Shown: in pieces, positions 1 to 64,000 of the stretch | How positions within the stretch are numbered: position 1 is the first letter of the stretch | Layout: the number at the start of each line of letters is the position of its first letter | Assembly: GCA_963677495.2 (NCBI GenBank) | Contig: CAXXOU010000004.1 | Location: forward strand, 256,001 to 320,000 | Direction of reading: 5' to 3' | DNA length: 64,000 nucleotides | DNA from: Candidatus Cloacimonadales bacterium | GTDB taxonomy: Bacteria; Cloacimonadota; Cloacimonadia; Cloacimonadales; JAFGVF01 | The notes under the pieces: generated by a model | Seen by the model: the letters and a program-made list of their open reading frames with translations, nothing else | Database searches by the model: none | What the model was told of the DNA's origin: nothing | Position numbers and translations under genes: made by a program

Positions 1-105
1 GATACATTAGAATTTGGAATTAACATCCAATCTTATGATAGCTTTATTCCGGGAGATGATTCTAAGGGTACTGCCATAGGAATTCATTGGAGAACAAGGA
101 TTTAA
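1..105 (+). CDS. 3' end of an upstream gene (partial, hypothetical)
   Basis: Frame 1 is open from base 1 to TAA at 103-105, which overlaps the next ATG (TAATG). Confidence 0.55.
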   Translation, partial: DTLEFGINIQSYDSFIPGDDSKGTAIGIHWRTRI

Positions 106-2084
106 TGATATATAGTATTTTTATCCTTATTGCCCTGTTTATTAGCTGGATCTATTATCGTAAAACAACACCTGAGTTATCATTAAGAGAAAAGTTAGTA
201 TATATTGCATTTAGAACAATTGCTTTATCTGTAATTTTATTGTACTTGTTTAACCCAATTTATACTTACTCTAAAAGATTCCTTCAAGCTGATCATGTGG
301 TAATTTTAAATGATATCTCAGATAGTATGGATGCTGAATTGAATGATTACTCAAAGAACAGTATTATTGCCCATGAATTGGAAAAATTAGAAAGAGCATT
401 AGAAGAGAAGAGTTATGAAGTAACTACATTATCATTCGCAAATGGTATTGATGGAGCTCCGAATAGTACTTCAATTTCAAAAACTTTAGATGATCTGAAT
501 TCTAGAGTTGATTTGAATAAGGTGAAAGAGCTTTATCTTTTCTCTGATGGATGGTTCCAGGATAACAACTACAACGATATTATAATCTTGAATAAACCTA
601 TCAATTCCTATATTTATGAATATACTGAGCAAGTTGACTCACTTAAGATAGTTTCAATTGATTATAACGATACATGCTTCCTTAACGAAACATCTCCCTT
701 TGAAATAAACATTGAAAGCAGTGTAAAGACTAAGGCAAACTGTTCAATGCTAGTTGATGGTGTTGTTGTTAGTGCAAAGGAAGTAGATGTCAAAGCAGAC
801 CAATTAGTTTCAATAGAATTTGAATATAAATTCCATAATTTAGGTATACAAACGATCGATTTTGTTGTAAGTAAAGAAGGTACTGAAGAGCTCCATGCTG
901 ATGCTACAGTTAGAGTGATTAAAGCTAAAGATAAAGTAATGTTGGTAAGTGATGCACTAAATTGGGAAACAAAACAAATAAAAGATGCTCTAAAAAATAA
1001 TGCCAGATTCTCGATAGAAGTACTCCAGGCAAAGCACAAAAGATTATATTCTGGAAATCAGTTAATAAGAGATGAAGTGAAACTGTCTGATTATTCGCTT
1101 ATGATTCTCGTGAATAACGGAAACCTGAAATTGAGCAATGGAACAATACAAATTCTTACTAATAGACTCATTGCCGGGTCGAGTATCATATTAATAGGTG
1201 AACCTGTTAAAGGCCTTGAGCAAATTCAAGCTATGAAGAGTTCTCAAATGTCTAGAATGTTTGAGGGTACTTTGAACCTAACAAGTATTGGAAAAAGTTA
1301 TTCAGTTTTTTCCAACTTTCAAGCACAAAAAAGGAACATACCACCGGTTAAGTACAAGTATTACAGTTTAGAGCATGGAAGTGAAATCCTAGCAACATTT
1401 GATAATCAGGATTTGTCTCCTGCAATATCATTAAAAAAGTCAGGAACCGGCTTATTTCTTCATTTTGGACTCCAGAATCTATGGAAGTGGAGCTTGTGGG
1501 ATGAAGAAAACAGTTATGGAAAAACAATTGAGAACTTGGCCAATTGGTTAAGCAATAATCAAGATAAAAAAATGCTTCTCTCTGCCTCTAAACCGTCTTA
1601 TCTTTATGGGGAAAAAGTAGAGCTACAGTTCCAGGCATTTGATGAAAAGTTGGAGAGGATTTATGGTTTAAACCCTCTGCTTAAAATTGTTAACTCTGAA
1701 GGTAGTAACATAGATAAAAACTATATGATTGAAGATGATGACTTATACAGTGCAACTGTCGAAAATCTTAAACCGGGTGTATATTCAGCAATAGCATCAA
1801 TTCCCAATATGCAAACGGAGCTGAAGGAAGAGTTTATTGTTAAAGATACCGGTGTGGAGTCTATGAATCTTGGTTTCAATCTTGAGAATCTTAAGTATAT
1901 AAGTGCTATAACACGTGGAGCTAGTTTCACTGATGTGACAGATGTACCTATAGTGAAAGCTAAAACTGAGCGTATCGCAAAAGAGTTCGAAATACATTTA
2001 TATAAGAAAGTATGGTTGCTAGTTATATTTCTTATTGCATTTTCAGTTGAATTGCTTCTGAGGAGAAGAAAAGGATTAATTTAA
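105..2084 (+). CDS. Membrane-anchored protein with a vWA-like motif and Ig-like/GATase-like regions
   Basis: ORF 87..2084; ATG at 105 is preferred (AAGGA upstream, coupled to the previous stop). N-terminal TM pair, DxSxSM motif, LFSDG, C-terminal TM ending RRRKGLI. Confidence 0.7.
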   Translation: MIYSIFILIALFISWIYYRKTTPELSLREKLVYIAFRTIALSVILLYLFNPIYTYSKRFLQADHVVILNDISDSMDAELNDYSKNSIIAHELEKLERALEEKSYEVTTLSFANGIDGAPNSTSISKTLDDLNSRVDLNKVKELYLFSDGWFQDNNYNDIIILNKPINSYIYEYTEQVDSLKIVSIDYNDTCFLNETSPFEINIESSVKTKANCSMLVDGVVVSAKEVDVKADQLVSIEFEYKFHNLGIQTIDFVVSKEGTEELHADATVRVIKAKDKVMLVSDALNWETKQIKDALKNNARFSIEVLQAKHKRLYSGNQLIRDEVKLSDYSLMILVNNGNLKLSNGTIQILTNRLIAGSSIILIGEPVKGLEQIQAMKSSQMSRMFEGTLNLTSIGKSYSVFSNFQAQKRNIPPVKYKYYSLEHGSEILATFDNQDLSPAISLKKSGTGLFLHFGLQNLWKWSLWDEENSYGKTIENLANWLSNNQDKKMLLSASKPSYLYGEKVELQFQAFDEKLERIYGLNPLLKIVNSEGSNIDKNYMIEDDDLYSATVENLKPGVYSAIASIPNMQTELKEEFIVKDTGVESMNLGFNLENLKYISAITRGASFTDVTDVPIVKAKTERIAKEFEIHLYKKVWLLVIFLIAFSVELLLRRRKGLI

Positions 2085-2109
2085 AACAAGTATATACGTA
2101 GACACAAAA

Positions 2110-2137
2110 AAACAAGCCTGGGTTGCTAGGCTTGTTT
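2110..2137. terminator. Bidirectional intrinsic terminator
   Basis: AAACAAGCCTG / TAGGCTTGTTT stem between convergent genes, with an A-run on the left. Confidence 0.7.
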
Positions 2138-2150
2138 GCATTTTATAAAA

Positions 2151-2960
2151 CTAGTTTTCTTTGTGAACTACTAATTGTGGATAAGGAATCTCAATATCAT
2201 TCTTATCACAAGCTTCTTTTACCTGTTCTAATAGATCGAAATGAACATCCCAATAATCTGCAGCATTTACCCAGACTCTGCAAGCAAAATCCAAAGAGCT
2301 GGCATTGTGTACTGCCAGTCTTACGAAAGGTGCGGGATCTTTCTTAACTTTTGGATGAGCCATAGCCACGTCCATGATAACTTTTTTAACTTTTTCTATA
2401 TCATTATTGTATGAAGCTGAGAATGCGAAATCTACACGCCTTTCAGGTGACGTAGAAAAATTTGTAATTGGGGCGTTTGCTAAAGCACCATTAGGAATAA
2501 TAATAGTCTTTTTATCAACGGTTTCTAGTGTAGTGAATAGAATTGCCAATCCTTTTACTGTACCATCCATTCCATTGGCACTAATATAATCGCCAACTTT
2601 AAACGGTTTCAGAACTAATAACAAAATACCACCTGCAAAATTTGCTAGACTGCCTTGAAGAGCTAAGCCAATAGCAAGACCGGCAGCACCAAGTATTGCT
2701 ACTAATGATGACATCTGTACACCAAGCATAGTGCCTACAATAATCAGGAGAACAAGTTTTAACATGAACCTTATCAAGGAAGTCATGAAATCAGCTACTG
2801 TAGCCTCAGTTTGTTTTTTCTTGAACCCTTTGTTTACTAGGTTAAGAATGATTTTTACAACAATTGCACCAATGATCCAAACAGCAAGTGCACCTGCAAG
2901 TTTAACTGAATATGTAGAAATAAACGGAATAATGGTTTCTTTTACCATTTCTAGTGACAT
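2151..2960 (-). CDS. mscS: Small-conductance mechanosensitive channel
   Basis: GAAGLAIGLALQGSLANFAGG, KPFKVGD and EIPYPQ motifs. Confidence 0.93.
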   Translation of the reverse strand: MSLEMVKETIIPFISTYSVKLAGALAVWIIGAIVVKIILNLVNKGFKKKQTEATVADFMTSLIRFMLKLVLLIIVGTMLGVQMSSLVAILGAAGLAIGLALQGSLANFAGGILLLVLKPFKVGDYISANGMDGTVKGLAILFTTLETVDKKTIIIPNGALANAPITNFSTSPERRVDFAFSASYNNDIEKVKKVIMDVAMAHPKVKKDPAPFVRLAVHNASSLDFACRVWVNAADYWDVHFDLLEQVKEACDKNDIEIPYPQLVVHKEN

Positions 2961-3042
2961 AATATTTACCTCCAGAATTATACTACAGTAAATAATACAG
3001 TAAGATTAGTGTAAAGCAAATATTAATTGGGGAAGGTAAAAA

Positions 3043-3119
3043 TGGGGTGGCTGACGGGACTTGAACCCGCGACAACATGAGCCACAATCATGTACTCTGC
3101 CAGCTGAGCTACAGCCACC
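3043..3119 (-). tRNA. tRNA-His(GTG)
   Basis: Cloverleaf on the minus strand; anticodon arm CATGA-TTGTGGC-TCATG; G-1; encoded CCA. Confidence 0.95.
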
Positions 3120-3134
3120 ATATGATAGAAAAAA

Positions 3135-3211
<77 letters not shown>

Positions 3212-3261
3212 GCATTCTTGTATATAAAATGTGCTTATCTTACGATAAGCAGTTAAATTCT

Positions 3262-3338
3262 TGGTAGCGGCGCAGGGACTTGAACCCCGGACACTCGGAT
3301 TATGATTCCGATGCTCTAACCAACTGAGCTACGCCGCC
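3262..3338 (-). tRNA. tRNA-Met(CAT), probably elongator (Ile2 not excluded)
   Basis: Anticodon arm TCGGA-ATCATAA-TCCGA; acceptor GGCGGCG; encoded CCA. Confidence 0.9.
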
Positions 3339-3339
3339 A

Positions 3340-3416
3340 TGGTAGCGAGGGGAGGATTTGAACCTCCGGCCTTTGGGTTATGAGCCCAACGAGCTACCTA
3401 ACTGCTCCACCTCGCG
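3340..3416 (-). tRNA. Initiator tRNA-fMet(CAT)
   Basis: Unpaired C1:72, three G-C pairs in the anticodon stem (GGG/CCC), CAT anticodon, encoded CCA. Confidence 0.93.
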
Positions 3417-3479
3417 TCAACGTATAAGCACTTTTTTAAATCGAACTCACTCCGTCAAGCAAAATTAATCAAATTATTA

Positions 3480-3983
3480 CTATTTCTTTAAGAGCTCTTC
3501 TAAATGCTCAATATACTTTGTAGGGCCACCTTGTTGGTAACCTGTTTGAGCTAGTGTAGTTCCATCATGACTTACTAGCATGATTGTTGGAAATCCACGT
3601 ACTCCATATTTCTTCATTAGCATTTGATTTTGAGCCTTCAGCTCATCGGGTTGCGGTACACTTTTCGGAAAATCTGCTTTGAAAAGAACAAAATTCTTCT
3701 CTGCATATTCAATGAATTCAGGTTGAGCAAACACTTCATCATGAAGTTTGAAGCACCAACCACACCAGTCTGATCCTGTGAAATTAATTAAGATTGGTAG
3801 ATCCTTCTCTTTTGCAAGTGACAAACTTGCTTCAAAGTCCTCTGACCATTCTAGTCCAGAAGCCTCTATACCTGCTTTATCCACTTTAGGAACTTCGCTC
3901 TGAGTGCAACCAATGTTTAATACAATTCCAAAAAGGATCAGAGTTATGTAGATTAATCTATACTTATTCAACTTTATCTCCAT
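3480..3983 (-). CDS. Thioredoxin-family protein (probable lipoprotein)
   Basis: FTGSDWCGWC and YGVRGFPT motifs; hydrophobic leader ending NIGC. Confidence 0.88.
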   Translation of the reverse strand: MEIKLNKYRLIYITLILFGIVLNIGCTQSEVPKVDKAGIEASGLEWSEDFEASLSLAKEKDLPILINFTGSDWCGWCFKLHDEVFAQPEFIEYAEKNFVLFKADFPKSVPQPDELKAQNQMLMKKYGVRGFPTIMLVSHDGTTLAQTGYQQGGPTKYIEHLEELLKK

Positions 3984-4383
3984 TTAAGTATACTTCAAAA
4001 GAGATCTCCGAGCTTTCTCTAAGCATAGCAGATACTCCACAATACTTTGTTGCAGAGAGTTCTACTGCACGCTTTAGTTTATACTCACTCAGATTTTCTC
4101 CACTGAATTGATACTTTATCTTTATCGCACTATATATCTTTGGATGTTTATCTGAATTCTCAGCATCAACTTCCAGCTTAAATTCGAAATCATTGTAACC
4201 ATAATTATTCAATATATAAACGACATCCATACCTGTACAACCGGCTAAAGCAGATAGCAATAACGGTTTAGGCGATGGACCTGCACCTTGCTTTTCGGGT
4301 TTATTAGAGTCCATGACAAGTGTATGGCCCCCTTGGACGGATTCAAACTTGAAACCGCCCTTCCAGGTCACTTCTGTTTTCAT
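3964..4383 (-). CDS. OsmC family protein
   Basis: GPSPKPLLLSALAGCTGMDV and KYCGVS conserved Cys pair. Confidence 0.9.
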   Translation of the reverse strand: MKTEVTWKGGFKFESVQGGHTLVMDSNKPEKQGAGPSPKPLLLSALAGCTGMDVVYILNNYGYNDFEFKLEVDAENSDKHPKIYSAIKIKYQFSGENLSEYKLKRAVELSATKYCGVSAMLRESSEISFEVYLNGDKVE

Positions 4384-4384
4384 A

Positions 4385-4840
4385 TTACTTTTTCTTTTTA
4401 TGATCGGATATAATCACTTCATAAGTCTTTATGAACTTGTTGAGACTACTATATATTTCATCTCTATCCTTTGCTTCAAGCTGATCATAAATCTTGCGCT
4501 GATGTGCAAAAATCTTTTTAGTACATTCTGTAGCAAGGCTTTGGCCGCCTTCAGTTACGACAGCGTACCATCTTCTTCTGTCTTCTTCAGAATGCTTTCT
4601 TAAAGCAAAACCTTTAAGAACTAAGTTGTCCATAATTCTTGTTACTCTACTGTGTGACACATTCAAAGCTTTTGCTAACTGGTTCATGCTAACAGGCTTG
4701 TTTTGTGTGAAAAGGTATTGTAACATATTACATTCCATTTTACCAATATTCATTGATGATTTATGGAGTGAATCACGTTCGTACAGTATCTTCTGCATTC
4801 TGTTGGTAAGGGCTATGAATTCCTCTACTGAGTATTTCAT
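4385..4840 (-). CDS. MarR family transcriptional regulator
   Basis: wHTH LAKALNVSHSRVTRIMDNL followed by EDRR. Confidence 0.9.
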   Translation of the reverse strand: MKYSVEEFIALTNRMQKILYERDSLHKSSMNIGKMECNMLQYLFTQNKPVSMNQLAKALNVSHSRVTRIMDNLVLKGFALRKHSEEDRRRWYAVVTEGGQSLATECTKKIFAHQRKIYDQLEAKDRDEIYSSLNKFIKTYEVIISDHKKKK

Positions 4841-5114
4841 TTTAACCTCCTATGGTTAATTATTTTTCTTGGGTTCGATTTTTCACTTATGACTATATTC
4901 GAGATAACATTTATAATATAACAAATCTAATGACACTCGCAACAAAATTTATTTCTATATAAGGTTTATTAAGAATTCATATATATGTACAATATACTCT
5001 TGGATTAACTGCAAGCTTTTTTCTTTGATACCAATACATTAGATTTCAAAGGCTATGCCATTAATTTCCTTATTGCCACGTAAAACAAATTATGAATCTT
5101 ATTCAACAAGTCAA

Positions 5115-5876
5115 CTAAAAAGTTATTCCGCTTTCACCTTTACTACTTCCGCCACTCCGTGGAGCATGCTTTAGAATGCTGTCTGCTAAGCGTGAAAATG
5201 GTAGTGATTGAAGATAAACATATCCATGGCCTTGTAAGGTTGTTAAAAACATACCTTCACCACCAAACAACATGGATTTTAAACCACCAGACATCTCTAT
5301 GTCGTAGTTTACGCCTTCCGAGAAGGCAACTAGACAGCCGGTATCAACTCTTAGTTTTCCACCTTTGAGCTCTTTTCGCACTATTGTCCCCCCGGCATGT
5401 AGGAAAACCAGCCCATCACCACTTATCTTTTGAAGGATGAATCCCTCTCCACCAAAAAAGCCGGTACCAACTCGTTTTGTGAATGCGATATCTATCTTTG
5501 TACCAAATGCTGAGCATAAATATGCATCTTTTTGGCAAAACAATACGTTGCCTGTTTCTGCTAAATCGACTGGTATGATTTTACCGGGATATGGGGCTGC
5601 AAAAGCTACTTTTTGAACTGAGTTAACAGAATTAGTAAAGTGAGTAAGGAAGAGAGATTCTCCACTCAAAGCTCGTTTTGCACTTTGAAATAGCTTCCCT
5701 GCTAATCCACCTGCCACTTCAGAACCATCACCAAGTTTAGACTCAAATGTAATTCCATTATCCATCCAGTTCATAACACCTGCTTCAGCCACAATCGTCT
5801 CTTGAGGATCAAGACTGATCTCTACAACCTGCATATCATCACCAATTATCTCATATTCTACTTCATGTGAACGCAC
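5115..5876 (-). CDS. TIGR00266 / AIM24 family protein
   Basis: [22 protein letters not shown] and LFGGEG motifs. Confidence 0.9.
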
Positions 5877-5887
5877 AACTCTCTCCT

Positions 5888-6958
5888 TTACCGGCTTAGT
5901 TTCTGAAACTTAACTCTTATCGCTCCATTTTTTATGGAGAATAGCTCTTTACTCTGTTTGAAGCTCCTTGGATGGATTACATATACATCATTTGTTTTTG
6001 CCATCTTAACAAGGCTTTTTAGTGATTCTGTTCCATTGATTCTAACACCATAAGGTGGATTAGTTACAATTAACTTGTTATGCAATTCACTATATTGCTT
6101 GATATCCTTTACTTGCCAGTCGATAATGTCTTCTACATTAGCTTGTTTGGCATTGTGTCTGGCAGTTTCGATAGCTTTTTCATCAATGTCTGAACCCGTT
6201 ATTACAAAATTTGGAGCATCAATTATCTCCTCATTCAAACTGTTAATTGTACTTTGAAATCTATCCCTTTGAAACGTAGGCCAATCCTGAAAAGCATATT
6301 TCCTAAAATTGGACATTGGTAATCTCTTTGCCATCACAGCCATTTCTATTGGTATTGTCCCGGATCCACAAAGTGGATCTAGTAAAGTTTTAGATACAGG
6401 AGATACAGTGCTAAGCATAGCTGCAGCTATCGTCTCACGAAGAGGAGCTTTCTCCCGCCAGTCCATATATCCTCGTTTATGCAAATGTTCTCCACTACTA
6501 TCTACACTTATTGAAAACTTGTTCCTATATGCGTTGACAACTATTAGTTGAGAGTTCTCTTTCTGTGGGACAGAATCAACTTCTATCTCTCTGTTTGCCC
6601 ACTTGTTGAGGGATGATATAACTGTGAGCCCTATCGCTTTTTCATGATAAAGCTTTGAATCTACAGAGTTTACATGCAAACAGATGTTTTGTCTTTCAAG
6701 AATTTGATTCCAATCCAATTTGATAAATTTAGCTTCTAACTCCTGAAATGTAGTAGCAGTAAAGATATCAAATCTAACTAGAAATCTTGAGAATACTCTG
6801 CATTTAAGATTGCATAGAATCAATAGTGATTGATGTCCTACGAACTCAATTCCGCCCTTCATCCGGACGTAGTTCTTCACACCTAAGTCGCGTAATTCTT
6901 TTTCTGCAATATGTTCCAATCCCGGCAATACTACGCCGAATATTTTGTAAGGTTTCAT
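5888..6958 (-). CDS. THUMP-domain SAM-dependent RNA methyltransferase (RlmL-like)
   Basis: [34 protein letters not shown] and TNPPYG; ATG at 6958 preferred over TTG at 6994. Confidence 0.88.
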
Positions 6959-7185
6959 TGTACTAATGAAAATTTCGATATGAAATTGTGTCAATAAATA
7001 CTTCCCCTAATTTTGTAGGAGTTTTAAATATTCTCAACTTGTGATCGAAGACAGTGCGATTTGCAATGACTTACATCATTGGAGTCATAGCGACCGAAGG
7101 GAGTTGGACTCATAGTGATGTAACCTTGCCACTTCTCGCTATTCGCCCATCTCCCTTCGGTCGCTATTGCGACAGCTTCTGAATG

Positions 7186-7370
7186 CATACACAGTGCCTT
7201 TTGCAATAACTTAGCTATATTCATTGCTCTTTTAGTTCCCTTCCATTGCTCTATCCATCTACGCACTGTACACTCACTGTGATCCCACTGTGAAGGCACT
7301 GCCAACCCACTGTTTCACTGGGTGCACAGTGCGTGCACAGTGGGAAAACAGTGGGATGACTGCGTTTTGG
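7186..7370. repeat. 185-bp dispersed element with 11-bp-phased CACTG/CAGTG arrays (copy 1)
   Basis: Colinear with the reverse complement of 45734..45918. CACTG at 7264, 7275, 7286, 7297, 7308; CAGTG at 7327, 7338, 7349. Confidence 0.9.
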
Positions 7371-7732
7371 TTAAGAGTTTAGTTAAAGTTTCCATTATCG
7401 CAAGATGACCCAGGAAGAAGTGATTCACAATGAAGCGGGAATCGCTTATTCTGGCATAATCTAAAAGGAGTAATAGATCATACACTTTAACTTAGCTGCT
7501 ATGTCATGCAAATTCCATTATCCAAAGTAAGATTTTTCTCGCTTTATCCATGGGTAAACAACGGTCAAGAATGACACTGGTTATACAGAAAGAGACAAAT
7601 GGATTTGATAATAGTATTGGAATAGTCACAAGAATGTGCAAATAAATAAAAATATGAACTACATAAATATTGATTTACTGTTTGGAATACCAATAGCATA
7701 TTGAACATGAGATTTATTTCTAAGGAGAAAGC

Positions 7733-10700
7733 ATGAGGTTAACTTATATCTTATTTGTTTTGATGCTGATGATGACACAATTTCTTTTTGCAGGTGATAT
7801 ACTTGTAACAAATATTGAAAACAGTGTAGAAGTTTCCTATTCTGGGAAAGATAATAAAGATCTTCTTTTAGAAGTACCAAATACAGGAAGGGTTAATTGT
7901 TCTTGGAATATCACTTTACCTGACGGGACAATATATAAAGGCATGGGAAATAGTCATCATCATTTAATGAGCACACCTGCAATATATAGGGATATAAGAG
8001 TCGTTGCATTAAATCTCTTTGATATGAGCGATATTGAAAGCATTACACTTATGATAAATGCAGATAACTCAACCTTAGGTCTTAATGAAAAGAATGATTC
8101 AAATAACATATCGAAATCCTACAACAGGATTTATAAAGATAACATTACTAACTACACTCCTCAAAGAAACACAATGAAGGACAAGATTCTTTACTACTAT
8201 CCGGCTAATGTGCAAGATTATGTTATTGAACTTGGTAACTGGAAAGAGAGAACCGGATTTGATGTGGTTTATAGACCTTTAAACGATGTTACAAACAATA
8301 CTGCTTGGATTCAAGATTCTATTCAACAGGAGTATGATTCAGATTATCCACCTTCATATGTTGTACTATTCGGTGATGTTGATGGAGACTATAGTATCCC
8401 AACATTTTGGTATGATTACGCTACAGGTAGTGCTGAAGGTGATCACCCATATACATTGCTTGAAGGAGATGATCCAATCGAAGATATTGCTATTGGTAGA
8501 ATCTCTTTTAGTTCAACTAGTGAACTGGCCACAATAATCAATAAAATCATTATGTATGAAGGAATGCAATACGTACCATTAGGTTGGCAAAATAGAGTGT
8601 TACTTGTCAGTGATACTGATGAATCCGGAATAACTACTCTGACAACTAACCAGTATGTGAAAGAGATTATGACTGAATACAATCCTGACTTTGAGTTTAT
8701 TGAGTTAATTGGAACTGACCCAAGTGTTAGCTTAGTTACAGCAAATTTAAACATGGGGATCTCCTATTTCAATTATAGAGGATTTCTTGGTATGAGTGGA
8801 TGGGATGCTTATGAAGCATTCGATCTTTTGAATGGGCCAAGACTCCCAATTGTCAGTACAGTTACGTGTGATACAGGTAGTTTTGGAAATGGATTGAGTA
8901 GAACAGAAGCCTTCTTGCGAGCAGGCACACCACAGTTACCTGCAGGTGCAGTTGCTTCATTTGGTTGCTCAACTGCTGATACTCATACATGCTATAATAA
9001 TTTAGTAGATGCATCATTTTATGAGGGCTTGTTTGTACATGATATGACTACTATCGGTGAAGCTCTTACGTATGCAAAGAATCAACTCTTCACTGTGTAT
9101 GCTAATTCTCAACCGGAGATGCTTGATTATAATTATCAGATATTTAACCTTATGGGGGATCCTACTACAATAGCTCTAAAAGGTAGTCCCAGGCAGTTCA
9201 ATGTGGATATATCTTCCTATGGTGGAGGGAGAACTTTACCTGTTACGATCACCGGACTTGACGGTCAACAGTATTACTATTCAGTATGCTCAGAAGCAGA
9301 GGGGATTATTGCTTCCGGTTATTCAAACGAGGAGAGTTTAACTCTTCCGGTTGGAGCCGATAGTGCAACTGTAAAACTATTAGTATTATCCGACGGATAC
9401 AAGCCGGTTGAGCATGTTGTTAGTGTCGGAAATGGAGCTACTTTCTTATTTCACAATACTGTAGTTGCCTATGGAGATATAGAAACCGACCTGCTATATC
9501 CTAATATTGAAGCATCAATTGATATAGAATGTTCTGCAAACAATCTGGAATATGGTATCTTTCAAGCTGAATATGAGCTTATTAACAATAAAGGTGAGAT
9601 TATTCATTCAGGACAAACTGAATTTATCAATAATGATATAGCTTGTCATCTAAACAACTATCTGTCTTTACCGGCTTTTAGTAAGCAACAGCTTACTGAT
9701 AGATTACTGATAAGGTGTTCTGTTGAATGCTATGGGAATCCTACTTTTGATGCTGAAATAGATGTCTTTACCGGAAGTATAAACATATCACATAGATTTG
9801 ATAACACAAATGGAATAGAAGCAATCTTAGGTGAAACAACAAGATTAGTGATTGATATGGGAAATCCTACTCCAAATGACTTCACGGTTGATTGGCTCAG
9901 CTCTGGTAATGAGGGGCTTCAGTACATTAATACTAATGTCATTGATGCAGATACATGTACTCAGTACTATAATTTCCATTGTGAAGCTTCCTTAGAACCT
10001 AATATGGTTCATTACATACCTATAACATTACAGGCAACTCAATACAATGGGATTCAGTTTAGTTGGACGGAGTATATTGAGTTTCCGGTGATTTACCGAG
10101 AGAATACATCATATTTTGACAATACAGGTCAATACTCAATATATACATCTGTAATGCAAAATGCACCTGAGTTGATAAATACAGAATGGGTTGAGCTAAA
10201 CCCTCAGTTAGGAGGAGCTGGAATAAATACCGGGATTGTCGATGAAATCAGAGAAGGAGACCAAACTGTAACATTAGATTTGCCATTTGCTTTTAGCTGG
10301 TATGGAGAGGAGTTTGATACAATCTCAATCTGTTCCAATGGTTGGATTTCTATGGGCGAAACTCCGCAAATTACATATAGGAATTGGAGATTCCCGGGAC
10401 CATTAGGACCAGCAAATATGATAGCTCCTTTCTGGGATGATTTGATTACTACCGATGGAGGAGTGTTCACTTATTATGATCCAACTAATGAAAGGTTCAT
10501 CGTTGAATGGGATTGCAAAGCAAGGTTCGATGATACGATAGAAAGGTTTCAGATGCAGATGTTTACAAGTGGGGAAGTACTTTTTATTTATGATGATGTA
10601 ACCGCTGTAGATGATACTTATCAATATAGACACGGTTCCTACTTCACTACCGGTTTCGAAGGAGCTAATTCAACTCAAGGATTTGAGTATGTTTTTGGAA

Positions 10701-11683
10701 ATGAGTATGTTCAAGGTGCTACGGAAGTAAGTAATGGTTTAAAGCTACTTATAAAAGAAGCAGATAATCAGCAAAGAACTGCCTTTCTACCTGTAAGTTA
10801 CTATTACCTCAACATGCTTACTGATCAGCAGTTAGATTTAGTGATTCCTATCTGTTCATTAGAAGGTGACTTCGATGTTAGTTTAGTCCTGGATGAGAAT
10901 CAGAATTGGTTAAATATAGCAAGCTTAGATAACTGCAATGTTGTTGAAGGAGAAAGGAGTGAGATAAATCTATCAGTTTCAAGTAATGGTTTAGAACCGG
11001 GAGAATATAATACAACTGTAGGGCTAATTTCAGATAACTTAAGTATTCATGGTTTGCAGATACCAATTATCCTTTATGTCTCCGACATACCACTTGATGA
11101 AATGTACAGTATAGCTCAAATGCCAAATATTGACTTCATCCATAATAGTGATACTAATATCACTGACTTCAATGGTTTTATCAAGCTCGAAGACTATTTC
11201 AGAGGGGCAATAATATCTTACAATATAGAACTCAATCCCTTTGCTACTTTTGTTCAGATTGAAGACGGTTTTGTAAGCTTTTCTGAAGACGTAGACCAGA
11301 ATTATAGTGTGTTAATAACTGCAAATTCAGAACAGACTTCTGCGTCTGGTCAGATTCTGATAAGAGCCTTCGAAGATGTAGATGATGAAGATAACGTACA
11401 AACACCTCAGACATTAGGCTTAACCAACTATCCAAATCCATTTAATCCAACTACAACGATCAGTTTCTCGTTAGAAAAGAAAAGCACTATTACATTAAGT
11501 ATCTACAATATTAAAGGGCAGTTGATCAACGAGTTAGCAGAAGATATGTATTCACAAGGCACACACACAATTGAGTGGGATGGTGCAGAAGAAAGGGGTA
11601 AAAGAGTTACTTCAGGTATCTACTTTATCAGGCTAAAAACTTCAGACTCAGAAGTAGTTAGGAAGGTTGCTTTGATAAAGTAG
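7733..11683 (+). CDS. Secreted C25 (gingipain-like) cysteine peptidase with a FlgD-Ig/T9SS-like C-terminal domain
   Basis: Signal peptide; YVVLFGD, IAIGRIS, NYRG, TVTCDTG, NLMGDP; C-terminal NYPNPFNP...YNIKGQ...SGIYFIRL...KVALIK. Confidence 0.85.
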   Translation: MRLTYILFVLMLMMTQFLFAGDILVTNIENSVEVSYSGKDNKDLLLEVPNTGRVNCSWNITLPDGTIYKGMGNSHHHLMSTPAIYRDIRVVALNLFDMSDIESITLMINADNSTLGLNEKNDSNNISKSYNRIYKDNITNYTPQRNTMKDKILYYYPANVQDYVIELGNWKERTGFDVVYRPLNDVTNNTAWIQDSIQQEYDSDYPPSYVVLFGDVDGDYSIPTFWYDYATGSAEGDHPYTLLEGDDPIEDIAIGRISFSSTSELATIINKIIMYEGMQYVPLGWQNRVLLVSDTDESGITTLTTNQYVKEIMTEYNPDFEFIELIGTDPSVSLVTANLNMGISYFNYRGFLGMSGWDAYEAFDLLNGPRLPIVSTVTCDTGSFGNGLSRTEAFLRAGTPQLPAGAVASFGCSTADTHTCYNNLVDASFYEGLFVHDMTTIGEALTYAKNQLFTVYANSQPEMLDYNYQIFNLMGDPTTIALKGSPRQFNVDISSYGGGRTLPVTITGLDGQQYYYSVCSEAEGIIASGYSNEESLTLPVGADSATVKLLVLSDGYKPVEHVVSVGNGATFLFHNTVVAYGDIETDLLYPNIEASIDIECSANNLEYGIFQAEYELINNKGEIIHSGQTEFINNDIACHLNNYLSLPAFSKQQLTDRLLIRCSVECYGNPTFDAEIDVFTGSINISHRFDNTNGIEAILGETTRLVIDMGNPTPNDFTVDWLSSGNEGLQYINTNVIDADTCTQYYNFHCEASLEPNMVHYIPITLQATQYNGIQFSWTEYIEFPVIYRENTSYFDNTGQYSIYTSVMQNAPELINTEWVELNPQLGGAGINTGIVDEIREGDQTVTLDLPFAFSWYGEEFDTISICSNGWISMGETPQITYRNWRFPGPLGPANMIAPFWDDLITTDGGVFTYYDPTNERFIVEWDCKARFDDTIERFQMQMFTSGEVLFIYDDVTAVDDTYQYRHGSYFTTGFEGANSTQGFEYVFGNEYVQGATEVSNGLKLLIKEADNQQRTAFLPVSYYYLNMLTDQQLDLVIPICSLEGDFDVSLVLDENQNWLNIASLDNCNVVEGERSEINLSVSSNGLEPGEYNTTVGLISDNLSIHGLQIPIILYVSDIPLDEMYSIAQMPNIDFIHNSDTNITDFNGFIKLEDYFRGAIISYNIELNPFATFVQIEDGFVSFSEDVDQNYSVLITANSEQTSASGQILIRAFEDVDDEDNVQTPQTLGLTNYPNPFNPTTTISFSLEKKSTITLSIYNIKGQLINELAEDMYSQGTHTIEWDGAEERGKRVTSGIYFIRLKTSDSEVVRKVALIK

Positions 11684-11685
11684 TG

Positions 11686-13122
11686 TTATACTTTAACCCT
11701 TTTCCAACCACCACCCAAATATACAATAAAACTTAAGATAGAGATAAGGAGATTACTGACTACCATAGCCCAGAATAGGCTGTCATAGCTGTATGGTTTT
11801 ACTATATTTGAGAGTCTATCAAACAGATTGGGCATGAGGTTATATATCACAGGGAACTTCTCGTATATTTTACCTGCTAGAATATAGGTCAAAGGAATTC
11901 TGAAGAGCCAAAGTCTTGAGATGTTTAAAAGCATAGTCGGTCTTGTATACCCTGACCCGTTAAAGACTCCATTAAAGACAAAGACAAAGCTAAAGAGGAA
12001 TGTTGCCAATGATGTTATCTTAAACATCCTCGCACCATGTTTTATGACTTCAGGGTCATTTATGAATAGAGAAATAAGTTCACCACCAAAGAAGAAGATG
12101 ATGGAACAACCAAAAGTCATAATCACAACGATAGTACCTAACGCGTGTAAGACACTCTTCTCAGCTCGGTGAATCTTCCCTGCTCCCAAGTTTTGTCCAA
12201 CAATAGACGATAAAGCATTGCTTAAGCCCATTGATGGCATCATGAAAAAACCTGTGAGTCTATTTCCTAGGGAGAATACACTAATAACCAATGTACCGTA
12301 AGTATTAACGAAACCCTGTAGCAGCAAGAAGCCTAAACTGGTTATAGACTGAGATATCGATGCAGGGATGCTTATACTGATAATTGTCTTTAACAATTTT
12401 GGATTGGGGATAAAGTCTTTTGGGTGTGGAATCAGAATTGGTGCTTTCTTCTTTACATAATAAAAGGCTAAGCCTGCACCTAATACTCTGGAAAATACTG
12501 TTGCCCAAGCAGCTCCCATTATTCCGTATGCCGGTAAGAGTCCAAACCCGAATATGGCAATTGGATCTAAGACTATATTACACGAAACTGATATGAGTGA
12601 GATAACCATTGGAGTAATTGTGTCTCCTAAGCCATGTGAGAAACTCTGATAACTCATAAATATGAACATAAACGCCATCCCAATCATGACAATTTGGATA
12701 TAGCTTATAGCGTCAGCTCTAATCGCTTCGGGAACTTGCATTAACACAACAATATTATCAATAAATAGTAAAGCTACTATTAGAAAGACTAAAGTGAAGA
12801 GAGTAAGTAACAAAACAAACTGTCCGGTCACCAGTTTAATCTTCTCAGATTCATTAGCTCCTTTATACCGAGAAACAAGTGCAGTCCCGGCAACCATGAA
12901 TCCAAACCCGAACGCCATAATGGTGAAAACTATCGGGAAAGCTAATCCGACAACAGCAACTGCTTCCAAAGCATCCGTTGGCATTTTACCCAACCAAAAA
13001 GCGTCAGTCAGATTATAGATTGTCTGAATAAGGTTTGCTAGCATTATTGGGAGAGCAAGCTTAATCAGATTAGATAGTATGGGTCCGTTTGTTAGGTCTT
13101 TACCTTGGTTTTGTTCATTCAT
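11686..13122 (-). CDS. MATE family efflux transporter
   Basis: DLTNGPI...LALPI, YNLTD, NIVLDP, GAAWAT, GQNLGAG; about 12 TM segments. Confidence 0.93.
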   Translation of the reverse strand: MNEQNQGKDLTNGPILSNLIKLALPIMLANLIQTIYNLTDAFWLGKMPTDALEAVAVVGLAFPIVFTIMAFGFGFMVAGTALVSRYKGANESEKIKLVTGQFVLLLTLFTLVFLIVALLFIDNIVVLMQVPEAIRADAISYIQIVMIGMAFMFIFMSYQSFSHGLGDTITPMVISLISVSCNIVLDPIAIFGFGLLPAYGIMGAAWATVFSRVLGAGLAFYYVKKKAPILIPHPKDFIPNPKLLKTIISISIPASISQSITSLGFLLLQGFVNTYGTLVISVFSLGNRLTGFFMMPSMGLSNALSSIVGQNLGAGKIHRAEKSVLHALGTIVVIMTFGCSIIFFFGGELISLFINDPEVIKHGARMFKITSLATFLFSFVFVFNGVFNGSGYTRPTMLLNISRLWLFRIPLTYILAGKIYEKFPVIYNLMPNLFDRLSNIVKPYSYDSLFWAMVVSNLLISILSFIVYLGGGWKRVKV

Positions 13123-13236
13123 GCAGTCACTAAATTATCCTATCAGAACTTGACTATCTTTTTCTTTAACTCATTTAACTGAGTCTGACATTAGTCGCAT
13201 ACCCTATCACGGGTTTACCCGTTGTATATTGACATT

Positions 13237-13405
13237 ATATGATTAAATAACAGGATTTGAAAAAGAATAAGGGAAGATGAACAAGCTATATGACCCGTTG
13301 AGTCCACAAACTCGTTAGCCATGTTTAGCCCATCTTCCACTTAGTCTGAACAGTACATTGGGCATTAAAGCCCGTATTTTACAATGATAGACTACTTGTT
13401 CTTTT
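13237..13405 (+). ncRNA. Predicted IS110 bridge RNA (ends approximate)
   Basis: Two stem-loops with internal loops. GGAAGATG/CATCTTCC encloses ATGACCCGT and CCAT (target guides). TAGTCT/AGACTA encloses ACAGTACAT and ACAATG (donor guides). Confidence 0.85.
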
Positions 13406-13426
13406 ATTTTTGTAAAGGAGAATATT

Positions 13427-14410
13427 ATGAAAAAGAAAGTGATTGGAGTAGATGTATCAATGGAGAAGCTAGATATAGTGATTTACGATGGGAATAAGCA
13501 CAAGCATTCGATAATTGATAATACTCCAAATGCCTTTGAAAGATTCTTAAAGCGATTTGCTTCCGGCTCTGTTCATATATTCATGGAAGCAACTGGTGTC
13601 TATCACATTCAGATTGCTGTTAAAGCTTATGAACTAGGTCATAATATCTATGTAGTTAATCCTCTTGTTATAAAGAGTTTTTCTGATGCTATGATGAGTA
13701 GAGCTAAGACGGATAAAGTAGATGCTAAGATGATTGCTGAATATGGATACAAATGTGATTATAGACCTTTTACTCCATCATCAAAAGCAAGATTAGAGTT
13801 GTTGGAACTATTAAGAGACTATAACTATTTAATAGAAATACAAACCAAGATAACCAATCGTATTCATGCATATAAGCATGGTTTACAAGTGTCTAAAGAT
13901 GCTCAAAAAGTTCATAAATCACTACTTAAAGAGATCAAGAAAAACATTTTCATGCTAAAGAAAGCCATCGAACAAATAGTAGTTAAAAGCTATCACAGGA
14001 TATATAATAAACTTATTGCAATCAAAGGTGTAGGAATTATGACTATTGCAACAGTTATTGCTTTTTATGAAGATTTCACAGATTTTGAGACATCAAAACA
14101 AGCTATTTCTTTTGCTGGTATGAATCCACATATTCGGCAATCGGGAAAAAGTCTTAGGGGACGCGGAAGTATAAGTCGAAAAGGTAGCCCAGAGATTAGG
14201 AGAATGCTATACTTAGCTGCGGGAGTAGCCAGGATACATAATCAGTATTTTCAAGAGTTTTACGTCAGATTAAGAAGTAGAGGTAAAAGTTATAAGCAAG
14301 CAATAGTAGCTGTGGCCAATAAGCTTCTACGCCAGATCTTTGCCGTTGTTAAGTATGACAGAGAATGGATACCTAATTATGCTTCATTAAAAGAACAACT
14401 TGGTGCATAA
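13427..14410 (+). CDS. IS110 family transposase/recombinase
   Basis: IGVDVS, FMEATG and KTDKVDA (DEDD); C-terminal domain with RQSG, ISRKG, AVANKLLR. Confidence 0.96.
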   Translation: MKKKVIGVDVSMEKLDIVIYDGNKHKHSIIDNTPNAFERFLKRFASGSVHIFMEATGVYHIQIAVKAYELGHNIYVVNPLVIKSFSDAMMSRAKTDKVDAKMIAEYGYKCDYRPFTPSSKARLELLELLRDYNYLIEIQTKITNRIHAYKHGLQVSKDAQKVHKSLLKEIKKNIFMLKKAIEQIVVKSYHRIYNKLIAIKGVGIMTIATVIAFYEDFTDFETSKQAISFAGMNPHIRQSGKSLRGRGSISRKGSPEIRRMLYLAAGVARIHNQYFQEFYVRLRSRGKSYKQAIVAVANKLLRQIFAVVKYDREWIPNYASLKEQLGA

Positions 14411-14597
14411 CAATCTGAATGTAATAGTATTGTGGACAAGTATCGTTCGGAGATAACTTATCCACAATCCATGCCTAATGGAGCTCTTCACTTAAGCTCC
14501 AATAGTCGTGGTGTGGAATGTGGGTAAGTTAAGATACTTGCCCATGATGCTATGGAATGTAGTCTGATTTAATATTGTTAAATTATAGAATATTTTA

Positions 14598-14603
14598 TTG
14601 ACG
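14598..14603 (+). promoter_or_regulatory. -35 box of the IS110 circle-junction promoter
   Basis: On circularisation, TTGACG lies exactly 17 bp upstream of TATATT (13225-13230). Confidence 0.8.
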
Positions 14604-14813
14604 TGAGATACAGTACATGGTAAATCCGTGGAAAGATATCAGTTTAGTACTACACATCTGTCCCGATTCTGTTTAAACTCAAACAATTCTGGAAAATAAT
14701 TGACTTATATGCTTAGTAAGAAATACTGACATCAAACGAAAAGATAGGTTTAGGTTTTTTAATGGTGATGAAAAGCAAGATTTTAATTCTCAGTTCTAGA
14801 AGGTTTAATAAAT

Positions 14814-14847
14814 AAAGAGCATTTGTCTACAGACAGATGCTTTTTTT
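14814..14847 (+). terminator. Intrinsic terminator just upstream of nadC
   Basis: GAGCATTTGTCT-AC-AGACAGATGCTT stem followed by a T-run. Confidence 0.7.
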
Positions 14848-14860
14848 ATTGGAGTGAAAT

Positions 14861-15682
14861 ATGAATATCAAAGAGCTTGTACAACTTAGTCTTGATGAAG
14901 ATATATTTACAGGTGATGTAAGTACTGATTACCTTGGGCTGGGTAAAAGTACTGCTACAGCTAAGTTTGTTGTAAAGAAATCCGGTGTAATTTCAGGTCT
15001 TGATGTAGCGAAAACTGCTTTTGAATGTGTAGATACAAATACTGACTTTATTGCTCATGTTTCGGATGGTTCCTTTGTTGAAAAGGGAACAGTTATTGCC
15101 TCAATTACCGGGTTGTCTTCATCACTTCTTAAAGCTGAAAGGGTCGCACTTAATTTTATTCAAAGAATGAGCGGTATCGCAACTTTAACTCATGAGTTTG
15201 TAACTGTTCTGGAGGGGACAGGTTGCAAGATTTTAGATACTAGAAAAACAACTCCTTTACTTCGAGAAGTTCAGAAGTATTCGGTGAGAATGGGTGGTGG
15301 ATTTAATCATCGCTTTGGACTCTATGATATGATTATGCTTAAAGAAAATCATATCCGTGCCGCAGGTTCTATTACAGAAGCTGTTAAACTTGTTAAATTG
15401 AGAAACACTTCCTACAAGATTGAAGTGGAAGTCACGAACTTACAGGAACTCGATGAAGCTGTTTTAGCAGGTGTAGACAGGGTTATGCTAGATAACATGT
15501 CATTAGAACAAATGCGAAAAGCAGTTGAACTGTATAAGGGAACTGTTGAACTGGAAGCATCAGGAAATGTAACTCTAAAAACTGTTAGAGAAATTGGCTT
15601 AACAGGTGTAGATTTTATCTCAAGTGGAGCACTAACTCACTCTTATACTTCACTTGATATCAGTATGTTATTTAATGAATAA
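14861..15682 (+). CDS. nadC: Quinolinate phosphoribosyltransferase
   Basis: AERVALNF, DTRKTTP, NHRFGL, MLKENH, IEVEV, MLDNM, EASG. Confidence 0.96.
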   Translation: MNIKELVQLSLDEDIFTGDVSTDYLGLGKSTATAKFVVKKSGVISGLDVAKTAFECVDTNTDFIAHVSDGSFVEKGTVIASITGLSSSLLKAERVALNFIQRMSGIATLTHEFVTVLEGTGCKILDTRKTTPLLREVQKYSVRMGGGFNHRFGLYDMIMLKENHIRAAGSITEAVKLVKLRNTSYKIEVEVTNLQELDEAVLAGVDRVMLDNMSLEQMRKAVELYKGTVELEASGNVTLKTVREIGLTGVDFISSGALTHSYTSLDISMLFNE

Positions 15683-15700
15683 GATATAAAGGGAGCAATC

Positions 15701-16414
15701 ATGAAGAAGCAAATGCTCACACTGGCGAGAATGCAAGCTTTCGATGACAAAATCGGTGATAAGCTGAAGCAGAAAGAGGTTTTACCAAAACAACTTGAAT
15801 CACTGGTATCTGCTGTAGAGGCTGCAGACAAAGAGATGACAGAAGCTAAAGAGATTCTTGACCAGACTCAGGTTGAACAAAAGAACAATGAATCCGCAAT
15901 CCAAGTTAACAAAGATCAGATTGCTAAGTACGCAGTACAACTTAACTCAATCAAGACCAATAAGGAGTACAAAGCTCTAAATAAAGAGATTGAGGGATTA
16001 ACTGCAAAGAATGGAAAGCTTGAAGAAGATATCCTTAAGCTCATGGATGATATTAAAGCTAAAAAAGCAATCTTGAAAGAAAAACAGGATGCTAAGAAAG
16101 CTGCAGAAGCTGAACTTCATTCTCAGGAAGAGGAACTTAAGAAGATGATTACTGCTGTTGATAAGGACATCGAGAAGTTTAAAAATGAGCGTAATACTCT
16201 TGCAAAAACACTTCCTGTCCCACTTACAAGAAGATACATCCTACTTCTTAAGAATAAAAAGAGAAAAGCTGTTGTTTATAATCAGAAGAACGCATGTTCA
16301 GGCTGTGGATATAAGATTCGTCCTCAGGTTCTCCTTGAGCTTGAAGATGAGAACAAACTTCACTATTGTGAAAACTGTTCAAGAATACTTATGAATAAAC
16401 CATCTGATATCTAA
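15701..16414 (+). CDS. Coiled-coil protein with a C4 zinc ribbon (CT398/HP0958-like)
   Basis: KTNKEYKAL coiled coil; CSGC...CENC. Confidence 0.88.
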   Translation: MKKQMLTLARMQAFDDKIGDKLKQKEVLPKQLESLVSAVEAADKEMTEAKEILDQTQVEQKNNESAIQVNKDQIAKYAVQLNSIKTNKEYKALNKEIEGLTAKNGKLEEDILKLMDDIKAKKAILKEKQDAKKAAEAELHSQEEELKKMITAVDKDIEKFKNERNTLAKTLPVPLTRRYILLLKNKKRKAVVYNQKNACSGCGYKIRPQVLLELEDENKLHYCENCSRILMNKPSDI

Positions 16415-16435
16415 ATCAGATTGATTCATACAATT

Positions 16436-16463
16436 AAGCCCGAAGTTAGATTCGGGCTTTTTT
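16436..16463 (+). terminator. Intrinsic terminator
   Basis: AAGCCCGAA/TTCGGGCTT stem plus T-run, between convergent genes. Confidence 0.8.
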
Positions 16464-16480
16464 ATTTATAGTTAATATTT

Positions 16481-18232
16481 TTATTTTAAAAGTACCATCT
16501 TGTATGCTTCGCTGAAGCTACCATTCCTTACTCTTACAAAATATATACCTGATGGCATTGTTGAATTTTTCCTATCTTCTCCGGCCCAATCAATAGCACT
16601 AGGACCTGCTTTTAAACGTTTTCCATCAATCAAATTTGCTACTCTACGTCCTTTGATATCATAGATAGACATGTAAACAGGAGAAGTTTCATCTACAACA
16701 TTGAAACTGATTGTAGTTGATGGATTAAATGGGTTTGGATAGTTCTTCAGCCTTAGTTCTTTTGGTACTACATGTGCATCAGCAATTGAAAGAGGTTCCG
16801 GTGTCATATATCCGGCTTTAATCATCCAGTTGGCTTGCATATAACTCAGGTTCATCCACTGACTCCCAAAGCATGCCCAAGTTCCGTTATTGAAAACTTG
16901 TGGTCCCTGATCCTTCCACACGATCTTGCCTGTTTCATTATTAGTAACTCTATATCCCAAGAAATACTCAGCATCACTATTAATCAGGATTGGCACTTCA
17001 AGATTGTGAGTAAACCATGTATCAGCCTGTAGTACCTCTACATCCTGTTCATAAATAATACTTCCGGGAAGCATCTGCCCTGTAGTATATTCGTAAACAA
17101 ACATTGTTATATCACAACTATCTGTTGTTGTTGGAGCATAGAAAGAGATGTCGGTGAATATCTTTATATCTGTTTCGGGTATATCTTCAGGTAACACTCT
17201 CAATGCAACATTACAAGGATTGGCAGTGTTCAAACTGTGTATTTCATGCGGATCTGTGCAGACAGAGAACTCATAATGATTATCCATTTCAATTAAACTC
17301 AAATCAATATTCGTGTTATCACTATCAATTGTAACAACTTCGGAGGTAAAATGCATTCGATCTCTATAAGCAGTAACTGTATAAGTTCCGGTTGTAAGAC
17401 CGTTAAAGCTAAATAAGCCAGTAGAATCAAGAGTTGTTGTCATTGAAGTATTGCCCTCTAGTACAACTGTTGTACCAGATAAATCGATTCCCGGGCATAC
17501 AACTGAACCTGTAACTTGAAGATTAATATTCTCAAGTACTGCTTGAATAGTTATCTCTGCAGCTTGAACACAATCAGCTAAAGGTAATCCTGCATTTACA
17601 TGTGTGAATCCTGCAGCATAACAGCGATGTGGATCGTCCGGTGATGAATGCTGATCCTGATACCACATACCAAGATACGCCATAAACTCACAAAGATAAT
17701 TTCCCATATCACCATCCCAATCAATCCAGGCATTAATGGTTGTTAAACTGTTAACTGCTTCCATCATCTTTTCCATCGGTAATGTAGAATATCTGTTTGT
17801 TCCAACAGGGACTGTATCATCTGGAGGAGAAGGTGTTGGTTGGTATGGTGCAATATCGTCAGGAACCCAATAGTCATTATTTGTTGCAAGATGCTCAATT
17901 TCCCATGGCCCGGCACCGGCGCCAAAGCTAATTATTGCAACGGGATGTAATGTATCCGCAACTGCCCAAAAGTCTTCCCAAGTATCTTGATAATCTACTT
18001 CAAAGTCTCGCACATTTGGTGGTGGGAAGAATGAGTAGATATCATACCCTAGATTATTCCAGTTAGCTCCATTCCAGCCACTGGGATTTAGAGATGGATC
18101 GGTACTGAACTGCGATACCATTGATCCCGTAGGATCCCAATATCCAGTGACCATTACGTTCGGTAAACGGTCTTCAGAATACAATGCACTAAACATTAAA
18201 ATGCTTATAACAACGAATAAAATCCTTTTCAT
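16481..18232 (-). CDS. Secreted pyroglutamyl-peptidase I (C15)-like protein with a FlgD-Ig/T9SS-like CTD
   Basis: Signal peptide; VMVTGY, WEIE, GNYLCEF, GFTHV; beta-sandwich middle region; NYPNPFNP...SGIYFVRV...KMVLLK. Confidence 0.78.
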   Translation of the reverse strand: MKRILFVVISILMFSALYSEDRLPNVMVTGYWDPTGSMVSQFSTDPSLNPSGWNGANWNNLGYDIYSFFPPPNVRDFEVDYQDTWEDFWAVADTLHPVAIISFGAGAGPWEIEHLATNNDYWVPDDIAPYQPTPSPPDDTVPVGTNRYSTLPMEKMMEAVNSLTTINAWIDWDGDMGNYLCEFMAYLGMWYQDQHSSPDDPHRCYAAGFTHVNAGLPLADCVQAAEITIQAVLENINLQVTGSVVCPGIDLSGTTVVLEGNTSMTTTLDSTGLFSFNGLTTGTYTVTAYRDRMHFTSEVVTIDSDNTNIDLSLIEMDNHYEFSVCTDPHEIHSLNTANPCNVALRVLPEDIPETDIKIFTDISFYAPTTTDSCDITMFVYEYTTGQMLPGSIIYEQDVEVLQADTWFTHNLEVPILINSDAEYFLGYRVTNNETGKIVWKDQGPQVFNNGTWACFGSQWMNLSYMQANWMIKAGYMTPEPLSIADAHVVPKELRLKNYPNPFNPSTTISFNVVDETSPVYMSIYDIKGRRVANLIDGKRLKAGPSAIDWAGEDRKNSTMPSGIYFVRVRNGSFSEAYKMVLLK

Positions 18233-18329
18233 AATAACTCCTGAGAGATTGCTTTAGTAAATGAACCAATATCTTTGTATTAAAGTCAAGAAGTAATTGA
18301 GATTATCACTTAGAGTAGAGCTGAAGCAG

Positions 18330-18625
18330 TCACCATTACGACTGAAAGGAGTTCGGGGAAATGCGACTGATGTGTCACCCTGAGCGCAGTGAATGTAGTG
18401 AACAAAATGAAAGGAGTCGAACCGACGACCAACGGAAGGAGCTCGTAAGCCGATAGGCGCACAACTATCGGGTCGCTCGGATAGCTTTAGTGGATTTCGA
18501 TAGTAATATTGACTTATCTTCATTGTTTTCCTATCGGAAAATTGCTCTTCTTTTGCTGGGAGACTAAAGTTAACGGAGAGTTCCTTCAGCTACATTCGTA
18601 TCCTCATTCCGTTCAGTATGACACT
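18330..18625. repeat. Cluster of REP-like palindromic motifs
   Basis: CGACTGAAAGGA and ACGACCAA(C/A)GG motifs recur near 53320-53360; a related GCGACCGAAGGGAG occurs at about 7090; GC-rich relative to flanks. Confidence 0.5.
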
Positions 18626-18650
18626 CATGGTTATCTGAATAATAATTATC

Positions 18651-18692
18651 TTGACTCAAAGATAGATATATAGTTTATTACCTATATACCTA
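18651..18692 (+). promoter_or_regulatory. Promoter -35 box and probable ArsR/SdpR operator
   Basis: TTGACT at 18651; inverted repeat TAGATATATAG-N8-CTATATACCTA (10/11) immediately before the RBS of the repressor gene. Confidence 0.55.
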
Positions 18693-18705
18693 AGAAGGAG
18701 GTGTT

Positions 18706-18984
18706 GTGTTAAAGGATAATGTCTTTAAAGCCCTGTCAGATCCGAACAGAAGAAAGATTCTTCAACTACTTAAGAATCACGATAATCTGACAGTTGGTGA
18801 TATAGCGAAAGAGTTTTCGATTGCTCAACCTTCAGTAAGTGAGCATCTGAAATTATTAAAACATGCAAACCTTGTGTATTCAGAGAAGAAAGGGCAATAC
18901 GTACACTATTTCTTGAACACATCAGTGTTTGAGGATGTAGTTGCATACTTCATGGATATTATTAATACTAAAGCTACAGATTGA
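18706..18984 (+). CDS. ArsR/SmtB family repressor (SdpR-like)
   Basis: VFKALSDPNRRKIL, SVSEHLKLL, KKGQYVHY; directly upstream of an sdpI-like gene. Confidence 0.9.
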   Translation: MLKDNVFKALSDPNRRKILQLLKNHDNLTVGDIAKEFSIAQPSVSEHLKLLKHANLVYSEKKGQYVHYFLNTSVFEDVVAYFMDIINTKATD

Positions 18985-18998
18985 GTGAAGGAGTATAA

Positions 18999-19655
18999 AT
19001 GAATAACATAAAGAAATATTTTCTCAGTATAACGGTAATAATACTACAGTTAGTTGTATCAGCCAGATTTATTATAACTATGGGATCAGGCGCATTGATT
19101 CCAACACACTGGAATATTAAAGGTGAAGTTGATGGTTGGATGCCTATTATGCAGGCAGCTCTAGTCTTTGTCGGAGCAAATCTACTTATATTCCTGCTAA
19201 TGCTATTCCTCCCCTACATATCCCCAAAGTATAGGAAGCAGGAAGAGAGATTTAAGAAGATTATTCCACAGTTCACAGGTATCATGAACTTCTTCTTTGG
19301 CTTAGTACATATTTATAGTATGTATCTTTCAAAGTATCCTCAGATTGGTCAAAAGGGCAACTACATGCTTGCTATTATCGGTATTATGTTTGTAGCTATA
19401 GGCAACCTTCTACCAAAAATTCCTCAAAACTATTTTGCAGGGATACGCACACCTTGGACTCTAAGCTCGGAAGAGAACTGGCGCAAAACCCATAGACTTG
19501 GTGGACGTAGCTTTGTATTTGGTGGTATTATAACTGCTAGTGCTTCTTTCTTCCCTAAAGATCCAACAGCTTCAATTGTTGCATTCGGTATCTTTATGGC
19601 ATGTGTGCTTATCCCATTAGGGTATTCATTCTACCTGTACAAGAGAGGTGACTAA
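18999..19655 (+). CDS. SdpI family membrane protein (DUF1648 N-terminus)
   Basis: IPTHWNIKGEVDGW; NYFAGIRTPWTLSSEENWRKTHR. Confidence 0.9.
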   Translation: MNNIKKYFLSITVIILQLVVSARFIITMGSGALIPTHWNIKGEVDGWMPIMQAALVFVGANLLIFLLMLFLPYISPKYRKQEERFKKIIPQFTGIMNFFFGLVHIYSMYLSKYPQIGQKGNYMLAIIGIMFVAIGNLLPKIPQNYFAGIRTPWTLSSEENWRKTHRLGGRSFVFGGIITASASFFPKDPTASIVAFGIFMACVLIPLGYSFYLYKRGD

Positions 19656-20959
19656 TGAAGATTGTTTTTATTCTACTTGTTCTTAGCACAACCTTGCTAT
19701 TTGCTACAGATAAAAGTGTAGCAGATGATTATTTTAATGCTCTAAAAACTGAGAACTATAAACATGCTTTTGATATAAGTACGAAAGCATTGCAAGATGC
19801 ATTACCGGAAGCTAAACTTCAAGAGATTTGGGAATCACTTCCCGTTCAAATGGGAAAGTATGAAGAACTAATAAAGGTGGAAACTGTTGAGCAGAAAGAG
19901 ATGGTCACCTACATATACAGTCTTAGTTTTGAGAAGTCAGTACTTGATATGAAGATCACTGTAGACAATGATAAGCTCGTCACCGGACTGTTCTTCACAC
20001 CATCATCAGTTCCAAAACCCGGTGAAGAGAACAAGCTTCCTAATTATATTGCCCCTGACAATATAGAGGAAGAGAAGATTAGTTTCAACTGTGATGGATA
20101 TGATATAAATGGTAAGATTGTCACTCCAAAGGGAGTTAAAGAGTTCCCTATTGTTCTGATGCTGACAGGCTCAGGTCCAAATGATATGGATGAGACAATT
20201 TACCAAAGAAAGCCTTTTAGAGACATAGCATATGGACTTGGTAACAAAGGCATAGCAACTCTAAGATGGAGCAAACGCACCCGTGATTATCCTAACATTG
20301 TAGACGATAAACCTCAGTTCAATATTGAAAACGAATATGCTGAAGAGGTTACAGCTGCTTTAAGCTTCATAAAGACTAAGTACCCAAAAGCCAAGTTATA
20401 CCTGTTAGGTCACAGCCTTGGTGCAACTGTCATACCTGCGATTGCAAACTCAACTAACGACTTCGAAGGTTATCTTATGCTTGCAGGCACAGCTTTCAAA
20501 CTTGAAGATGTTGTACTCGACCAGTACAAACGTATCTTTGCTATGGATGGACTTGATGATAAAGAGAAAGAGATTATTGAGGAGACCAAAAGACAAGTTA
20601 AGGAAGTCAAAGCTCTAACAGAAGAGACTAAGGTGTCTTCTCCCCTTCTTTTAGGTGTCAGCAAACCATACTGGTTATCAATGAATAGATACAATCAAGT
20701 CGATGAGTTTAAGAAGATGACTAAACCTGTACTCGTTCTGCAGGGAGAGAAGGATTATCAGGTGCTAATGGATGACTATGAAGCTTGGGAAGAAGCTGCT
20801 GATGAGAGAAAGAACTTCACGTTCAAAAGCTACCCATTCCTTGACCATCTGTTTATGCTCTGTACCGGTGAAAGCACACCTGATTCCTATTTAGAGAAGA
20901 AGTATGTCTCTAAAACACTTATAAATGATATTGCTGAATGGATAATATCAATCCAGTAA
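19655..20959 (+). CDS. Secreted alpha/beta hydrolase with a DUF3887-like N-terminal domain
   Basis: GSGPNDMD, GHSLG nucleophile elbow, QGEKDYQV, DHLF. Confidence 0.87.
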   Translation: MKIVFILLVLSTTLLFATDKSVADDYFNALKTENYKHAFDISTKALQDALPEAKLQEIWESLPVQMGKYEELIKVETVEQKEMVTYIYSLSFEKSVLDMKITVDNDKLVTGLFFTPSSVPKPGEENKLPNYIAPDNIEEEKISFNCDGYDINGKIVTPKGVKEFPIVLMLTGSGPNDMDETIYQRKPFRDIAYGLGNKGIATLRWSKRTRDYPNIVDDKPQFNIENEYAEEVTAALSFIKTKYPKAKLYLLGHSLGATVIPAIANSTNDFEGYLMLAGTAFKLEDVVLDQYKRIFAMDGLDDKEKEIIEETKRQVKEVKALTEETKVSSPLLLGVSKPYWLSMNRYNQVDEFKKMTKPVLVLQGEKDYQVLMDDYEAWEEAADERKNFTFKSYPFLDHLFMLCTGESTPDSYLEKKYVSKTLINDIAEWIISIQ

Positions 20960-21039
20960 CAATTCATCTTGACTTAATTGTTAATATTTTTATTTTTCGA
21001 TGAATGTAGAGATGCTTATTCATCTAAAAGGAGTAGTCT

Positions 21040-22365
21040 ATGATTAAATTTAAACATGTTCATATTTGGGGATTTAAGAATCCTGAGCTAGAAGTTAGAT
21101 TGGATTTTTCCCAGAATAACACATCCATTTTGCATGGGCAGAATGGATCTGGGAAAACAACCTTTTTAAGGATCCTCTTCGCTTTACTTTCCCACGACTC
21201 TCAGATATTGAAAGATGAGAATGTCAGAAGAATTGAGCTAGTTTTTAAAGATTTGAGCAAGAAAGGAGCAAATTCGGTTGCAAAATTGAACATGTTAAAT
21301 GATTTCGAACCAGACTTGTTTAAAAATGATCATACAATATTTAAAAATATTGATATTAAATATAATTGGGAGCAATTTGACAGCAAGTTTCCATACCAGC
21401 TAAAGTCAGTATTTTTAGGAATAGATAGAGGTGTTCCGATACAAACAGAGAAAATAAGTTCAGATATGATTTATGAGTACTTCAGGCATCCAAGATATCG
21501 AAGTGTTCTAAGAGATTTAGGAGTTAAAACGGACTATTCCTCATTAAAAGAGTTATCAAAAAGTTTAACATCGTTCATCAATCTTAGAAATAGACGTATG
21601 AGAAGAAGAAACAGAATCAATGATGAGATTTTATTAACAAAAAACAATATAATGTTAAACAGAATCAATGTAGATGACATTGAATACTTAATAATTGATC
21701 GATATTTAGAGGCCAGATATGCGACAACTCAACGAATTCAAGAAGCATTGTTTCAAACTTTTGCTATAGCTATCGAAAAAGATCCAAAACTTGTTGAAAA
21801 GTTGCCCAAGGATTTTGATGGAATTATTGATGAGAGTAGAGATCGACTAATTGAAGCTTTAGAGGAGTCACCTGACAATGCTTTTACTCGAAAATTGAAA
21901 AGGATTTTGCAAGATAAGGATTATTTAGCATTAGAGCAAGATGACAGTAATCTAGTAAAAACACTACTATATAAGATGATAACTGAGTTAGATAAAGAGA
22001 AACAATTGATACAATCGATAAATGTACTAATAGATACCTTTAATTCACATATGTCTGATAATAAAAAATTGGTGATAAAAAATAGAAGTTTAGAAGTCTC
22101 CATCAATGAAGACAATCATCCGTTAAGTAAGCTTTCAAGTGGTGAAAGACATTTACTAACGTTTCTTGTTACTGTGTTAGTCCTTGGAGAGAACAGAGAC
22201 TTCCTAATTGTTGACGAACCTGAAATTTCACTAAACACATTGTGGCAACGAACACTGCTCCCCCTTATGGAAAAGTTAGTTCCAAATACACAAATAATTG
22301 TTGCTACACATAGCCCCTCTATTGCAAAATATAATCTCTCTAACTTAGTAGATCTGCGGAGATAG
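21040..22365 (+). CDS. ABC-type ATPase (AAA_15/AAA_21), AriA-like
   Basis: Walker A GQNGSGKTT, signature LSSGE, Walker B IVDEPE, switch ATHS. Confidence 0.82.
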   Translation: MIKFKHVHIWGFKNPELEVRLDFSQNNTSILHGQNGSGKTTFLRILFALLSHDSQILKDENVRRIELVFKDLSKKGANSVAKLNMLNDFEPDLFKNDHTIFKNIDIKYNWEQFDSKFPYQLKSVFLGIDRGVPIQTEKISSDMIYEYFRHPRYRSVLRDLGVKTDYSSLKELSKSLTSFINLRNRRMRRRNRINDEILLTKNNIMLNRINVDDIEYLIIDRYLEARYATTQRIQEALFQTFAIAIEKDPKLVEKLPKDFDGIIDESRDRLIEALEESPDNAFTRKLKRILQDKDYLALEQDDSNLVKTLLYKMITELDKEKQLIQSINVLIDTFNSHMSDNKKLVIKNRSLEVSINEDNHPLSKLSSGERHLLTFLVTVLVLGENRDFLIVDEPEISLNTLWQRTLLPLMEKLVPNTQIIVATHSPSIAKYNLSNLVDLRR

Positions 22366-22367
22366 TA

Positions 22368-23276
22368 ATGCTAATATATGACCCAGAAGAAGAGCTTGCT
22401 GATGCTTTTATGCATAAAACTCCATTAATTGTAGTAGAAGGAGTTGATGATGTGCCTATATATTATAGAATTGCTGCGAAAGCAAACCTTAATCCAGAAA
22501 TTGTCGCTGCAGAAATATATTTTGATATTGATGAAGGCTGTGAAGCTGTAATAGAGTTTACCAAACAATTACAGCATCAATTGACGAGTAACGCAGAGTT
22601 ATTAAACTACTTCTTAGCAATAATTGATTGTGATACAAGATATTATCGAAATACAATTCCTAACTTAACTGGAATTTTCATACTTAGATATTATTCTATC
22701 GAATCCCACTTCGTGACAAGAAATCATACAAAAGAATTAATCAGGTTATTAACTAATGCTCCAAGTGCAAAGATAATTAATCAAGATATAGACTTTGTCG
22801 AAACGCCATTTGTTAACTTGTTAGAGCTTTTGTATTATTCATCTTTAGAAGCCCTTAAAAATTCTATGATAGACACATATACATCTTTGATTGGGTTTAG
22901 TGAAAGCATCATAAGAGTAATCAATGATTCTCAACTCAAAGACTTGATACTTTTAAAGAAACAGGAGTTAGACGAGTTTGCAGAGAACTATAACCTCTCT
23001 TTGGACAGAGAGGTTTTAAAACATATATCTAAGGGTAAATGGTTACTAGATATTTACGTTAAAGGTATAGTTAAAGGGATAAAATCTTTGCAAACATATT
23101 GTGGGCAACATAGACTTCAGTCTTGCGATTGTTGTAAATCGGGGAAACCTAACAAGTGCATGTTTAAAATGTCGAAAGGGTTTCAAGAACAAGCTATAAA
23201 AGCGATATTGCTTCAACATATTGATATAGAAGAAATAACATACATTATTGATGAATTCAATAAACTTGCACAATAG
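22368..23276 (+). CDS. TOPRIM/DUF4435-like nuclease, AriB-like
   Basis: VVEGVDD, IIDCD and YSIE motifs; starts 2 bp after the ATPase stop. Confidence 0.75.
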   Translation: MLIYDPEEELADAFMHKTPLIVVEGVDDVPIYYRIAAKANLNPEIVAAEIYFDIDEGCEAVIEFTKQLQHQLTSNAELLNYFLAIIDCDTRYYRNTIPNLTGIFILRYYSIESHFVTRNHTKELIRLLTNAPSAKIINQDIDFVETPFVNLLELLYYSSLEALKNSMIDTYTSLIGFSESIIRVINDSQLKDLILLKKQELDEFAENYNLSLDREVLKHISKGKWLLDIYVKGIVKGIKSLQTYCGQHRLQSCDCCKSGKPNKCMFKMSKGFQEQAIKAILLQHIDIEEITYIIDEFNKLAQ

Positions 23277-23291
23277 ATTCTCGGAGTTACA

Positions 23292-24104
23292 ATGAAATAC
23301 TTTATCTCATTTGATTTTGAAGGTATAGCCGGAGTGACATTCTGGCGTGAGACAGAGAAAGATGCACGGTTCGAGAAGCTTGCAACCAAGCAGCTTTTAG
23401 CATATATGGAAGGGATTAAGGCTGAAGACCCGGATGCTGAGATACTACTTTGTGATTCACATAATGATGGTAGTAATATTCATTGGGAGTTAATGCCGGA
23501 ATATGTAAAGCTTGTACGTGGTTATCCAAGAACATACTATATGGTTGAGGGTTTGGATAAGAGTTTCGATAAACTGATTCTCTTCGGATATCATAGTCCA
23601 ATTGGTGGTGGTGGGATGATGGATCACAGCTACTCATCTTCATCTTTCTATGAAGTTAAAGTCAATGGTCAGATTGTCGATGAAGCTCTTATCAACAGCT
23701 ATTACAGCTCTGAGTTAAGAATCCCAACAGCGTGCTATTATGGTGATGATAAAGGCATTGAGTTTGCTAAGCAACACTTCAAAGGTGCTATCTTCGTTGA
23801 AGCCAAGAAAGCTGTTTCTAGATTCTCCGGTGTTATGGAGTCTGAAGAAGTAATACTCAAGCGCCTTGTTCAAGCAGGAAAAGATACTGTAAGTGTTGAG
23901 GTTAAGCCATTAGAACTCAAATATCCTGTGAAAGTTGAGATTAAATTTACTGATTCGACCAGAGGCTATATTGCAAGTATCATCCCCGGGGTTGAGACAA
24001 TCTCACCACGAGAAACTGTCTATACAGCTAAGGATTACAAAGAATTTTATAGATATCTAATGACAGTTGCAACCATGTGTTCGACCGCAAGTGGGATTAG
24101 GTAG
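23292..24104 (+). CDS. M55 family D-aminopeptidase (DppA-like)
   Basis: ISFDFEGIAG, DSH, GYHS and DHSY metal-ligand motifs. Confidence 0.9.
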   Translation: MKYFISFDFEGIAGVTFWRETEKDARFEKLATKQLLAYMEGIKAEDPDAEILLCDSHNDGSNIHWELMPEYVKLVRGYPRTYYMVEGLDKSFDKLILFGYHSPIGGGGMMDHSYSSSSFYEVKVNGQIVDEALINSYYSSELRIPTACYYGDDKGIEFAKQHFKGAIFVEAKKAVSRFSGVMESEEVILKRLVQAGKDTVSVEVKPLELKYPVKVEIKFTDSTRGYIASIIPGVETISPRETVYTAKDYKEFYRYLMTVATMCSTASGIR

Positions 24105-24573
24105 ATACGGGGATTTGTTTATAAGTGTGTTCCGATTCCAGTCATCTGGGATGAATACGAACAGACTTTAGTGCAAACTCATAGAAAGCAAGCATTATCC
24201 CAACGGGATAAAATGTGAGTAGCCATTTATGAAATGCATGTACTAAGCAACAACTTATAATACATCATTCTCCCGAAAACCCCTAACTTTCAAGTAGGGG
24301 CATGTGGGAAAACAAATTAGCCTTCCCCCCCTCCCCGGATTTTGCATCGAAATCCGGGGAGGGTGGGATTTTAATATCATAATAAAGATAAGCCACCAGA
24401 TAAATCTGGTGGTTCTGGGAAACAATTGTTGCGGAATATAATGTATATGAATTATCGTATTTCTTTTCTCATTATGAATGTTTAACCCCGTTGGGGTTGC
24501 GTTGTAGGAGGGTATCATAAACCCCGAATTGCATTCGGGGCTACTCACATGTAACCTTTTCAGGGTTTATGAA

Positions 24574-24810
24574 TTCAGCACACAAGGTGCTGGTTGTTAT
24601 TCTGATGTTGTCTATGGGCTTGCGCCCATAGCTATTGTTGTTCAGCACATAAAGTGCTGGTATCAGAAACACAAAATGGGCTTGCGACTATAGCTATTCA
24701 TGTTCAGCACATAGAGTGCTGGGATTTAAAACACTAATGGGCTTGCGCCTATAGCTATTCATGTTCAGCACATAAAGTGCTGGTATCAGAAACACAAAAG
24801 GGCTTGTGCT
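24574..24810. repeat. BIME-like tandem array of about 61-67-bp units made of two alternating palindromes
   Basis: TTCAGCAC-N5-GTGCTGG at 24574, 24641, 24703 and 24764, alternating with ATGGGCTTGCGCCCATAG-like units. Confidence 0.85.
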
Positions 24811-24832
24811 CATCTCTAAATAAAAGTTGTAA

Positions 24833-25300
24833 TTACAACTTTAGGAATACCTCATAATTGGTTACTTTATCAATAAGAGTTGGGGCGTACCTTTTCCAGA
24901 TAGCTAGAGAAGCCTTGTTACCGACTTCAATTGTACTTCTTAGTTCCGAAATACCCATTGCCCCTGCTTCATCCAATATAAGCTTAAAAGCTTCAGTAGT
25001 ATATCCTCTACCTCTGTTCTTCGAAGCTAACCAGTAACCACATCTGGCAGAATTTCTTTCCTCATTAATATGGCTAATGGATATCATGCCAATTGCTGAA
25101 TCGTTCAACATAATACAATAACTGATAGAATTCGTTTTATTCATCCATTGGATGACGGTTTCATACATATTGTCACTGGTGATATTAGTATCCTTCATAC
25201 CCAATTCTATTCGCAGAATCTCATCACCATTTACAGTATAATGCAAATCTACTATATTATCTTTGTTTATTCTCTCAATTCTTAACCTATCTTTCTGCAT
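24833..25300 (-). CDS. GNAT (RimJ/RimL-like) N-acetyltransferase
   Basis: CGYWL...RGRGYTTEA...NKAS motif. Confidence 0.85.
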   Translation of the reverse strand: MQKDRLRIERINKDNIVDLHYTVNGDEILRIELGMKDTNITSDNMYETVIQWMNKTNSISYCIMLNDSAIGMISISHINEERNSARCGYWLASKNRGRGYTTEAFKLILDEAGAMGISELRSTIEVGNKASLAIWKRYAPTLIDKVTNYEVFLKL

Positions 25301-25425
25301 TGCTTGAAACAGAAAAAATGGTTCGAGAAGTCAAGTGTAAAATAATGTGATAATCGCTGAGAATTCAATTGACCAAGATTAATAATCAATATAATAGGAG
25401 ATAACTTTTATATGAGGATTTAAGA

Positions 25426-27043
25426 ATGGAATATATATTTACAAATGGCACAATATTGACTATGACTGATGAGGAAAATCCTGAAGCAGTTTATGTGAAA
25501 AATGACACTATACAATTCGTTGGATTATATGATATATGCGTCTCTTTAGCATCTGACACAGTTGAAGTTATAGATTTGAAAGGAAGAGTTTTACTTCCCG
25601 GATTTATCGATACTCACACTCATTTCTTTGAGTATGCAAAAACCTTCTTCGCTGTTGACCTTAATCCTGCTCAGTCAGTTGAAGATGTTCGTAAGATTCT
25701 AATAGATTATCGTGCTAAAATGTCAGATGAGATTGAATGGGTAGGGGGTAGTGGTTGGAATAAGAATATATATCCTGATCTTACCGGTTTTAATAAGACT
25801 TTACTAGACGAGATATTCCCGGATATACCTGTCTCGATTGAGAGTAAAGATTTCCATACAAAGATATGCAATAGTCTAGCACTTGAACGAGCCGGAATTG
25901 ATAGAAATACTCCTGATCCTGACGGTGGTAAGATAGGTAGATTTGATGATGGAGAGCCGGATGGTTTTACTTATGAAAAGGCTTGGGATTTAATTGATAG
26001 TGTTAAACCTTCTTACTCCAAAGAACTGATGAAGAAAGCTGTTAATAAGGCAGTTCAGCAATGCTATAAGTATGGGCTTACAGGTGTACATGTGATGAGA
26101 GGACGAGGAGAAGTTTGAACTCTACAAAGAGATGTGTAGTGAAGATCTTAAGTTCAGATTCTGTTGGCATTTCCCATCCGCTATATTGGACTCTATAATC
26201 TCAAAAGGCATCACTTCATACACAGGAGATGAAACAATCAAAATCGGTGGCATGAAAATCTTCATGGATGGTTCACTAGGCTCACAATCAGCATGGATGT
26301 ATGAGCCATACTCCGGAACAGAGAATTATGGAATGGTAATACTTCCTGAAGAGGAACTTTATAAACTAGTTAAGAAAGGTGCATTAAACGGGGTTAGTAG
26401 CACTATTCATGGGATAGGAGACAGGTGTAACAACTTGATCTTAAGAGTTTTTGAGCGAGTTAATAATGAACTGGGAGTTAAGCTTCCCCATAGAATTGAA
26501 CACTTACAGTGTATCAGGCCTGAAGATCACCACTATTTGATCGAAAATGATGTTTATTGTGCGGTACAACCTGTTCATATTAAAGCTGATGTTGAAACAA
26601 TCAAAGAATATTGGCCTCATTGTGAGAAAAATGTTTATCCACTTAAATCACTATTGAATAAAGGTGTGACCTTAGGTTTTGGTTCTGACGCACCGGTTGA
26701 AACTATAAATCCATTTGAAGGAATCTATTCAGCTGTAACAAGAAAATACTTGAACAAACCAGAAAACGAAAGCTGGACACCTGAGCAAACATTATCAGTT
26801 ATGCAAGCAATTAGGGGATATACGATAGATGCTGCCAAGGGCTCTATGTCAGAAAAACTAAGAGGTTCTATCGAGCAGGATAAACTTGCTGATTTAATTA
26901 TTTTGGATTCCTTACCTGGGACTACGAATAGTAGTAAAGAGCTGGAAGAATGGTTGTGTATTGAGTCAGATTTAACAATGATAGCAGGAGAAATCGTATA
27001 TCAGAAAATGGCTGATAACACAGAAGCTCTCAACTTCTTGTAA
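25426..27043 (+). pseudogene. YtcJ-like amidohydrolase split by a +1 frameshift near 26098
   Basis: First half has LPGFIDTHTH; second half has KIFMDGSLGS, HGIGD, RIEH, GSDAPV. Removing one base at about 26098 joins the frames (HVM-EDEEKFELY). Confidence 0.85.
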
Positions 27044-27251
27044 GAGAGGTAAATCACTAACAGATATCTCTCAGCTCCAATTACCACATATGTTAAGCTT
27101 AATTACCTAGCTAATAATTACTTGACATTATCAGATATTGCGTTGTAATGTGTTATTGGGAAATTGTCTACAATAGTAAATTGTAAGTTAACAATAGCTT
27201 TTAATATTGGATTTCACCAAAATTGATTATTATTTAGACGAGGTATCGTTA

Positions 27252-27830
27252 ATGTATAATATTATTAAACGAGCATTTACAGATGCTCAGCAAGTACTTG
27301 ATCAGTTTATTACAGACGAGAACTTGCAAGTGGTTGAAGCTATCAGTCAGTGTCTGATCGAAGCTTTTAACAAAGGAAATAAAGTAATAATTTTTGGAAA
27401 TGGAGGCAGTGCAACTGATGCAATGCATTTTGCTGAGGAGTTTACAGGTCGATTCAGAAAAGATCGGAGAGCTTTACCGGCAATAGCATTAAGTGACAGT
27501 TCACATATCACATGTGTAGGCAACGATTACGGGTTTGAAGACATTTTCGCTCGTGGGGTAGAGGCTTACGTCAAAGATGGAGATGTTGTTATTGGATTAT
27601 CAACAAGTGGAAATTCCGGTAACATCATTAAGGGTTTAAATAAAGCTAAGGAAATGAAGGCTACCACGATCGCCCTTCTTGGAAAGGACGGTGGTAGATT
27701 AAGAGGGAAGTGTGATCGGGAAATAATAGTACCCGGTGACACATCTGATCGCATTCAGGAAATACATATGATGGCATTACATATCATCATAGAAGGGGTC
27801 GAGAGAGCCCTGTTCCCTGAAAACTATTAA
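27252..27830 (+). CDS. gmhA: D-sedoheptulose 7-phosphate isomerase
   Basis: GNGGSA, HFAEE, GNDYG, STSGNS, RIQEIH; ATG at 27252 follows GAGGT. Confidence 0.95.
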   Translation: MYNIIKRAFTDAQQVLDQFITDENLQVVEAISQCLIEAFNKGNKVIIFGNGGSATDAMHFAEEFTGRFRKDRRALPAIALSDSSHITCVGNDYGFEDIFARGVEAYVKDGDVVIGLSTSGNSGNIIKGLNKAKEMKATTIALLGKDGGRLRGKCDREIIVPGDTSDRIQEIHMMALHIIIEGVERALFPENY

Positions 27831-27843
27831 AGAGAGTGTGCAT

Positions 27844-30800
27844 ATGAAGTTAAAACTAGTAATTGTAATTTTCCTATTGTTGACTTTGTTATCATTGCAA
27901 GCAACAGTGCGAAATGTTGCTCCGGTGCTAGACACATCTTATGATGTTGTTCTAGTTTCTATACAGGAGGGTGATCTAGATAGTATGGGTAACACTGTAC
28001 AACAGATAGTTGATCCTGCTTCGATAACAGATGGAGATGGAGGTGTTGTATCAGCTATTGCTGTTACAGAAGTTGATAACACTAATGGTAGTTGGCAATA
28101 TTCACTGAATGATGGTGCAAGTTGGCATGATTTTTCAGCAACTACAGGCTCAGTTGTTGATATTTCAACACAAGCAAGACTGTTGGATGGCTCCTTATCA
28201 GGTGGGCAGACAAACAAGATAAGGTTTGTACCTTTACCAGATTATCCTGACACATTAGCGTGGACTCCACCGGACATTCCTTATGATGGAGCTTCCTATT
28301 TTAAGTTCAGAGCTTGGGATAGAGTAGCAGGTATCACTGGACTTACAGCTGACGTTTCTTTAAATGGTGGCAGTACATCGTTCAGTTCTAATGAAGATGT
28401 TGCTAGAATTACTATACTTGCCGTAAATGATGATCCGGTTCTATATTACAATGGTCAAGAAGTGACCGGAGTAATGGATTTAGGGTTTGATATTGACGAA
28501 GATACTTCATATCACTTTCAGTCAGGTGAGTTAATCGTAGATGACCCTGATATTGGCAATAATCAAATCATTTTTGATATAGAAGCAAGGAAAGGCATCC
28601 TTGACTTTGTAAACGTTAGCGGAAGATTCATTTCCGGTAACGGTACTTCTAATGTTACAATCGTGACTGACTTGGTTGAGCTTAATCAAATACTTGATGA
28701 TTGTTCATATTACTATCCAAACCAGGATTTGAATCATACAGAAGTTTTGACAATCCGCATAAATGACCAGTTCTGGAGTGGAATAGGTGGCGGACAGGAT
28801 GTTGTAAGACAGCTGACTTTCTGGATTAATCCGGTAAATGATGCACCTGTACTTAATACCGGATATACACCTAGATTAACTTCCATCCCAGAAGATGATT
28901 TAGATAATGATGGCAATTCTATAAGTAGTATTATTCCTAACGGTTCTATATATGATGTAGACACTACCGCTGTAGAAGCTATGGCAGTTATATCTGTGGA
29001 TAATACAAACGGTACTTGGGAATACTCTACCAACAATGGTGATAATTGGCAAAGTATTAGTCAACAGATCGGGGTCAATGACCAATTTGAAACAAATGCC
29101 CTACTTCTTGATGGTGAGTTAACCGGAGATCAGACTCATAGAATGAGATTCTTACCAAACCTTAATTTCCATGGGACAGCATCATTTGCTTTTAGGGCTT
29201 GGGACAAAACAGATGGGCTCTCAGCCTCTCGTATAAATGCAACTGTAAACGGTGATACGATGAGTATTAGTGCAGCTTCGGACAACGGACTAATATCAGT
29301 AACATCTATAAATGATGTTCCGGCTGTTTATTATAAGAACGAGCATGAGGCTGATACACTTCAAGTGTTTATTCCAATAACTTCTCCGATGAATCATACG
29401 TTTGCTCCTGAAGATTCATTGGATATTTTTGATCCGGATATAGGCAATAATGTAATGATGGTCAACATTATTACTGAAAGAGGTACTATGACATTCCATG
29501 GTGCTCGATCAAGATATGTTTCCAATAATGGTACCGGGAATGTAACTTTGACCGGAAACTTGGATACAATAAATGCTCATCTAGATAATGTAACATATAC
29601 TGTACCAGCGGGGGAAACCGGGTATGATTTCGTAGATTTTGTTATGAGTGACTTTGGCTATAGTGGATCAGGGGCATCTCAAACAATCCACAATATTATG
29701 CTTGTTCAGCTTTCTAATGTACCTCCTGTATATGAAAGCATCCCAATAACAAGTGCTTATGAGGACTCATTATACGAGTATATAATCACGACTTCTGATG
29801 CAGATACAAATCGTGTTTACATAGATTCATCTGTGCTTCCGGAATGGCTAACAATTACCGATAATGGTGACAATACCGCTACACTCTCCGGTATTCCAAC
29901 CAATGATCATGTTGGAGCTAATCCTGTTACAATAGATATTTGGGATTGGGTTACACCTGATACACCTGTACTTCAGCAGTTTGTGATAAATGTAATAAAT
30001 ACTAATGATGCTCCTCGTTTTACATCTAACCCAATATTGCAAGTCGATGAAGGTAGTCTGTATCAGTACAATGTAACTGCAGAAGATGTAGATGGAGGAA
30101 GTAATTTAGCTTTAGATGCTACAGTGCATCCGGATTGGCTTACTTTTACCGATAATGGTGATGGAACAGGATTACTTACAGGTACCCCTCTTAATGTACA
30201 TGTAGGTTTCCATCCGGTAACACTAACACTGACTGATGGTATTATTAGTTCAAATGTAACTCAGAGCTTTAATGTTGAAGTTATTGATGTGAACAGCCCA
30301 CCTTTTGTGACAGTACCAATACCTGATCAAAATACTGTTGAAGATTTCACACCGAATATTGTGATAGATTTAAGAAACCATTTTGATGATATAGATCCAA
30401 ATACAACACTAGTTTATTCTGCAACTTCTAATTTTGCAGAGATAAGAGCAAATGTTGTGGGTACAGATTTGATTCTTTCTCCTGCACCTGATTTCTTCGG
30501 CTCTACCGACGTTGAAGTAACAGCTGATGATCAACATGCATCTGGTGGAATTAGACCTTCAAATCAAACTAGAGACTGGATAACTGATACATTTACAGTT
30601 AATCTAGCACCTGTGAATGATGCTCCTAGATTCGTTTCTACTCCTGTTACAGTAGCGACCGAGAATGTTGCTTATACTTATAATGCACAAGCTATTGAAG
30701 TTGACCCCGGAGACCCAATAATTCTAGGTGCTACGACTTTACCTGGTTGGAGTTCATTTACAGATAATGGAAATGGCTTAGGTGTTTTAAGTGGTACACC

Positions 30801-33800
30801 AGCACCTGCTGACTTAGGTTTCCATGCAGTTACACTCACTGCAATTGATAATATAATACCTACCCCAGCAGAACAGAGTTTTGATATTTATGTTAACAGT
30901 ATTCCTGTTTTCATAACTCAACCGGTAACATTAGTAGATGAAGATGCTGTTTATACTTACAATATAGGCACAACTGATAATAATCCTGATGCTGTTTTGA
31001 CAATTAGTGCAAACAACTTACCTACTTGGTTAACCCTTACAGATAATGGTGATGGGACAGCCCTCTTAACAGGAACACCAACAAATGATTTTGTTGGAGA
31101 TAATTCAATCACAATTGAGTTATCAGATGGATATGTTACTACGCCTGTTGAACAGACATTTGACATTACAGTAAACAATATGAATGATGCACCGTTCTTC
31201 ACTAGCACCCCGGTGTTAATTAGTAATGTGAATCAGCTCTATGTTTACAATGTAACAGTTGATGACATTGATGCAAACCAGACATTAAATCTAACATCTT
31301 CTGCCTTACCTGGTTGGTTATCTTTTACAGATAATAATGACGGTACCGGTATTCTTACTGGAACTCCACAATTAGGAGATGATGGTATTGAAAACATCTC
31401 ATTATTTGTAGATGATGGAGAAGTACTTAGTCCTGTTGAACAGAGTTTTGTTCTTGAAGTTAGAGAGCCCAACGAAGCTCCTTACTTCTCATCTAATCCT
31501 ATTGACTCAGCATTACAAGATCAACCATACGCATATAATATTGTTGTTGAAGATAACAATGCTTGGGCATCAATATCAATAACAGGTCTTTTAATACCTA
31601 ACTGGTGCACAATAACCGATAATGGAGATGGTACAGCTGTACTTTCAGGTACACCTGGAGCAATTGACTTAGGAGCTCATGATGTAATTCTTGAAGCAAC
31701 TGATGGAATTATTGCAACTCCAATACAGCAAGTATTCACAATCACAGTTTACGATCAGAATACACCTCCTGTATTTACTTCTGTACCAATTACAGATGGT
31801 ATTGAGGACCAGCTATATCAATATACATTAACAGCCAATGATGCAAATTTCTGGGCTGTACTTTCATTTGCTGCACCTACTCTACCAAGCTGGTTAGTAT
31901 TAACTGACAATGGAGATGGAACTGCTCTTTTAGAAGGTACTCCTCTTAACGAGCATGTTGGAAATAATCCTGTAATTATTGAAGTAACAGATGGTGTTTC
32001 TCAACCTGTCCAACAAAGCTTCACTATTGATGTTACTAATACTAATGACGCACCTGTATTCACTTCTGTTCCGGTAACAACCGCAACGGAAGGATTCGTT
32101 TATACATACAACATTACAGTAAATGATGTTGATGATGGTGCTGTAATAACAATCATGGATGTAGTAAAACCTCTTTGGTTAACATTCACAGACAATGGTG
32201 ATGGTACTGCAGTATTAACTGGTACTCCTGATGGTACTGCTCTTGGCTCAGATAATGTAATACTTTCTGCAACTGATGGCATTATTGCTACTCCTGTTGA
32301 GCAGAACTTCAACATTACGGTTGATGCCTTTAATTATCCACCACTATTCACATCCAACCCTATTACTTCAGCTACAGAAGATATACTGTATAGTTATAAT
32401 ATTACTGCTTCAGACCCGAATACTTGGGCAGTATTGGATATAAATGCTACAGTACTACCAGCTTGGTTAACATTCATTGACAACAATGATGGAACAGCTT
32501 CCCTGAGTGGAACACCTGATGATCCTGATGTAGGACAACACAATGTAACTCTTACTTTAACAGACAATCAGATTGCGAATCCAATAGAGCAGAACTTCAT
32601 TATAACTGTTAACCAAGTCAATGACACTCCTGCCTTCTCTGTGTTCCCTACAGATATAACTATAAACGAGTTAGAGCTTTATCAGTTTGATGTTGTTGCA
32701 ACTGACCCTGATAATCCTAACTTAAGCCTTAGTGCTATATCAATTCCAACATGGTTATCCTTCGTAGATAATGGTGACAATACAGGGCACTTAGAAGGAA
32801 CACCTGATGGTAATGAAATTGGAAACCACACAGTTACTCTAAGAGTAGATGATGGTGTTGGTGGTGTTTTTGATAGAAGCTTCACTATTACAGTGAACCA
32901 ATTCAACTATTCACCAACATTCACCAGCTCACCTGTTGTTACAGTTTTACAAGATAACAACTATATTTATAATGTTGTCACTGAAGACCCAAACACATGG
33001 GCAACAATTGTTATAACATCACCGATTCTTCCTGCATGGTTGACATTCACTGATAACGGTGATGGTACTGCAACTCTTACAGGAACACCTGGTAATGCTG
33101 AAGTAGGATTCCATAACGTAACTCTAAGAGTTGATGACACAGTATCTGTCCCTATTGATCAAGTCTTTACTATAGAAGTAATTAATGTTAATGATGGACC
33201 AGTTGTTAGTGTTCCACTTCCTGATCAGAATGTTCAAGAAGACTTCACTAACGCGATTATCATCAACCTTGATCAACATTTCACAGACATTGATGGTAAT
33301 AACCTTATATATAGTATAGTACATGTTGCCTCTGAGATTGATGCTGAAATAGTTGGGAATACACTTACATTAAACTCAGTACTTAACTGGAATGGTACAA
33401 CTACAATCCAAGTTACTGCAGATGACCAACAAACAAGAGCTTCTGTTAGTGATACATTCGATGTAATCATAGCTCCGGTAAATGATGCACTTGTTTTCAC
33501 AACTACAAATGACACACTTGCAATTGTTGGTAACAACTATGTGTACACAGCTGTAGTTCAGGATCCTGATGTAACTGATGTTATCAGTTTCAACCCAATC
33601 GGACTTCCTGCCTGGTTAAACTTCACAGACAATACTGATAGAACTGCCACAATCGATGGTAATCCTCAAAGTAGTGATTATGGAGTATATGACTTTGTAC
33701 TTGAAGCAACAGACGGCACATCAACTACACAGCAAAATATTCATATAAGAGTGCATGAGGATAATGTTTCTCCTGTATTTACATCTACACCAGTTCTTAC

Positions 33801-36800
33801 AGTTAATCAAGATGATTTATATCAATATAACATTACAACAACAGATGCTAATGCTTGGGCTAACCTTGACATCTACGCTCAGACAATGCCATTGTGGCTT
33901 ACTCTAACAGATAATGATGATGGTACTGCAGTTCTTAGTGGAACTCCTACTAATAGCGAAGTCGGCTCTCATCAACTAGAAATAGCTGTTTCTGATGGTG
34001 TGGCTACACCGGTTGTACAGAGTTTCACTGTTATCGTAAATAATGTTAATGATGGGCCTACTGTATCAACTCCTTTACCGGACTTAGTTGAGGTAGAGGA
34101 TTTTGAAACACCAATCGTAATTGATTTAAACCAACACTTCAATGATATCGACGGTAACACACTTCTTTATAGCGACACTAGTGTTGCTACTGAAATAGGT
34201 GTAAGTATAAATGCTAATTTAATGACAATCACTTCAGTTGCTGATTGGAATGGTACTACAACTATTCTTGTAACTGCGGATGACCAACAATCAAGAGCAT
34301 CGGTTAGTGATGCGTTTGACCTGGTAATCAATCCGGTTAACGATATTCCGGTTGTTACATCAGTAAATGACACTCTAGCCACAGTTGGAACTAACTATAC
34401 ATATACTATAGTAGTTCAAGACCCTGATACTCCTGATACTATTACTTTCACTCCTGTTAACCTTCCATCATGGTTATCTATAGTAGATAATTTAGATAGA
34501 ACTGCAACATTATCCGGTACACCACAAAGTAGTGAATATGGAGTCTATGACTTCTCAATCAATGTTAGTGATGCTACTGAAACAGTTCAGCATGATATTT
34601 ACATTAGAGTACATGAAGACAACTATGCACCTGTCTTTACTTCTACCGAAGTAACTTCTGTGAATGAAGACACACAATACAGTTACAATATCACAACATC
34701 AGATGCTAATGCATGGGCCACTCTGACCATAAACGGGCAGTTAGTACCGACCTGGTTAACATTTACCGATAATGGTGATGGAACTGCAAGCTTAGTTGGT
34801 ACTCCAACAAACAATGAAGTTGGACAACACAATGTTGAGTTAACTGTTTCGGATGGAATTGCAGCAGCTGTACAGCAATTCTTCGTAATAGACGTAATCA
34901 ATGTAAATGATGATCCACAACTAGTCACTGCTATTAGTGATATGGTAGAGGATGAAGACTTTGCAGACATATCCTTTGATTTAGCACCACATTTCAATGA
35001 CCCTGATAGTGATGCATTGATATATAATGCATCTGTTCAAAGTGGCCAAGTCAATACAGTTGTAAATGGCTCAACTCTTTCAATTGAGTCAATATCTGAC
35101 TGGTTTGGCACTGCAACAATCAACGTTACAGCAGATGATCAAATATCACCAAACCTCGCAACTGATACATTTGACATAGTTGTGAATCCGATTAATGACC
35201 TTCCGTTCTTTGTAACACTTGTTGATACGCTTGCTAATGTAGGAGATCTTTACTCATACACTGCAACTGTTCAAGACAATGATACAGCAGATAACATTGC
35301 TTTCTCAATTATTGGTACAGTTCCGGCATGGTTAACTTTCACTGATAATACTGATAGAACAGCAAGCTTTGAAGGTACACCTGCAAGTATCGATTATGGT
35401 GTTTATGACTTTACTCTAGAAGCTACAGATGGAACTGAAGTTATTTATCAGGATATTCATATAAGAGTTCATGAAGACAACTATCTTCCTGTATTTTTAT
35501 CTACTCCTGTAACAGATGCTACTGAAGATGTGGAATATACATACAATGTTGAAGTTACTGACCAGAATGCCTGGAACACTATTACACTTGATGCAACTGC
35601 TCCGGCATGGTTAACATTTACCGATAATGGTATGGGAATGGGGACACTGACAGGAACACCAGACAACAGTCATGTCGGTACTTGGGCTGTTACTTTGACA
35701 GCCTACGACGGAATTATCGAAGTATTAGTTTTACAGGAGTTCCAGATCACAGTCGAAAATGTGAATGATGCCCCATATGCGTATGCTATATTTGACCCTG
35801 TAAATGAGGTTGAAGACTATGCAACTCCATTAACATATGATTTAAACAACTATATTAGAGATGACGATGCCGGTGATGTTATCACGTTCTCAGCAGCAAT
35901 GTCTAATACTCCAGCAATCATACAACCATCAGTTGAAGGTAGTATTCTGACTCTTACAGCAGTAAACAATGCTTGCGGAGTTGACACATTGATTATCAGT
36001 GCTACTGATGACGATGCTGCAACTGGAAAAGGCAGAGACACTATCTCTATAGAAGTAATCGTTACTATTGATGCGGTTAACGATGAGCCGTTTGTATCAT
36101 TAGAAATTGAAGACTTTGAAATGGATGAAAACACAATCGATTCACATATTAATCTTACAAACCATTTTGATGATGCTGACATCATCTACGGTGGTTCATT
36201 ACAGTTCGATCCTAGTGATCCTGACAATATGTCAGTTTCATTATCCGGTACTACTCTAGTTATTGAGCCATTGATGGATTGGTATGGAACTGAATCTATA
36301 ACAGTCACAGCTATTGATGAGTTTAATGAAGAAGTATCTGACACATTCGATGTAACAGTACTCAACGTTTCAGATGTTCCGGTTATTCAACCAATTGATA
36401 ATCAATTCATACTTAATAGTCAAACTGATACATTCGAATATCAGGTTGAGTTCTATGCATATCCTGATATTGCCTTCACACTTGAAGGAGCTCCTCAGGG
36501 AATGCAAGTTGATGCTCAAGGTATGATTAGCTGGACTCCAAACTTCGCTCAGTATGGATTACATACTATCACAGTTAATGGGCAAAACGTTGCTGGTCAG
36601 GATAGTAAGACATTTGAACTAAGAGTGATCAATGAGATTTACGGTCCTACCGAGTTACGGGTTAATACATTCACTACTGATACAATCAACTTGCAATGGG
36701 CTGTTCCTCCAACTGATGCTTGGATAACAGGCTATAGAGTTTATACATCTGATTCTTATGATGGTATTTACTCAGAGTTGGTTGATGTAACTATGGAAGA

Positions 36801-37992
36801 GACAAGTTATGAGTATGCTGCTCCTTCTGAAAGCCAGACTATCTTCTACAGAGTTACAGCTCTTATTGATGGTGAAGTATGGCAGGGAGAAACTGCTGTT
36901 TCAAATACTGTTAGTACTCATATCTTAGAAAACGGCGAAGACTTCATAGCACATGATGATGGTACACAGGAAGGTGCTATAACAATGGACCCGGATACTC
37001 AACTTGCAGTTAGCTATATGCTTATGCACAGATCTGAGTTCCTTCTCACAAAGGTAGCAATATTTGTTACTGATTTATCAACTGATGATTTGATTGTAGA
37101 ATTCTCAGATGAAGGTCCATTGCCGGATAATGAGGTTACGGGTATGACTGCAACTTATCCTGCTTCTCAAATCAATCTCGGTTGGAACTTCCTTACCTTA
37201 CCTGAAAACGCAAGGCCATCATTTACAGGTGATTTATTCTTTATTAGAATCTTAGGAACTCCAGACCCATGGGGTATCGGTTTGGATAGTGACACTATTG
37301 GTGACACTTTTAGAAAAACAGCCGGTGTTTGGAATCCACTTTTAACAGGTAACTCAATGGTTAGAGCTATCGTGAAACAGCTTGATGCTATCATAGGACT
37401 GAGTGAAGTTACACACGACTTTGGTCTAGTTTATACAGATGACCACTCAGCTCCATATGACATAACAGTTTCCAATAGTGGTAATAAAACGTTAGAGATT
37501 CAATCAATCAACGCTCCACCTGGTTTCGAGGTCAGGATGTCAGGAGATACTGATTGGGTATCTACTCTTAACAATGTTGATATAGCTGCCGGATTATCCT
37601 CTGACCTTCAGATTAGATTTGTTCCGACAGACGATATGACCTACAGCGGAAACGTAGAGATTGCTTCTAATGATGATGTTACTCCAAGCGTCAATATCGC
37701 TGTAAATGGATATTCTCATCAGTCAGAACCAAATGCATTCACCCCTAATGGTGACGGCAAAAACGATATCTTCAAATTTAAGGTTATCTCAGATAACGTA
37801 CAGAGTGTAAAAATGACAATATACAATCTTAAAGGTCGCAAAATATACGATGTCTCCGGTCAATCAAGCCAACCATTAACTTGGGATGGTAATAACGATG
37901 ATGGTGACGAGTGTAAGAGTGGACCGTATCTCTACGTAGTAGAACGAGCGGGGAAACGATACAAACGCGGCAAGATTTACTTGGTGAAGTAG
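27844..37992 (+). CDS. Giant surface protein with tandem cadherin/He_PIG-like Ig repeats, FN3-like and ASH-like domains and a type B (CHU_C) T9SS-like CTD
   Basis: Signal peptide; many WLTFTDNGDGTA.L.GTP and VNDAP repeats; C-terminal PNAFTPNGDGKNDIF...IYNLKG...WDG. Confidence 0.88.
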   Translation: MKLKLVIVIFLLLTLLSLQATVRNVAPVLDTSYDVVLVSIQEGDLDSMGNTVQQIVDPASITDGDGGVVSAIAVTEVDNTNGSWQYSLNDGASWHDFSATTGSVVDISTQARLLDGSLSGGQTNKIRFVPLPDYPDTLAWTPPDIPYDGASYFKFRAWDRVAGITGLTADVSLNGGSTSFSSNEDVARITILAVNDDPVLYYNGQEVTGVMDLGFDIDEDTSYHFQSGELIVDDPDIGNNQIIFDIEARKGILDFVNVSGRFISGNGTSNVTIVTDLVELNQILDDCSYYYPNQDLNHTEVLTIRINDQFWSGIGGGQDVVRQLTFWINPVNDAPVLNTGYTPRLTSIPEDDLDNDGNSISSIIPNGSIYDVDTTAVEAMAVISVDNTNGTWEYSTNNGDNWQSISQQIGVNDQFETNALLLDGELTGDQTHRMRFLPNLNFHGTASFAFRAWDKTDGLSASRINATVNGDTMSISAASDNGLISVTSINDVPAVYYKNEHEADTLQVFIPITSPMNHTFAPEDSLDIFDPDIGNNVMMVNIITERGTMTFHGARSRYVSNNGTGNVTLTGNLDTINAHLDNVTYTVPAGETGYDFVDFVMSDFGYSGSGASQTIHNIMLVQLSNVPPVYESIPITSAYEDSLYEYIITTSDADTNRVYIDSSVLPEWLTITDNGDNTATLSGIPTNDHVGANPVTIDIWDWVTPDTPVLQQFVINVINTNDAPRFTSNPILQVDEGSLYQYNVTAEDVDGGSNLALDATVHPDWLTFTDNGDGTGLLTGTPLNVHVGFHPVTLTLTDGIISSNVTQSFNVEVIDVNSPPFVTVPIPDQNTVEDFTPNIVIDLRNHFDDIDPNTTLVYSATSNFAEIRANVVGTDLILSPAPDFFGSTDVEVTADDQHASGGIRPSNQTRDWITDTFTVNLAPVNDAPRFVSTPVTVATENVAYTYNAQAIEVDPGDPIILGATTLPGWSSFTDNGNGLGVLSGTPAPADLGFHAVTLTAIDNIIPTPAEQSFDIYVNSIPVFITQPVTLVDEDAVYTYNIGTTDNNPDAVLTISANNLPTWLTLTDNGDGTALLTGTPTNDFVGDNSITIELSDGYVTTPVEQTFDITVNNMNDAPFFTSTPVLISNVNQLYVYNVTVDDIDANQTLNLTSSALPGWLSFTDNNDGTGILTGTPQLGDDGIENISLFVDDGEVLSPVEQSFVLEVREPNEAPYFSSNPIDSALQDQPYAYNIVVEDNNAWASISITGLLIPNWCTITDNGDGTAVLSGTPGAIDLGAHDVILEATDGIIATPIQQVFTITVYDQNTPPVFTSVPITDGIEDQLYQYTLTANDANFWAVLSFAAPTLPSWLVLTDNGDGTALLEGTPLNEHVGNNPVIIEVTDGVSQPVQQSFTIDVTNTNDAPVFTSVPVTTATEGFVYTYNITVNDVDDGAVITIMDVVKPLWLTFTDNGDGTAVLTGTPDGTALGSDNVILSATDGIIATPVEQNFNITVDAFNYPPLFTSNPITSATEDILYSYNITASDPNTWAVLDINATVLPAWLTFIDNNDGTASLSGTPDDPDVGQHNVTLTLTDNQIANPIEQNFIITVNQVNDTPAFSVFPTDITINELELYQFDVVATDPDNPNLSLSAISIPTWLSFVDNGDNTGHLEGTPDGNEIGNHTVTLRVDDGVGGVFDRSFTITVNQFNYSPTFTSSPVVTVLQDNNYIYNVVTEDPNTWATIVITSPILPAWLTFTDNGDGTATLTGTPGNAEVGFHNVTLRVDDTVSVPIDQVFTIEVINVNDGPVVSVPLPDQNVQEDFTNAIIINLDQHFTDIDGNNLIYSIVHVASEIDAEIVGNTLTLNSVLNWNGTTTIQVTADDQQTRASVSDTFDVIIAPVNDALVFTTTNDTLAIVGNNYVYTAVVQDPDVTDVISFNPIGLPAWLNFTDNTDRTATIDGNPQSSDYGVYDFVLEATDGTSTTQQNIHIRVHEDNVSPVFTSTPVLTVNQDDLYQYNITTTDANAWANLDIYAQTMPLWLTLTDNDDGTAVLSGTPTNSEVGSHQLEIAVSDGVATPVVQSFTVIVNNVNDGPTVSTPLPDLVEVEDFETPIVIDLNQHFNDIDGNTLLYSDTSVATEIGVSINANLMTITSVADWNGTTTILVTADDQQSRASVSDAFDLVINPVNDIPVVTSVNDTLATVGTNYTYTIVVQDPDTPDTITFTPVNLPSWLSIVDNLDRTATLSGTPQSSEYGVYDFSINVSDATETVQHDIYIRVHEDNYAPVFTSTEVTSVNEDTQYSYNITTSDANAWATLTINGQLVPTWLTFTDNGDGTASLVGTPTNNEVGQHNVELTVSDGIAAAVQQFFVIDVINVNDDPQLVTAISDMVEDEDFADISFDLAPHFNDPDSDALIYNASVQSGQVNTVVNGSTLSIESISDWFGTATINVTADDQISPNLATDTFDIVVNPINDLPFFVTLVDTLANVGDLYSYTATVQDNDTADNIAFSIIGTVPAWLTFTDNTDRTASFEGTPASIDYGVYDFTLEATDGTEVIYQDIHIRVHEDNYLPVFLSTPVTDATEDVEYTYNVEVTDQNAWNTITLDATAPAWLTFTDNGMGMGTLTGTPDNSHVGTWAVTLTAYDGIIEVLVLQEFQITVENVNDAPYAYAIFDPVNEVEDYATPLTYDLNNYIRDDDAGDVITFSAAMSNTPAIIQPSVEGSILTLTAVNNACGVDTLIISATDDDAATGKGRDTISIEVIVTIDAVNDEPFVSLEIEDFEMDENTIDSHINLTNHFDDADIIYGGSLQFDPSDPDNMSVSLSGTTLVIEPLMDWYGTESITVTAIDEFNEEVSDTFDVTVLNVSDVPVIQPIDNQFILNSQTDTFEYQVEFYAYPDIAFTLEGAPQGMQVDAQGMISWTPNFAQYGLHTITVNGQNVAGQDSKTFELRVINEIYGPTELRVNTFTTDTINLQWAVPPTDAWITGYRVYTSDSYDGIYSELVDVTMEETSYEYAAPSESQTIFYRVTALIDGEVWQGETAVSNTVSTHILENGEDFIAHDDGTQEGAITMDPDTQLAVSYMLMHRSEFLLTKVAIFVTDLSTDDLIVEFSDEGPLPDNEVTGMTATYPASQINLGWNFLTLPENARPSFTGDLFFIRILGTPDPWGIGLDSDTIGDTFRKTAGVWNPLLTGNSMVRAIVKQLDAIIGLSEVTHDFGLVYTDDHSAPYDITVSNSGNKTLEIQSINAPPGFEVRMSGDTDWVSTLNNVDIAAGLSSDLQIRFVPTDDMTYSGNVEIASNDDVTPSVNIAVNGYSHQSEPNAFTPNGDGKNDIFKFKVISDNVQSVKMTIYNLKGRKIYDVSGQSSQPLTWDGNNDDGDECKSGPYLYVVERAGKRYKRGKIYLVK

Positions 37993-38001
37993 GAGGTGAA
38001 C

Positions 38002-39576
38002 ATGAAAAAGATAATATTAATAACTGTTCTGGTTGCTACTTCTGTTCTTGCTATGGCATTTGATAATTATGTTCCTGCTCAAGAGATGTTTGGGAAATAC
38101 TTCAAATTCTCAACCTTCTACAACAAAGAGTATCAGGAATTCGATGATGGTTTTGATAACTTCGGATTGATGATTGCAAAACCTCATATATATGGTAACT
38201 TTGGTCTCGAACTCGATGCTACCACAAAGATGGATGATGTCTATCGTGAGACATTCGGTAACCTTTCTTTAGGGTTCAACTTCAGGAAGAGATTTGCTTT
38301 AGCTCTCTCTGGTGGTTTCGTTAACAGAGCTTATGATACTTCAGGTATGATTTTCAATGAAGAAGAAACAATAGCTGATGAGAGTGTTTTCCAGCCAACA
38401 GTAGGTGCTAGTTTCCATACTACACTTATTAAAGATAAGTTAGAGTTTGGTGGTGCAGGTTATTATCTGAACCAACCGGATATCTCTATGAACAATGGTG
38501 AAGATAAGCTTCCTATTATGGCAGAATCATACATAAAGTGGGATATAAACAAACACTTTGATCTTGGTGCAAGTTATCAGTTCGAAGATGAAGAGCACTA
38601 CTTCGGTCTTGATTTTGCTTTTAGCATTCCTGCTCCATGGTTCTCAGTAAAAACTTCTGTTTCTCAAGAGAAGATATCAGTGATGCCTTCATTCCATACT
38701 TTCAACTATTGGACCTTTGACGTGAAGTATGATTACTTCCTGGAAGAGGAGCTTGTGGGAACAAACTATGGTGTTCAGGCAACTTTCGAGCTTGTTAAGG
38801 AATATCCTGTTATTGCAATATATAATGAATTTGAAGGTGTTGAAGTACTTGATACAGAAGTTGATTCTATTCATGTTGATTTTGGTGTTGAAGATGCAGA
38901 CAGACTTTATTTCATTAAAGCTAACTTGAATGATGAAACTCAGCTTCTTACTGCCAAGTTGCATGAATATAGTAAAAAGAACTTCTCATTACCTCTTAAG
39001 TTGAAAGAGGGAAAAAATGTCTTCGACATCTCTACAAGAGCTGTTAATGGAAAACCAATTCACAAGCAACTTGTCGTGAACTATGAGATCCCAAAATGGA
39101 TTGCTGAAGTTGATACTGTGAAAGCTGATACTGTGAAAGTAGTAGAACCAGCTAATCCACCGGTTGAAGAACCAATCGAAGAAACAGTTGAAGAGGTAGA
39201 ACCAATTGTTGAGGAAGTTGAAGAGGTTGAACTCGTAGATAAATATGTTGTTAAACCTGGTGATTCTCTTTGGAAGATTGCAGCTTTACCTCAGGTATTT
39301 GATAATCCTCTCAAGTGGAGACAAATATATGAGCTTAACCGTGATAAGATTAGCGACCCTAACCTTATCTATCCTGAGCAGGTTCTTAGAATCAGAAGAC
39401 TGTTTAACGGCCTTTATCAGGTTAAAACAGGTGACACTCTTTGGGGTATCGCTAAACAAAAAGAGATATACGATAATCCTCACATGTGGAAACGTATATA
39501 TGAACTGAATAAAGATAAGATTAAGAACCCTGACCTTATTTATCCAAACCAACGCTTCAGAGTTTGGGAAGATTAG
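38002..39576 (+). CDS. PorP/SprF-like outer-membrane barrel fused to two LysM domains
   Basis: Signal peptide; amphipathic strands with YLNQPDIS; Glu-rich linker; YVVKPGDSLWKIA and YQVKTGDTLWGIA LysM repeats; directly after a type B CTD gene. Confidence 0.68.
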   Translation: MKKIILITVLVATSVLAMAFDNYVPAQEMFGKYFKFSTFYNKEYQEFDDGFDNFGLMIAKPHIYGNFGLELDATTKMDDVYRETFGNLSLGFNFRKRFALALSGGFVNRAYDTSGMIFNEEETIADESVFQPTVGASFHTTLIKDKLEFGGAGYYLNQPDISMNNGEDKLPIMAESYIKWDINKHFDLGASYQFEDEEHYFGLDFAFSIPAPWFSVKTSVSQEKISVMPSFHTFNYWTFDVKYDYFLEEELVGTNYGVQATFELVKEYPVIAIYNEFEGVEVLDTEVDSIHVDFGVEDADRLYFIKANLNDETQLLTAKLHEYSKKNFSLPLKLKEGKNVFDISTRAVNGKPIHKQLVVNYEIPKWIAEVDTVKADTVKVVEPANPPVEEPIEETVEEVEPIVEEVEEVELVDKYVVKPGDSLWKIAALPQVFDNPLKWRQIYELNRDKISDPNLIYPEQVLRIRRLFNGLYQVKTGDTLWGIAKQKEIYDNPHMWKRIYELNKDKIKNPDLIYPNQRFRVWED

Positions 39577-39595
39577 GAATAACATCTAGTATATT

Positions 39596-39622
39596 AAGGC
39601 TACCGGAAACGGTAGCCTTTTT
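39596..39622 (+). terminator. Intrinsic terminator
   Basis: AAGGCTACCG-GAAA-CGGTAGCCTT plus T-run. Confidence 0.88.
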
Positions 39623-39644
39623 CATTTATGGAGTTAACTTTTTC

Positions 39645-39669
39645 ATGGAGTTAACCGACTGCGTCGGTT
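39645..39669 (+). repeat. 25-bp direct repeat, left of the CRISPR-Cas locus
   Basis: ATGGAGTTAACCGACTGCGTCGGTT, identical to 45565..45589. Confidence 0.9.
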
Positions 39670-39757
39670 TGTCCTGTCACACAACTATGAAGCGAACCAT
39701 AAAGCGAACCAATAAACCTTCTAAATAGTCGTAGACCTTGAGAATGGTTGATCTTAA

Positions 39758-39806
39758 CATTTTTAATCTTTCATCTTGCATTCAGCATTTTTCATTTTGC
39801 ATTTCC
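39758..39806. repeat. Degenerate heptamer tandem repeat (CATTTTN x7)
   Basis: CATTTTT AATCTTT CATCTTG CATTCAG CATTTTT CATTTTG CATTTCC. Confidence 0.75.
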
Positions 39807-39808
39807 CC

Positions 39809-40901
39809 ATTACAGCTTGACTCCAAAACCTATGAGTCTTTAATAAACAGATGACGATGTTCCTTTCCCTGAAAGTTACAGCTTGACTCCAAAACCTATG
39901 AGTCTTTAATCAGATGAGGAAGAAGTAATTGGAATTTTTCCGTTACAGCTTGACTCCAAAACCTATGAGTCTTTAATAAAATTATTTGGTTCAATATCTT
40001 CCGGAGTGTTACAGCTTGACTCCAAAACCTATGAGTCTTTAATAATCTAACTAATATTGAATCATACATGCTTGTTACAGCTTGACTCCAAAACCTATGA
40101 GTCTTTAATAACCGCTAAAAAATCCTCCTAGAGGTGTAAGTTACAGCTTGACTCCAAAACCTATGAGTCTTTAATAGGGCTCATCATATCACCATTACCA
40201 TCTCTGTTACAGCTTGACTCCAAAACCTATGAGTCTTTAATAGCACCGGTAATTGTAACACCTACATCTTCGTTACAGCTTGACTCCAAAACCTATGAGT
40301 CTTTAATAACGAGGAAGGATAAATGTCAGCACCATATGTTACAGCTTGACTCCAAAACCTATGAGTCTTTAATAAACGTTCTTGGAATGTCACAATGGAA
40401 AAGGTTACAGCTTGACTCCAAAACCTATGAGTCTTTAATCGACCCTGCAACTGCTGATAATTGGGTTGTGTTACAGCTTGACTCCAAAACCTATGAGTCT
40501 TTAATGGTGGTGCTGATTCTATCTATAGTGCATTAGTTACAGCTTGACTCCAAAACCTATGAGTCTTTAATCACTTCCACCATGCTTGTATTTTAGTGTA
40601 AGTTACAGCTTGACTCCAAAACCTATGAGTCTTTAATCTCAATGGAAAGCTGGTTGTTGTTCCTATCGTTACAGCTTGACTCCAAAACCTATGAGTCTTT
40701 AATATGATTGATGAGCATTATTCACAACCTAAAGTTACAGCTTGACTCCAAAACCTATGAGTCTTTAATCGCTGTCATGCTGTACATTATCCATTACTCG
40801 TTACAGCTTGACTCCAAAACCTATGAGTCTTTAATGCTTAATTGCAGACTTGCATTCAGATTCTAGTTACAGCTTGACTCCAAAACCTATGAGTCTTTAA
40901 T
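39809..40901 (+). CRISPR. Type II-C CRISPR array: 17 repeats of 36 bp, 16 spacers of 30-31 bp
   Basis: Repeat GTTACAGCTTGACTCCAAAACCTATGAGTCTTTAAT; the leftmost copy starts with A instead of G; strand assigned from tracrRNA complementarity. Confidence 0.98.
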
Positions 40902-40908
40902 AGGCTTT

Positions 40909-40939
40909 GCGGAACCCACTGTTTTTCAGTGAGTTCCGC
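40909..40939. terminator. Hairpin between the array and cas2 (probable terminator)
   Basis: GCGGAACCCACTG-TTTTT-CAGTGAGTTCCGC between convergent transcripts. Confidence 0.6.
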
Positions 40940-40946
40940 TATTATT

Positions 40947-41285
40947 TTATAGATCTTCCCAGATGATTTCAAGCTGTTCAGGGGGTAATTGAGGTCCGAT
41001 TTTCTCCGTATTTCTTATGTTTATTACAGAGCCAAATTGCTTATCAGTGAAAAAAAGGATAGAGATTTTACCTTTAAGGGGTGCTTTTTCGTCAAGCTTT
41101 TTTACCATCGATTGAACTTTATCACGAGAACCACAGAACCTAAGATATACAGAGAACTGGGACATTTCAAAACCATTATCAAGTAGAAACTTTCTGAACT
41201 TTGAAGCATTCCGTCTATCCTCACCGGAAGTTACAGGCAAATCAAATAATACCATCATCCACATAAGTCTATACCCACTCAGCAT
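40947..41285 (-). CDS. cas2: CRISPR-associated Cas2
   Basis: YRLMWMMVLFDLP, FRKFLLDNGF, QFSVY, TDKQF. Confidence 0.96.
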   Translation of the reverse strand: MLSGYRLMWMMVLFDLPVTSGEDRRNASKFRKFLLDNGFEMSQFSVYLRFCGSRDKVQSMVKKLDEKAPLKGKISILFFTDKQFGSVINIRNTEKIGPQLPPEQLEIIWEDL

Positions 41286-42163
41286 TGTTCTAATTCCGGG
41301 AATATTAGAAGATTCTTCTTCTCACGATATGTCTTAACCAGTGAATCTATTGAGTTCTGAATGCAGTTATAGAGAGCCCAATGCTTATCACACATCTCCC
41401 CTGTATATTCCATAAATCCCAGAAGTTCTTTTTTCGTCTGTGGTGTAAGCTCGCTTTCATCATCAATACCCATCTTCATTATATGATAGTCTACATATGG
41501 ACGATACGGTTCCATCATATCATCAGCAAGGCACCACGGGTCGAGCCTGTTACAATGATGAATCCCAAGGCTCTGATGTAGTCCCGATGCTGCAATTGCT
41601 CTTACAACTGTACTTCTTAGAATCGCATACCCGAAGTTAAGGTAGGAGTTTATCCCGGGTTTATCAAAATTCCTTCTAAACTCCTTACCAAACAGATCTT
41701 TCCAATAGCGTGAAGCCATCTGACCTTCTACATTACTTACATCACCTGACTGTACTGTCCTGATACTTCTTAACAACACTTTGTCATCAATATCATAAGC
41801 TTTCAGAACAAGATATTGGTTCTTGATTTTCATGCGTATAATTGTCTGCCAAAGTCTATCATTGAAAGCTTTACTCGCAGATATTTGGTCATTTAATCTA
41901 CCTGAAAGGTCATAATTAACTTCCGTACCGGATAGAAAGCCACAAGGCATAAAGTTAGACCCACAGATTATCATAGGGATATTTCTACTACATAGTTCTA
42001 TAACCAGATTATGGCTATAACGAATCCCAAAACCTGAGACTATCAGGCACTCGAATGTATCGAATGCTCTTTTGACTATACATTCTCCATCAGACTTCCC
42101 AATCAAAAATCCTCGCTCTTTTGATATAGAAATGTTGTTTCTTGATATTTCAAGATAATTCAT
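41279..42163 (-). CDS. cas1: CRISPR-associated Cas1 (type II)
   Basis: NVEG, INSYLNFGYAILR, LGIHH, LADDMMEPYRP. Confidence 0.96.
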   Translation of the reverse strand: MNYLEISRNNISISKERGFLIGKSDGECIVKRAFDTFECLIVSGFGIRYSHNLVIELCSRNIPMIICGSNFMPCGFLSGTEVNYDLSGRLNDQISASKAFNDRLWQTIIRMKIKNQYLVLKAYDIDDKVLLRSIRTVQSGDVSNVEGQMASRYWKDLFGKEFRRNFDKPGINSYLNFGYAILRSTVVRAIAASGLHQSLGIHHCNRLDPWCLADDMMEPYRPYVDYHIMKMGIDDESELTPQTKKELLGFMEYTGEMCDKHWALYNCIQNSIDSLVKTYREKKNLLIFPELEQC

Positions 42164-42187
42164 TTTCCCTCCATCTCCTACTGAGGT

Positions 42188-45100
42188 TTACTTGTTTACA
42201 TATCTGTCCTTTACTCTTCCTGTGATAGTTACAGTTATCTTACGTGCGTTATATTCTTTTAATTTATTTGCACCATACTGTTCTCCAACATCTTCTTTAC
42301 CTTTTGGTTTTGTAGATATTGTATCCACTCTAAGGTACATGATTCCATTAGTCATTTTCCTGACTCTAAAATACTTAACTCCATCATCAGTATCAAGAGC
42401 CACCATATCATTAATCTGCAAACGCATAATCCTTTTTGCCATTGGGTATTCCTGTTTCCAGTTTGGCACAAAGCCATGCTGATGTACTGCAAAGAGTGGG
42501 ATTATCTCACACTTCCATTTACCGGCTAACTTCTTATCCTTGAACTTTTCAGGGAAGGCAAAGATATCAGCACAGTAGTTTCCTCCTCCAGCAAAATGCT
42601 TATATGCTTTACCGGTTTTATCTCTTACAGCGAACAGGGTTGCTTCCTTCTTCAGTTCAATAATCTTTACTGATTTAACTCCTGTTTCTTCTGTATATTT
42701 ATCCATTATTACCTGAAACTTACTATCAAAATGTTCATCATGGAACTGTTTCATATCCAGTGCCAAATTTCTATCCTTAATCTTCTTAAAATCCTTTGCT
42801 GAAGTAAATGATGAGATGGGCTTTCTAACAGTTGTCCACACATATCCGGGCTTGTTTACGGTTCCATCAAACTCACCTTCAAACACAGAATATGCAGTTT
42901 CCTGATGAATAGCCCCAATCGCTTTACCTGTTCGGATTGCTCTTTCTGCATTCCCATGATCAGGTCTATGAGAAACAACAATGTTATCAACAACACTCTG
43001 AGTTCGTTCCACAAAGCTTTCAAATGGCTCAGGCATCTTTTCTAAGAATCTGGAATCACCACTTTTCTTCACCGCTCTGTGATAACGTTGTATCATAGAA
43101 CGAGATGTAAGAGCAACAACAAGTGCATCAATTGAGTGGTGACGGTGGTCTGTTCTTTCCTTCTTGCCTGTATCAGATAACAGGTCATTCAGCCCCCAAT
43201 AATGTCTAAACTTAGCAGTCATCTGCCCGGGTACAACCCACACATCATCAGGACCTGCAACATAGGTCATATATTCCCTTGCAATTCTGGACATATAGCG
43301 TGTATCATTGAGCATTCTCGCGAGTATTGCACCTTCATCCTCAAACCTCTCCATTGCATCTTTGGCAAAGCGTTTGCGCTTGCTATAACTCTGGAGTTCA
43401 TTAGCTCTGGAAACTATCTTATCCCAATCATAACCTTTGGGACTACTACCAAAAGCTTCATAAGGGCTTCTCTCACCTTTAATCCTATTCGCTTCTCTAA
43501 GTGAAATAGTCTTATTCATAAAGCCATCATCATAGGTTCTTGATTTGGGTAAAATATGCTCTATTTCAAAGCGGGATGAGAATAGATCACTCTGAGGAAT
43601 TGGCACTCCACTATAGGGACAACACCTTTTCAGAGGGTCTTTATTCAAATCCTCCCAGAGTTTATACCGCAATCTATTGGAATATGAGTCTGCAACACCA
43701 AGCTTTTCTAATTCTACAGCAATTGCCTCATTATGCTTTCTTTCACGAGATTGCTTTTTATTAACTTCATCTTTCTGCTTCTTATTAAGCTTCAAATCCC
43801 TCGCTAACTCAATCACAATCTGCGAAGGAGCACCAATCTCGATAGTAAGCTGATTCACAAGTTTACGCAATTGGTTAAGGGCAATATGCACGGTTGGGTT
43901 AGAGATTCTACCGTAAATCTCTTCATCAAGTTCACCATTTGGATTAGCAAACATAACCTTAGTAGGCATCAACTTCCCATAATATGGTAAATCACCGTCA
44001 ACAAACACTTCTCCGGTTCCCGGCTTTGAATGTTTATACCCGGCTTCTTTGCAAGCATCGCTATAAATAAGTCCTTTGCGTAAATTGGGTAGTATCTTCT
44101 TAATCGCTGTAACAGAGAGATTACCTGTGCCTGATGGTAGCTGTAAATGTGCAACATAATCAGCTTGTTCTTTTGTTAAACCGTAATCAACTTGTAGTAA
44201 ATCAATAAGATTCTTCTCTATTTCAGGGTCATTCTCATCATTAAGTATCAACTTCACAATTTCATGATGTTTTTCAATAGGAAGACCTAACCACTTTTTA
44301 CCGAAAGCCTTTTCATTGCTTAAATCAATCGAAGTCACATTCCCATTCAGTTCTTTACGCTTATCATCCTCAAGGTTAAAGCTATACATATCATATGTAC
44401 TCTTGGGGAGTATCTTCTTTCTAATTGCCTTAAACTTAGCAGTCTTCTGCTTCATTAGCATTTCAATGATAGTGTTTCTCTGCACAGATGTAAGGGGTGT
44501 TTTATTAAACTCCAAATCCACAAGTTCGAGATTGTTAACTTCTGATAAAATCCTAAACTCTTGGAAGTAAGGACTTGCCTTCATTGCTCTAAACTCATTC
44601 GTTTCGAAGATACAACGACCTTTAGGCTGAGCTTTCAATGGTCTTTGATAGAAGATAATATCTTTTATCTTATCATGCAAAGCTTTAGTCATTGAGTTGT
44701 GATATTCAGCTTGCTTACTCCATATCTTATCAAACTCATCTTCTATTAAAGCTCTATTAGGAAATATCTCCTTTTCAGTTTCCCCTGCATGGAATCTAAG
44801 AGAGCACTTTTTAATGTGCTGTGATTTGCTTAAATTGGCATTTAGTCCATAGAGGTATTGCCCAATAGTCTCCGAATTGTTCTCTTCAAGTTTATGCCTC
44901 AAGTTCTCAATGGCCTTCTTCGTTGGACCGGTATCTTTACTCTTGCTATCAAGCTTACGATTACTTTTAAACCCTCTTCGTTTACTTAAATGGAATATAG
45001 CTCTCCCAATTTCATGCAATGTTAACTTATCATCCAACGCCTTAGCCCTAAGCTCATAGGGATCTATTCCGATAAGTCTTTCTATCTCAACTTTATCATC

Positions 45101-45364
45101 AGACATTAATCCGTTAGCTTTAAGTGCTTTCAAAAGTTGTTCCCTACGCATCAGATATCTGTCATGATTCCTACGCATCGAGCGTTTATCGCGTCTTGTT
45201 ACTGCAAGTGGTTCTTTAGTTTTAGCGTCTCTACCATCAGAAAATATTCTCACCCCCATTCTGAGAATATCAATAGGTTCTTTATCATCATCAAGCTCTA
45301 AAGCACACCATCCTAACGAGGTTGATCCTAAGTCAATTCCAAGTCGATATTTTTTCATTGACAC
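42188..45364 (-). CDS. cas9: Type II-C Cas9 (1058 aa)
   Basis: RuvC-I LGIDLGSTSLGW, Arg-rich bridge helix, IVIELAR, HNH EIEHILP...NK, RuvC-III HHSIDA. Confidence 0.97.
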   Translation of the reverse strand: MSMKKYRLGIDLGSTSLGWCALELDDDKEPIDILRMGVRIFSDGRDAKTKEPLAVTRRDKRSMRRNHDRYLMRREQLLKALKANGLMSDDKVEIERLIGIDPYELRAKALDDKLTLHEIGRAIFHLSKRRGFKSNRKLDSKSKDTGPTKKAIENLRHKLEENNSETIGQYLYGLNANLSKSQHIKKCSLRFHAGETEKEIFPNRALIEDEFDKIWSKQAEYHNSMTKALHDKIKDIIFYQRPLKAQPKGRCIFETNEFRAMKASPYFQEFRILSEVNNLELVDLEFNKTPLTSVQRNTIIEMLMKQKTAKFKAIRKKILPKSTYDMYSFNLEDDKRKELNGNVTSIDLSNEKAFGKKWLGLPIEKHHEIVKLILNDENDPEIEKNLIDLLQVDYGLTKEQADYVAHLQLPSGTGNLSVTAIKKILPNLRKGLIYSDACKEAGYKHSKPGTGEVFVDGDLPYYGKLMPTKVMFANPNGELDEEIYGRISNPTVHIALNQLRKLVNQLTIEIGAPSQIVIELARDLKLNKKQKDEVNKKQSRERKHNEAIAVELEKLGVADSYSNRLRYKLWEDLNKDPLKRCCPYSGVPIPQSDLFSSRFEIEHILPKSRTYDDGFMNKTISLREANRIKGERSPYEAFGSSPKGYDWDKIVSRANELQSYSKRKRFAKDAMERFEDEGAILARMLNDTRYMSRIAREYMTYVAGPDDVWVVPGQMTAKFRHYWGLNDLLSDTGKKERTDHRHHSIDALVVALTSRSMIQRYHRAVKKSGDSRFLEKMPEPFESFVERTQSVVDNIVVSHRPDHGNAERAIRTGKAIGAIHQETAYSVFEGEFDGTVNKPGYVWTTVRKPISSFTSAKDFKKIKDRNLALDMKQFHDEHFDSKFQVIMDKYTEETGVKSVKIIELKKEATLFAVRDKTGKAYKHFAGGGNYCADIFAFPEKFKDKKLAGKWKCEIIPLFAVHQHGFVPNWKQEYPMAKRIMRLQINDMVALDTDDGVKYFRVRKMTNGIMYLRVDTISTKPKGKEDVGEQYGANKLKEYNARKITVTITGRVKDRYVNK

Positions 45365-45464
45365 ATTCCCTCCTGAATTGCTAAATATTGTCTTGTTTAA
45401 TTGGTAAAACTTTTGCTTTAAATGTCAAGCATAAGTTTATGTTGGGCCTTAAAATAGACTTGAA

Positions 45465-45560
45465 TATGACTTATAGGTTTTGGAGTCACGAAAAGCTGTT
45501 AATAAGGTTTTAGACCACAAAGATTAGGACACAGACTACGGTCTGTGTCCCTTTTTTTTT
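45465..45560 (+). ncRNA. tracrRNA (5' end approximate)
   Basis: Anti-repeat GACTTATAGGTTTTGGAGTCA (45468-45488), bulge, AAGCTGT, then TAAGG nexus-like start, ending in GGACACAGAC/GTCTGTGTCC plus T9. Confidence 0.92.
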
Positions 45561-45564
45561 ATGT

Positions 45565-45589
45565 ATGGAGTTAACCGACTGCGTCGGTT
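45565..45589 (+). repeat. 25-bp direct repeat, right of the CRISPR-Cas locus
   Basis: Identical to 39645..39669; a degenerate copy follows at about 45597. Confidence 0.9.
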
Positions 45590-45733
45590 CTGATTTATGG
45601 AGTTAGCCGACTATGGCAGTTTGTCTGATAGTACTTGTCTGATTAGTATGCATTAAATAAATATTTCTAGTTCTATTTTATTCGCGGGAAACTGCAATCA
45701 CATAGATGTTTCACTCCAGGATTTAACCATCGA

Positions 45734-45918
45734 CCAAAACACAGTTATCCCACTGTTTCCCCACTGTGCACGCACTGTGCACCCAGTGAAACAGTGGGTT
45801 GGCAGTGCCTTCACAGTGGGATCGCAGTGCTTACACAGTGCGTTGGTGGATAGAGCAGTAAAAGTGAGTGAAAAGAGCAATAAATATAGCTAAGTCATTG
45901 CAAACTGCACTGTGTATG
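45734..45918. repeat. 185-bp dispersed element with 11-bp-phased CACTG/CAGTG arrays (copy 2, inverted)
   Basis: CACTG at 45751, 45762, 45773; CAGTG at 45792, 45803, 45814, 45825, 45836; reverse complement aligns without gaps to 7186..7370. Confidence 0.9.
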
Positions 45919-46097
45919 TCTATTTCGGACTTGCACCAGTCTTCGCTTTAAAGCTACGCCCCGACAGGCCGCAACGAAGTGTGGGAGGAGAACGAAATTC
46001 AGGGATATGCGACTTCGAAGTGCATTTTAGGAAGTCCGTTGACTTATCAGGCCGACAAACTCTCTGAAATGCCGTATGTCATTGCAAAAGGCACTGA

Positions 46098-47353
46098 CTA
46101 CAAGATTTCAGTTAAAAACTTATCCAGAACCTTTGTTTGACTTTCAGATTGAATTGGAGTTGTATCCTTGTTGTTCCTAATGGGTTCACCGGTTTGCCAA
46201 GCATTATACAGTTTTTCAAGATAAGCAAGAATAACAGTTTGATTAGAATAATCGCAAGTAACACCTGTACCATAATTTCTTAGCATCTCAGCTGCCGCAC
46301 CATCCGAAGGTCCAAAGCAAAGAATAGGAGTACCTGAGCCAATGTACTCAAACAGTTTAGTAGTAAGCATCCCGCTTGCACCTGTATAAGTATTAATTGG
46401 CAGCAGGAGAAGTTCAGCATTTCTCATCTTATCGATAGCATTCTTATGGGGAGTGAATGGTTTGTAAACTATGTATTCTGAAAGGTAGGGTTTCTGAGAA
46501 TAGTTACCGGTTAGCTCTAGCTCAATATCATCACCCAGCTGAGATTTGATAAAGAAATCCAGTGCTTTAACAAATGGTGCCAGAGTCTGTCCTTGGGTCA
46601 ATGAGCCTATGAACTTAATCCTGAACCGATTACTTGCATGATATGGTATCTTTGAAAACTTATCAGCATCAAAACCATTAGGCAGAATCTTCTTGTTACC
46701 TTCCGGAAGCTGATTTGCAATTTGCGTTGAAACGACTAAATTTAAATCAGCATTACTAAGAACCTTTCTCTCCAACTTTTTATTCATATGATTAGCCATC
46801 TGCCCTGTTTTAGCAAGTTGAAGATAGAATATCTGTGACCATGGATCTCTGAAATCCGTAATCCATGGAATCTTGAATTGCTTTTTTAATTTCATTCCAA
46901 CAAGATGAGTTGAATGGGAGGACCTGTTGTAATCACGGCGTTGAAATCACCATTCTTTATTTCCGCTTCCGCTGCTCTATATGCAAACTTGTTCCATATC
47001 ATTCTTGCATCAGGTGCAACAAGGTTTAAGCGCATCCAATACATAAGTTTTTTTGAAAATAGATCATTATGAGTGCTATTTAAAGAACCATAAGGAATAT
47101 TGTTTTCTTTGTTACCGGTAAAAAGATGAAAGATGTTACCAAATGTAGGTGTCTTAGTTCTAATAACCTTAATATTCATAGGGACTTCAGCCAACAATGA
47201 CTCATCAATAAATGGATAGTCACCATTATCAGTTGTGATAACATGGATGTCCCAGCCTAGTTCAGGAAGGTATTTGAGGAACCTTAACCATCTCTGGACT
47301 GCAGGCCCACCAGCCGGAGGGAAGTAGTATGTTATTAATAAAAGTTTTTTCAT
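46098..47353 (-). pseudogene. GT4 glycosyltransferase split by a -1 frameshift near 46917
   Basis: ITYYFPP...VQRW N-terminus and DFRDPW/KLFEY C-terminus. Adding one C to the CCC run restores TTGPPHSTHLVGMK. Confidence 0.85.
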
Positions 47354-48465
47354 TTAAGCTTCTCTATAGTCTCTATGAACGGCTCCCAACTAAATTCATT
47401 ACTTTGCTGTTGATTGTAGATATTCATTGAAAACTGTCTACATTTTTCCTCAGCATAGTATTTATTCACTGCTTGAGCAATTGCTTCGGGATTATCAGGT
47501 TTTATCAAAAAACCATTATAGTTCTCTGTAATGATTTCACTTAATCCACCAACATCGGTAGCAATCACCGGAGTACAGAATGAAAAGGCTAATTGAGTGA
47601 TACCACTTTGAGTTGCTGATCGATATGGAAGTATGCAGACATCAGCATTGGTAAAGAATTGCTCTACTTCCTCATTTGCAATAAATCTAGCGTTGAACTC
47701 AACATTTTCATGTAATGAATATTTATCTATAATGCTATTATAAACTTCTCTGTCTCCATAAACTTCGCCTGCAACTGTTAGTCTTAAATCAGGGTTATCT
47801 TTTAAAATCAAGGGCATAGCTTCAAGAAGAATATCTAAACCTTTATACTTCTTGATATAGCCAAAGAACAGTAATTTCTTAGTTATGCTTTCCTTTGGCT
47901 TGATAGGGTTCTCTTTGTAGAAATCATAGTTTGGATGTTTCAGCTTGTATATACTTCTATGAGGAAAAGCAGGGAATTTAGTTACTAAAGACTGATAAAC
48001 ACTCTCTGACATTGTTATAGCGTCAGTAGTTGAGTCTAGAACATACTCTGTGAGCTTATCTGCGAACATCCATTTCTCATGAAACTCAATATTATCGAAG
48101 ATACAGAGGGTACGAATTCCATGCTTTCTTAGCTTCTTTAAAATGTAACCAAAAGCGGGAGCAAAGAATGGAATCCAATACTTGAACACAACTATATCAG
48201 GTTTTGCTTCAAGAATGGCTTTTATGGTCCTGTGAAACGTTAGTGGATTGTAAGGTGTAAGTACGGGAACAATGTTTAAGTCAATCTTCTTAGAACTTTT
48301 ATCTATCTGTTCCTGTCCGGGGAATATTAATTTCGGATATTGTTTGATAAAAGAGAAGACAGTAACTTCATGACTACGCTCTTCCAACATCTCAGCAAGA
48401 ATAGCAATAAACTGAGCAATACCACCTCTAAATGGCCAAGCAGGACCTAGAAATGCTATCTTCAT
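47350..48465 (-). CDS. GT4 glycosyltransferase
   Basis: GPAWPFRGGIAQF, FFGYIKKYKGLD, PYRSATQSG, TDVGGL; ATG at 48465 overlaps the upstream stop. Confidence 0.9.
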   Translation of the reverse strand: MKIAFLGPAWPFRGGIAQFIAILAEMLEERSHEVTVFSFIKQYPKLIFPGQEQIDKSSKKIDLNIVPVLTPYNPLTFHRTIKAILEAKPDIVVFKYWIPFFAPAFGYILKKLRKHGIRTLCIFDNIEFHEKWMFADKLTEYVLDSTTDAITMSESVYQSLVTKFPAFPHRSIYKLKHPNYDFYKENPIKPKESITKKLLFFGYIKKYKGLDILLEAMPLILKDNPDLRLTVAGEVYGDREVYNSIIDKYSLHENVEFNARFIANEEVEQFFTNADVCILPYRSATQSGITQLAFSFCTPVIATDVGGLSEIITENYNGFLIKPDNPEAIAQAVNKYYAEEKCRQFSMNIYNQQQSNEFSWEPFIETIEKLK

Positions 48466-49523
48466 TTTAGAAGCTCTTCTATCTCGCTCATAATTGTTTG
48501 AGGTTTGATTGTACTCATACACTCTTCTGGACAGCTGTTTTTGTAGCAGCACTTACAGGGTTTATCCGGTTCAAGGATTGTTCCTAATCCATAAAGCTCA
48601 AACTCATACTTGTTAAATATATTGTTTAAGAGAACTATCTTCTTCTTCAATCCAATCGCTATATGCATAGCCATAGTGACAGAAGTTACACATAAATCTA
48701 TTTGATTGAAAAGATGGCAGAACTTATCAAGACTCATTGTTCCTAAATAAACAGCTGGAGTTTGAGAAGCTATTTTTCGATTGAGTTCATCTTCAACAGG
48801 CCCACCGAGTAATACAGGGACATATCCTTTACTATCGAGTAACTTGCATAATTCAACCCAGTTATCTTCTCCCCACAATCTTGTTAACCAACGGGTCCCA
48901 CAACCTGTATTGAGTCCGATAACCTTTTTCTCTTCAGGTAAGTCAAACTCATATTCATTACTTGTAAGATTGAAGATATACTCCTGCATCTCATACTTAA
49001 AACCACATAGCTCAACAATCTCTTGTGGATAGCTTTTTGTGTTAAACATACATTCGTCATCAAAGATGCCTGTTCTCCATTTATGCGTTGAGTCCTCATC
49101 AGCAGGGATACATTTTCCATACTCGTTTGGGAGATATCCCTTCTTTTGCTTAGCTTTAATCAATGTTGCCAAGCCTAGCGCTTCTTTATCTTTGTCCAGA
49201 TTAAAGAGGAGATCAAACTCAATTGATTGGAGCCAGAGAACACTCTGTAAATTCCATTCAAGAACAGTGTCAACATAATTGCGAGGTATATAGATTGGGT
49301 AAAGTGTTAACCAGACTATTTGAGCATTAGGATATCCCTTACGCAGTTTATGTAAAATCGGAGTTGTCCTGATAACATCACCTGCTGCACCAAGCTTTAT
49401 AATGAGTATCTTCTCCTCAAAAGCCTGATAATAATCGCAACTATCACATTTTACTCCATGCAATTTGTGAGGTTTACATGGAAGGTCACCTCTATACTCT
49501 CGACAATCTGTTCTTACATTCAT
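48462..49523 (-). CDS. GT9 (ADP-heptose heptosyltransferase-like) glycosyltransferase
   Basis: ILIIKLGAAGDVIRTTP, IGLNTG, MHIAIG; Cys-rich termini. Confidence 0.88.
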   Translation of the reverse strand: MNVRTDCREYRGDLPCKPHKLHGVKCDSCDYYQAFEEKILIIKLGAAGDVIRTTPILHKLRKGYPNAQIVWLTLYPIYIPRNYVDTVLEWNLQSVLWLQSIEFDLLFNLDKDKEALGLATLIKAKQKKGYLPNEYGKCIPADEDSTHKWRTGIFDDECMFNTKSYPQEIVELCGFKYEMQEYIFNLTSNEYEFDLPEEKKVIGLNTGCGTRWLTRLWGEDNWVELCKLLDSKGYVPVLLGGPVEDELNRKIASQTPAVYLGTMSLDKFCHLFNQIDLCVTSVTMAMHIAIGLKKKIVLLNNIFNKYEFELYGLGTILEPDKPCKCCYKNSCPEECMSTIKPQTIMSEIEELLK

Positions 49524-52474
49524 TAAAACTCCGGTCTATAATCAGTCAACTGCTCTAAAAGCCTTTTGTAATGCGAATTACAACTTAATATAGTTCTATC
49601 TCCTAAGAGAAAAAAACTTTCTCTGGCTCTGGAAATAGCAACGTTGAGTTTTCTGTCAACCTTTCCTTCTGAATCGAGTGATTGAACCCTTTCAAAATCG
49701 GCGATTGAGTTTATTGCAGGTGTGAAGATTATTATATCCCGCTCCGAACCCTGAAACCTTTCAACAGTATCTACAGTAATATCATCTATACACAGTTCAT
49801 GTAATGCTTCTTGTACTAAACTGATTTGAGCTCTAAAGGCAACTATTATCCCACAAGAGTAATCTTTATACTCTAAAGCTATACTTGCTGCGATACCTGC
49901 TTCTGATTCGCTTCTAAAAGGCGTACCTGATTTAGATACGTTTACAAAACACCCTCTTCCCGCATTGCTTTCTTTTCTTTGTCTAGCAGTTGCATATTCA
50001 AGAGAGTTGTCATAATAGCAATTCACAAGTTTCGCTATATCATCGTGCATTCTATAATGCTTAACAAGTTTCCCAACACAATGACTCCAGTCGTTTCTTA
50101 CAGCTTGTCGATTCAATCTTTTAAAGAGAGATTCTTTTAAATTGTAAATACCTTTCTGATTTAACTTATCGTTATCTATTAAGCCCTGTTCTTCCGAAAG
50201 AGTTGTAACTGCCGGTAATTGGTTTTCATCACCAATAAGAATGAACTTCTTAAAGTGTGGTAACACTCCAATAAGATGCTGTTCTAGTAGTTGCGAGGCT
50301 TCATCCACAATCAATGTACTTGGCTTGAATAAAGACATCACCATTAAACCATTTCCATGAAAAGAATGCACTGTTGAAACTATAACACGAACATTGCTAA
50401 TGTCTTTGGTCTCATCAAGCTTAATACTCCCACTCCTTAAGTGCAGGTATGGAATATCTCTATCTGCCAATTTAGCACAAATCTCACCTACAGCCTGATT
50501 AGTAAAAGCTGAAAGGTAGAGTACTTCATCAGTTTGTTCTAACACTACTTGCAGATAATTCATGATAAAGCCGGAAGTCTTTCCTGTACCGGGAGGACCT
50601 TGTAAAAGGTAATAGTCTCCATTTGATATAGCATTTCTGATAATATCTTGTAGATGAGTAGGGACATTCTCGAGGTCAGGATCTTGGAGCTCATACTGTG
50701 GTTCAAGTTGACCAAGAAGCAGTTCTCTTTTTCGAGCACTTGCACTTATAAAAGAAGTCACTCCTCTAAACATTCTATAATAATTACTATCAAATGCGTC
50801 TGGTTCAATAGTCCATTTAGTATTCTGAGTTAATAGACTCTCAGGATATGGATTCATGAGCTTAACTACAACTATACCTTCATTTGTTCCAATATAATTA
50901 GCTCTCAAATAGTGGTTCTTAAAACCATCACCTAAATCAGGATAAATCAAAACGCTATCTCTTTCCCTGAACCTATGATCACAACTATCCGTTTGAGTGA
51001 AGCTTACTTCGTTATCAGTAATAGATTCAAATAGTAATCCGGATATTATGTTAAACTCTGTGTGCTTCTCGCTATCACTTTGTCTCCACAAGCTATTAAA
51101 CCCATAACTGACTCTACTATTATAATAACCTGTCTTACTTCGCCACATCTCTTTGAAGCTGTAATTCAATACAGATTTTACGTATCGTTGCTCATACGCA
51201 TTTAGCTCTGAATACATAGCTTCAAGTTCTTTAACATCCCTTTTTATATAATCAGGGCACACTTGAAATCCACTCAACTCAATATCATCAAATGGATTAC
51301 TTGTACAATAATCTCTACACAGACCAACAATCTCATTCCTTAGATTGTTTAGTTCTCGAACTCTGTCTGCATTGATTTTATTCTCTCTCAAAGCATTATT
51401 CACTCCGGCTTTTGAATAGAGAATATAGCTCTTTCCATTTCTAGCTGTATCCATCGAACCTGTAAGCATAAGGTCATAACATGTCGTCTGAACTCTATGA
51501 GCAAACCATGAACCAAAATCAGGAGCTTTACCACCTTTCAACTCAATCAGATGCTCCTGTCCTCTATTGCTATCCTCTATCAACAAATCAAATCTTCCCT
51601 TTAAGCCGAATTTCGTTGATATGTATGTAGGTTCAATCAAAACATTGAATTTACTTAGTCTATCCGCAATGTTTACCAAAGTCGGGTAATTTTGATATTC
51701 TATCTCATGTCGCAATTTCTCTTCATGATTACTAAACAGCAATTGTTCTAAAACAAACTGCTTCCTACAATGAGAAAAGACAATATCAAAATCTCTTTCG
51801 CTCTCAGTCATAAGAAAATCAAGTATACTATTTATCAATGAGCCTTTATAGATGTGCTCGTTGGGGACAAAAGGTTTCAATGTATTAAGAGTAAATAAAG
51901 AAGACATCCCGACACTCTTGTTGACCGATGTAGCAATCAGAGTTACATCAACCAAGAAGTCAGGTTCCAAAACATAATAATCAAAGTCAACTAATACGCT
52001 CCCTTCAAAACAGGGTTTATGAATAACAAGATAATCACCTGTCCTTAAGATTGATTCATTCAGCTTAAAAGATACATTCGACTCAATATTGCTGGCACTT
52101 ATGAAATCTATCAACTGAACATTAGAACCATCTAATTTGACAACTATCTGTAATTCATCTCTATTATGCTTTAAACAAAACTCATCACCTTCAAGTAATG
52201 AATCCAATAAGTCTTGCAGATTCGAGAGAGTGGGTTCACTCAATACTCTATGATAAGCAACACTAACATTATACGCTTCTAGTTCATTTAGTAGTAAACA
52301 TTGTGCAGTTCTTCTATTTGCTATTAAGATATACTCATCATTCCCATGCATCGCAGCTAACTCATCGATAAGTGTATTAGCGATACTAAGCACTTTTCGA
52401 TTAACTGAGTCATCAACTATAGAATCCATCCTAGCCTGAAGCTTTTGCATCAGACCGATATATAGTTTTTTCAT
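49523..52474 (-). CDS. Dna2/Nam7-like protein: PD-(D/E)xK nuclease fused to a superfamily 1 helicase
   Basis: GLKGRFDL...IELK...QTTCY nuclease; QGPPGTGKT, AFTN, VDEASQ, GDENQL, YRM, TVERFQGSE, NVAISRA helicase motifs. Confidence 0.85.
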   Translation of the reverse strand: MKKLYIGLMQKLQARMDSIVDDSVNRKVLSIANTLIDELAAMHGNDEYILIANRRTAQCLLLNELEAYNVSVAYHRVLSEPTLSNLQDLLDSLLEGDEFCLKHNRDELQIVVKLDGSNVQLIDFISASNIESNVSFKLNESILRTGDYLVIHKPCFEGSVLVDFDYYVLEPDFLVDVTLIATSVNKSVGMSSLFTLNTLKPFVPNEHIYKGSLINSILDFLMTESERDFDIVFSHCRKQFVLEQLLFSNHEEKLRHEIEYQNYPTLVNIADRLSKFNVLIEPTYISTKFGLKGRFDLLIEDSNRGQEHLIELKGGKAPDFGSWFAHRVQTTCYDLMLTGSMDTARNGKSYILYSKAGVNNALRENKINADRVRELNNLRNEIVGLCRDYCTSNPFDDIELSGFQVCPDYIKRDVKELEAMYSELNAYEQRYVKSVLNYSFKEMWRSKTGYYNSRVSYGFNSLWRQSDSEKHTEFNIISGLLFESITDNEVSFTQTDSCDHRFRERDSVLIYPDLGDGFKNHYLRANYIGTNEGIVVVKLMNPYPESLLTQNTKWTIEPDAFDSNYYRMFRGVTSFISASARKRELLLGQLEPQYELQDPDLENVPTHLQDIIRNAISNGDYYLLQGPPGTGKTSGFIMNYLQVVLEQTDEVLYLSAFTNQAVGEICAKLADRDIPYLHLRSGSIKLDETKDISNVRVIVSTVHSFHGNGLMVMSLFKPSTLIVDEASQLLEQHLIGVLPHFKKFILIGDENQLPAVTTLSEEQGLIDNDKLNQKGIYNLKESLFKRLNRQAVRNDWSHCVGKLVKHYRMHDDIAKLVNCYYDNSLEYATARQRKESNAGRGCFVNVSKSGTPFRSESEAGIAASIALEYKDYSCGIIVAFRAQISLVQEALHELCIDDITVDTVERFQGSERDIIIFTPAINSIADFERVQSLDSEGKVDRKLNVAISRARESFFLLGDRTILSCNSHYKRLLEQLTDYRPEF

Positions 52475-52547
52475 TTCATTCCTTAAAATATAGTCGTATC
52501 AGTTTTTACAATTTAAGTTAACAGACAAGTAATTTATATAAAAGGTG

Positions 52548-52870
52548 CAGAATTTCTTCATCGCCATCACAATCGGAATAGATCAGCACCCCATACTCAC
52601 AAGAAGACTTGTTCGCTTCATTGCAAGTATAAGTAAACGGGCAGGATACGCCAGCCACAGCTCGAAGAGCTGTATGCTCCACGTCAAAACATGATTACAA
52701 TTACTGAAGAACTTTAGTAATTCATACCGATAAACGCCAGTAGAATTGCTTAGCTTCACTAAGCGGACAAGCTGGCAGCATGTCCTACGATTCGACGTGC
52801 AACGCCGATGAATTTCTCTGCTACAGTTCCAATTAGACACCCGTTAGCTCCCCGTTAGAAACACGTTATG
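52548..52870. repeat. GC-enriched cluster of hairpins plus an 11-bp-phased CGTTAG array
   Basis: Hairpins CAGCTC/GAGCTG, ATTACTGAAG/CTTTAGTAAT, GCTTAG/CTAAGC and GGACA/TGTCC; CGTTA(G/T) at 52842, 52853, 52864. Confidence 0.55.
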
Positions 52871-53435
52871 GGGGATGGGAATAGGATTGGCTTCAGATGG
52901 TGAAAAGATACAAGAGCAATAACTATTATGAGAGAGCAATCAATCACTCAGTCAACTCCTGTCCACTAAGTCCATTGAAAAGATAAAGCTGAACAGTTAT
53001 ACCCAAAATGAAGATAGTGATAACAGCATCATTATCCTCTTATTGCTCTATCATAATAAAGCAGAGAAAACTGCCCGGTTCCTGGGAGTCTCTTGGGGCT
53101 CTCTGGGTGTGGGAGACAAGTGAGTTATCAGAAATGGGGCAGGAGTGGAGTCTGTTGCATCATTTATTATGATAGGGCAATGAAATGCTGAAGTGCTTGT
53201 TTTATTAGATCGTATCCCTTCAAGGAGTTCTTCAGCACGCAGTTTACGAAGTAAGCAAGGACTTCTTAATGAATCAGACAAGGTAACTGTATTATGTTTG
53301 CTACCCAGAGCAGTCACCGGCACGACCAAAGGGAGTTTGAGGAACCGACTGAAAGGAACTCGTGAGACATCTGTAGAACAATATTTAGCGTACTTCGAAG
53401 TATGTCTTGATGCAATTCTTATCTAAGGATAGCGT

Positions 53436-53466
53436 AAAAAAAGAGGTCACAGAAAGATGACCTCTT
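53436..53466 (-). terminator. Intrinsic terminator for the lipoprotein pair
   Basis: AAGAGGTCA/TGACCTCTT stem with an A-run on the left. Confidence 0.75.
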
Positions 53467-53490
53467 AAATCCTATATTACTACTTTGGGA

Positions 53491-54501
53491 TTAGTCATCC
53501 TTCATAGCTCTGCTTACTATACCTAAAATACGTGTTCCATCTGCGGAGAAAGATGCATTCGATACCTTTCCTTTTATGGTCACGTCTGAGAAATCAGCAA
53601 TATTGATAAGATAGTTTTCATTATCATTAGCACTTTGTACAAGCAATTTTGTCTGATCGTAGTTTAAAGTTATTGAACCATAAAGACCGGAGAACGGTTG
53701 CATCTCAAATTCTCTATTTGTTATATCATAAACAGTTAAGTGATACTGGGAACCATAGTTTTCGATTGCATACACTTTCATTAATTCCCAGTTAACTGTC
53801 ATGTCTATAATCTGTTTAGAACTTACATATCCTCTTGTGCCGGTTTCTACATAAACGTAATAGAAGTTAGAGGATATACTGTAGAAGTACTTATTGTCTA
53901 TGGCACAAGCATTAATATCTTGGTTTGTATAGTCAATGTCGTCATTTGCATAAATATACTCAGTCTCTTGTGCTTCAATATCATATCGCATTAGTTCATA
54001 AGTATTATAGATACCTTCAATGATACGTCTCCAATAGAATATGTAGTTACTATCAGCTGAGAAACAAGCATTGTTTTTAGTGAAATCTGTATCATCGATT
54101 GTAATCATCCCTGAACCATCAGAGTTAAACAGATATAGTGTTGAGAGCTCTTGAACAACAAAATGAAGTCTATTAGGACTTGTAGCAACCACATTGTACA
54201 TATCAGGCACAAGTGTTCTATAGTATTCACCCTGGAGGTTCAATGCTTTAATTTCAGAGCCACCACTATTTAGAATGTAATCTTCTCCTGTGGTAGGATC
54301 AATCATAAAGGTATACTCACCATCCGGTTCTTCAATATAAGTTTCTACAGGGCCATTTATAGAGCGGATAGCAACAAAATCTTTATGATTATAAAATGTA
54401 TCATCATCATCGAAAAGGCTGGCACAACCTGAAAGGAGCATGATCATTATAATACTTACAAGTAATCTAAATGTAAAATTCTTTCTAATTATGATACTCA
54501 T
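53491..54501 (-). CDS. Lipoprotein, probable TolB-like beta-propeller
   Basis: Lipobox LLSGC; repeated FSAD/SPN blade-like motifs. Confidence 0.65.
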   Translation of the reverse strand: MSIIIRKNFTFRLLVSIIMIMLLSGCASLFDDDDTFYNHKDFVAIRSINGPVETYIEEPDGEYTFMIDPTTGEDYILNSGGSEIKALNLQGEYYRTLVPDMYNVVATSPNRLHFVVQELSTLYLFNSDGSGMITIDDTDFTKNNACFSADSNYIFYWRRIIEGIYNTYELMRYDIEAQETEYIYANDDIDYTNQDINACAIDNKYFYSISSNFYYVYVETGTRGYVSSKQIIDMTVNWELMKVYAIENYGSQYHLTVYDITNREFEMQPFSGLYGSITLNYDQTKLLVQSANDNENYLINIADFSDVTIKGKVSNASFSADGTRILGIVSRAMKDD

Positions 54502-55507
54502 ACACAACTCCTAAAATATTTTCACCATTTTCTGTAATGGCAGGTTGGGATAAAAAATCTCTTGTAAGTACAACATCCTCAAAATGCATTAAATCTATAA
54601 GATAGTTATCAATAATTATGTTGTTCCCTTCATTATAAAACTTTGGGAATGATACTCCATCAACCATCTCTTCAATCTCTCTACGATGAAGCTCTTCCCC
54701 AAGAAAAACACCTTCACTAGTTATTAATCTTGCAACAACAAGCTCTTTGCCCGGAGTATAATATGCCAATCGACTAGTTCCAGCATGGTAATCGTAGAAA
54801 GAGATTGTTTCAGTAGTTAAAATTTCGAACTCACCTGATTCTAAATCCAATGCTGCAAGCTTACCAAAGACTGTATTTCTTCCATAATCGTAAAGTTTAC
54901 CTAAAACTAAATTTTCACTAACAGCCTTGCAATGAGTGAATACAAATCGACTATTTTCATAAACAACTCTTTCTTCTTCTGTTTCTATATTACGCGCAAT
55001 TAGCTTTCGTAAGGCTCCTTCACGCTTCTGATAGATAACTTCAGTACCATCAAAATTATAGAATGGCCATAAAATCTTATCATCATTGGAATAATAATCA
55101 GATATCAAAGTACTTGCTCCATCATCTAGTTCTATTGAATAGATTCTGGAATTATCAATGTAGCATATTTTCTCATGATCATCAGACACAGAGAACTCAT
55201 CCGGTTTTGTCCATGGTGCCCTTGTGCCTAAGATGTAGTCCAGTTCATATCCTGACAAAGAGTATTTTCGAAGTCTTGACCCGTCATTCACTAATATACG
55301 GGAAATGTCATCATACCCGTTATCTTTATAGTAAAAGAAGTAACCGGGGCTTTTAATATCAGTAAGCTTTCTATCAACTTCCTGGTCTGAATTCATAATC
55401 AATGCAGAGTAGTTATAATATTGCTCATCATAAGCATCATCATTCCCACAACCTGAAAGGATAAGTAGTAATAGTAATGCCAACAACACTTTCGTAATAG
55501 TCTTCAT
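54485..55507 (-). CDS. Lipoprotein, probable TolB-like beta-propeller (possible paralog of the neighbour)
   Basis: Lipobox LSGC after MKTITK; similar size, acidic N-terminus and ILG(V/I)V C-terminus. Confidence 0.65.
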   Translation of the reverse strand: MKTITKVLLALLLLLILSGCGNDDAYDEQYYNYSALIMNSDQEVDRKLTDIKSPGYFFYYKDNGYDDISRILVNDGSRLRKYSLSGYELDYILGTRAPWTKPDEFSVSDDHEKICYIDNSRIYSIELDDGASTLISDYYSNDDKILWPFYNFDGTEVIYQKREGALRKLIARNIETEEERVVYENSRFVFTHCKAVSENLVLGKLYDYGRNTVFGKLAALDLESGEFEILTTETISFYDYHAGTSRLAYYTPGKELVVARLITSEGVFLGEELHRREIEEMVDGVSFPKFYNEGNNIIIDNYLIDLMHFEDVVLTRDFLSQPAITENGENILGVVYEYHN

Positions 55508-56078
55508 GTCCCTTACTCCCAAGTTTTTAGTTTAAGTATCTTCCTCAATGCTCTTCAAAAGAATATAAGGTAACTATTAATTGATATATTTATAATACAA
55601 AAACTTTTACTGTCAAGAAAGAAATTATCTTCATCATTAGATTCAGAACCCATTTTTTAAAGGGCCAGATTGTATCAAGTGATATGTAGCATAGATCAAA
55701 CAGGTATATATAACTTTGAAAAGTTAGATTCAAACATATCAACATACCTAATTGCAGTGTACAAAACAGAACAAATCTTTCCACCTGTAAGATATGTTTC
55801 TTCATTTGCAAACTATATTCACTTCATGTAATAATTATTATATTTAATCTCATATCGATAAACTCACCAGTGGGGTATTTTAAAAAAAGTGAAATCCCTT
55901 TTGCAAAAAAGAAGCCAATTTTGATGAAACGTGTGTTTAACTAAATAATTTTTGTTTGCTAACCCCTCTAAATAGAAGTATCTAACTTCCACTGATGTCG
56001 TTAACAAAATCTTTATGTTGATAAAAAAACTGAATTTGAAAAGTTGGCGTCCTAAGATTATTACAATAAGGAGAAAGC

Positions 56079-58151
56079 ATGAGTGATTTAAAGCATATCA
56101 GGAATATTGGTATTAGTGCCCATATCGATTCCGGTAAAACTACTCTGACAGAAAGAATCCTGTTCTATACAGGAAGAATACATAAAATCCACGAAGTTCG
56201 CGGTAAAGACGGAGTGGGAGCAACAATGGACTCAATGGAGCTGGAGAAAGAGAGAGGTATCACAATCTCATCTGCAGCTACAAACGTTACCTGGAAAAAC
56301 CACGAAATCAATATTATTGATACACCCGGGCATGTTGACTTCACAATTGAAGTTGAGAATGCTCTACGTGTGCTTGATGGTGCTGTATTAGTACTTTGCT
56401 CAGTTGGTGGTGTTCAATCACAAACAATCACTGTTGAGAGACAGATGAACAGATATAAAGTACCACATTTATGCTTTATCAATAAAATGGACCGTACAGG
56501 TGCTGATCCATATAAAGTGATGAATCAGTTACATGAGAAGCTTGGTAAGAACGCTGTGTTTACTCTTCTTCCTATTGGTGAAGGTGAGAAGTTTGAAGGT
56601 GTTATTGACCTTGTTGCAATGAAAGCTATCTATTACAAAGGCGTAAAAAATGAAGAGATTATCGTAAAAGATATTCCTGCAGAACTGATGGACGAAGCCC
56701 TTAAATATCAGGAAATCCTTATGGAAACTGCTTCTATGTTCTGTGATACATTGATGGAATCATATCTTGAGGGTAATGTTGACGTTGATGTACTTAAAGA
56801 TGCTATCAGAAAAGCAACTATCGCCAGACAGATGGTACCTGTACTTGTAGGCTCAGCTTTCAAAAATATCGGTTCAAGAGCTCTTCTTGACGCTGTTCTT
56901 GACTATCTCCCATCTCCTAGTGATGTTACTAATATCGCTTATGATGTTGATCACCATGATAGAGAGATTGAGATTGAGAGTAAAAGAGATGGTGACGTTG
57001 TTGCAATGGCTTTCAAACTTGAGAACCAACAGTATGGTCAGTTGACTTATCTTCGTGTTTACCAAGGTACTATTAAGAAAGGTATGGATCTAACAAACCT
57101 TGCAACTAAGAAACGCGTTAAAGTTGGAAGACTTGTGAAAATGCATGCAAGTAATATGGAAGAAGTTGAATCAGCAGCTGCAGGTGATATTGCCGGATTC
57201 TTCGGTATTGATTGTGCACTCGGTGATACCTTCATTACCGGTGATGCTCATTTCTCAATGAAGCATTTATATGTACCTGAACCAATTATCTCATTAGCTG
57301 TAGTGCCAAAAGATAAGAAAGCTCAGGACAACATGGCTAAAGCTTTAAATAGATTCAGTAAAGAAGACCCTACATTCAAATCATATTATAACGATGAGTC
57401 AAACGAGACTATCATCTCAGGTATGGGTGAGCTTCATCTTGATGTTTATATCGAAAGAATGAAGAGAGAATACAAATGTGACCTTGAAATAGGTAGACCA
57501 CAGGTTGCTTATAGAGAATCAATCGGCAAAGAGATTAAGTTCGACTACACTCATAAGAAGCAATCAGGTGGACGTGGCCAATTTGCAAGAGTTGCAGGAT
57601 TCTTTAGACCACTTGATGAGGAAGATAGCAGATTTGAAGATAGCATTGTTGGTGGTACAATCCCTGCAACATATATTCCATCATGTGAAAAAGGCTTTAT
57701 GTCAGCACTTGGTAAAGGTGGTTTAGCAGGATTCCCAATCGTACAGGTTGAGATGGAATTAACTGATGGTGCATTCCATGCGGTAGACTCTTCACAAATG
57801 ACATTCGAAATCGCTTCAAGAGCTGCTTTCAGAGAGTATTACCATAAAGCAAAACCTTACCTTATGGAACCTATCATGAAAGTTGAAGTTGAGACTCCAA
57901 ATGAGTTCCGTGGTAATGTAATGGGAAGCATTAATCAGAGACGTGGAATCGTAATCGATACTGATATTGATGAGCAATTCACAAGAATCACTGCTGATGT
58001 ACCTCTTGCTGAAATCTTTGGTTATATTACACAACTTCGTTCTTTAACACAAGGTAAAGCTGAGCTTGCTGTTCAGTTCCATTCTTACAAGAAGATGCCT
58101 AAATCAATAGAAGAAGAAGTCCTTGATGAGATAAGAAGAAATAAAAAGTAA
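56079..58151 (+). CDS. fusA: Elongation factor G (stand-alone, EF-G1/mtEFG1-like)
   Basis: [49 protein letters not shown]. Confidence 0.95.
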
Positions 58152-58196
58152 TCGTACATACAAAAAAATAGATGTTCATTGGAAAAGGATGGACAT

Positions 58197-58227
58197 AAAG
58201 AGCTGTGAGTTTTTACAGCTCTTTTTT
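58197..58227 (+). terminator. Intrinsic terminator
   Basis: AAAGAGCTGT/ACAGCTCTTT stem plus T-run. Confidence 0.85.
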
Positions 58228-58330
58228 ATACTCTCAAGTTTAGGTAATTAGTTTGCTTGACAAAAATATAAACAACTTGCAAAATTTATATTATTAATAA
58301 TACAACTCTCTCTTAGACTAAGGAAAGATT

Positions 58331-61300
58331 ATGAAGCAAACTGATTTATACAATGATGATATAGCACTATTAAAGAGATTCTATGACAATTCTCCTGCTG
58401 CTACAAAAGTACTTAACGATATTGGTGAGATAGTCTACATAAACAAAGCTTATACAGCCATGTGGGGTATCCAGCTTAATGATGTTAAGAAGCTTATAAA
58501 GAATCAAGATTATAAATCAATAAGATCTGTAGTTAATGAGTATATAACAAAAGCTATTAATGGTGAAACAATAGTACTTGATCCTGCTCATTGTGTTAAT
58601 CCCAAAGATTCCAATCAAAGTTATTGGGTAAGAACTTTGATTTTTGCTATTGATAGTTGCATTCAGGGAGTCAAGTTGGTTGTGATAAAGCAGATAGATG
58701 CTACTCATGAAGTGAAAAAAGAGGAACGTGTTAAGTTTAATGAAGAAAGGTTTAAAGCCCTTTATAATCACGCACCGATACCATATCAATCATGCAATGA
58801 CGAGGGAGTGATCATTGATGTTAATCCTGCTTGGTTAGAAACTCTAGGTTATGATTTGGATGAAGTTGTAGGGCATAGTTTTATTGAGTTTGTTCATGCT
58901 GATTACATTGATCAGTATCAGTCTTTGTATCCGGAATTTATGAAACAAGGTTTCTTTAACCATATACTTTTCAAACTTAAGCATAAGCATGGACATTATA
59001 TTGATGTACTATATCAAGGAAGAGTAGGCTATGATACTGTAGGCAAATTCATGCAATCATATTGTGTTTTTCAGGATGTAACACAACAGATTCAAACAGA
59101 AAAGCTTCTCCATGAAGAGGAGAGAAAGAATGCATCGATGCTTTCTAATTTACCGGGACTAGTTTTTCGTTGTAAAGCTGATCAGGAATGGACTATGTTC
59201 TATCTTAGTGAAGGTTGTGAAGCTTTAACAGGATATAAAGCTGAAAAATTGTTACAAAATAAGGAGTTGAGCTATAATTCGATAATCCATCCTAAAGATA
59301 AAGGTAAGGTTAGAGAGATAGTCTCTACTGCAATCACTTCTGAACCTCATTATGAAATTGAATATCGGATTATTACCTGTAAGGGAGCTGTAAAATGGGT
59401 TTGGGAGAAGGGCTTCTGCAATCAAACAAATGATGAAATGATTCTTGAAGGCTTTATAACCGATATAAGTGATAAAGTAACATACAGAAAACAGCTTGAG
59501 AAAGATGAAATTCAATTAATTGCAATTCTTGATACGTTCCCACACTATGTTTGGGTCAAGGATTCTGATGGTATATTTATTGCCTGTAATAGAAAATTCG
59601 AGGATATCTACGGTGCAAAAAGAGAGGAGATAATTGGTAAAACAGATTATGATTTTGTACCCAAAGAAAAAGCAGATTATTATCGTGAAATCGATAACAA
59701 AGCTCTAGAATTAGGTAGTTCTGTGTTAGTTAGAGAAGATGCATATAAAGCTTCAACGAATGAGATAGTAGAGTTTGAAACATTTAAGTCTCCACTAAGA
59801 GACAGTAAAGGAAAGCTAATAGGAGTTCTTGGAGTTGGTACAGATATAACCGATAGGCTTATTGCGCAAGCAGACCTTATTGAGAGTAGGCAACAGATAA
59901 ATGCAATTTTTGATGATCAGGTTACATTTCTTGGTGTAGTAGACCTTGAAGGTAATATTATTGATTGTAATCAAACAAGTCTTGATTTCTTCAAGTGTAG
60001 CCGAGAAGACGTTATAGGTAAAAATCTATTGGACACTCCTTGGAATACATGTTGTATGGAAGAAAGTGAGGATTTCTTCATTAAACTAGATAAAGTTAAG
60101 AAAGGAATCCCTGTAAACTATACAATTAGATTTCTTATAAATTCAGGTGAAGTTCATTTTCATAACATCTCGATTAGACCAATCAAGAATGAGGCAGGTG
60201 AAGTTTATCGATTCTTGGTTGAAGGTATTGATACAACAGAACAAAGGTTAGTAGCAGAACAGCTTCGTCTAAGTGAAAAACGATATATCAAGACACAAGA
60301 ACTTGGTCATGTTGGTAGTTGGGAATTCAATTTAATAACAAAAGAGTTCTGGGGGTCACAAGAGACGAAAAGAATTTATGGACTTGATTCGGAAACAAAT
60401 TGTAATGATGGCAAGCTTGTAAAGTCTACTATAGTTGATACTAAACTCGTAGACAATGCATTGAAAAGTCTAATAGAGAATAATGCACCTTATGATGCAG
60501 TGTTTGAATTAAAACCTCTAGATAGAGATGAGACAAGAAAAGTTCATTCAGTAGCAGAACTAGAAATGGATGACAATGGAATGCCAGTTAAGATTGTTGG
60601 TTCAATACATGATATTACTGAGTTGATTAAAGCTCAAGAAGAGATTAGAAAAACCAAGCAAAGACTAGAATTGGCTACTGATTCAGCTAGTATTGGAATT
60701 TGGGAATTAGACTTAGTCAATGATTTCCTCGTTTGGGATGATAGAATGTTTGAAATTTATGGTGTGGAGAAAAATCAGTTTAAAAACTGCTATAAAGATT
60801 GGGAAAATTCATTACATCCGGAAGACATTGATAAAACAATAACAGCATTTAACCTTGCTCTAAAAACTGGTAAATTTGAAACGGAATTTCGAATTATACG
60901 TAATAAAAATGAAGTTAGACATATTGCAGCTACAGCAACATATATAATGAAAAATGAAAAACCTATAGCAATGATTGGTGCAAATATTGATATCTCAGAA
61001 CAAAAAGCTAATGAGAGGAAAATTGACCTGTACAAGAAGCATTTAGAAACATTAGTTGATGCACGTACAAAGGAGTTGTTAGAAGCAAATAGAGAATTGG
61101 AAAGTTTCTCGTATTCAATCTCACATGACCTTAGAGCACCTCTAAGAGCAATTATTGGTTTCTGTAGCATTCTAAATGAAGGTTATTCTAGTGTCTTAGA
61201 TGAAGAAGGCATAAGATTATTGTCTGTTGTATCTGATAATGCTAAGATTATGAATCAATTGATTTCTGATATTCTGAATCTTTCCAGAATAACCAGGAAA

Positions 61301-61771
61301 GAAATGGTTAAACACAATTGTAATATGAATATAATAATCTCTGAATGCCTTGAAATGCTTAAACGAGAGAACGATATAGATGATTACGAGATTATAATTC
61401 ACGATTTAATTGAAGCAAAATGTGACAAAACGTCAATTCGATTAGTATGGAAAAACCTAATTGAAAATGCAATTAAATATAGCTCGAAATCTAAAGTAAA
61501 AAAGATTGAGATAACATCTTTTAAGGAAGATGATAGAATCATTTATCAGATTCAGGATTGGGGTGCTGGTTTCGATTCTAAATACGTAGACAAATTATTT
61601 GGAGTTTTCCAAAGATTGCATAAAATTGACCAATATCCAGGTACTGGAGTGGGGTTAGCATTATGTAAGAGAGTTATTAACAAACATAATGGGAAAATCA
61701 GAGCAAAAGGTGAGATTAATGCAGGAGCAACTTTCCAGTTCTTTCTTCCGATACTTAGTATAAATGCGTAG
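58331..61771 (+). CDS. Cytoplasmic multi-PAS sensor histidine kinase
   Basis: About 7 PAS/PAC repeats; FSYSISHDLRAPLR H-box; NLIENAIKY, DWGAGF, GTGVGL. Confidence 0.93.
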   Translation: MKQTDLYNDDIALLKRFYDNSPAATKVLNDIGEIVYINKAYTAMWGIQLNDVKKLIKNQDYKSIRSVVNEYITKAINGETIVLDPAHCVNPKDSNQSYWVRTLIFAIDSCIQGVKLVVIKQIDATHEVKKEERVKFNEERFKALYNHAPIPYQSCNDEGVIIDVNPAWLETLGYDLDEVVGHSFIEFVHADYIDQYQSLYPEFMKQGFFNHILFKLKHKHGHYIDVLYQGRVGYDTVGKFMQSYCVFQDVTQQIQTEKLLHEEERKNASMLSNLPGLVFRCKADQEWTMFYLSEGCEALTGYKAEKLLQNKELSYNSIIHPKDKGKVREIVSTAITSEPHYEIEYRIITCKGAVKWVWEKGFCNQTNDEMILEGFITDISDKVTYRKQLEKDEIQLIAILDTFPHYVWVKDSDGIFIACNRKFEDIYGAKREEIIGKTDYDFVPKEKADYYREIDNKALELGSSVLVREDAYKASTNEIVEFETFKSPLRDSKGKLIGVLGVGTDITDRLIAQADLIESRQQINAIFDDQVTFLGVVDLEGNIIDCNQTSLDFFKCSREDVIGKNLLDTPWNTCCMEESEDFFIKLDKVKKGIPVNYTIRFLINSGEVHFHNISIRPIKNEAGEVYRFLVEGIDTTEQRLVAEQLRLSEKRYIKTQELGHVGSWEFNLITKEFWGSQETKRIYGLDSETNCNDGKLVKSTIVDTKLVDNALKSLIENNAPYDAVFELKPLDRDETRKVHSVAELEMDDNGMPVKIVGSIHDITELIKAQEEIRKTKQRLELATDSASIGIWELDLVNDFLVWDDRMFEIYGVEKNQFKNCYKDWENSLHPEDIDKTITAFNLALKTGKFETEFRIIRNKNEVRHIAATATYIMKNEKPIAMIGANIDISEQKANERKIDLYKKHLETLVDARTKELLEANRELESFSYSISHDLRAPLRAIIGFCSILNEGYSSVLDEEGIRLLSVVSDNAKIMNQLISDILNLSRITRKEMVKHNCNMNIIISECLEMLKRENDIDDYEIIIHDLIEAKCDKTSIRLVWKNLIENAIKYSSKSKVKKIEITSFKEDDRIIYQIQDWGAGFDSKYVDKLFGVFQRLHKIDQYPGTGVGLALCKRVINKHNGKIRAKGEINAGATFQFFLPILSINA

Positions 61772-61899
61772 TTGTAAATAAACTTAATTCACAGATTATT
61801 GATATGAATGTTTTAAAAGGCAAAAATGTATGTACAGTTTCTGAGTTTGCGGTTAATTTATACTTAGGAAGAGAACATCCTGAAATATATCTATGTCCT

Positions 61900-61971
61900 A
61901 TTAGTGCTATTGGAGAGATTGATAAAGGTGCAACAATAAAGTTCACACTTCCAATAAATAGTATGGGATAA
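61900..61971 (+). pseudogene. Remnant of a HATPase C-terminus
   Basis: Translates ISAIGEIDKGATIKFTLPI, resembling IRAKGEINAGATFQFFLPI of the upstream kinase. Confidence 0.5.
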
Positions 61972-62093
61972 TATTTTTGTATGTGTTGAAACCTTATATA
62001 TTATAGATAATAACAGTGTATGATAATTTTTCTTAGAAGTTATAATTTGAAAACAGTATTGAAGCTATATGATACATTAAATTAGGAGCTATA

Positions 62094-64000
62094 ATGGCTA
62101 ATGAACTCGGCAATCAACATTTTGAGATGATGTTTGGTCTCTCTCCTATTTCAACTAAAGTTGTAGATAAGGACAAGAGAATTGTTTATGTTAATGATGC
62201 TTATACTAAGATGTGGGGATTAAATCTTGAGAATGCTAAAAAGCTTAAATCTTCCGACATAGCTTCCACGGAAAGATGTAATCTGTATTCATTATATGAT
62301 AGAGTTTTGAATGGAGAAGTTTTAACAACATCTATAATATACTGTAAAGTAGAAGGGATCGTTAAGAAAGACTTATGGGTACAATCTCATCTATATCCAA
62401 TAGTTTCTGATGATATTAATTATATAGTTGTAATTCAGTATGACATCACCAAACGTAAACAAGAAGAGCTTAAGACCCAAGAGAAGAAGGAGATGTTCCA
62501 GGCTCTATATGAAAATGCACCGTTACCATACCAATCGTTAAACGAAAATGGAACATTTAGAGATGTAAATCCAGCTTGGTTAAAGACTTTGGGGTATACT
62601 CGTGAGGAAGTAATTGGCAAATACTATAAAGATTTTCTTCACCCGGATTGGCAGTCTCATTTTGAGAAGAACTTCCCTGCTTTTAAGGCAAAAGGGTATG
62701 TTCATAATGTACAGTTCAAGATTAGACATAAAGATGGTCATTTTCTAGACATATCATTCGAAGGCTGCATTGGTTATAATCCTGATGGCTCATTTAGAGA
62801 AACTTACTGTGTTTTCCAGGATATTACTCAAAGAAACCTGGCTGAATCTAAGTTGCATGAAGCAATAAGGAAGACAAATACCTTAATAAATAATCTTCCG
62901 GGTATTGTTTATCGATGTAATAATACTAAAAGATGGACGATGGAATTTATGAAGGGTGGATGTGAGGATTTAACAGGTTATAAATGCGAGGATATAATTC
63001 AAGATAATGTTATCTCATTTGGTGAATTGATATACCCTGATGATATAGAAAAAGTGTGGAATACTGTTCAAAAAGGAGTCAACAATCATCTAAGGTATGA
63101 AGTTGAGTACAGAATTATCACGAAAAGTGGTGAGATTAAATGGGTTTGGGAACGTGGTGTTTGCGTAGATTACTGTGATAAGAGTGAAAAAAAACTTGAA
63201 GGATTTATTACTGATGTTACTGATCGAGTATTAGCAAGAAAGAGAATTGAGGAAAGTAAAGGTCAGCTAAATACACTTATAAATACACTACCCGATTATA
63301 TATGGTTAAAGAACATTAAAGGTGTTTACTTATCATGTAATAGACTCTTTGAAGAGTTCTTTGGTGCTAAAGAATCTGACATTGTAGGTAATACAGACTA
63401 TGACTTTGTTGACAAAGAATTGGCTGATTTCTTCCGGATGAATGATAAAGTTGCAATGGCAAAGGGAAGCCCTTCTGTGAATGAAGAGGTTGTCGTTAGG
63501 GCTGTTGATGGGGAAAAAGTACTTTTAGAGACTGTAAAAACACCAATGTATGGTGTTGATGGGAATCTTATTGGGGTGCTTGGCATTGGGCATGATATCA
63601 CAGAAAAAAAGCGTATTGAAAATGAGCTTTTGGAGAAAAAAAGGCAGATTCAAGCTATCTTCGATGATCCTTCTACTTTTATTGGTATACTTGATACTAA
63701 AGGCCTTATGATTGATTGTAATAAAATTGCATTAGATTTTATCAATAGAGACATATCTGATGTTTTTGAAGTTCCTTTTGTCGATACCCCATGGTGGATT
63801 AACAATTACGAAGGTAGGAAGAGACTAGCAGAGGCTATTTCAAAGGCTAAGAATGGTTTGTCTGACCATTTTGAGTCTATATTAAAGGGTGCAAAAGGAG
63901 AAAATAAATATATAAATGTCTCTATAAGACCAATCAGAAATCAAGACGGTGAAGTTTATAAACTATTAGCAGAAGGACAAGATGTAACTGAGAAGAGGTT
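62094..64000 (+). CDS. Multi-PAS protein, paralog of 58331..61771 (runs off the window)
   Basis: AGGAG then ATG at 62094; reading frame continues to the edge; ALYENAPLPYQS, DVNPAWL, NLPGIVYRC and KWVWERG parallel the upstream kinase. Confidence 0.88.
   Translation, partial: MANELGNQHFEMMFGLSPISTKVVDKDKRIVYVNDAYTKMWGLNLENAKKLKSSDIASTERCNLYSLYDRVLNGEVLTTSIIYCKVEGIVKKDLWVQSHLYPIVSDDINYIVVIQYDITKRKQEELKTQEKKEMFQALYENAPLPYQSLNENGTFRDVNPAWLKTLGYTREEVIGKYYKDFLHPDWQSHFEKNFPAFKAKGYVHNVQFKIRHKDGHFLDISFEGCIGYNPDGSFRETYCVFQDITQRNLAESKLHEAIRKTNTLINNLPGIVYRCNNTKRWTMEFMKGGCEDLTGYKCEDIIQDNVISFGELIYPDDIEKVWNTVQKGVNNHLRYEVEYRIITKSGEIKWVWERGVCVDYCDKSEKKLEGFITDVTDRVLARKRIEESKGQLNTLINTLPDYIWLKNIKGVYLSCNRLFEEFFGAKESDIVGNTDYDFVDKELADFFRMNDKVAMAKGSPSVNEEVVVRAVDGEKVLLETVKTPMYGVDGNLIGVLGIGHDITEKKRIENELLEKKRQIQAIFDDPSTFIGILDTKGLMIDCNKIALDFINRDISDVFEVPFVDTPWWINNYEGRKRLAEAISKAKNGLSDHFESILKGAKGENKYINVSIRPIRNQDGEVYKLLAEGQDVTEKR

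Follow-up and report, generated by a model that had tools for sequence, protein, structure and literature searches.

Does the 1396-bp segment at positions 13223-14618 constitute a transposable element that finds its target with a bridge RNA, as IS621 does, and is it intact? Positions refer to the window, the whole 64,000-nt stretch of DNA analysed from a Candidatus Cloacimonadales bacterium, and all features described here lie on its forward strand. A preliminary description had proposed an IS110 bridge-recombinase system with readable target and donor guides. We consider it very probable that the segment, which we call IS-A, is an intact IS110-group insertion sequence working like IS621. As such, IS-A is a further example of a bridge-RNA system already described in 2024.

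The element starts at 13223, where the left junction reads TTTACCCGT/TGTATATTGAC, and ends at 14618, where the right junction reads ACAGTACAT/GGTAAATCC. These boundaries are fixed independently because a second copy (G000:C2:338143-339538), 98% identical over exactly positions 1-1396, ends identically in unrelated flanks; the comparison of genomic copies that the preliminary description had proposed thus returns the same ends. A paralogue, IS-B, 71% identical to IS-A, is present in the same genome, and the ends of IS-A are common to eight orthologues in related genomes. For IS-B, uninterrupted genomic sites correspond to its left flank joined to its right flank with a single AT. Terminal inverted repeats are absent, and neither copy of IS-A has a target duplication beyond a shared T; a short subterminal inverted repeat, ATACA...TGTAT, can be read around the donor. 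A search of the genome contigs for related loci found only three, at 30-32% identity, and complete E. coli genomes searched by blastn with the entire element gave no match.

Among public reads, no RNA run is listed as containing the segment. The assembled contigs of four runs (one sample, one study) contained no circle junction, joint or empty site; their loose contig ends correspond to the tail of IS-B and the regions flanking copy 2. In the sister genome G011 the MATE-nadC interval is syntenic and free of an insertion sequence, and it gives no exact empty site because the spacer has diverged and the target word is missing. IS-A has a left end of 204 nt and a right end of 208 nt, a departure from the long-left/short-right pattern of the group. 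The right end is this long because of an inserted hairpin module; right ends are 26-31 nt in seven of the eight orthologues outside this genome. The long-left/short-right pattern is descriptive, not mechanistic.

The two copies also bear on whether the element is intact. They differ at 26 positions in total, none of them within the left end (204/204 identical), where we estimate that about four differences would be expected under an even spread, and the differences in the gene are 14 synonymous versus 5 non-synonymous. The synonymous excess and the identical left end imply continued selection on gene and RNA, and show, at the level of sequence, that purifying selection acts on the recombinase gene and the left end. 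Together with a full-length open reading frame, these counts bear out the earlier view of the element as intact. Because there are only two IS-A copies in the genome and they are 2% diverged, they do not demonstrate recent transposition.

The recombinase gene (13427-14410) encodes 327 amino acids with the two domains of DEDD/Ser recombinases: Pfam PF01548 (DEDD_Tnp_IS110) at residues 6-148 (E 5.5e-25) and PF02371 (Transposase_20) at residues 195-279 (E 3.8e-22). The NCBIfam model NF033542, 'IS110 family RNA-guided transposase', scores 206.7 bits versus a cut-off of 140, and the solved recombinases of ISCro4 and IS621 match at E about 1e-30. Allowing for an offset of 2 in the chain numbering of the IS621 PDB entry, residues D9, E54, D96, D99 and S239-G240 align to IS621 D11, E60, D102, D105 and S241-G242, so that all five catalytic residues are kept. 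The roles of these residues in IS621 are given in excerpts of PMC11208158, and by analogy we infer the same DEDD/Ser catalysis for IS-A. Outside this genome, the closest recombinase shows 45-48% identity, which fits the earlier characterization of the lineage as unexplored in respect of sequence distance; standard annotation, on the other hand, would already name the recombinase.

The left end is the candidate source of the guide RNA. As RNA, 13237-13410 folds at -42.1 kcal/mol (z = -3.6), and none of 200 shuffles folded as well. The fold contains two stem-loops, each with a closing stem, an internal loop and an inner stem, as had been described. Alignment of ten orthologous left ends with RNAalifold supports a two-loop structure of 38 pairs at 13264-13402, with changes on both sides in 20 of the 38; two loci, L019 (34% identical) and L020 (32%), were left out because no recognisable ends were seen in them. 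Paired cells amount to 96.5% versus 85.6% in shuffled alignments (reached by 0/500) and 37-47% in slid controls, and four of five measures were reached by 0/500 shuffles. The target-binding stem-loop (13273-13337, inner stem 13299-13314) comprises helices 2-4, which are 94-100% paired with nine pairs changed on both sides, and the donor-binding stem-loop (13343-13393) comprises helices 5 and 7, 98-100% paired. A 5' stem-loop is weak in IS-A (13243-13260); RNAalifold does not predict it and covariation does not support it.

A U-rich run follows the basal stem, and after it comes a ribosome-binding site, so an additional effect of the structure on read-through into the gene is conceivable. This arrangement would suit a different reading, that the structure is only a leader or terminator regulating the transposase and that matches between its loops and the flanks are coincidental. 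The lack of a known RNA family points the same way: Rfam 15 searched with 12900-14900 at E up to 10 returned nothing relevant, and no family matches the left end. The contents of the loops bear directly on this reading.

Loop 1 corresponds to the target. The left target half with its core, TTTACCC-GT, adjoins the element at 13214-13222 (TCAACCC-GT in copy 2), and the left target guide ATGACCCGT (13290-13298), in the same sense as the left flank, matches it at 7/9 positions in copy 1 and 6/9 in copy 2. The same comparison gives 9/9 in the orthologues L013 and L014, 8/9 in L021 and 4-7/9 in the others. Excerpts of PMC11208160 describe pairing of this guide with the bottom strand in IS621. The right target guide is TTAGCCAT (13315-13322), followed by a handshake dinucleotide GT (together 13315-13324); the reverse complement of the whole, AC-AT-GGCTAA, reads as donor positions 6-7, core and right target. 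The right target half is GGTAAATC at 14619-14626 and GGTTAAGT in copy 2. Against core plus right target, TTAGCCAT forms five Watson-Crick and two wobble pairs of eight in copy 1 and six plus two in copy 2, and the match is 8/8 in IS-B, L009 and L013. The preliminary description had taken CCAT for this guide, which was too short; CCAT is a perfect complement of ATGG, the right junction after insertion, and its claimed complementarity to the right target holds, for the target's GTGG, only through a U.G wobble.

Loop 2 corresponds to the element's own ends. The left donor half with its core, ACAGTAC-AT (14610-14618, both copies), forms the last 9 nt of the element, and the left donor guide ACAGTACAT (13350-13358) is identical to it at 9/9 positions. 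Across 11 copies this identity is 9/9 in eight and 8/9 in three, and in L009 and L018 ATAGTACAT replaces ACAGTACAT in guide and right end alike. The right donor guide TACAAT with its handshake dinucleotide GA lies at 13380-13387, and its reverse complement, TC-AT-TGTA, fits the core and the first 4 nt of the left end at 6/6. In L015-17 a change of the left end from TGTA to CGTA accompanies a change of the guide from TACAAT to TGCGAT. The guide strings are placed where the preliminary description put them (ATGACCCGT at 13290-13298, CCAT at 13319-13322, ACAGTACAT at 13350-13358, TACAATG at 13380-13386).

Cognate guides and flanks match at 6-13 of 13 non-core positions in the 11 element copies, versus a mean of 4.84 (sd 1.91, n=94, maximum 10) for non-cognate pairs from different clades; the match is more than chance. 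The loop-1 handshake dinucleotide equals donor positions 6-7 in 8/11 copies and the loop-2 dinucleotide equals target positions 6-7 in 9/11, the latter fitting the target at one of two positions in IS-A. Across elements, loop 1 varies with the element's own flanks and loop 2 with its own ends. Coincidental matches to a leader or terminator would not be expected to behave like this: independent elements change their loops with their flanks (9/9 and 8/8 in L013, 8/8 in IS-B and L009), loop 2 shifts in step with the ends, and the non-cognate average is 4.84 of 13. We regard the purely regulatory reading as very improbable. Protein family, structural covariation and guide covariation all agree, at the sequence level, on the IS110 bridge-RNA architecture that had been proposed, and the suggested check by folding and covariation came out in its favour.

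As its natural target, IS-A uses one word of a REP-like palindromic repeat whose CCGTGGTTnAC units recur in an 11-bp phase. For the target word ACCCGTGG we counted 99 occurrences, in 46 clusters, versus about 27 expected, with a same-strand spacing of 11 bp in 26/30 cases. For IS-B we considered targeting of the ends of an IS21-like element that lies between its two copies, and rejected it: the IS-B target is in a separate dispersed repeat, 144-243 bp off.

The cores of IS-A differ. At both insertion sites the target core is GT versus a donor core of AT, which leaves the T beside the expected cut as the one shared base; IS-B and the eight orthologues have AT in both donor and target. The left target guide of IS-A encodes the GT core, and its right target guide and donor encode AT. 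IS-A is a natural case of differing target and donor cores. In each of the two copies, the base at the left junction is that of the target and the base at the right junction that of the donor, as expected if exchange of the strand that became fixed took place 3' of the core, the position seen in the IS621 structures. Against the guide-encoded 15-mer the occupied sites match at 11/15 positions, or 13/15 with wobbles, and a genome scan found no site above 13/15. With a left guide at 7/9 and 6/9, differing cores and a genomic best of 13/15, calling the target guide fully readable slightly overstated a claim that otherwise stands.

These features could mean that the architecture is real and IS-A itself is retired, its left target guide having drifted (from an AT to a GT core, with one extra base relative to IS-B), its transposition inefficient and its two copies old. 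The small copy number and the 26 differences, the unequal cores, the half-fitting loop-2 handshake and the imperfect fit of occupied sites and genome to the guide word would all follow. Yet the reading frame is full-length with every catalytic residue kept, the 14:5 ratio and the 204/204 identity of the left ends speak for selection still acting on gene and RNA, and both insertions lie in the repeat family specified by the guide core ACCCGT. Excerpts of PMC11208160 also indicate that IS621 tolerated AT and GT cores at lower efficiency when all partners were changed together. We think retirement unlikely, at perhaps a minority chance worth keeping in mind, and favour a functional element.

By analogy with IS621, a functional IS-A would excise as a circle, and joining of its right and left ends would create a sigma-70 promoter, TTGACG-17-TATATT, from a -35 hexamer at 14598-14603 and a -10 hexamer at 13225-13230. 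The joined spacer of 17 nt, 15 from the right end and two from the left, agrees with the preliminary description. Such a junction promoter is predicted in 10/10 elements (9-11 of 12 hexamer matches, spacers of 16-18); for the integrated state, we found no promoter for the RNA beyond a weak 9/12 hybrid of flank and left end. From this junction promoter the left end would be transcribed, over roughly 13237-13405, into a bridge RNA about 170 nt long. Its loop 1 would hold the target and its loop 2 the joined ends, with ACAGTACAT and TACAAT pairing with the two strands of ACAGTAC-AT-TGTAT, and the 327-aa DEDD/Ser recombinase would swap strands beside the shared T. The bridge RNA, circle formation and programmability are all carried over from IS621, and on the same analogy we infer that IS-A may be reprogrammable, as had been suggested.

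The right end holds a module of its own that the preliminary description does not mention, a long imperfect hairpin of about 125 nt at 14428-14550 with DnaA-box-like words: a perfect TTATCCACA at 14458-14466 and one-mismatch words at 14431-14439 and 14519-14527. The right end folds more strongly than the left (-70.1 kcal/mol, z = -5.7). Since 208 nt is also unusually long for the IS110 group, one might look for the guide RNA here, as in the seekRNA of IS1111-type elements, rather than in the left end. By eye, however, no stretch of the right end appeared complementary to target or donor, and all four guides are located in the left end. The module is missing from the eight orthologues outside this genome, seven of which have the 26-31-nt ends and one of which, L018, has an unrelated hairpin. 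A search of 151 genomes of this phylum with model R1 found module homologues in related genomes, some within IS3, IS21 and IS6-like elements and some in ordinary intergenic DNA; in this genome, the module occurs only inside the four IS110 copies. The probability of a right-end guide is close to negligible, and we retain the left end as the predicted bridge RNA.

What the module does is a separate matter. Its sense strand, as DNA, folds better than the complement in 5/5 copies tested, and Rfam 15 at gathering thresholds returned nothing relevant for six module loci. A chromosomal origin was considered and rejected: dnaA lies elsewhere (G000 C1:868604) and is not among the module's neighbours, and in G011 dnaA is at 2.82 Mb versus modules at 0.24 and 0.37 Mb. 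In the ABC primosome, the A site is a single-stranded DNA hairpin with a DnaA box, which allows DnaA to load the DnaB needed for priming (work of Masai et al. 1990 and Masai & Arai 1995, cited in an excerpt of PMC6127211). One speculative and rather improbable idea is that the module is a portable, strand-specific DnaA-box hairpin captured by circle-forming insertion sequences and acting as an A-site-like single-strand initiation signal. If so, it would recruit DnaA and helicase/primase to convert a single-stranded or figure-of-eight intermediate into a double-stranded circle carrying the junction promoter. That elements with unrelated transposases share the module points to a function, through a host factor or RNA, that insertion sequences acquire repeatedly and of which we found no description in the literature searched.

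As a bridge system, the gain is one divergent, compact orthologue with a paralogue and eight relatives, all with readable guides and flanks, in a clade whose core is AT and whose right target guide is long. With a recombinase of 327 aa and about 1.2 kb of element apart from the extra module, IS-A may interest collectors of bridge recombinases, and it leaves existing knowledge unchanged; its differing cores and its right-end hairpin module are more instructive.

Compared with IS621 of E. coli, as presented in excerpts of PMC11208160 (Durrant et al. 2024) and PMC11208158 (Hiraizumi et al. 2024) and in PDB 8wt6, IS-A shares a two-domain DEDD/Ser recombinase with all catalytic residues, a left end encoding a guide RNA (here predicted) whose two stem-loops each have an internal loop, a 5' guide of 9 nt in the sense of the left half-site, a 3' guide complementary to core and right half-site, handshake dinucleotides, a promoter (also predicted here) rebuilt at the circle junction, and a repeated extragenic palindromic element as target. 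The donors are identical at 12/14 positions; the IS621 donor, in the form given by the preliminary description, is printed in a dDNA oligo in the excerpted part of PMC13396178. IS-A differs in its remote recombinase match (phmmer E 1.9e-30, 109.5 bits), in a donor core of AT versus CT, in a target core (GT) that is unlike its donor core, with two target guides encoding different first core bases, in an 8-nt right target guide and a basal stem that closes the whole RNA, in giving no support for an IS621-type 5' stem-loop, and in the right end lengthened by the hairpin module. Among solved relatives, ISCro4 / IS622 (PDB 9t56; bioRxiv 10.1101/2025.05.14.653916) scores best (E 5.8e-31); its domains come in the same order, and it is distant in sequence. 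ISPpu9 of Pseudomonas putida, according to the abstract of PMC12288879, likewise belongs to the IS110 family and has repetitive extragenic palindromes as its insertion sites; downstream of its transposase gene lies an additional non-coding module, the small-RNA module ssr9, which is also found apart from the element; the IS-A module, in contrast, is confined here to four IS110 copies and recurs in other insertion sequence families of related genomes. To the A site of the ABC primosome the module bears a resemblance only, as a strand-biased hairpin with canonical DnaA-box words in its stems, and at about 125 nt with 3-5 box-like words it differs from the M13 A-site hairpin, which in the excerpted source has a single box.

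The 1396-bp IS110-group element at 13223-14618 of the window (IS-A) encodes a 327-aa recombinase (13427-14410) flanked by ends of 204 nt (left) and 208 nt (right); when we re-read the window sequence, every sequence feature placed by the preliminary description was as described. The protein carries both IS110 domains (PF01548, E 5.5e-25; PF02371, E 3.8e-22) and scores 206.7 bits against the NCBI equivalog model 'IS110 family RNA-guided transposase' (cut-off 140). Its only relatives with solved structures were ISCro4 (E 5.8e-31) and IS621 (E 1.9e-30). In the alignment, D9, E54, D96, D99 and S239-G240 of IS-A lie opposite D11, E60, D102, D105 and S241 with G242 of IS621, of which D11, E60, D102, D105 and S241 are given as essential by Hiraizumi et al. 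(PMC11208158).

The genome containing the window (G000, four contigs) yielded four matches to IS-A: the window copy, a second copy on a different contig that is 98% identical over exactly 1-1396, and two identical copies of a paralogue, IS-B, which is 71% identical to IS-A in DNA and 58% in protein. Mapping copy 2 with its flanks, a check proposed along with the original boundaries, returned the same ends in unrelated surroundings. With a slash marking the junction, the two copies read TTTACCCGT/TGTAT and TCAACCCGT/TGTAT on the left and ACAGTACAT/GGTAAA and ACAGTACAT/GGTTAA on the right. Since the flanks of copy 2 run on through an 11-bp tandem word (cccgtggttaa cccgtggttta cccgtggtcaa cccgt/ggttaag), the insertion was simple, with no duplication beyond a shared T. 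Empty IS-B sites in G000 consist of an uninterrupted sequence joining left and right flank with a single AT. For IS-A, the syntenic interval lacking the IS in a sister genome had diverged too far for an exact empty site to be read from it, and no read joints at the element were found in the four runs containing the stretch (one sample, contigs only), none of which is an RNA run. At C4:1492752-1498176 of G000, identical IS-B copies (L003/L004) with both flanks identical stand on either side of a 2360-bp IS21-like element, which has about 17 copies in G000 at >98% identity, nearly all >99.7%; this arrangement suggests a tandemly duplicated repeat unit, not two separate insertions of IS-B.

The left end was claimed to encode a structured RNA, to be checked by folding and covariation. 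Region 13237-13410 folds at -42.1 kcal/mol (z = -3.6, 0/200 shuffles as good) into a weak 5' hairpin plus a pair of stem-loops that lie within a basal stem; both stem-loops have an inner stem as well as an internal loop. We compared it with eight orthologues in related genomes (proteins 41-48% identical), giving an alignment of 10 distinct left ends from which IS-A copy 2 and the second IS-B copy (identical), L019 and L020 (without recognisable ends) and L005-L007 had been dropped. RNAalifold predicted 38 pairs, 20 of them changed on both sides, which supports the claim. In the consensus, 96.5% of cells are paired, compared with 85.6% in shuffles and 37-47% for slid partners; four of five structure measures were reached by 0/500 shuffles, and the count of further pair types was undistinctive (329/500).

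In a table of guides, flanks and ends for 11 element copies, loop 2 of this putative bridge RNA changes in step with the element ends, supporting its assignment as the donor-binding loop. The left donor guide equals the last 9 nt of the element in 8/11 copies and matches 8/9 in L015-17; where the right end is ATAGTACAT (L009, L018), the guide has the same ATAGTACAT, and in L015-17 a left end of CGTA in place of TGTA goes with a right donor guide of TGCGAT in place of TACAAT. The corresponding assignment of the target guides to loop 1 is also supported: loop 1 follows the flanks of each element, with matches of 9/9 and 8/8 in L013, 9/9 in L014, 8/8 on the right side in both IS-B and L009, and 7/9 and 6/9 on the left side in the IS-A copies. 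At non-core positions, cognate guides and flanks agree at 6-13 of 13, against a mean of 4.84 for non-cognate pairs taken from different clades (sd 1.91, n = 94, max 10). Next to each 3' guide, two bases follow the pattern of the IS621 handshake guides (PMC11208158): those of loop 1 equal donor positions 6-7 in 8/11 copies, and those of loop 2 equal target positions 6-7 in 9/11 (CC in IS-B and L009, TC in the others). The predicted circle-junction promoter also recurs at the sequence level in all 10 elements, its hexamers matching at 9-11 of 12 positions across spacers of 16-18. Two orthologues are unusual: L018 (G170:C201) has the first 16 nt of the IS110 element twice in tandem at its left junction (…cat/tgtatattgacatcat/tgtatattgacatcat…), as if inserted beside a remnant of its own end, and the recombinase frame of L014 (G219:C89:30955-31914) contains one in-frame TAG and may be a broken copy.

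Donor and target cores are both AT in IS-B and all eight orthologues. The target core of IS-A is GT at both sites and its donor core AT; the left target guide encodes GT, and the right target guide (…CCAT) and the donor encode AT, so that the first core base is mismatched between partners. The right target guide meets this base through a U.G wobble only, and the loop 2 handshake fits at one of two positions. The best G000 site for the guide-encoded 15-mer matches at 13/15 at most, and the occupied sites at 11/15, or 13/15 with wobbles. In both copies the left junction has the G of the target and the right junction the A of the donor; from these two sites we infer that the junction bases would be the outcome of top-strand exchange 3' of the core, as in IS621 (cut between T9 and A10; PMC11208158). 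The 26 differences between the copies comprise 14 synonymous, 5 non-synonymous and 7 in the right end, with none in the 204-nt left end, where we estimate about 4 if they were evenly spread. The ratio of synonymous to non-synonymous changes and the unchanged left end indicate that IS-A is under selection despite its core mismatch.

The target word ACCCGTGG occurs 99 times in 46 clusters of G000 (about 27 occurrences expected from composition); 30 clusters hold several copies, 23 hold both orientations, and same-strand spacing is 11 bp in 26/30 cases. The IS-A target consists of palindromic arrays of CCGTGGTTnAC words in 11-bp phase, with left and right arms oppositely oriented (for example, C1:535261-535363 and C2:188797-188899 among the 46 clusters). 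IS-B and its same-genus orthologue L009 are inserted in another dispersed repeat, GGACCAT/TYGAAAGG. Such targeting of extragenic repeats is a usual habit of the family: IS621 (PMC11208160) and likewise ISPpu9 (PMC12288879) insert in REP elements.

The distance from gene to right end is 26-31 nt in 7/8 orthologues outside G000, the remaining one, L018, having an unrelated, perfect 20-bp hairpin instead. In IS-A and IS-B the right end is longer by about 180 nucleotides, and a long imperfect hairpin of ~125 nt (14428-14550) accounts for most of these. Folded as RNA, the right end that includes the hairpin (14408-14618) reaches -70.1 kcal/mol (z = -5.7) and its complement -50.8; as DNA, the sense strand of the module was more stable in 5/5 copies tested. 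The module consensus contains 32 pairs, of which 7 have changes on both sides; G.U pairs persist in 9-10 of 10 sequences, and a small central hairpin varies by compensating changes. An Rfam search gave no match. The conserved arms read as DnaA boxes (TGTGGATAA and TTATCCACA), and in the IS-A module one perfect DnaA-box word and two with 1 mismatch fall within 90 bp.

Within G000 the module occurs in the four IS110 copies only, and it is absent from the eight right ends of orthologous IS110 elements outside G000. Homologues were found by BLAST in 13/232 phylum genomes (E <= 0.01, some matches short) and by covariance model in 12/151 sampled genomes. We counted 21 distinct loci (L023, L025, L029, L043-L045, L047 and L050, among others) and inspected 19, leaving out two further G003 copies. 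Eleven of the 21 lie within or adjoining transposase genes: the IS-A and IS-B copies, which we took as three loci; rve genes of IS3 type in G011, G007 and G003 (where one of three copies was inspected); in G133, G167 and G222, a DDE gene of 473-479 aa whose IS6 similarity is sub-threshold; and, in G194 and G198, IS21-type elements, where the module sits in opposite orientation in the istA-istB interval. The other ten are in plain intergenic DNA with conserved flanks and form two families; dnaA was not found beside the module.

That the module had one simple role is made less likely by its antisense placement in IS21 elements and by the ten loci that lack a transposase. Sober options are a 3'-UTR structure stabilising or processing the transposase mRNA, a DnaA-bound roadblock or insulator ahead of the -35 box, or a hitch-hiking selfish module comparable to ssr9 of ISPpu9 (PMC12288879). 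IS110 elements are reported to enlarge by cargo uptake (another 2026 preprint than that cited next for IS621). The boldest option, an A-site-like hairpin from which DnaA would start complementary-strand synthesis on a single-stranded intermediate, is thinkable given the precedent of the ABC primosome (PMC6127211), the mostly single-stranded circle that IS621 is reported to excise (2026 preprint), and the single-strand-joined figure-of-eight that precedes the duplex circle in IS3 and IS21 (PMC3299598). Elsewhere in G000, four DnaA-box words (two perfect) lie directly downstream of dnaA at C1:869670-869772, a likely replication origin, which suggests that the canonical box holds for this organism. 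Perfect TTATCCACA words number 154 in G000, by rough estimate several-fold above base-composition expectation, and in a dispersed ~180-bp repeat two perfect DnaA-box words stand inverted to each other with 3 bp between them (for example, C1:46871-46938, C1:943478-943545 and C4:156710-156777).

The analysis adds a small clade whose guides and flanks are fully paired, IS-A as a natural example of mismatched cores, and the right-end module. Judged by sequence, the IS110 bridge-recombinase system of the preliminary description is genuine and was read correctly, and IS-A is a further member of the already known IS110 bridge-RNA systems. Its left-end layout is like that described for the IS621 RNA by Durrant et al. 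(PMC11208160), in which two stem-loops have internal loops that pair with the bottom strand on their 5' side (8-9 nt) and with the top strand on their 3' side (4-7 nt); unlike in the IS621 RNA, a 5' stem-loop is without support in the left-end alignment. The IS621 donor given in the preliminary description is printed as such within a dDNA oligo (PMC13396178), and the IS-A donor is identical to it at 12/14 positions.
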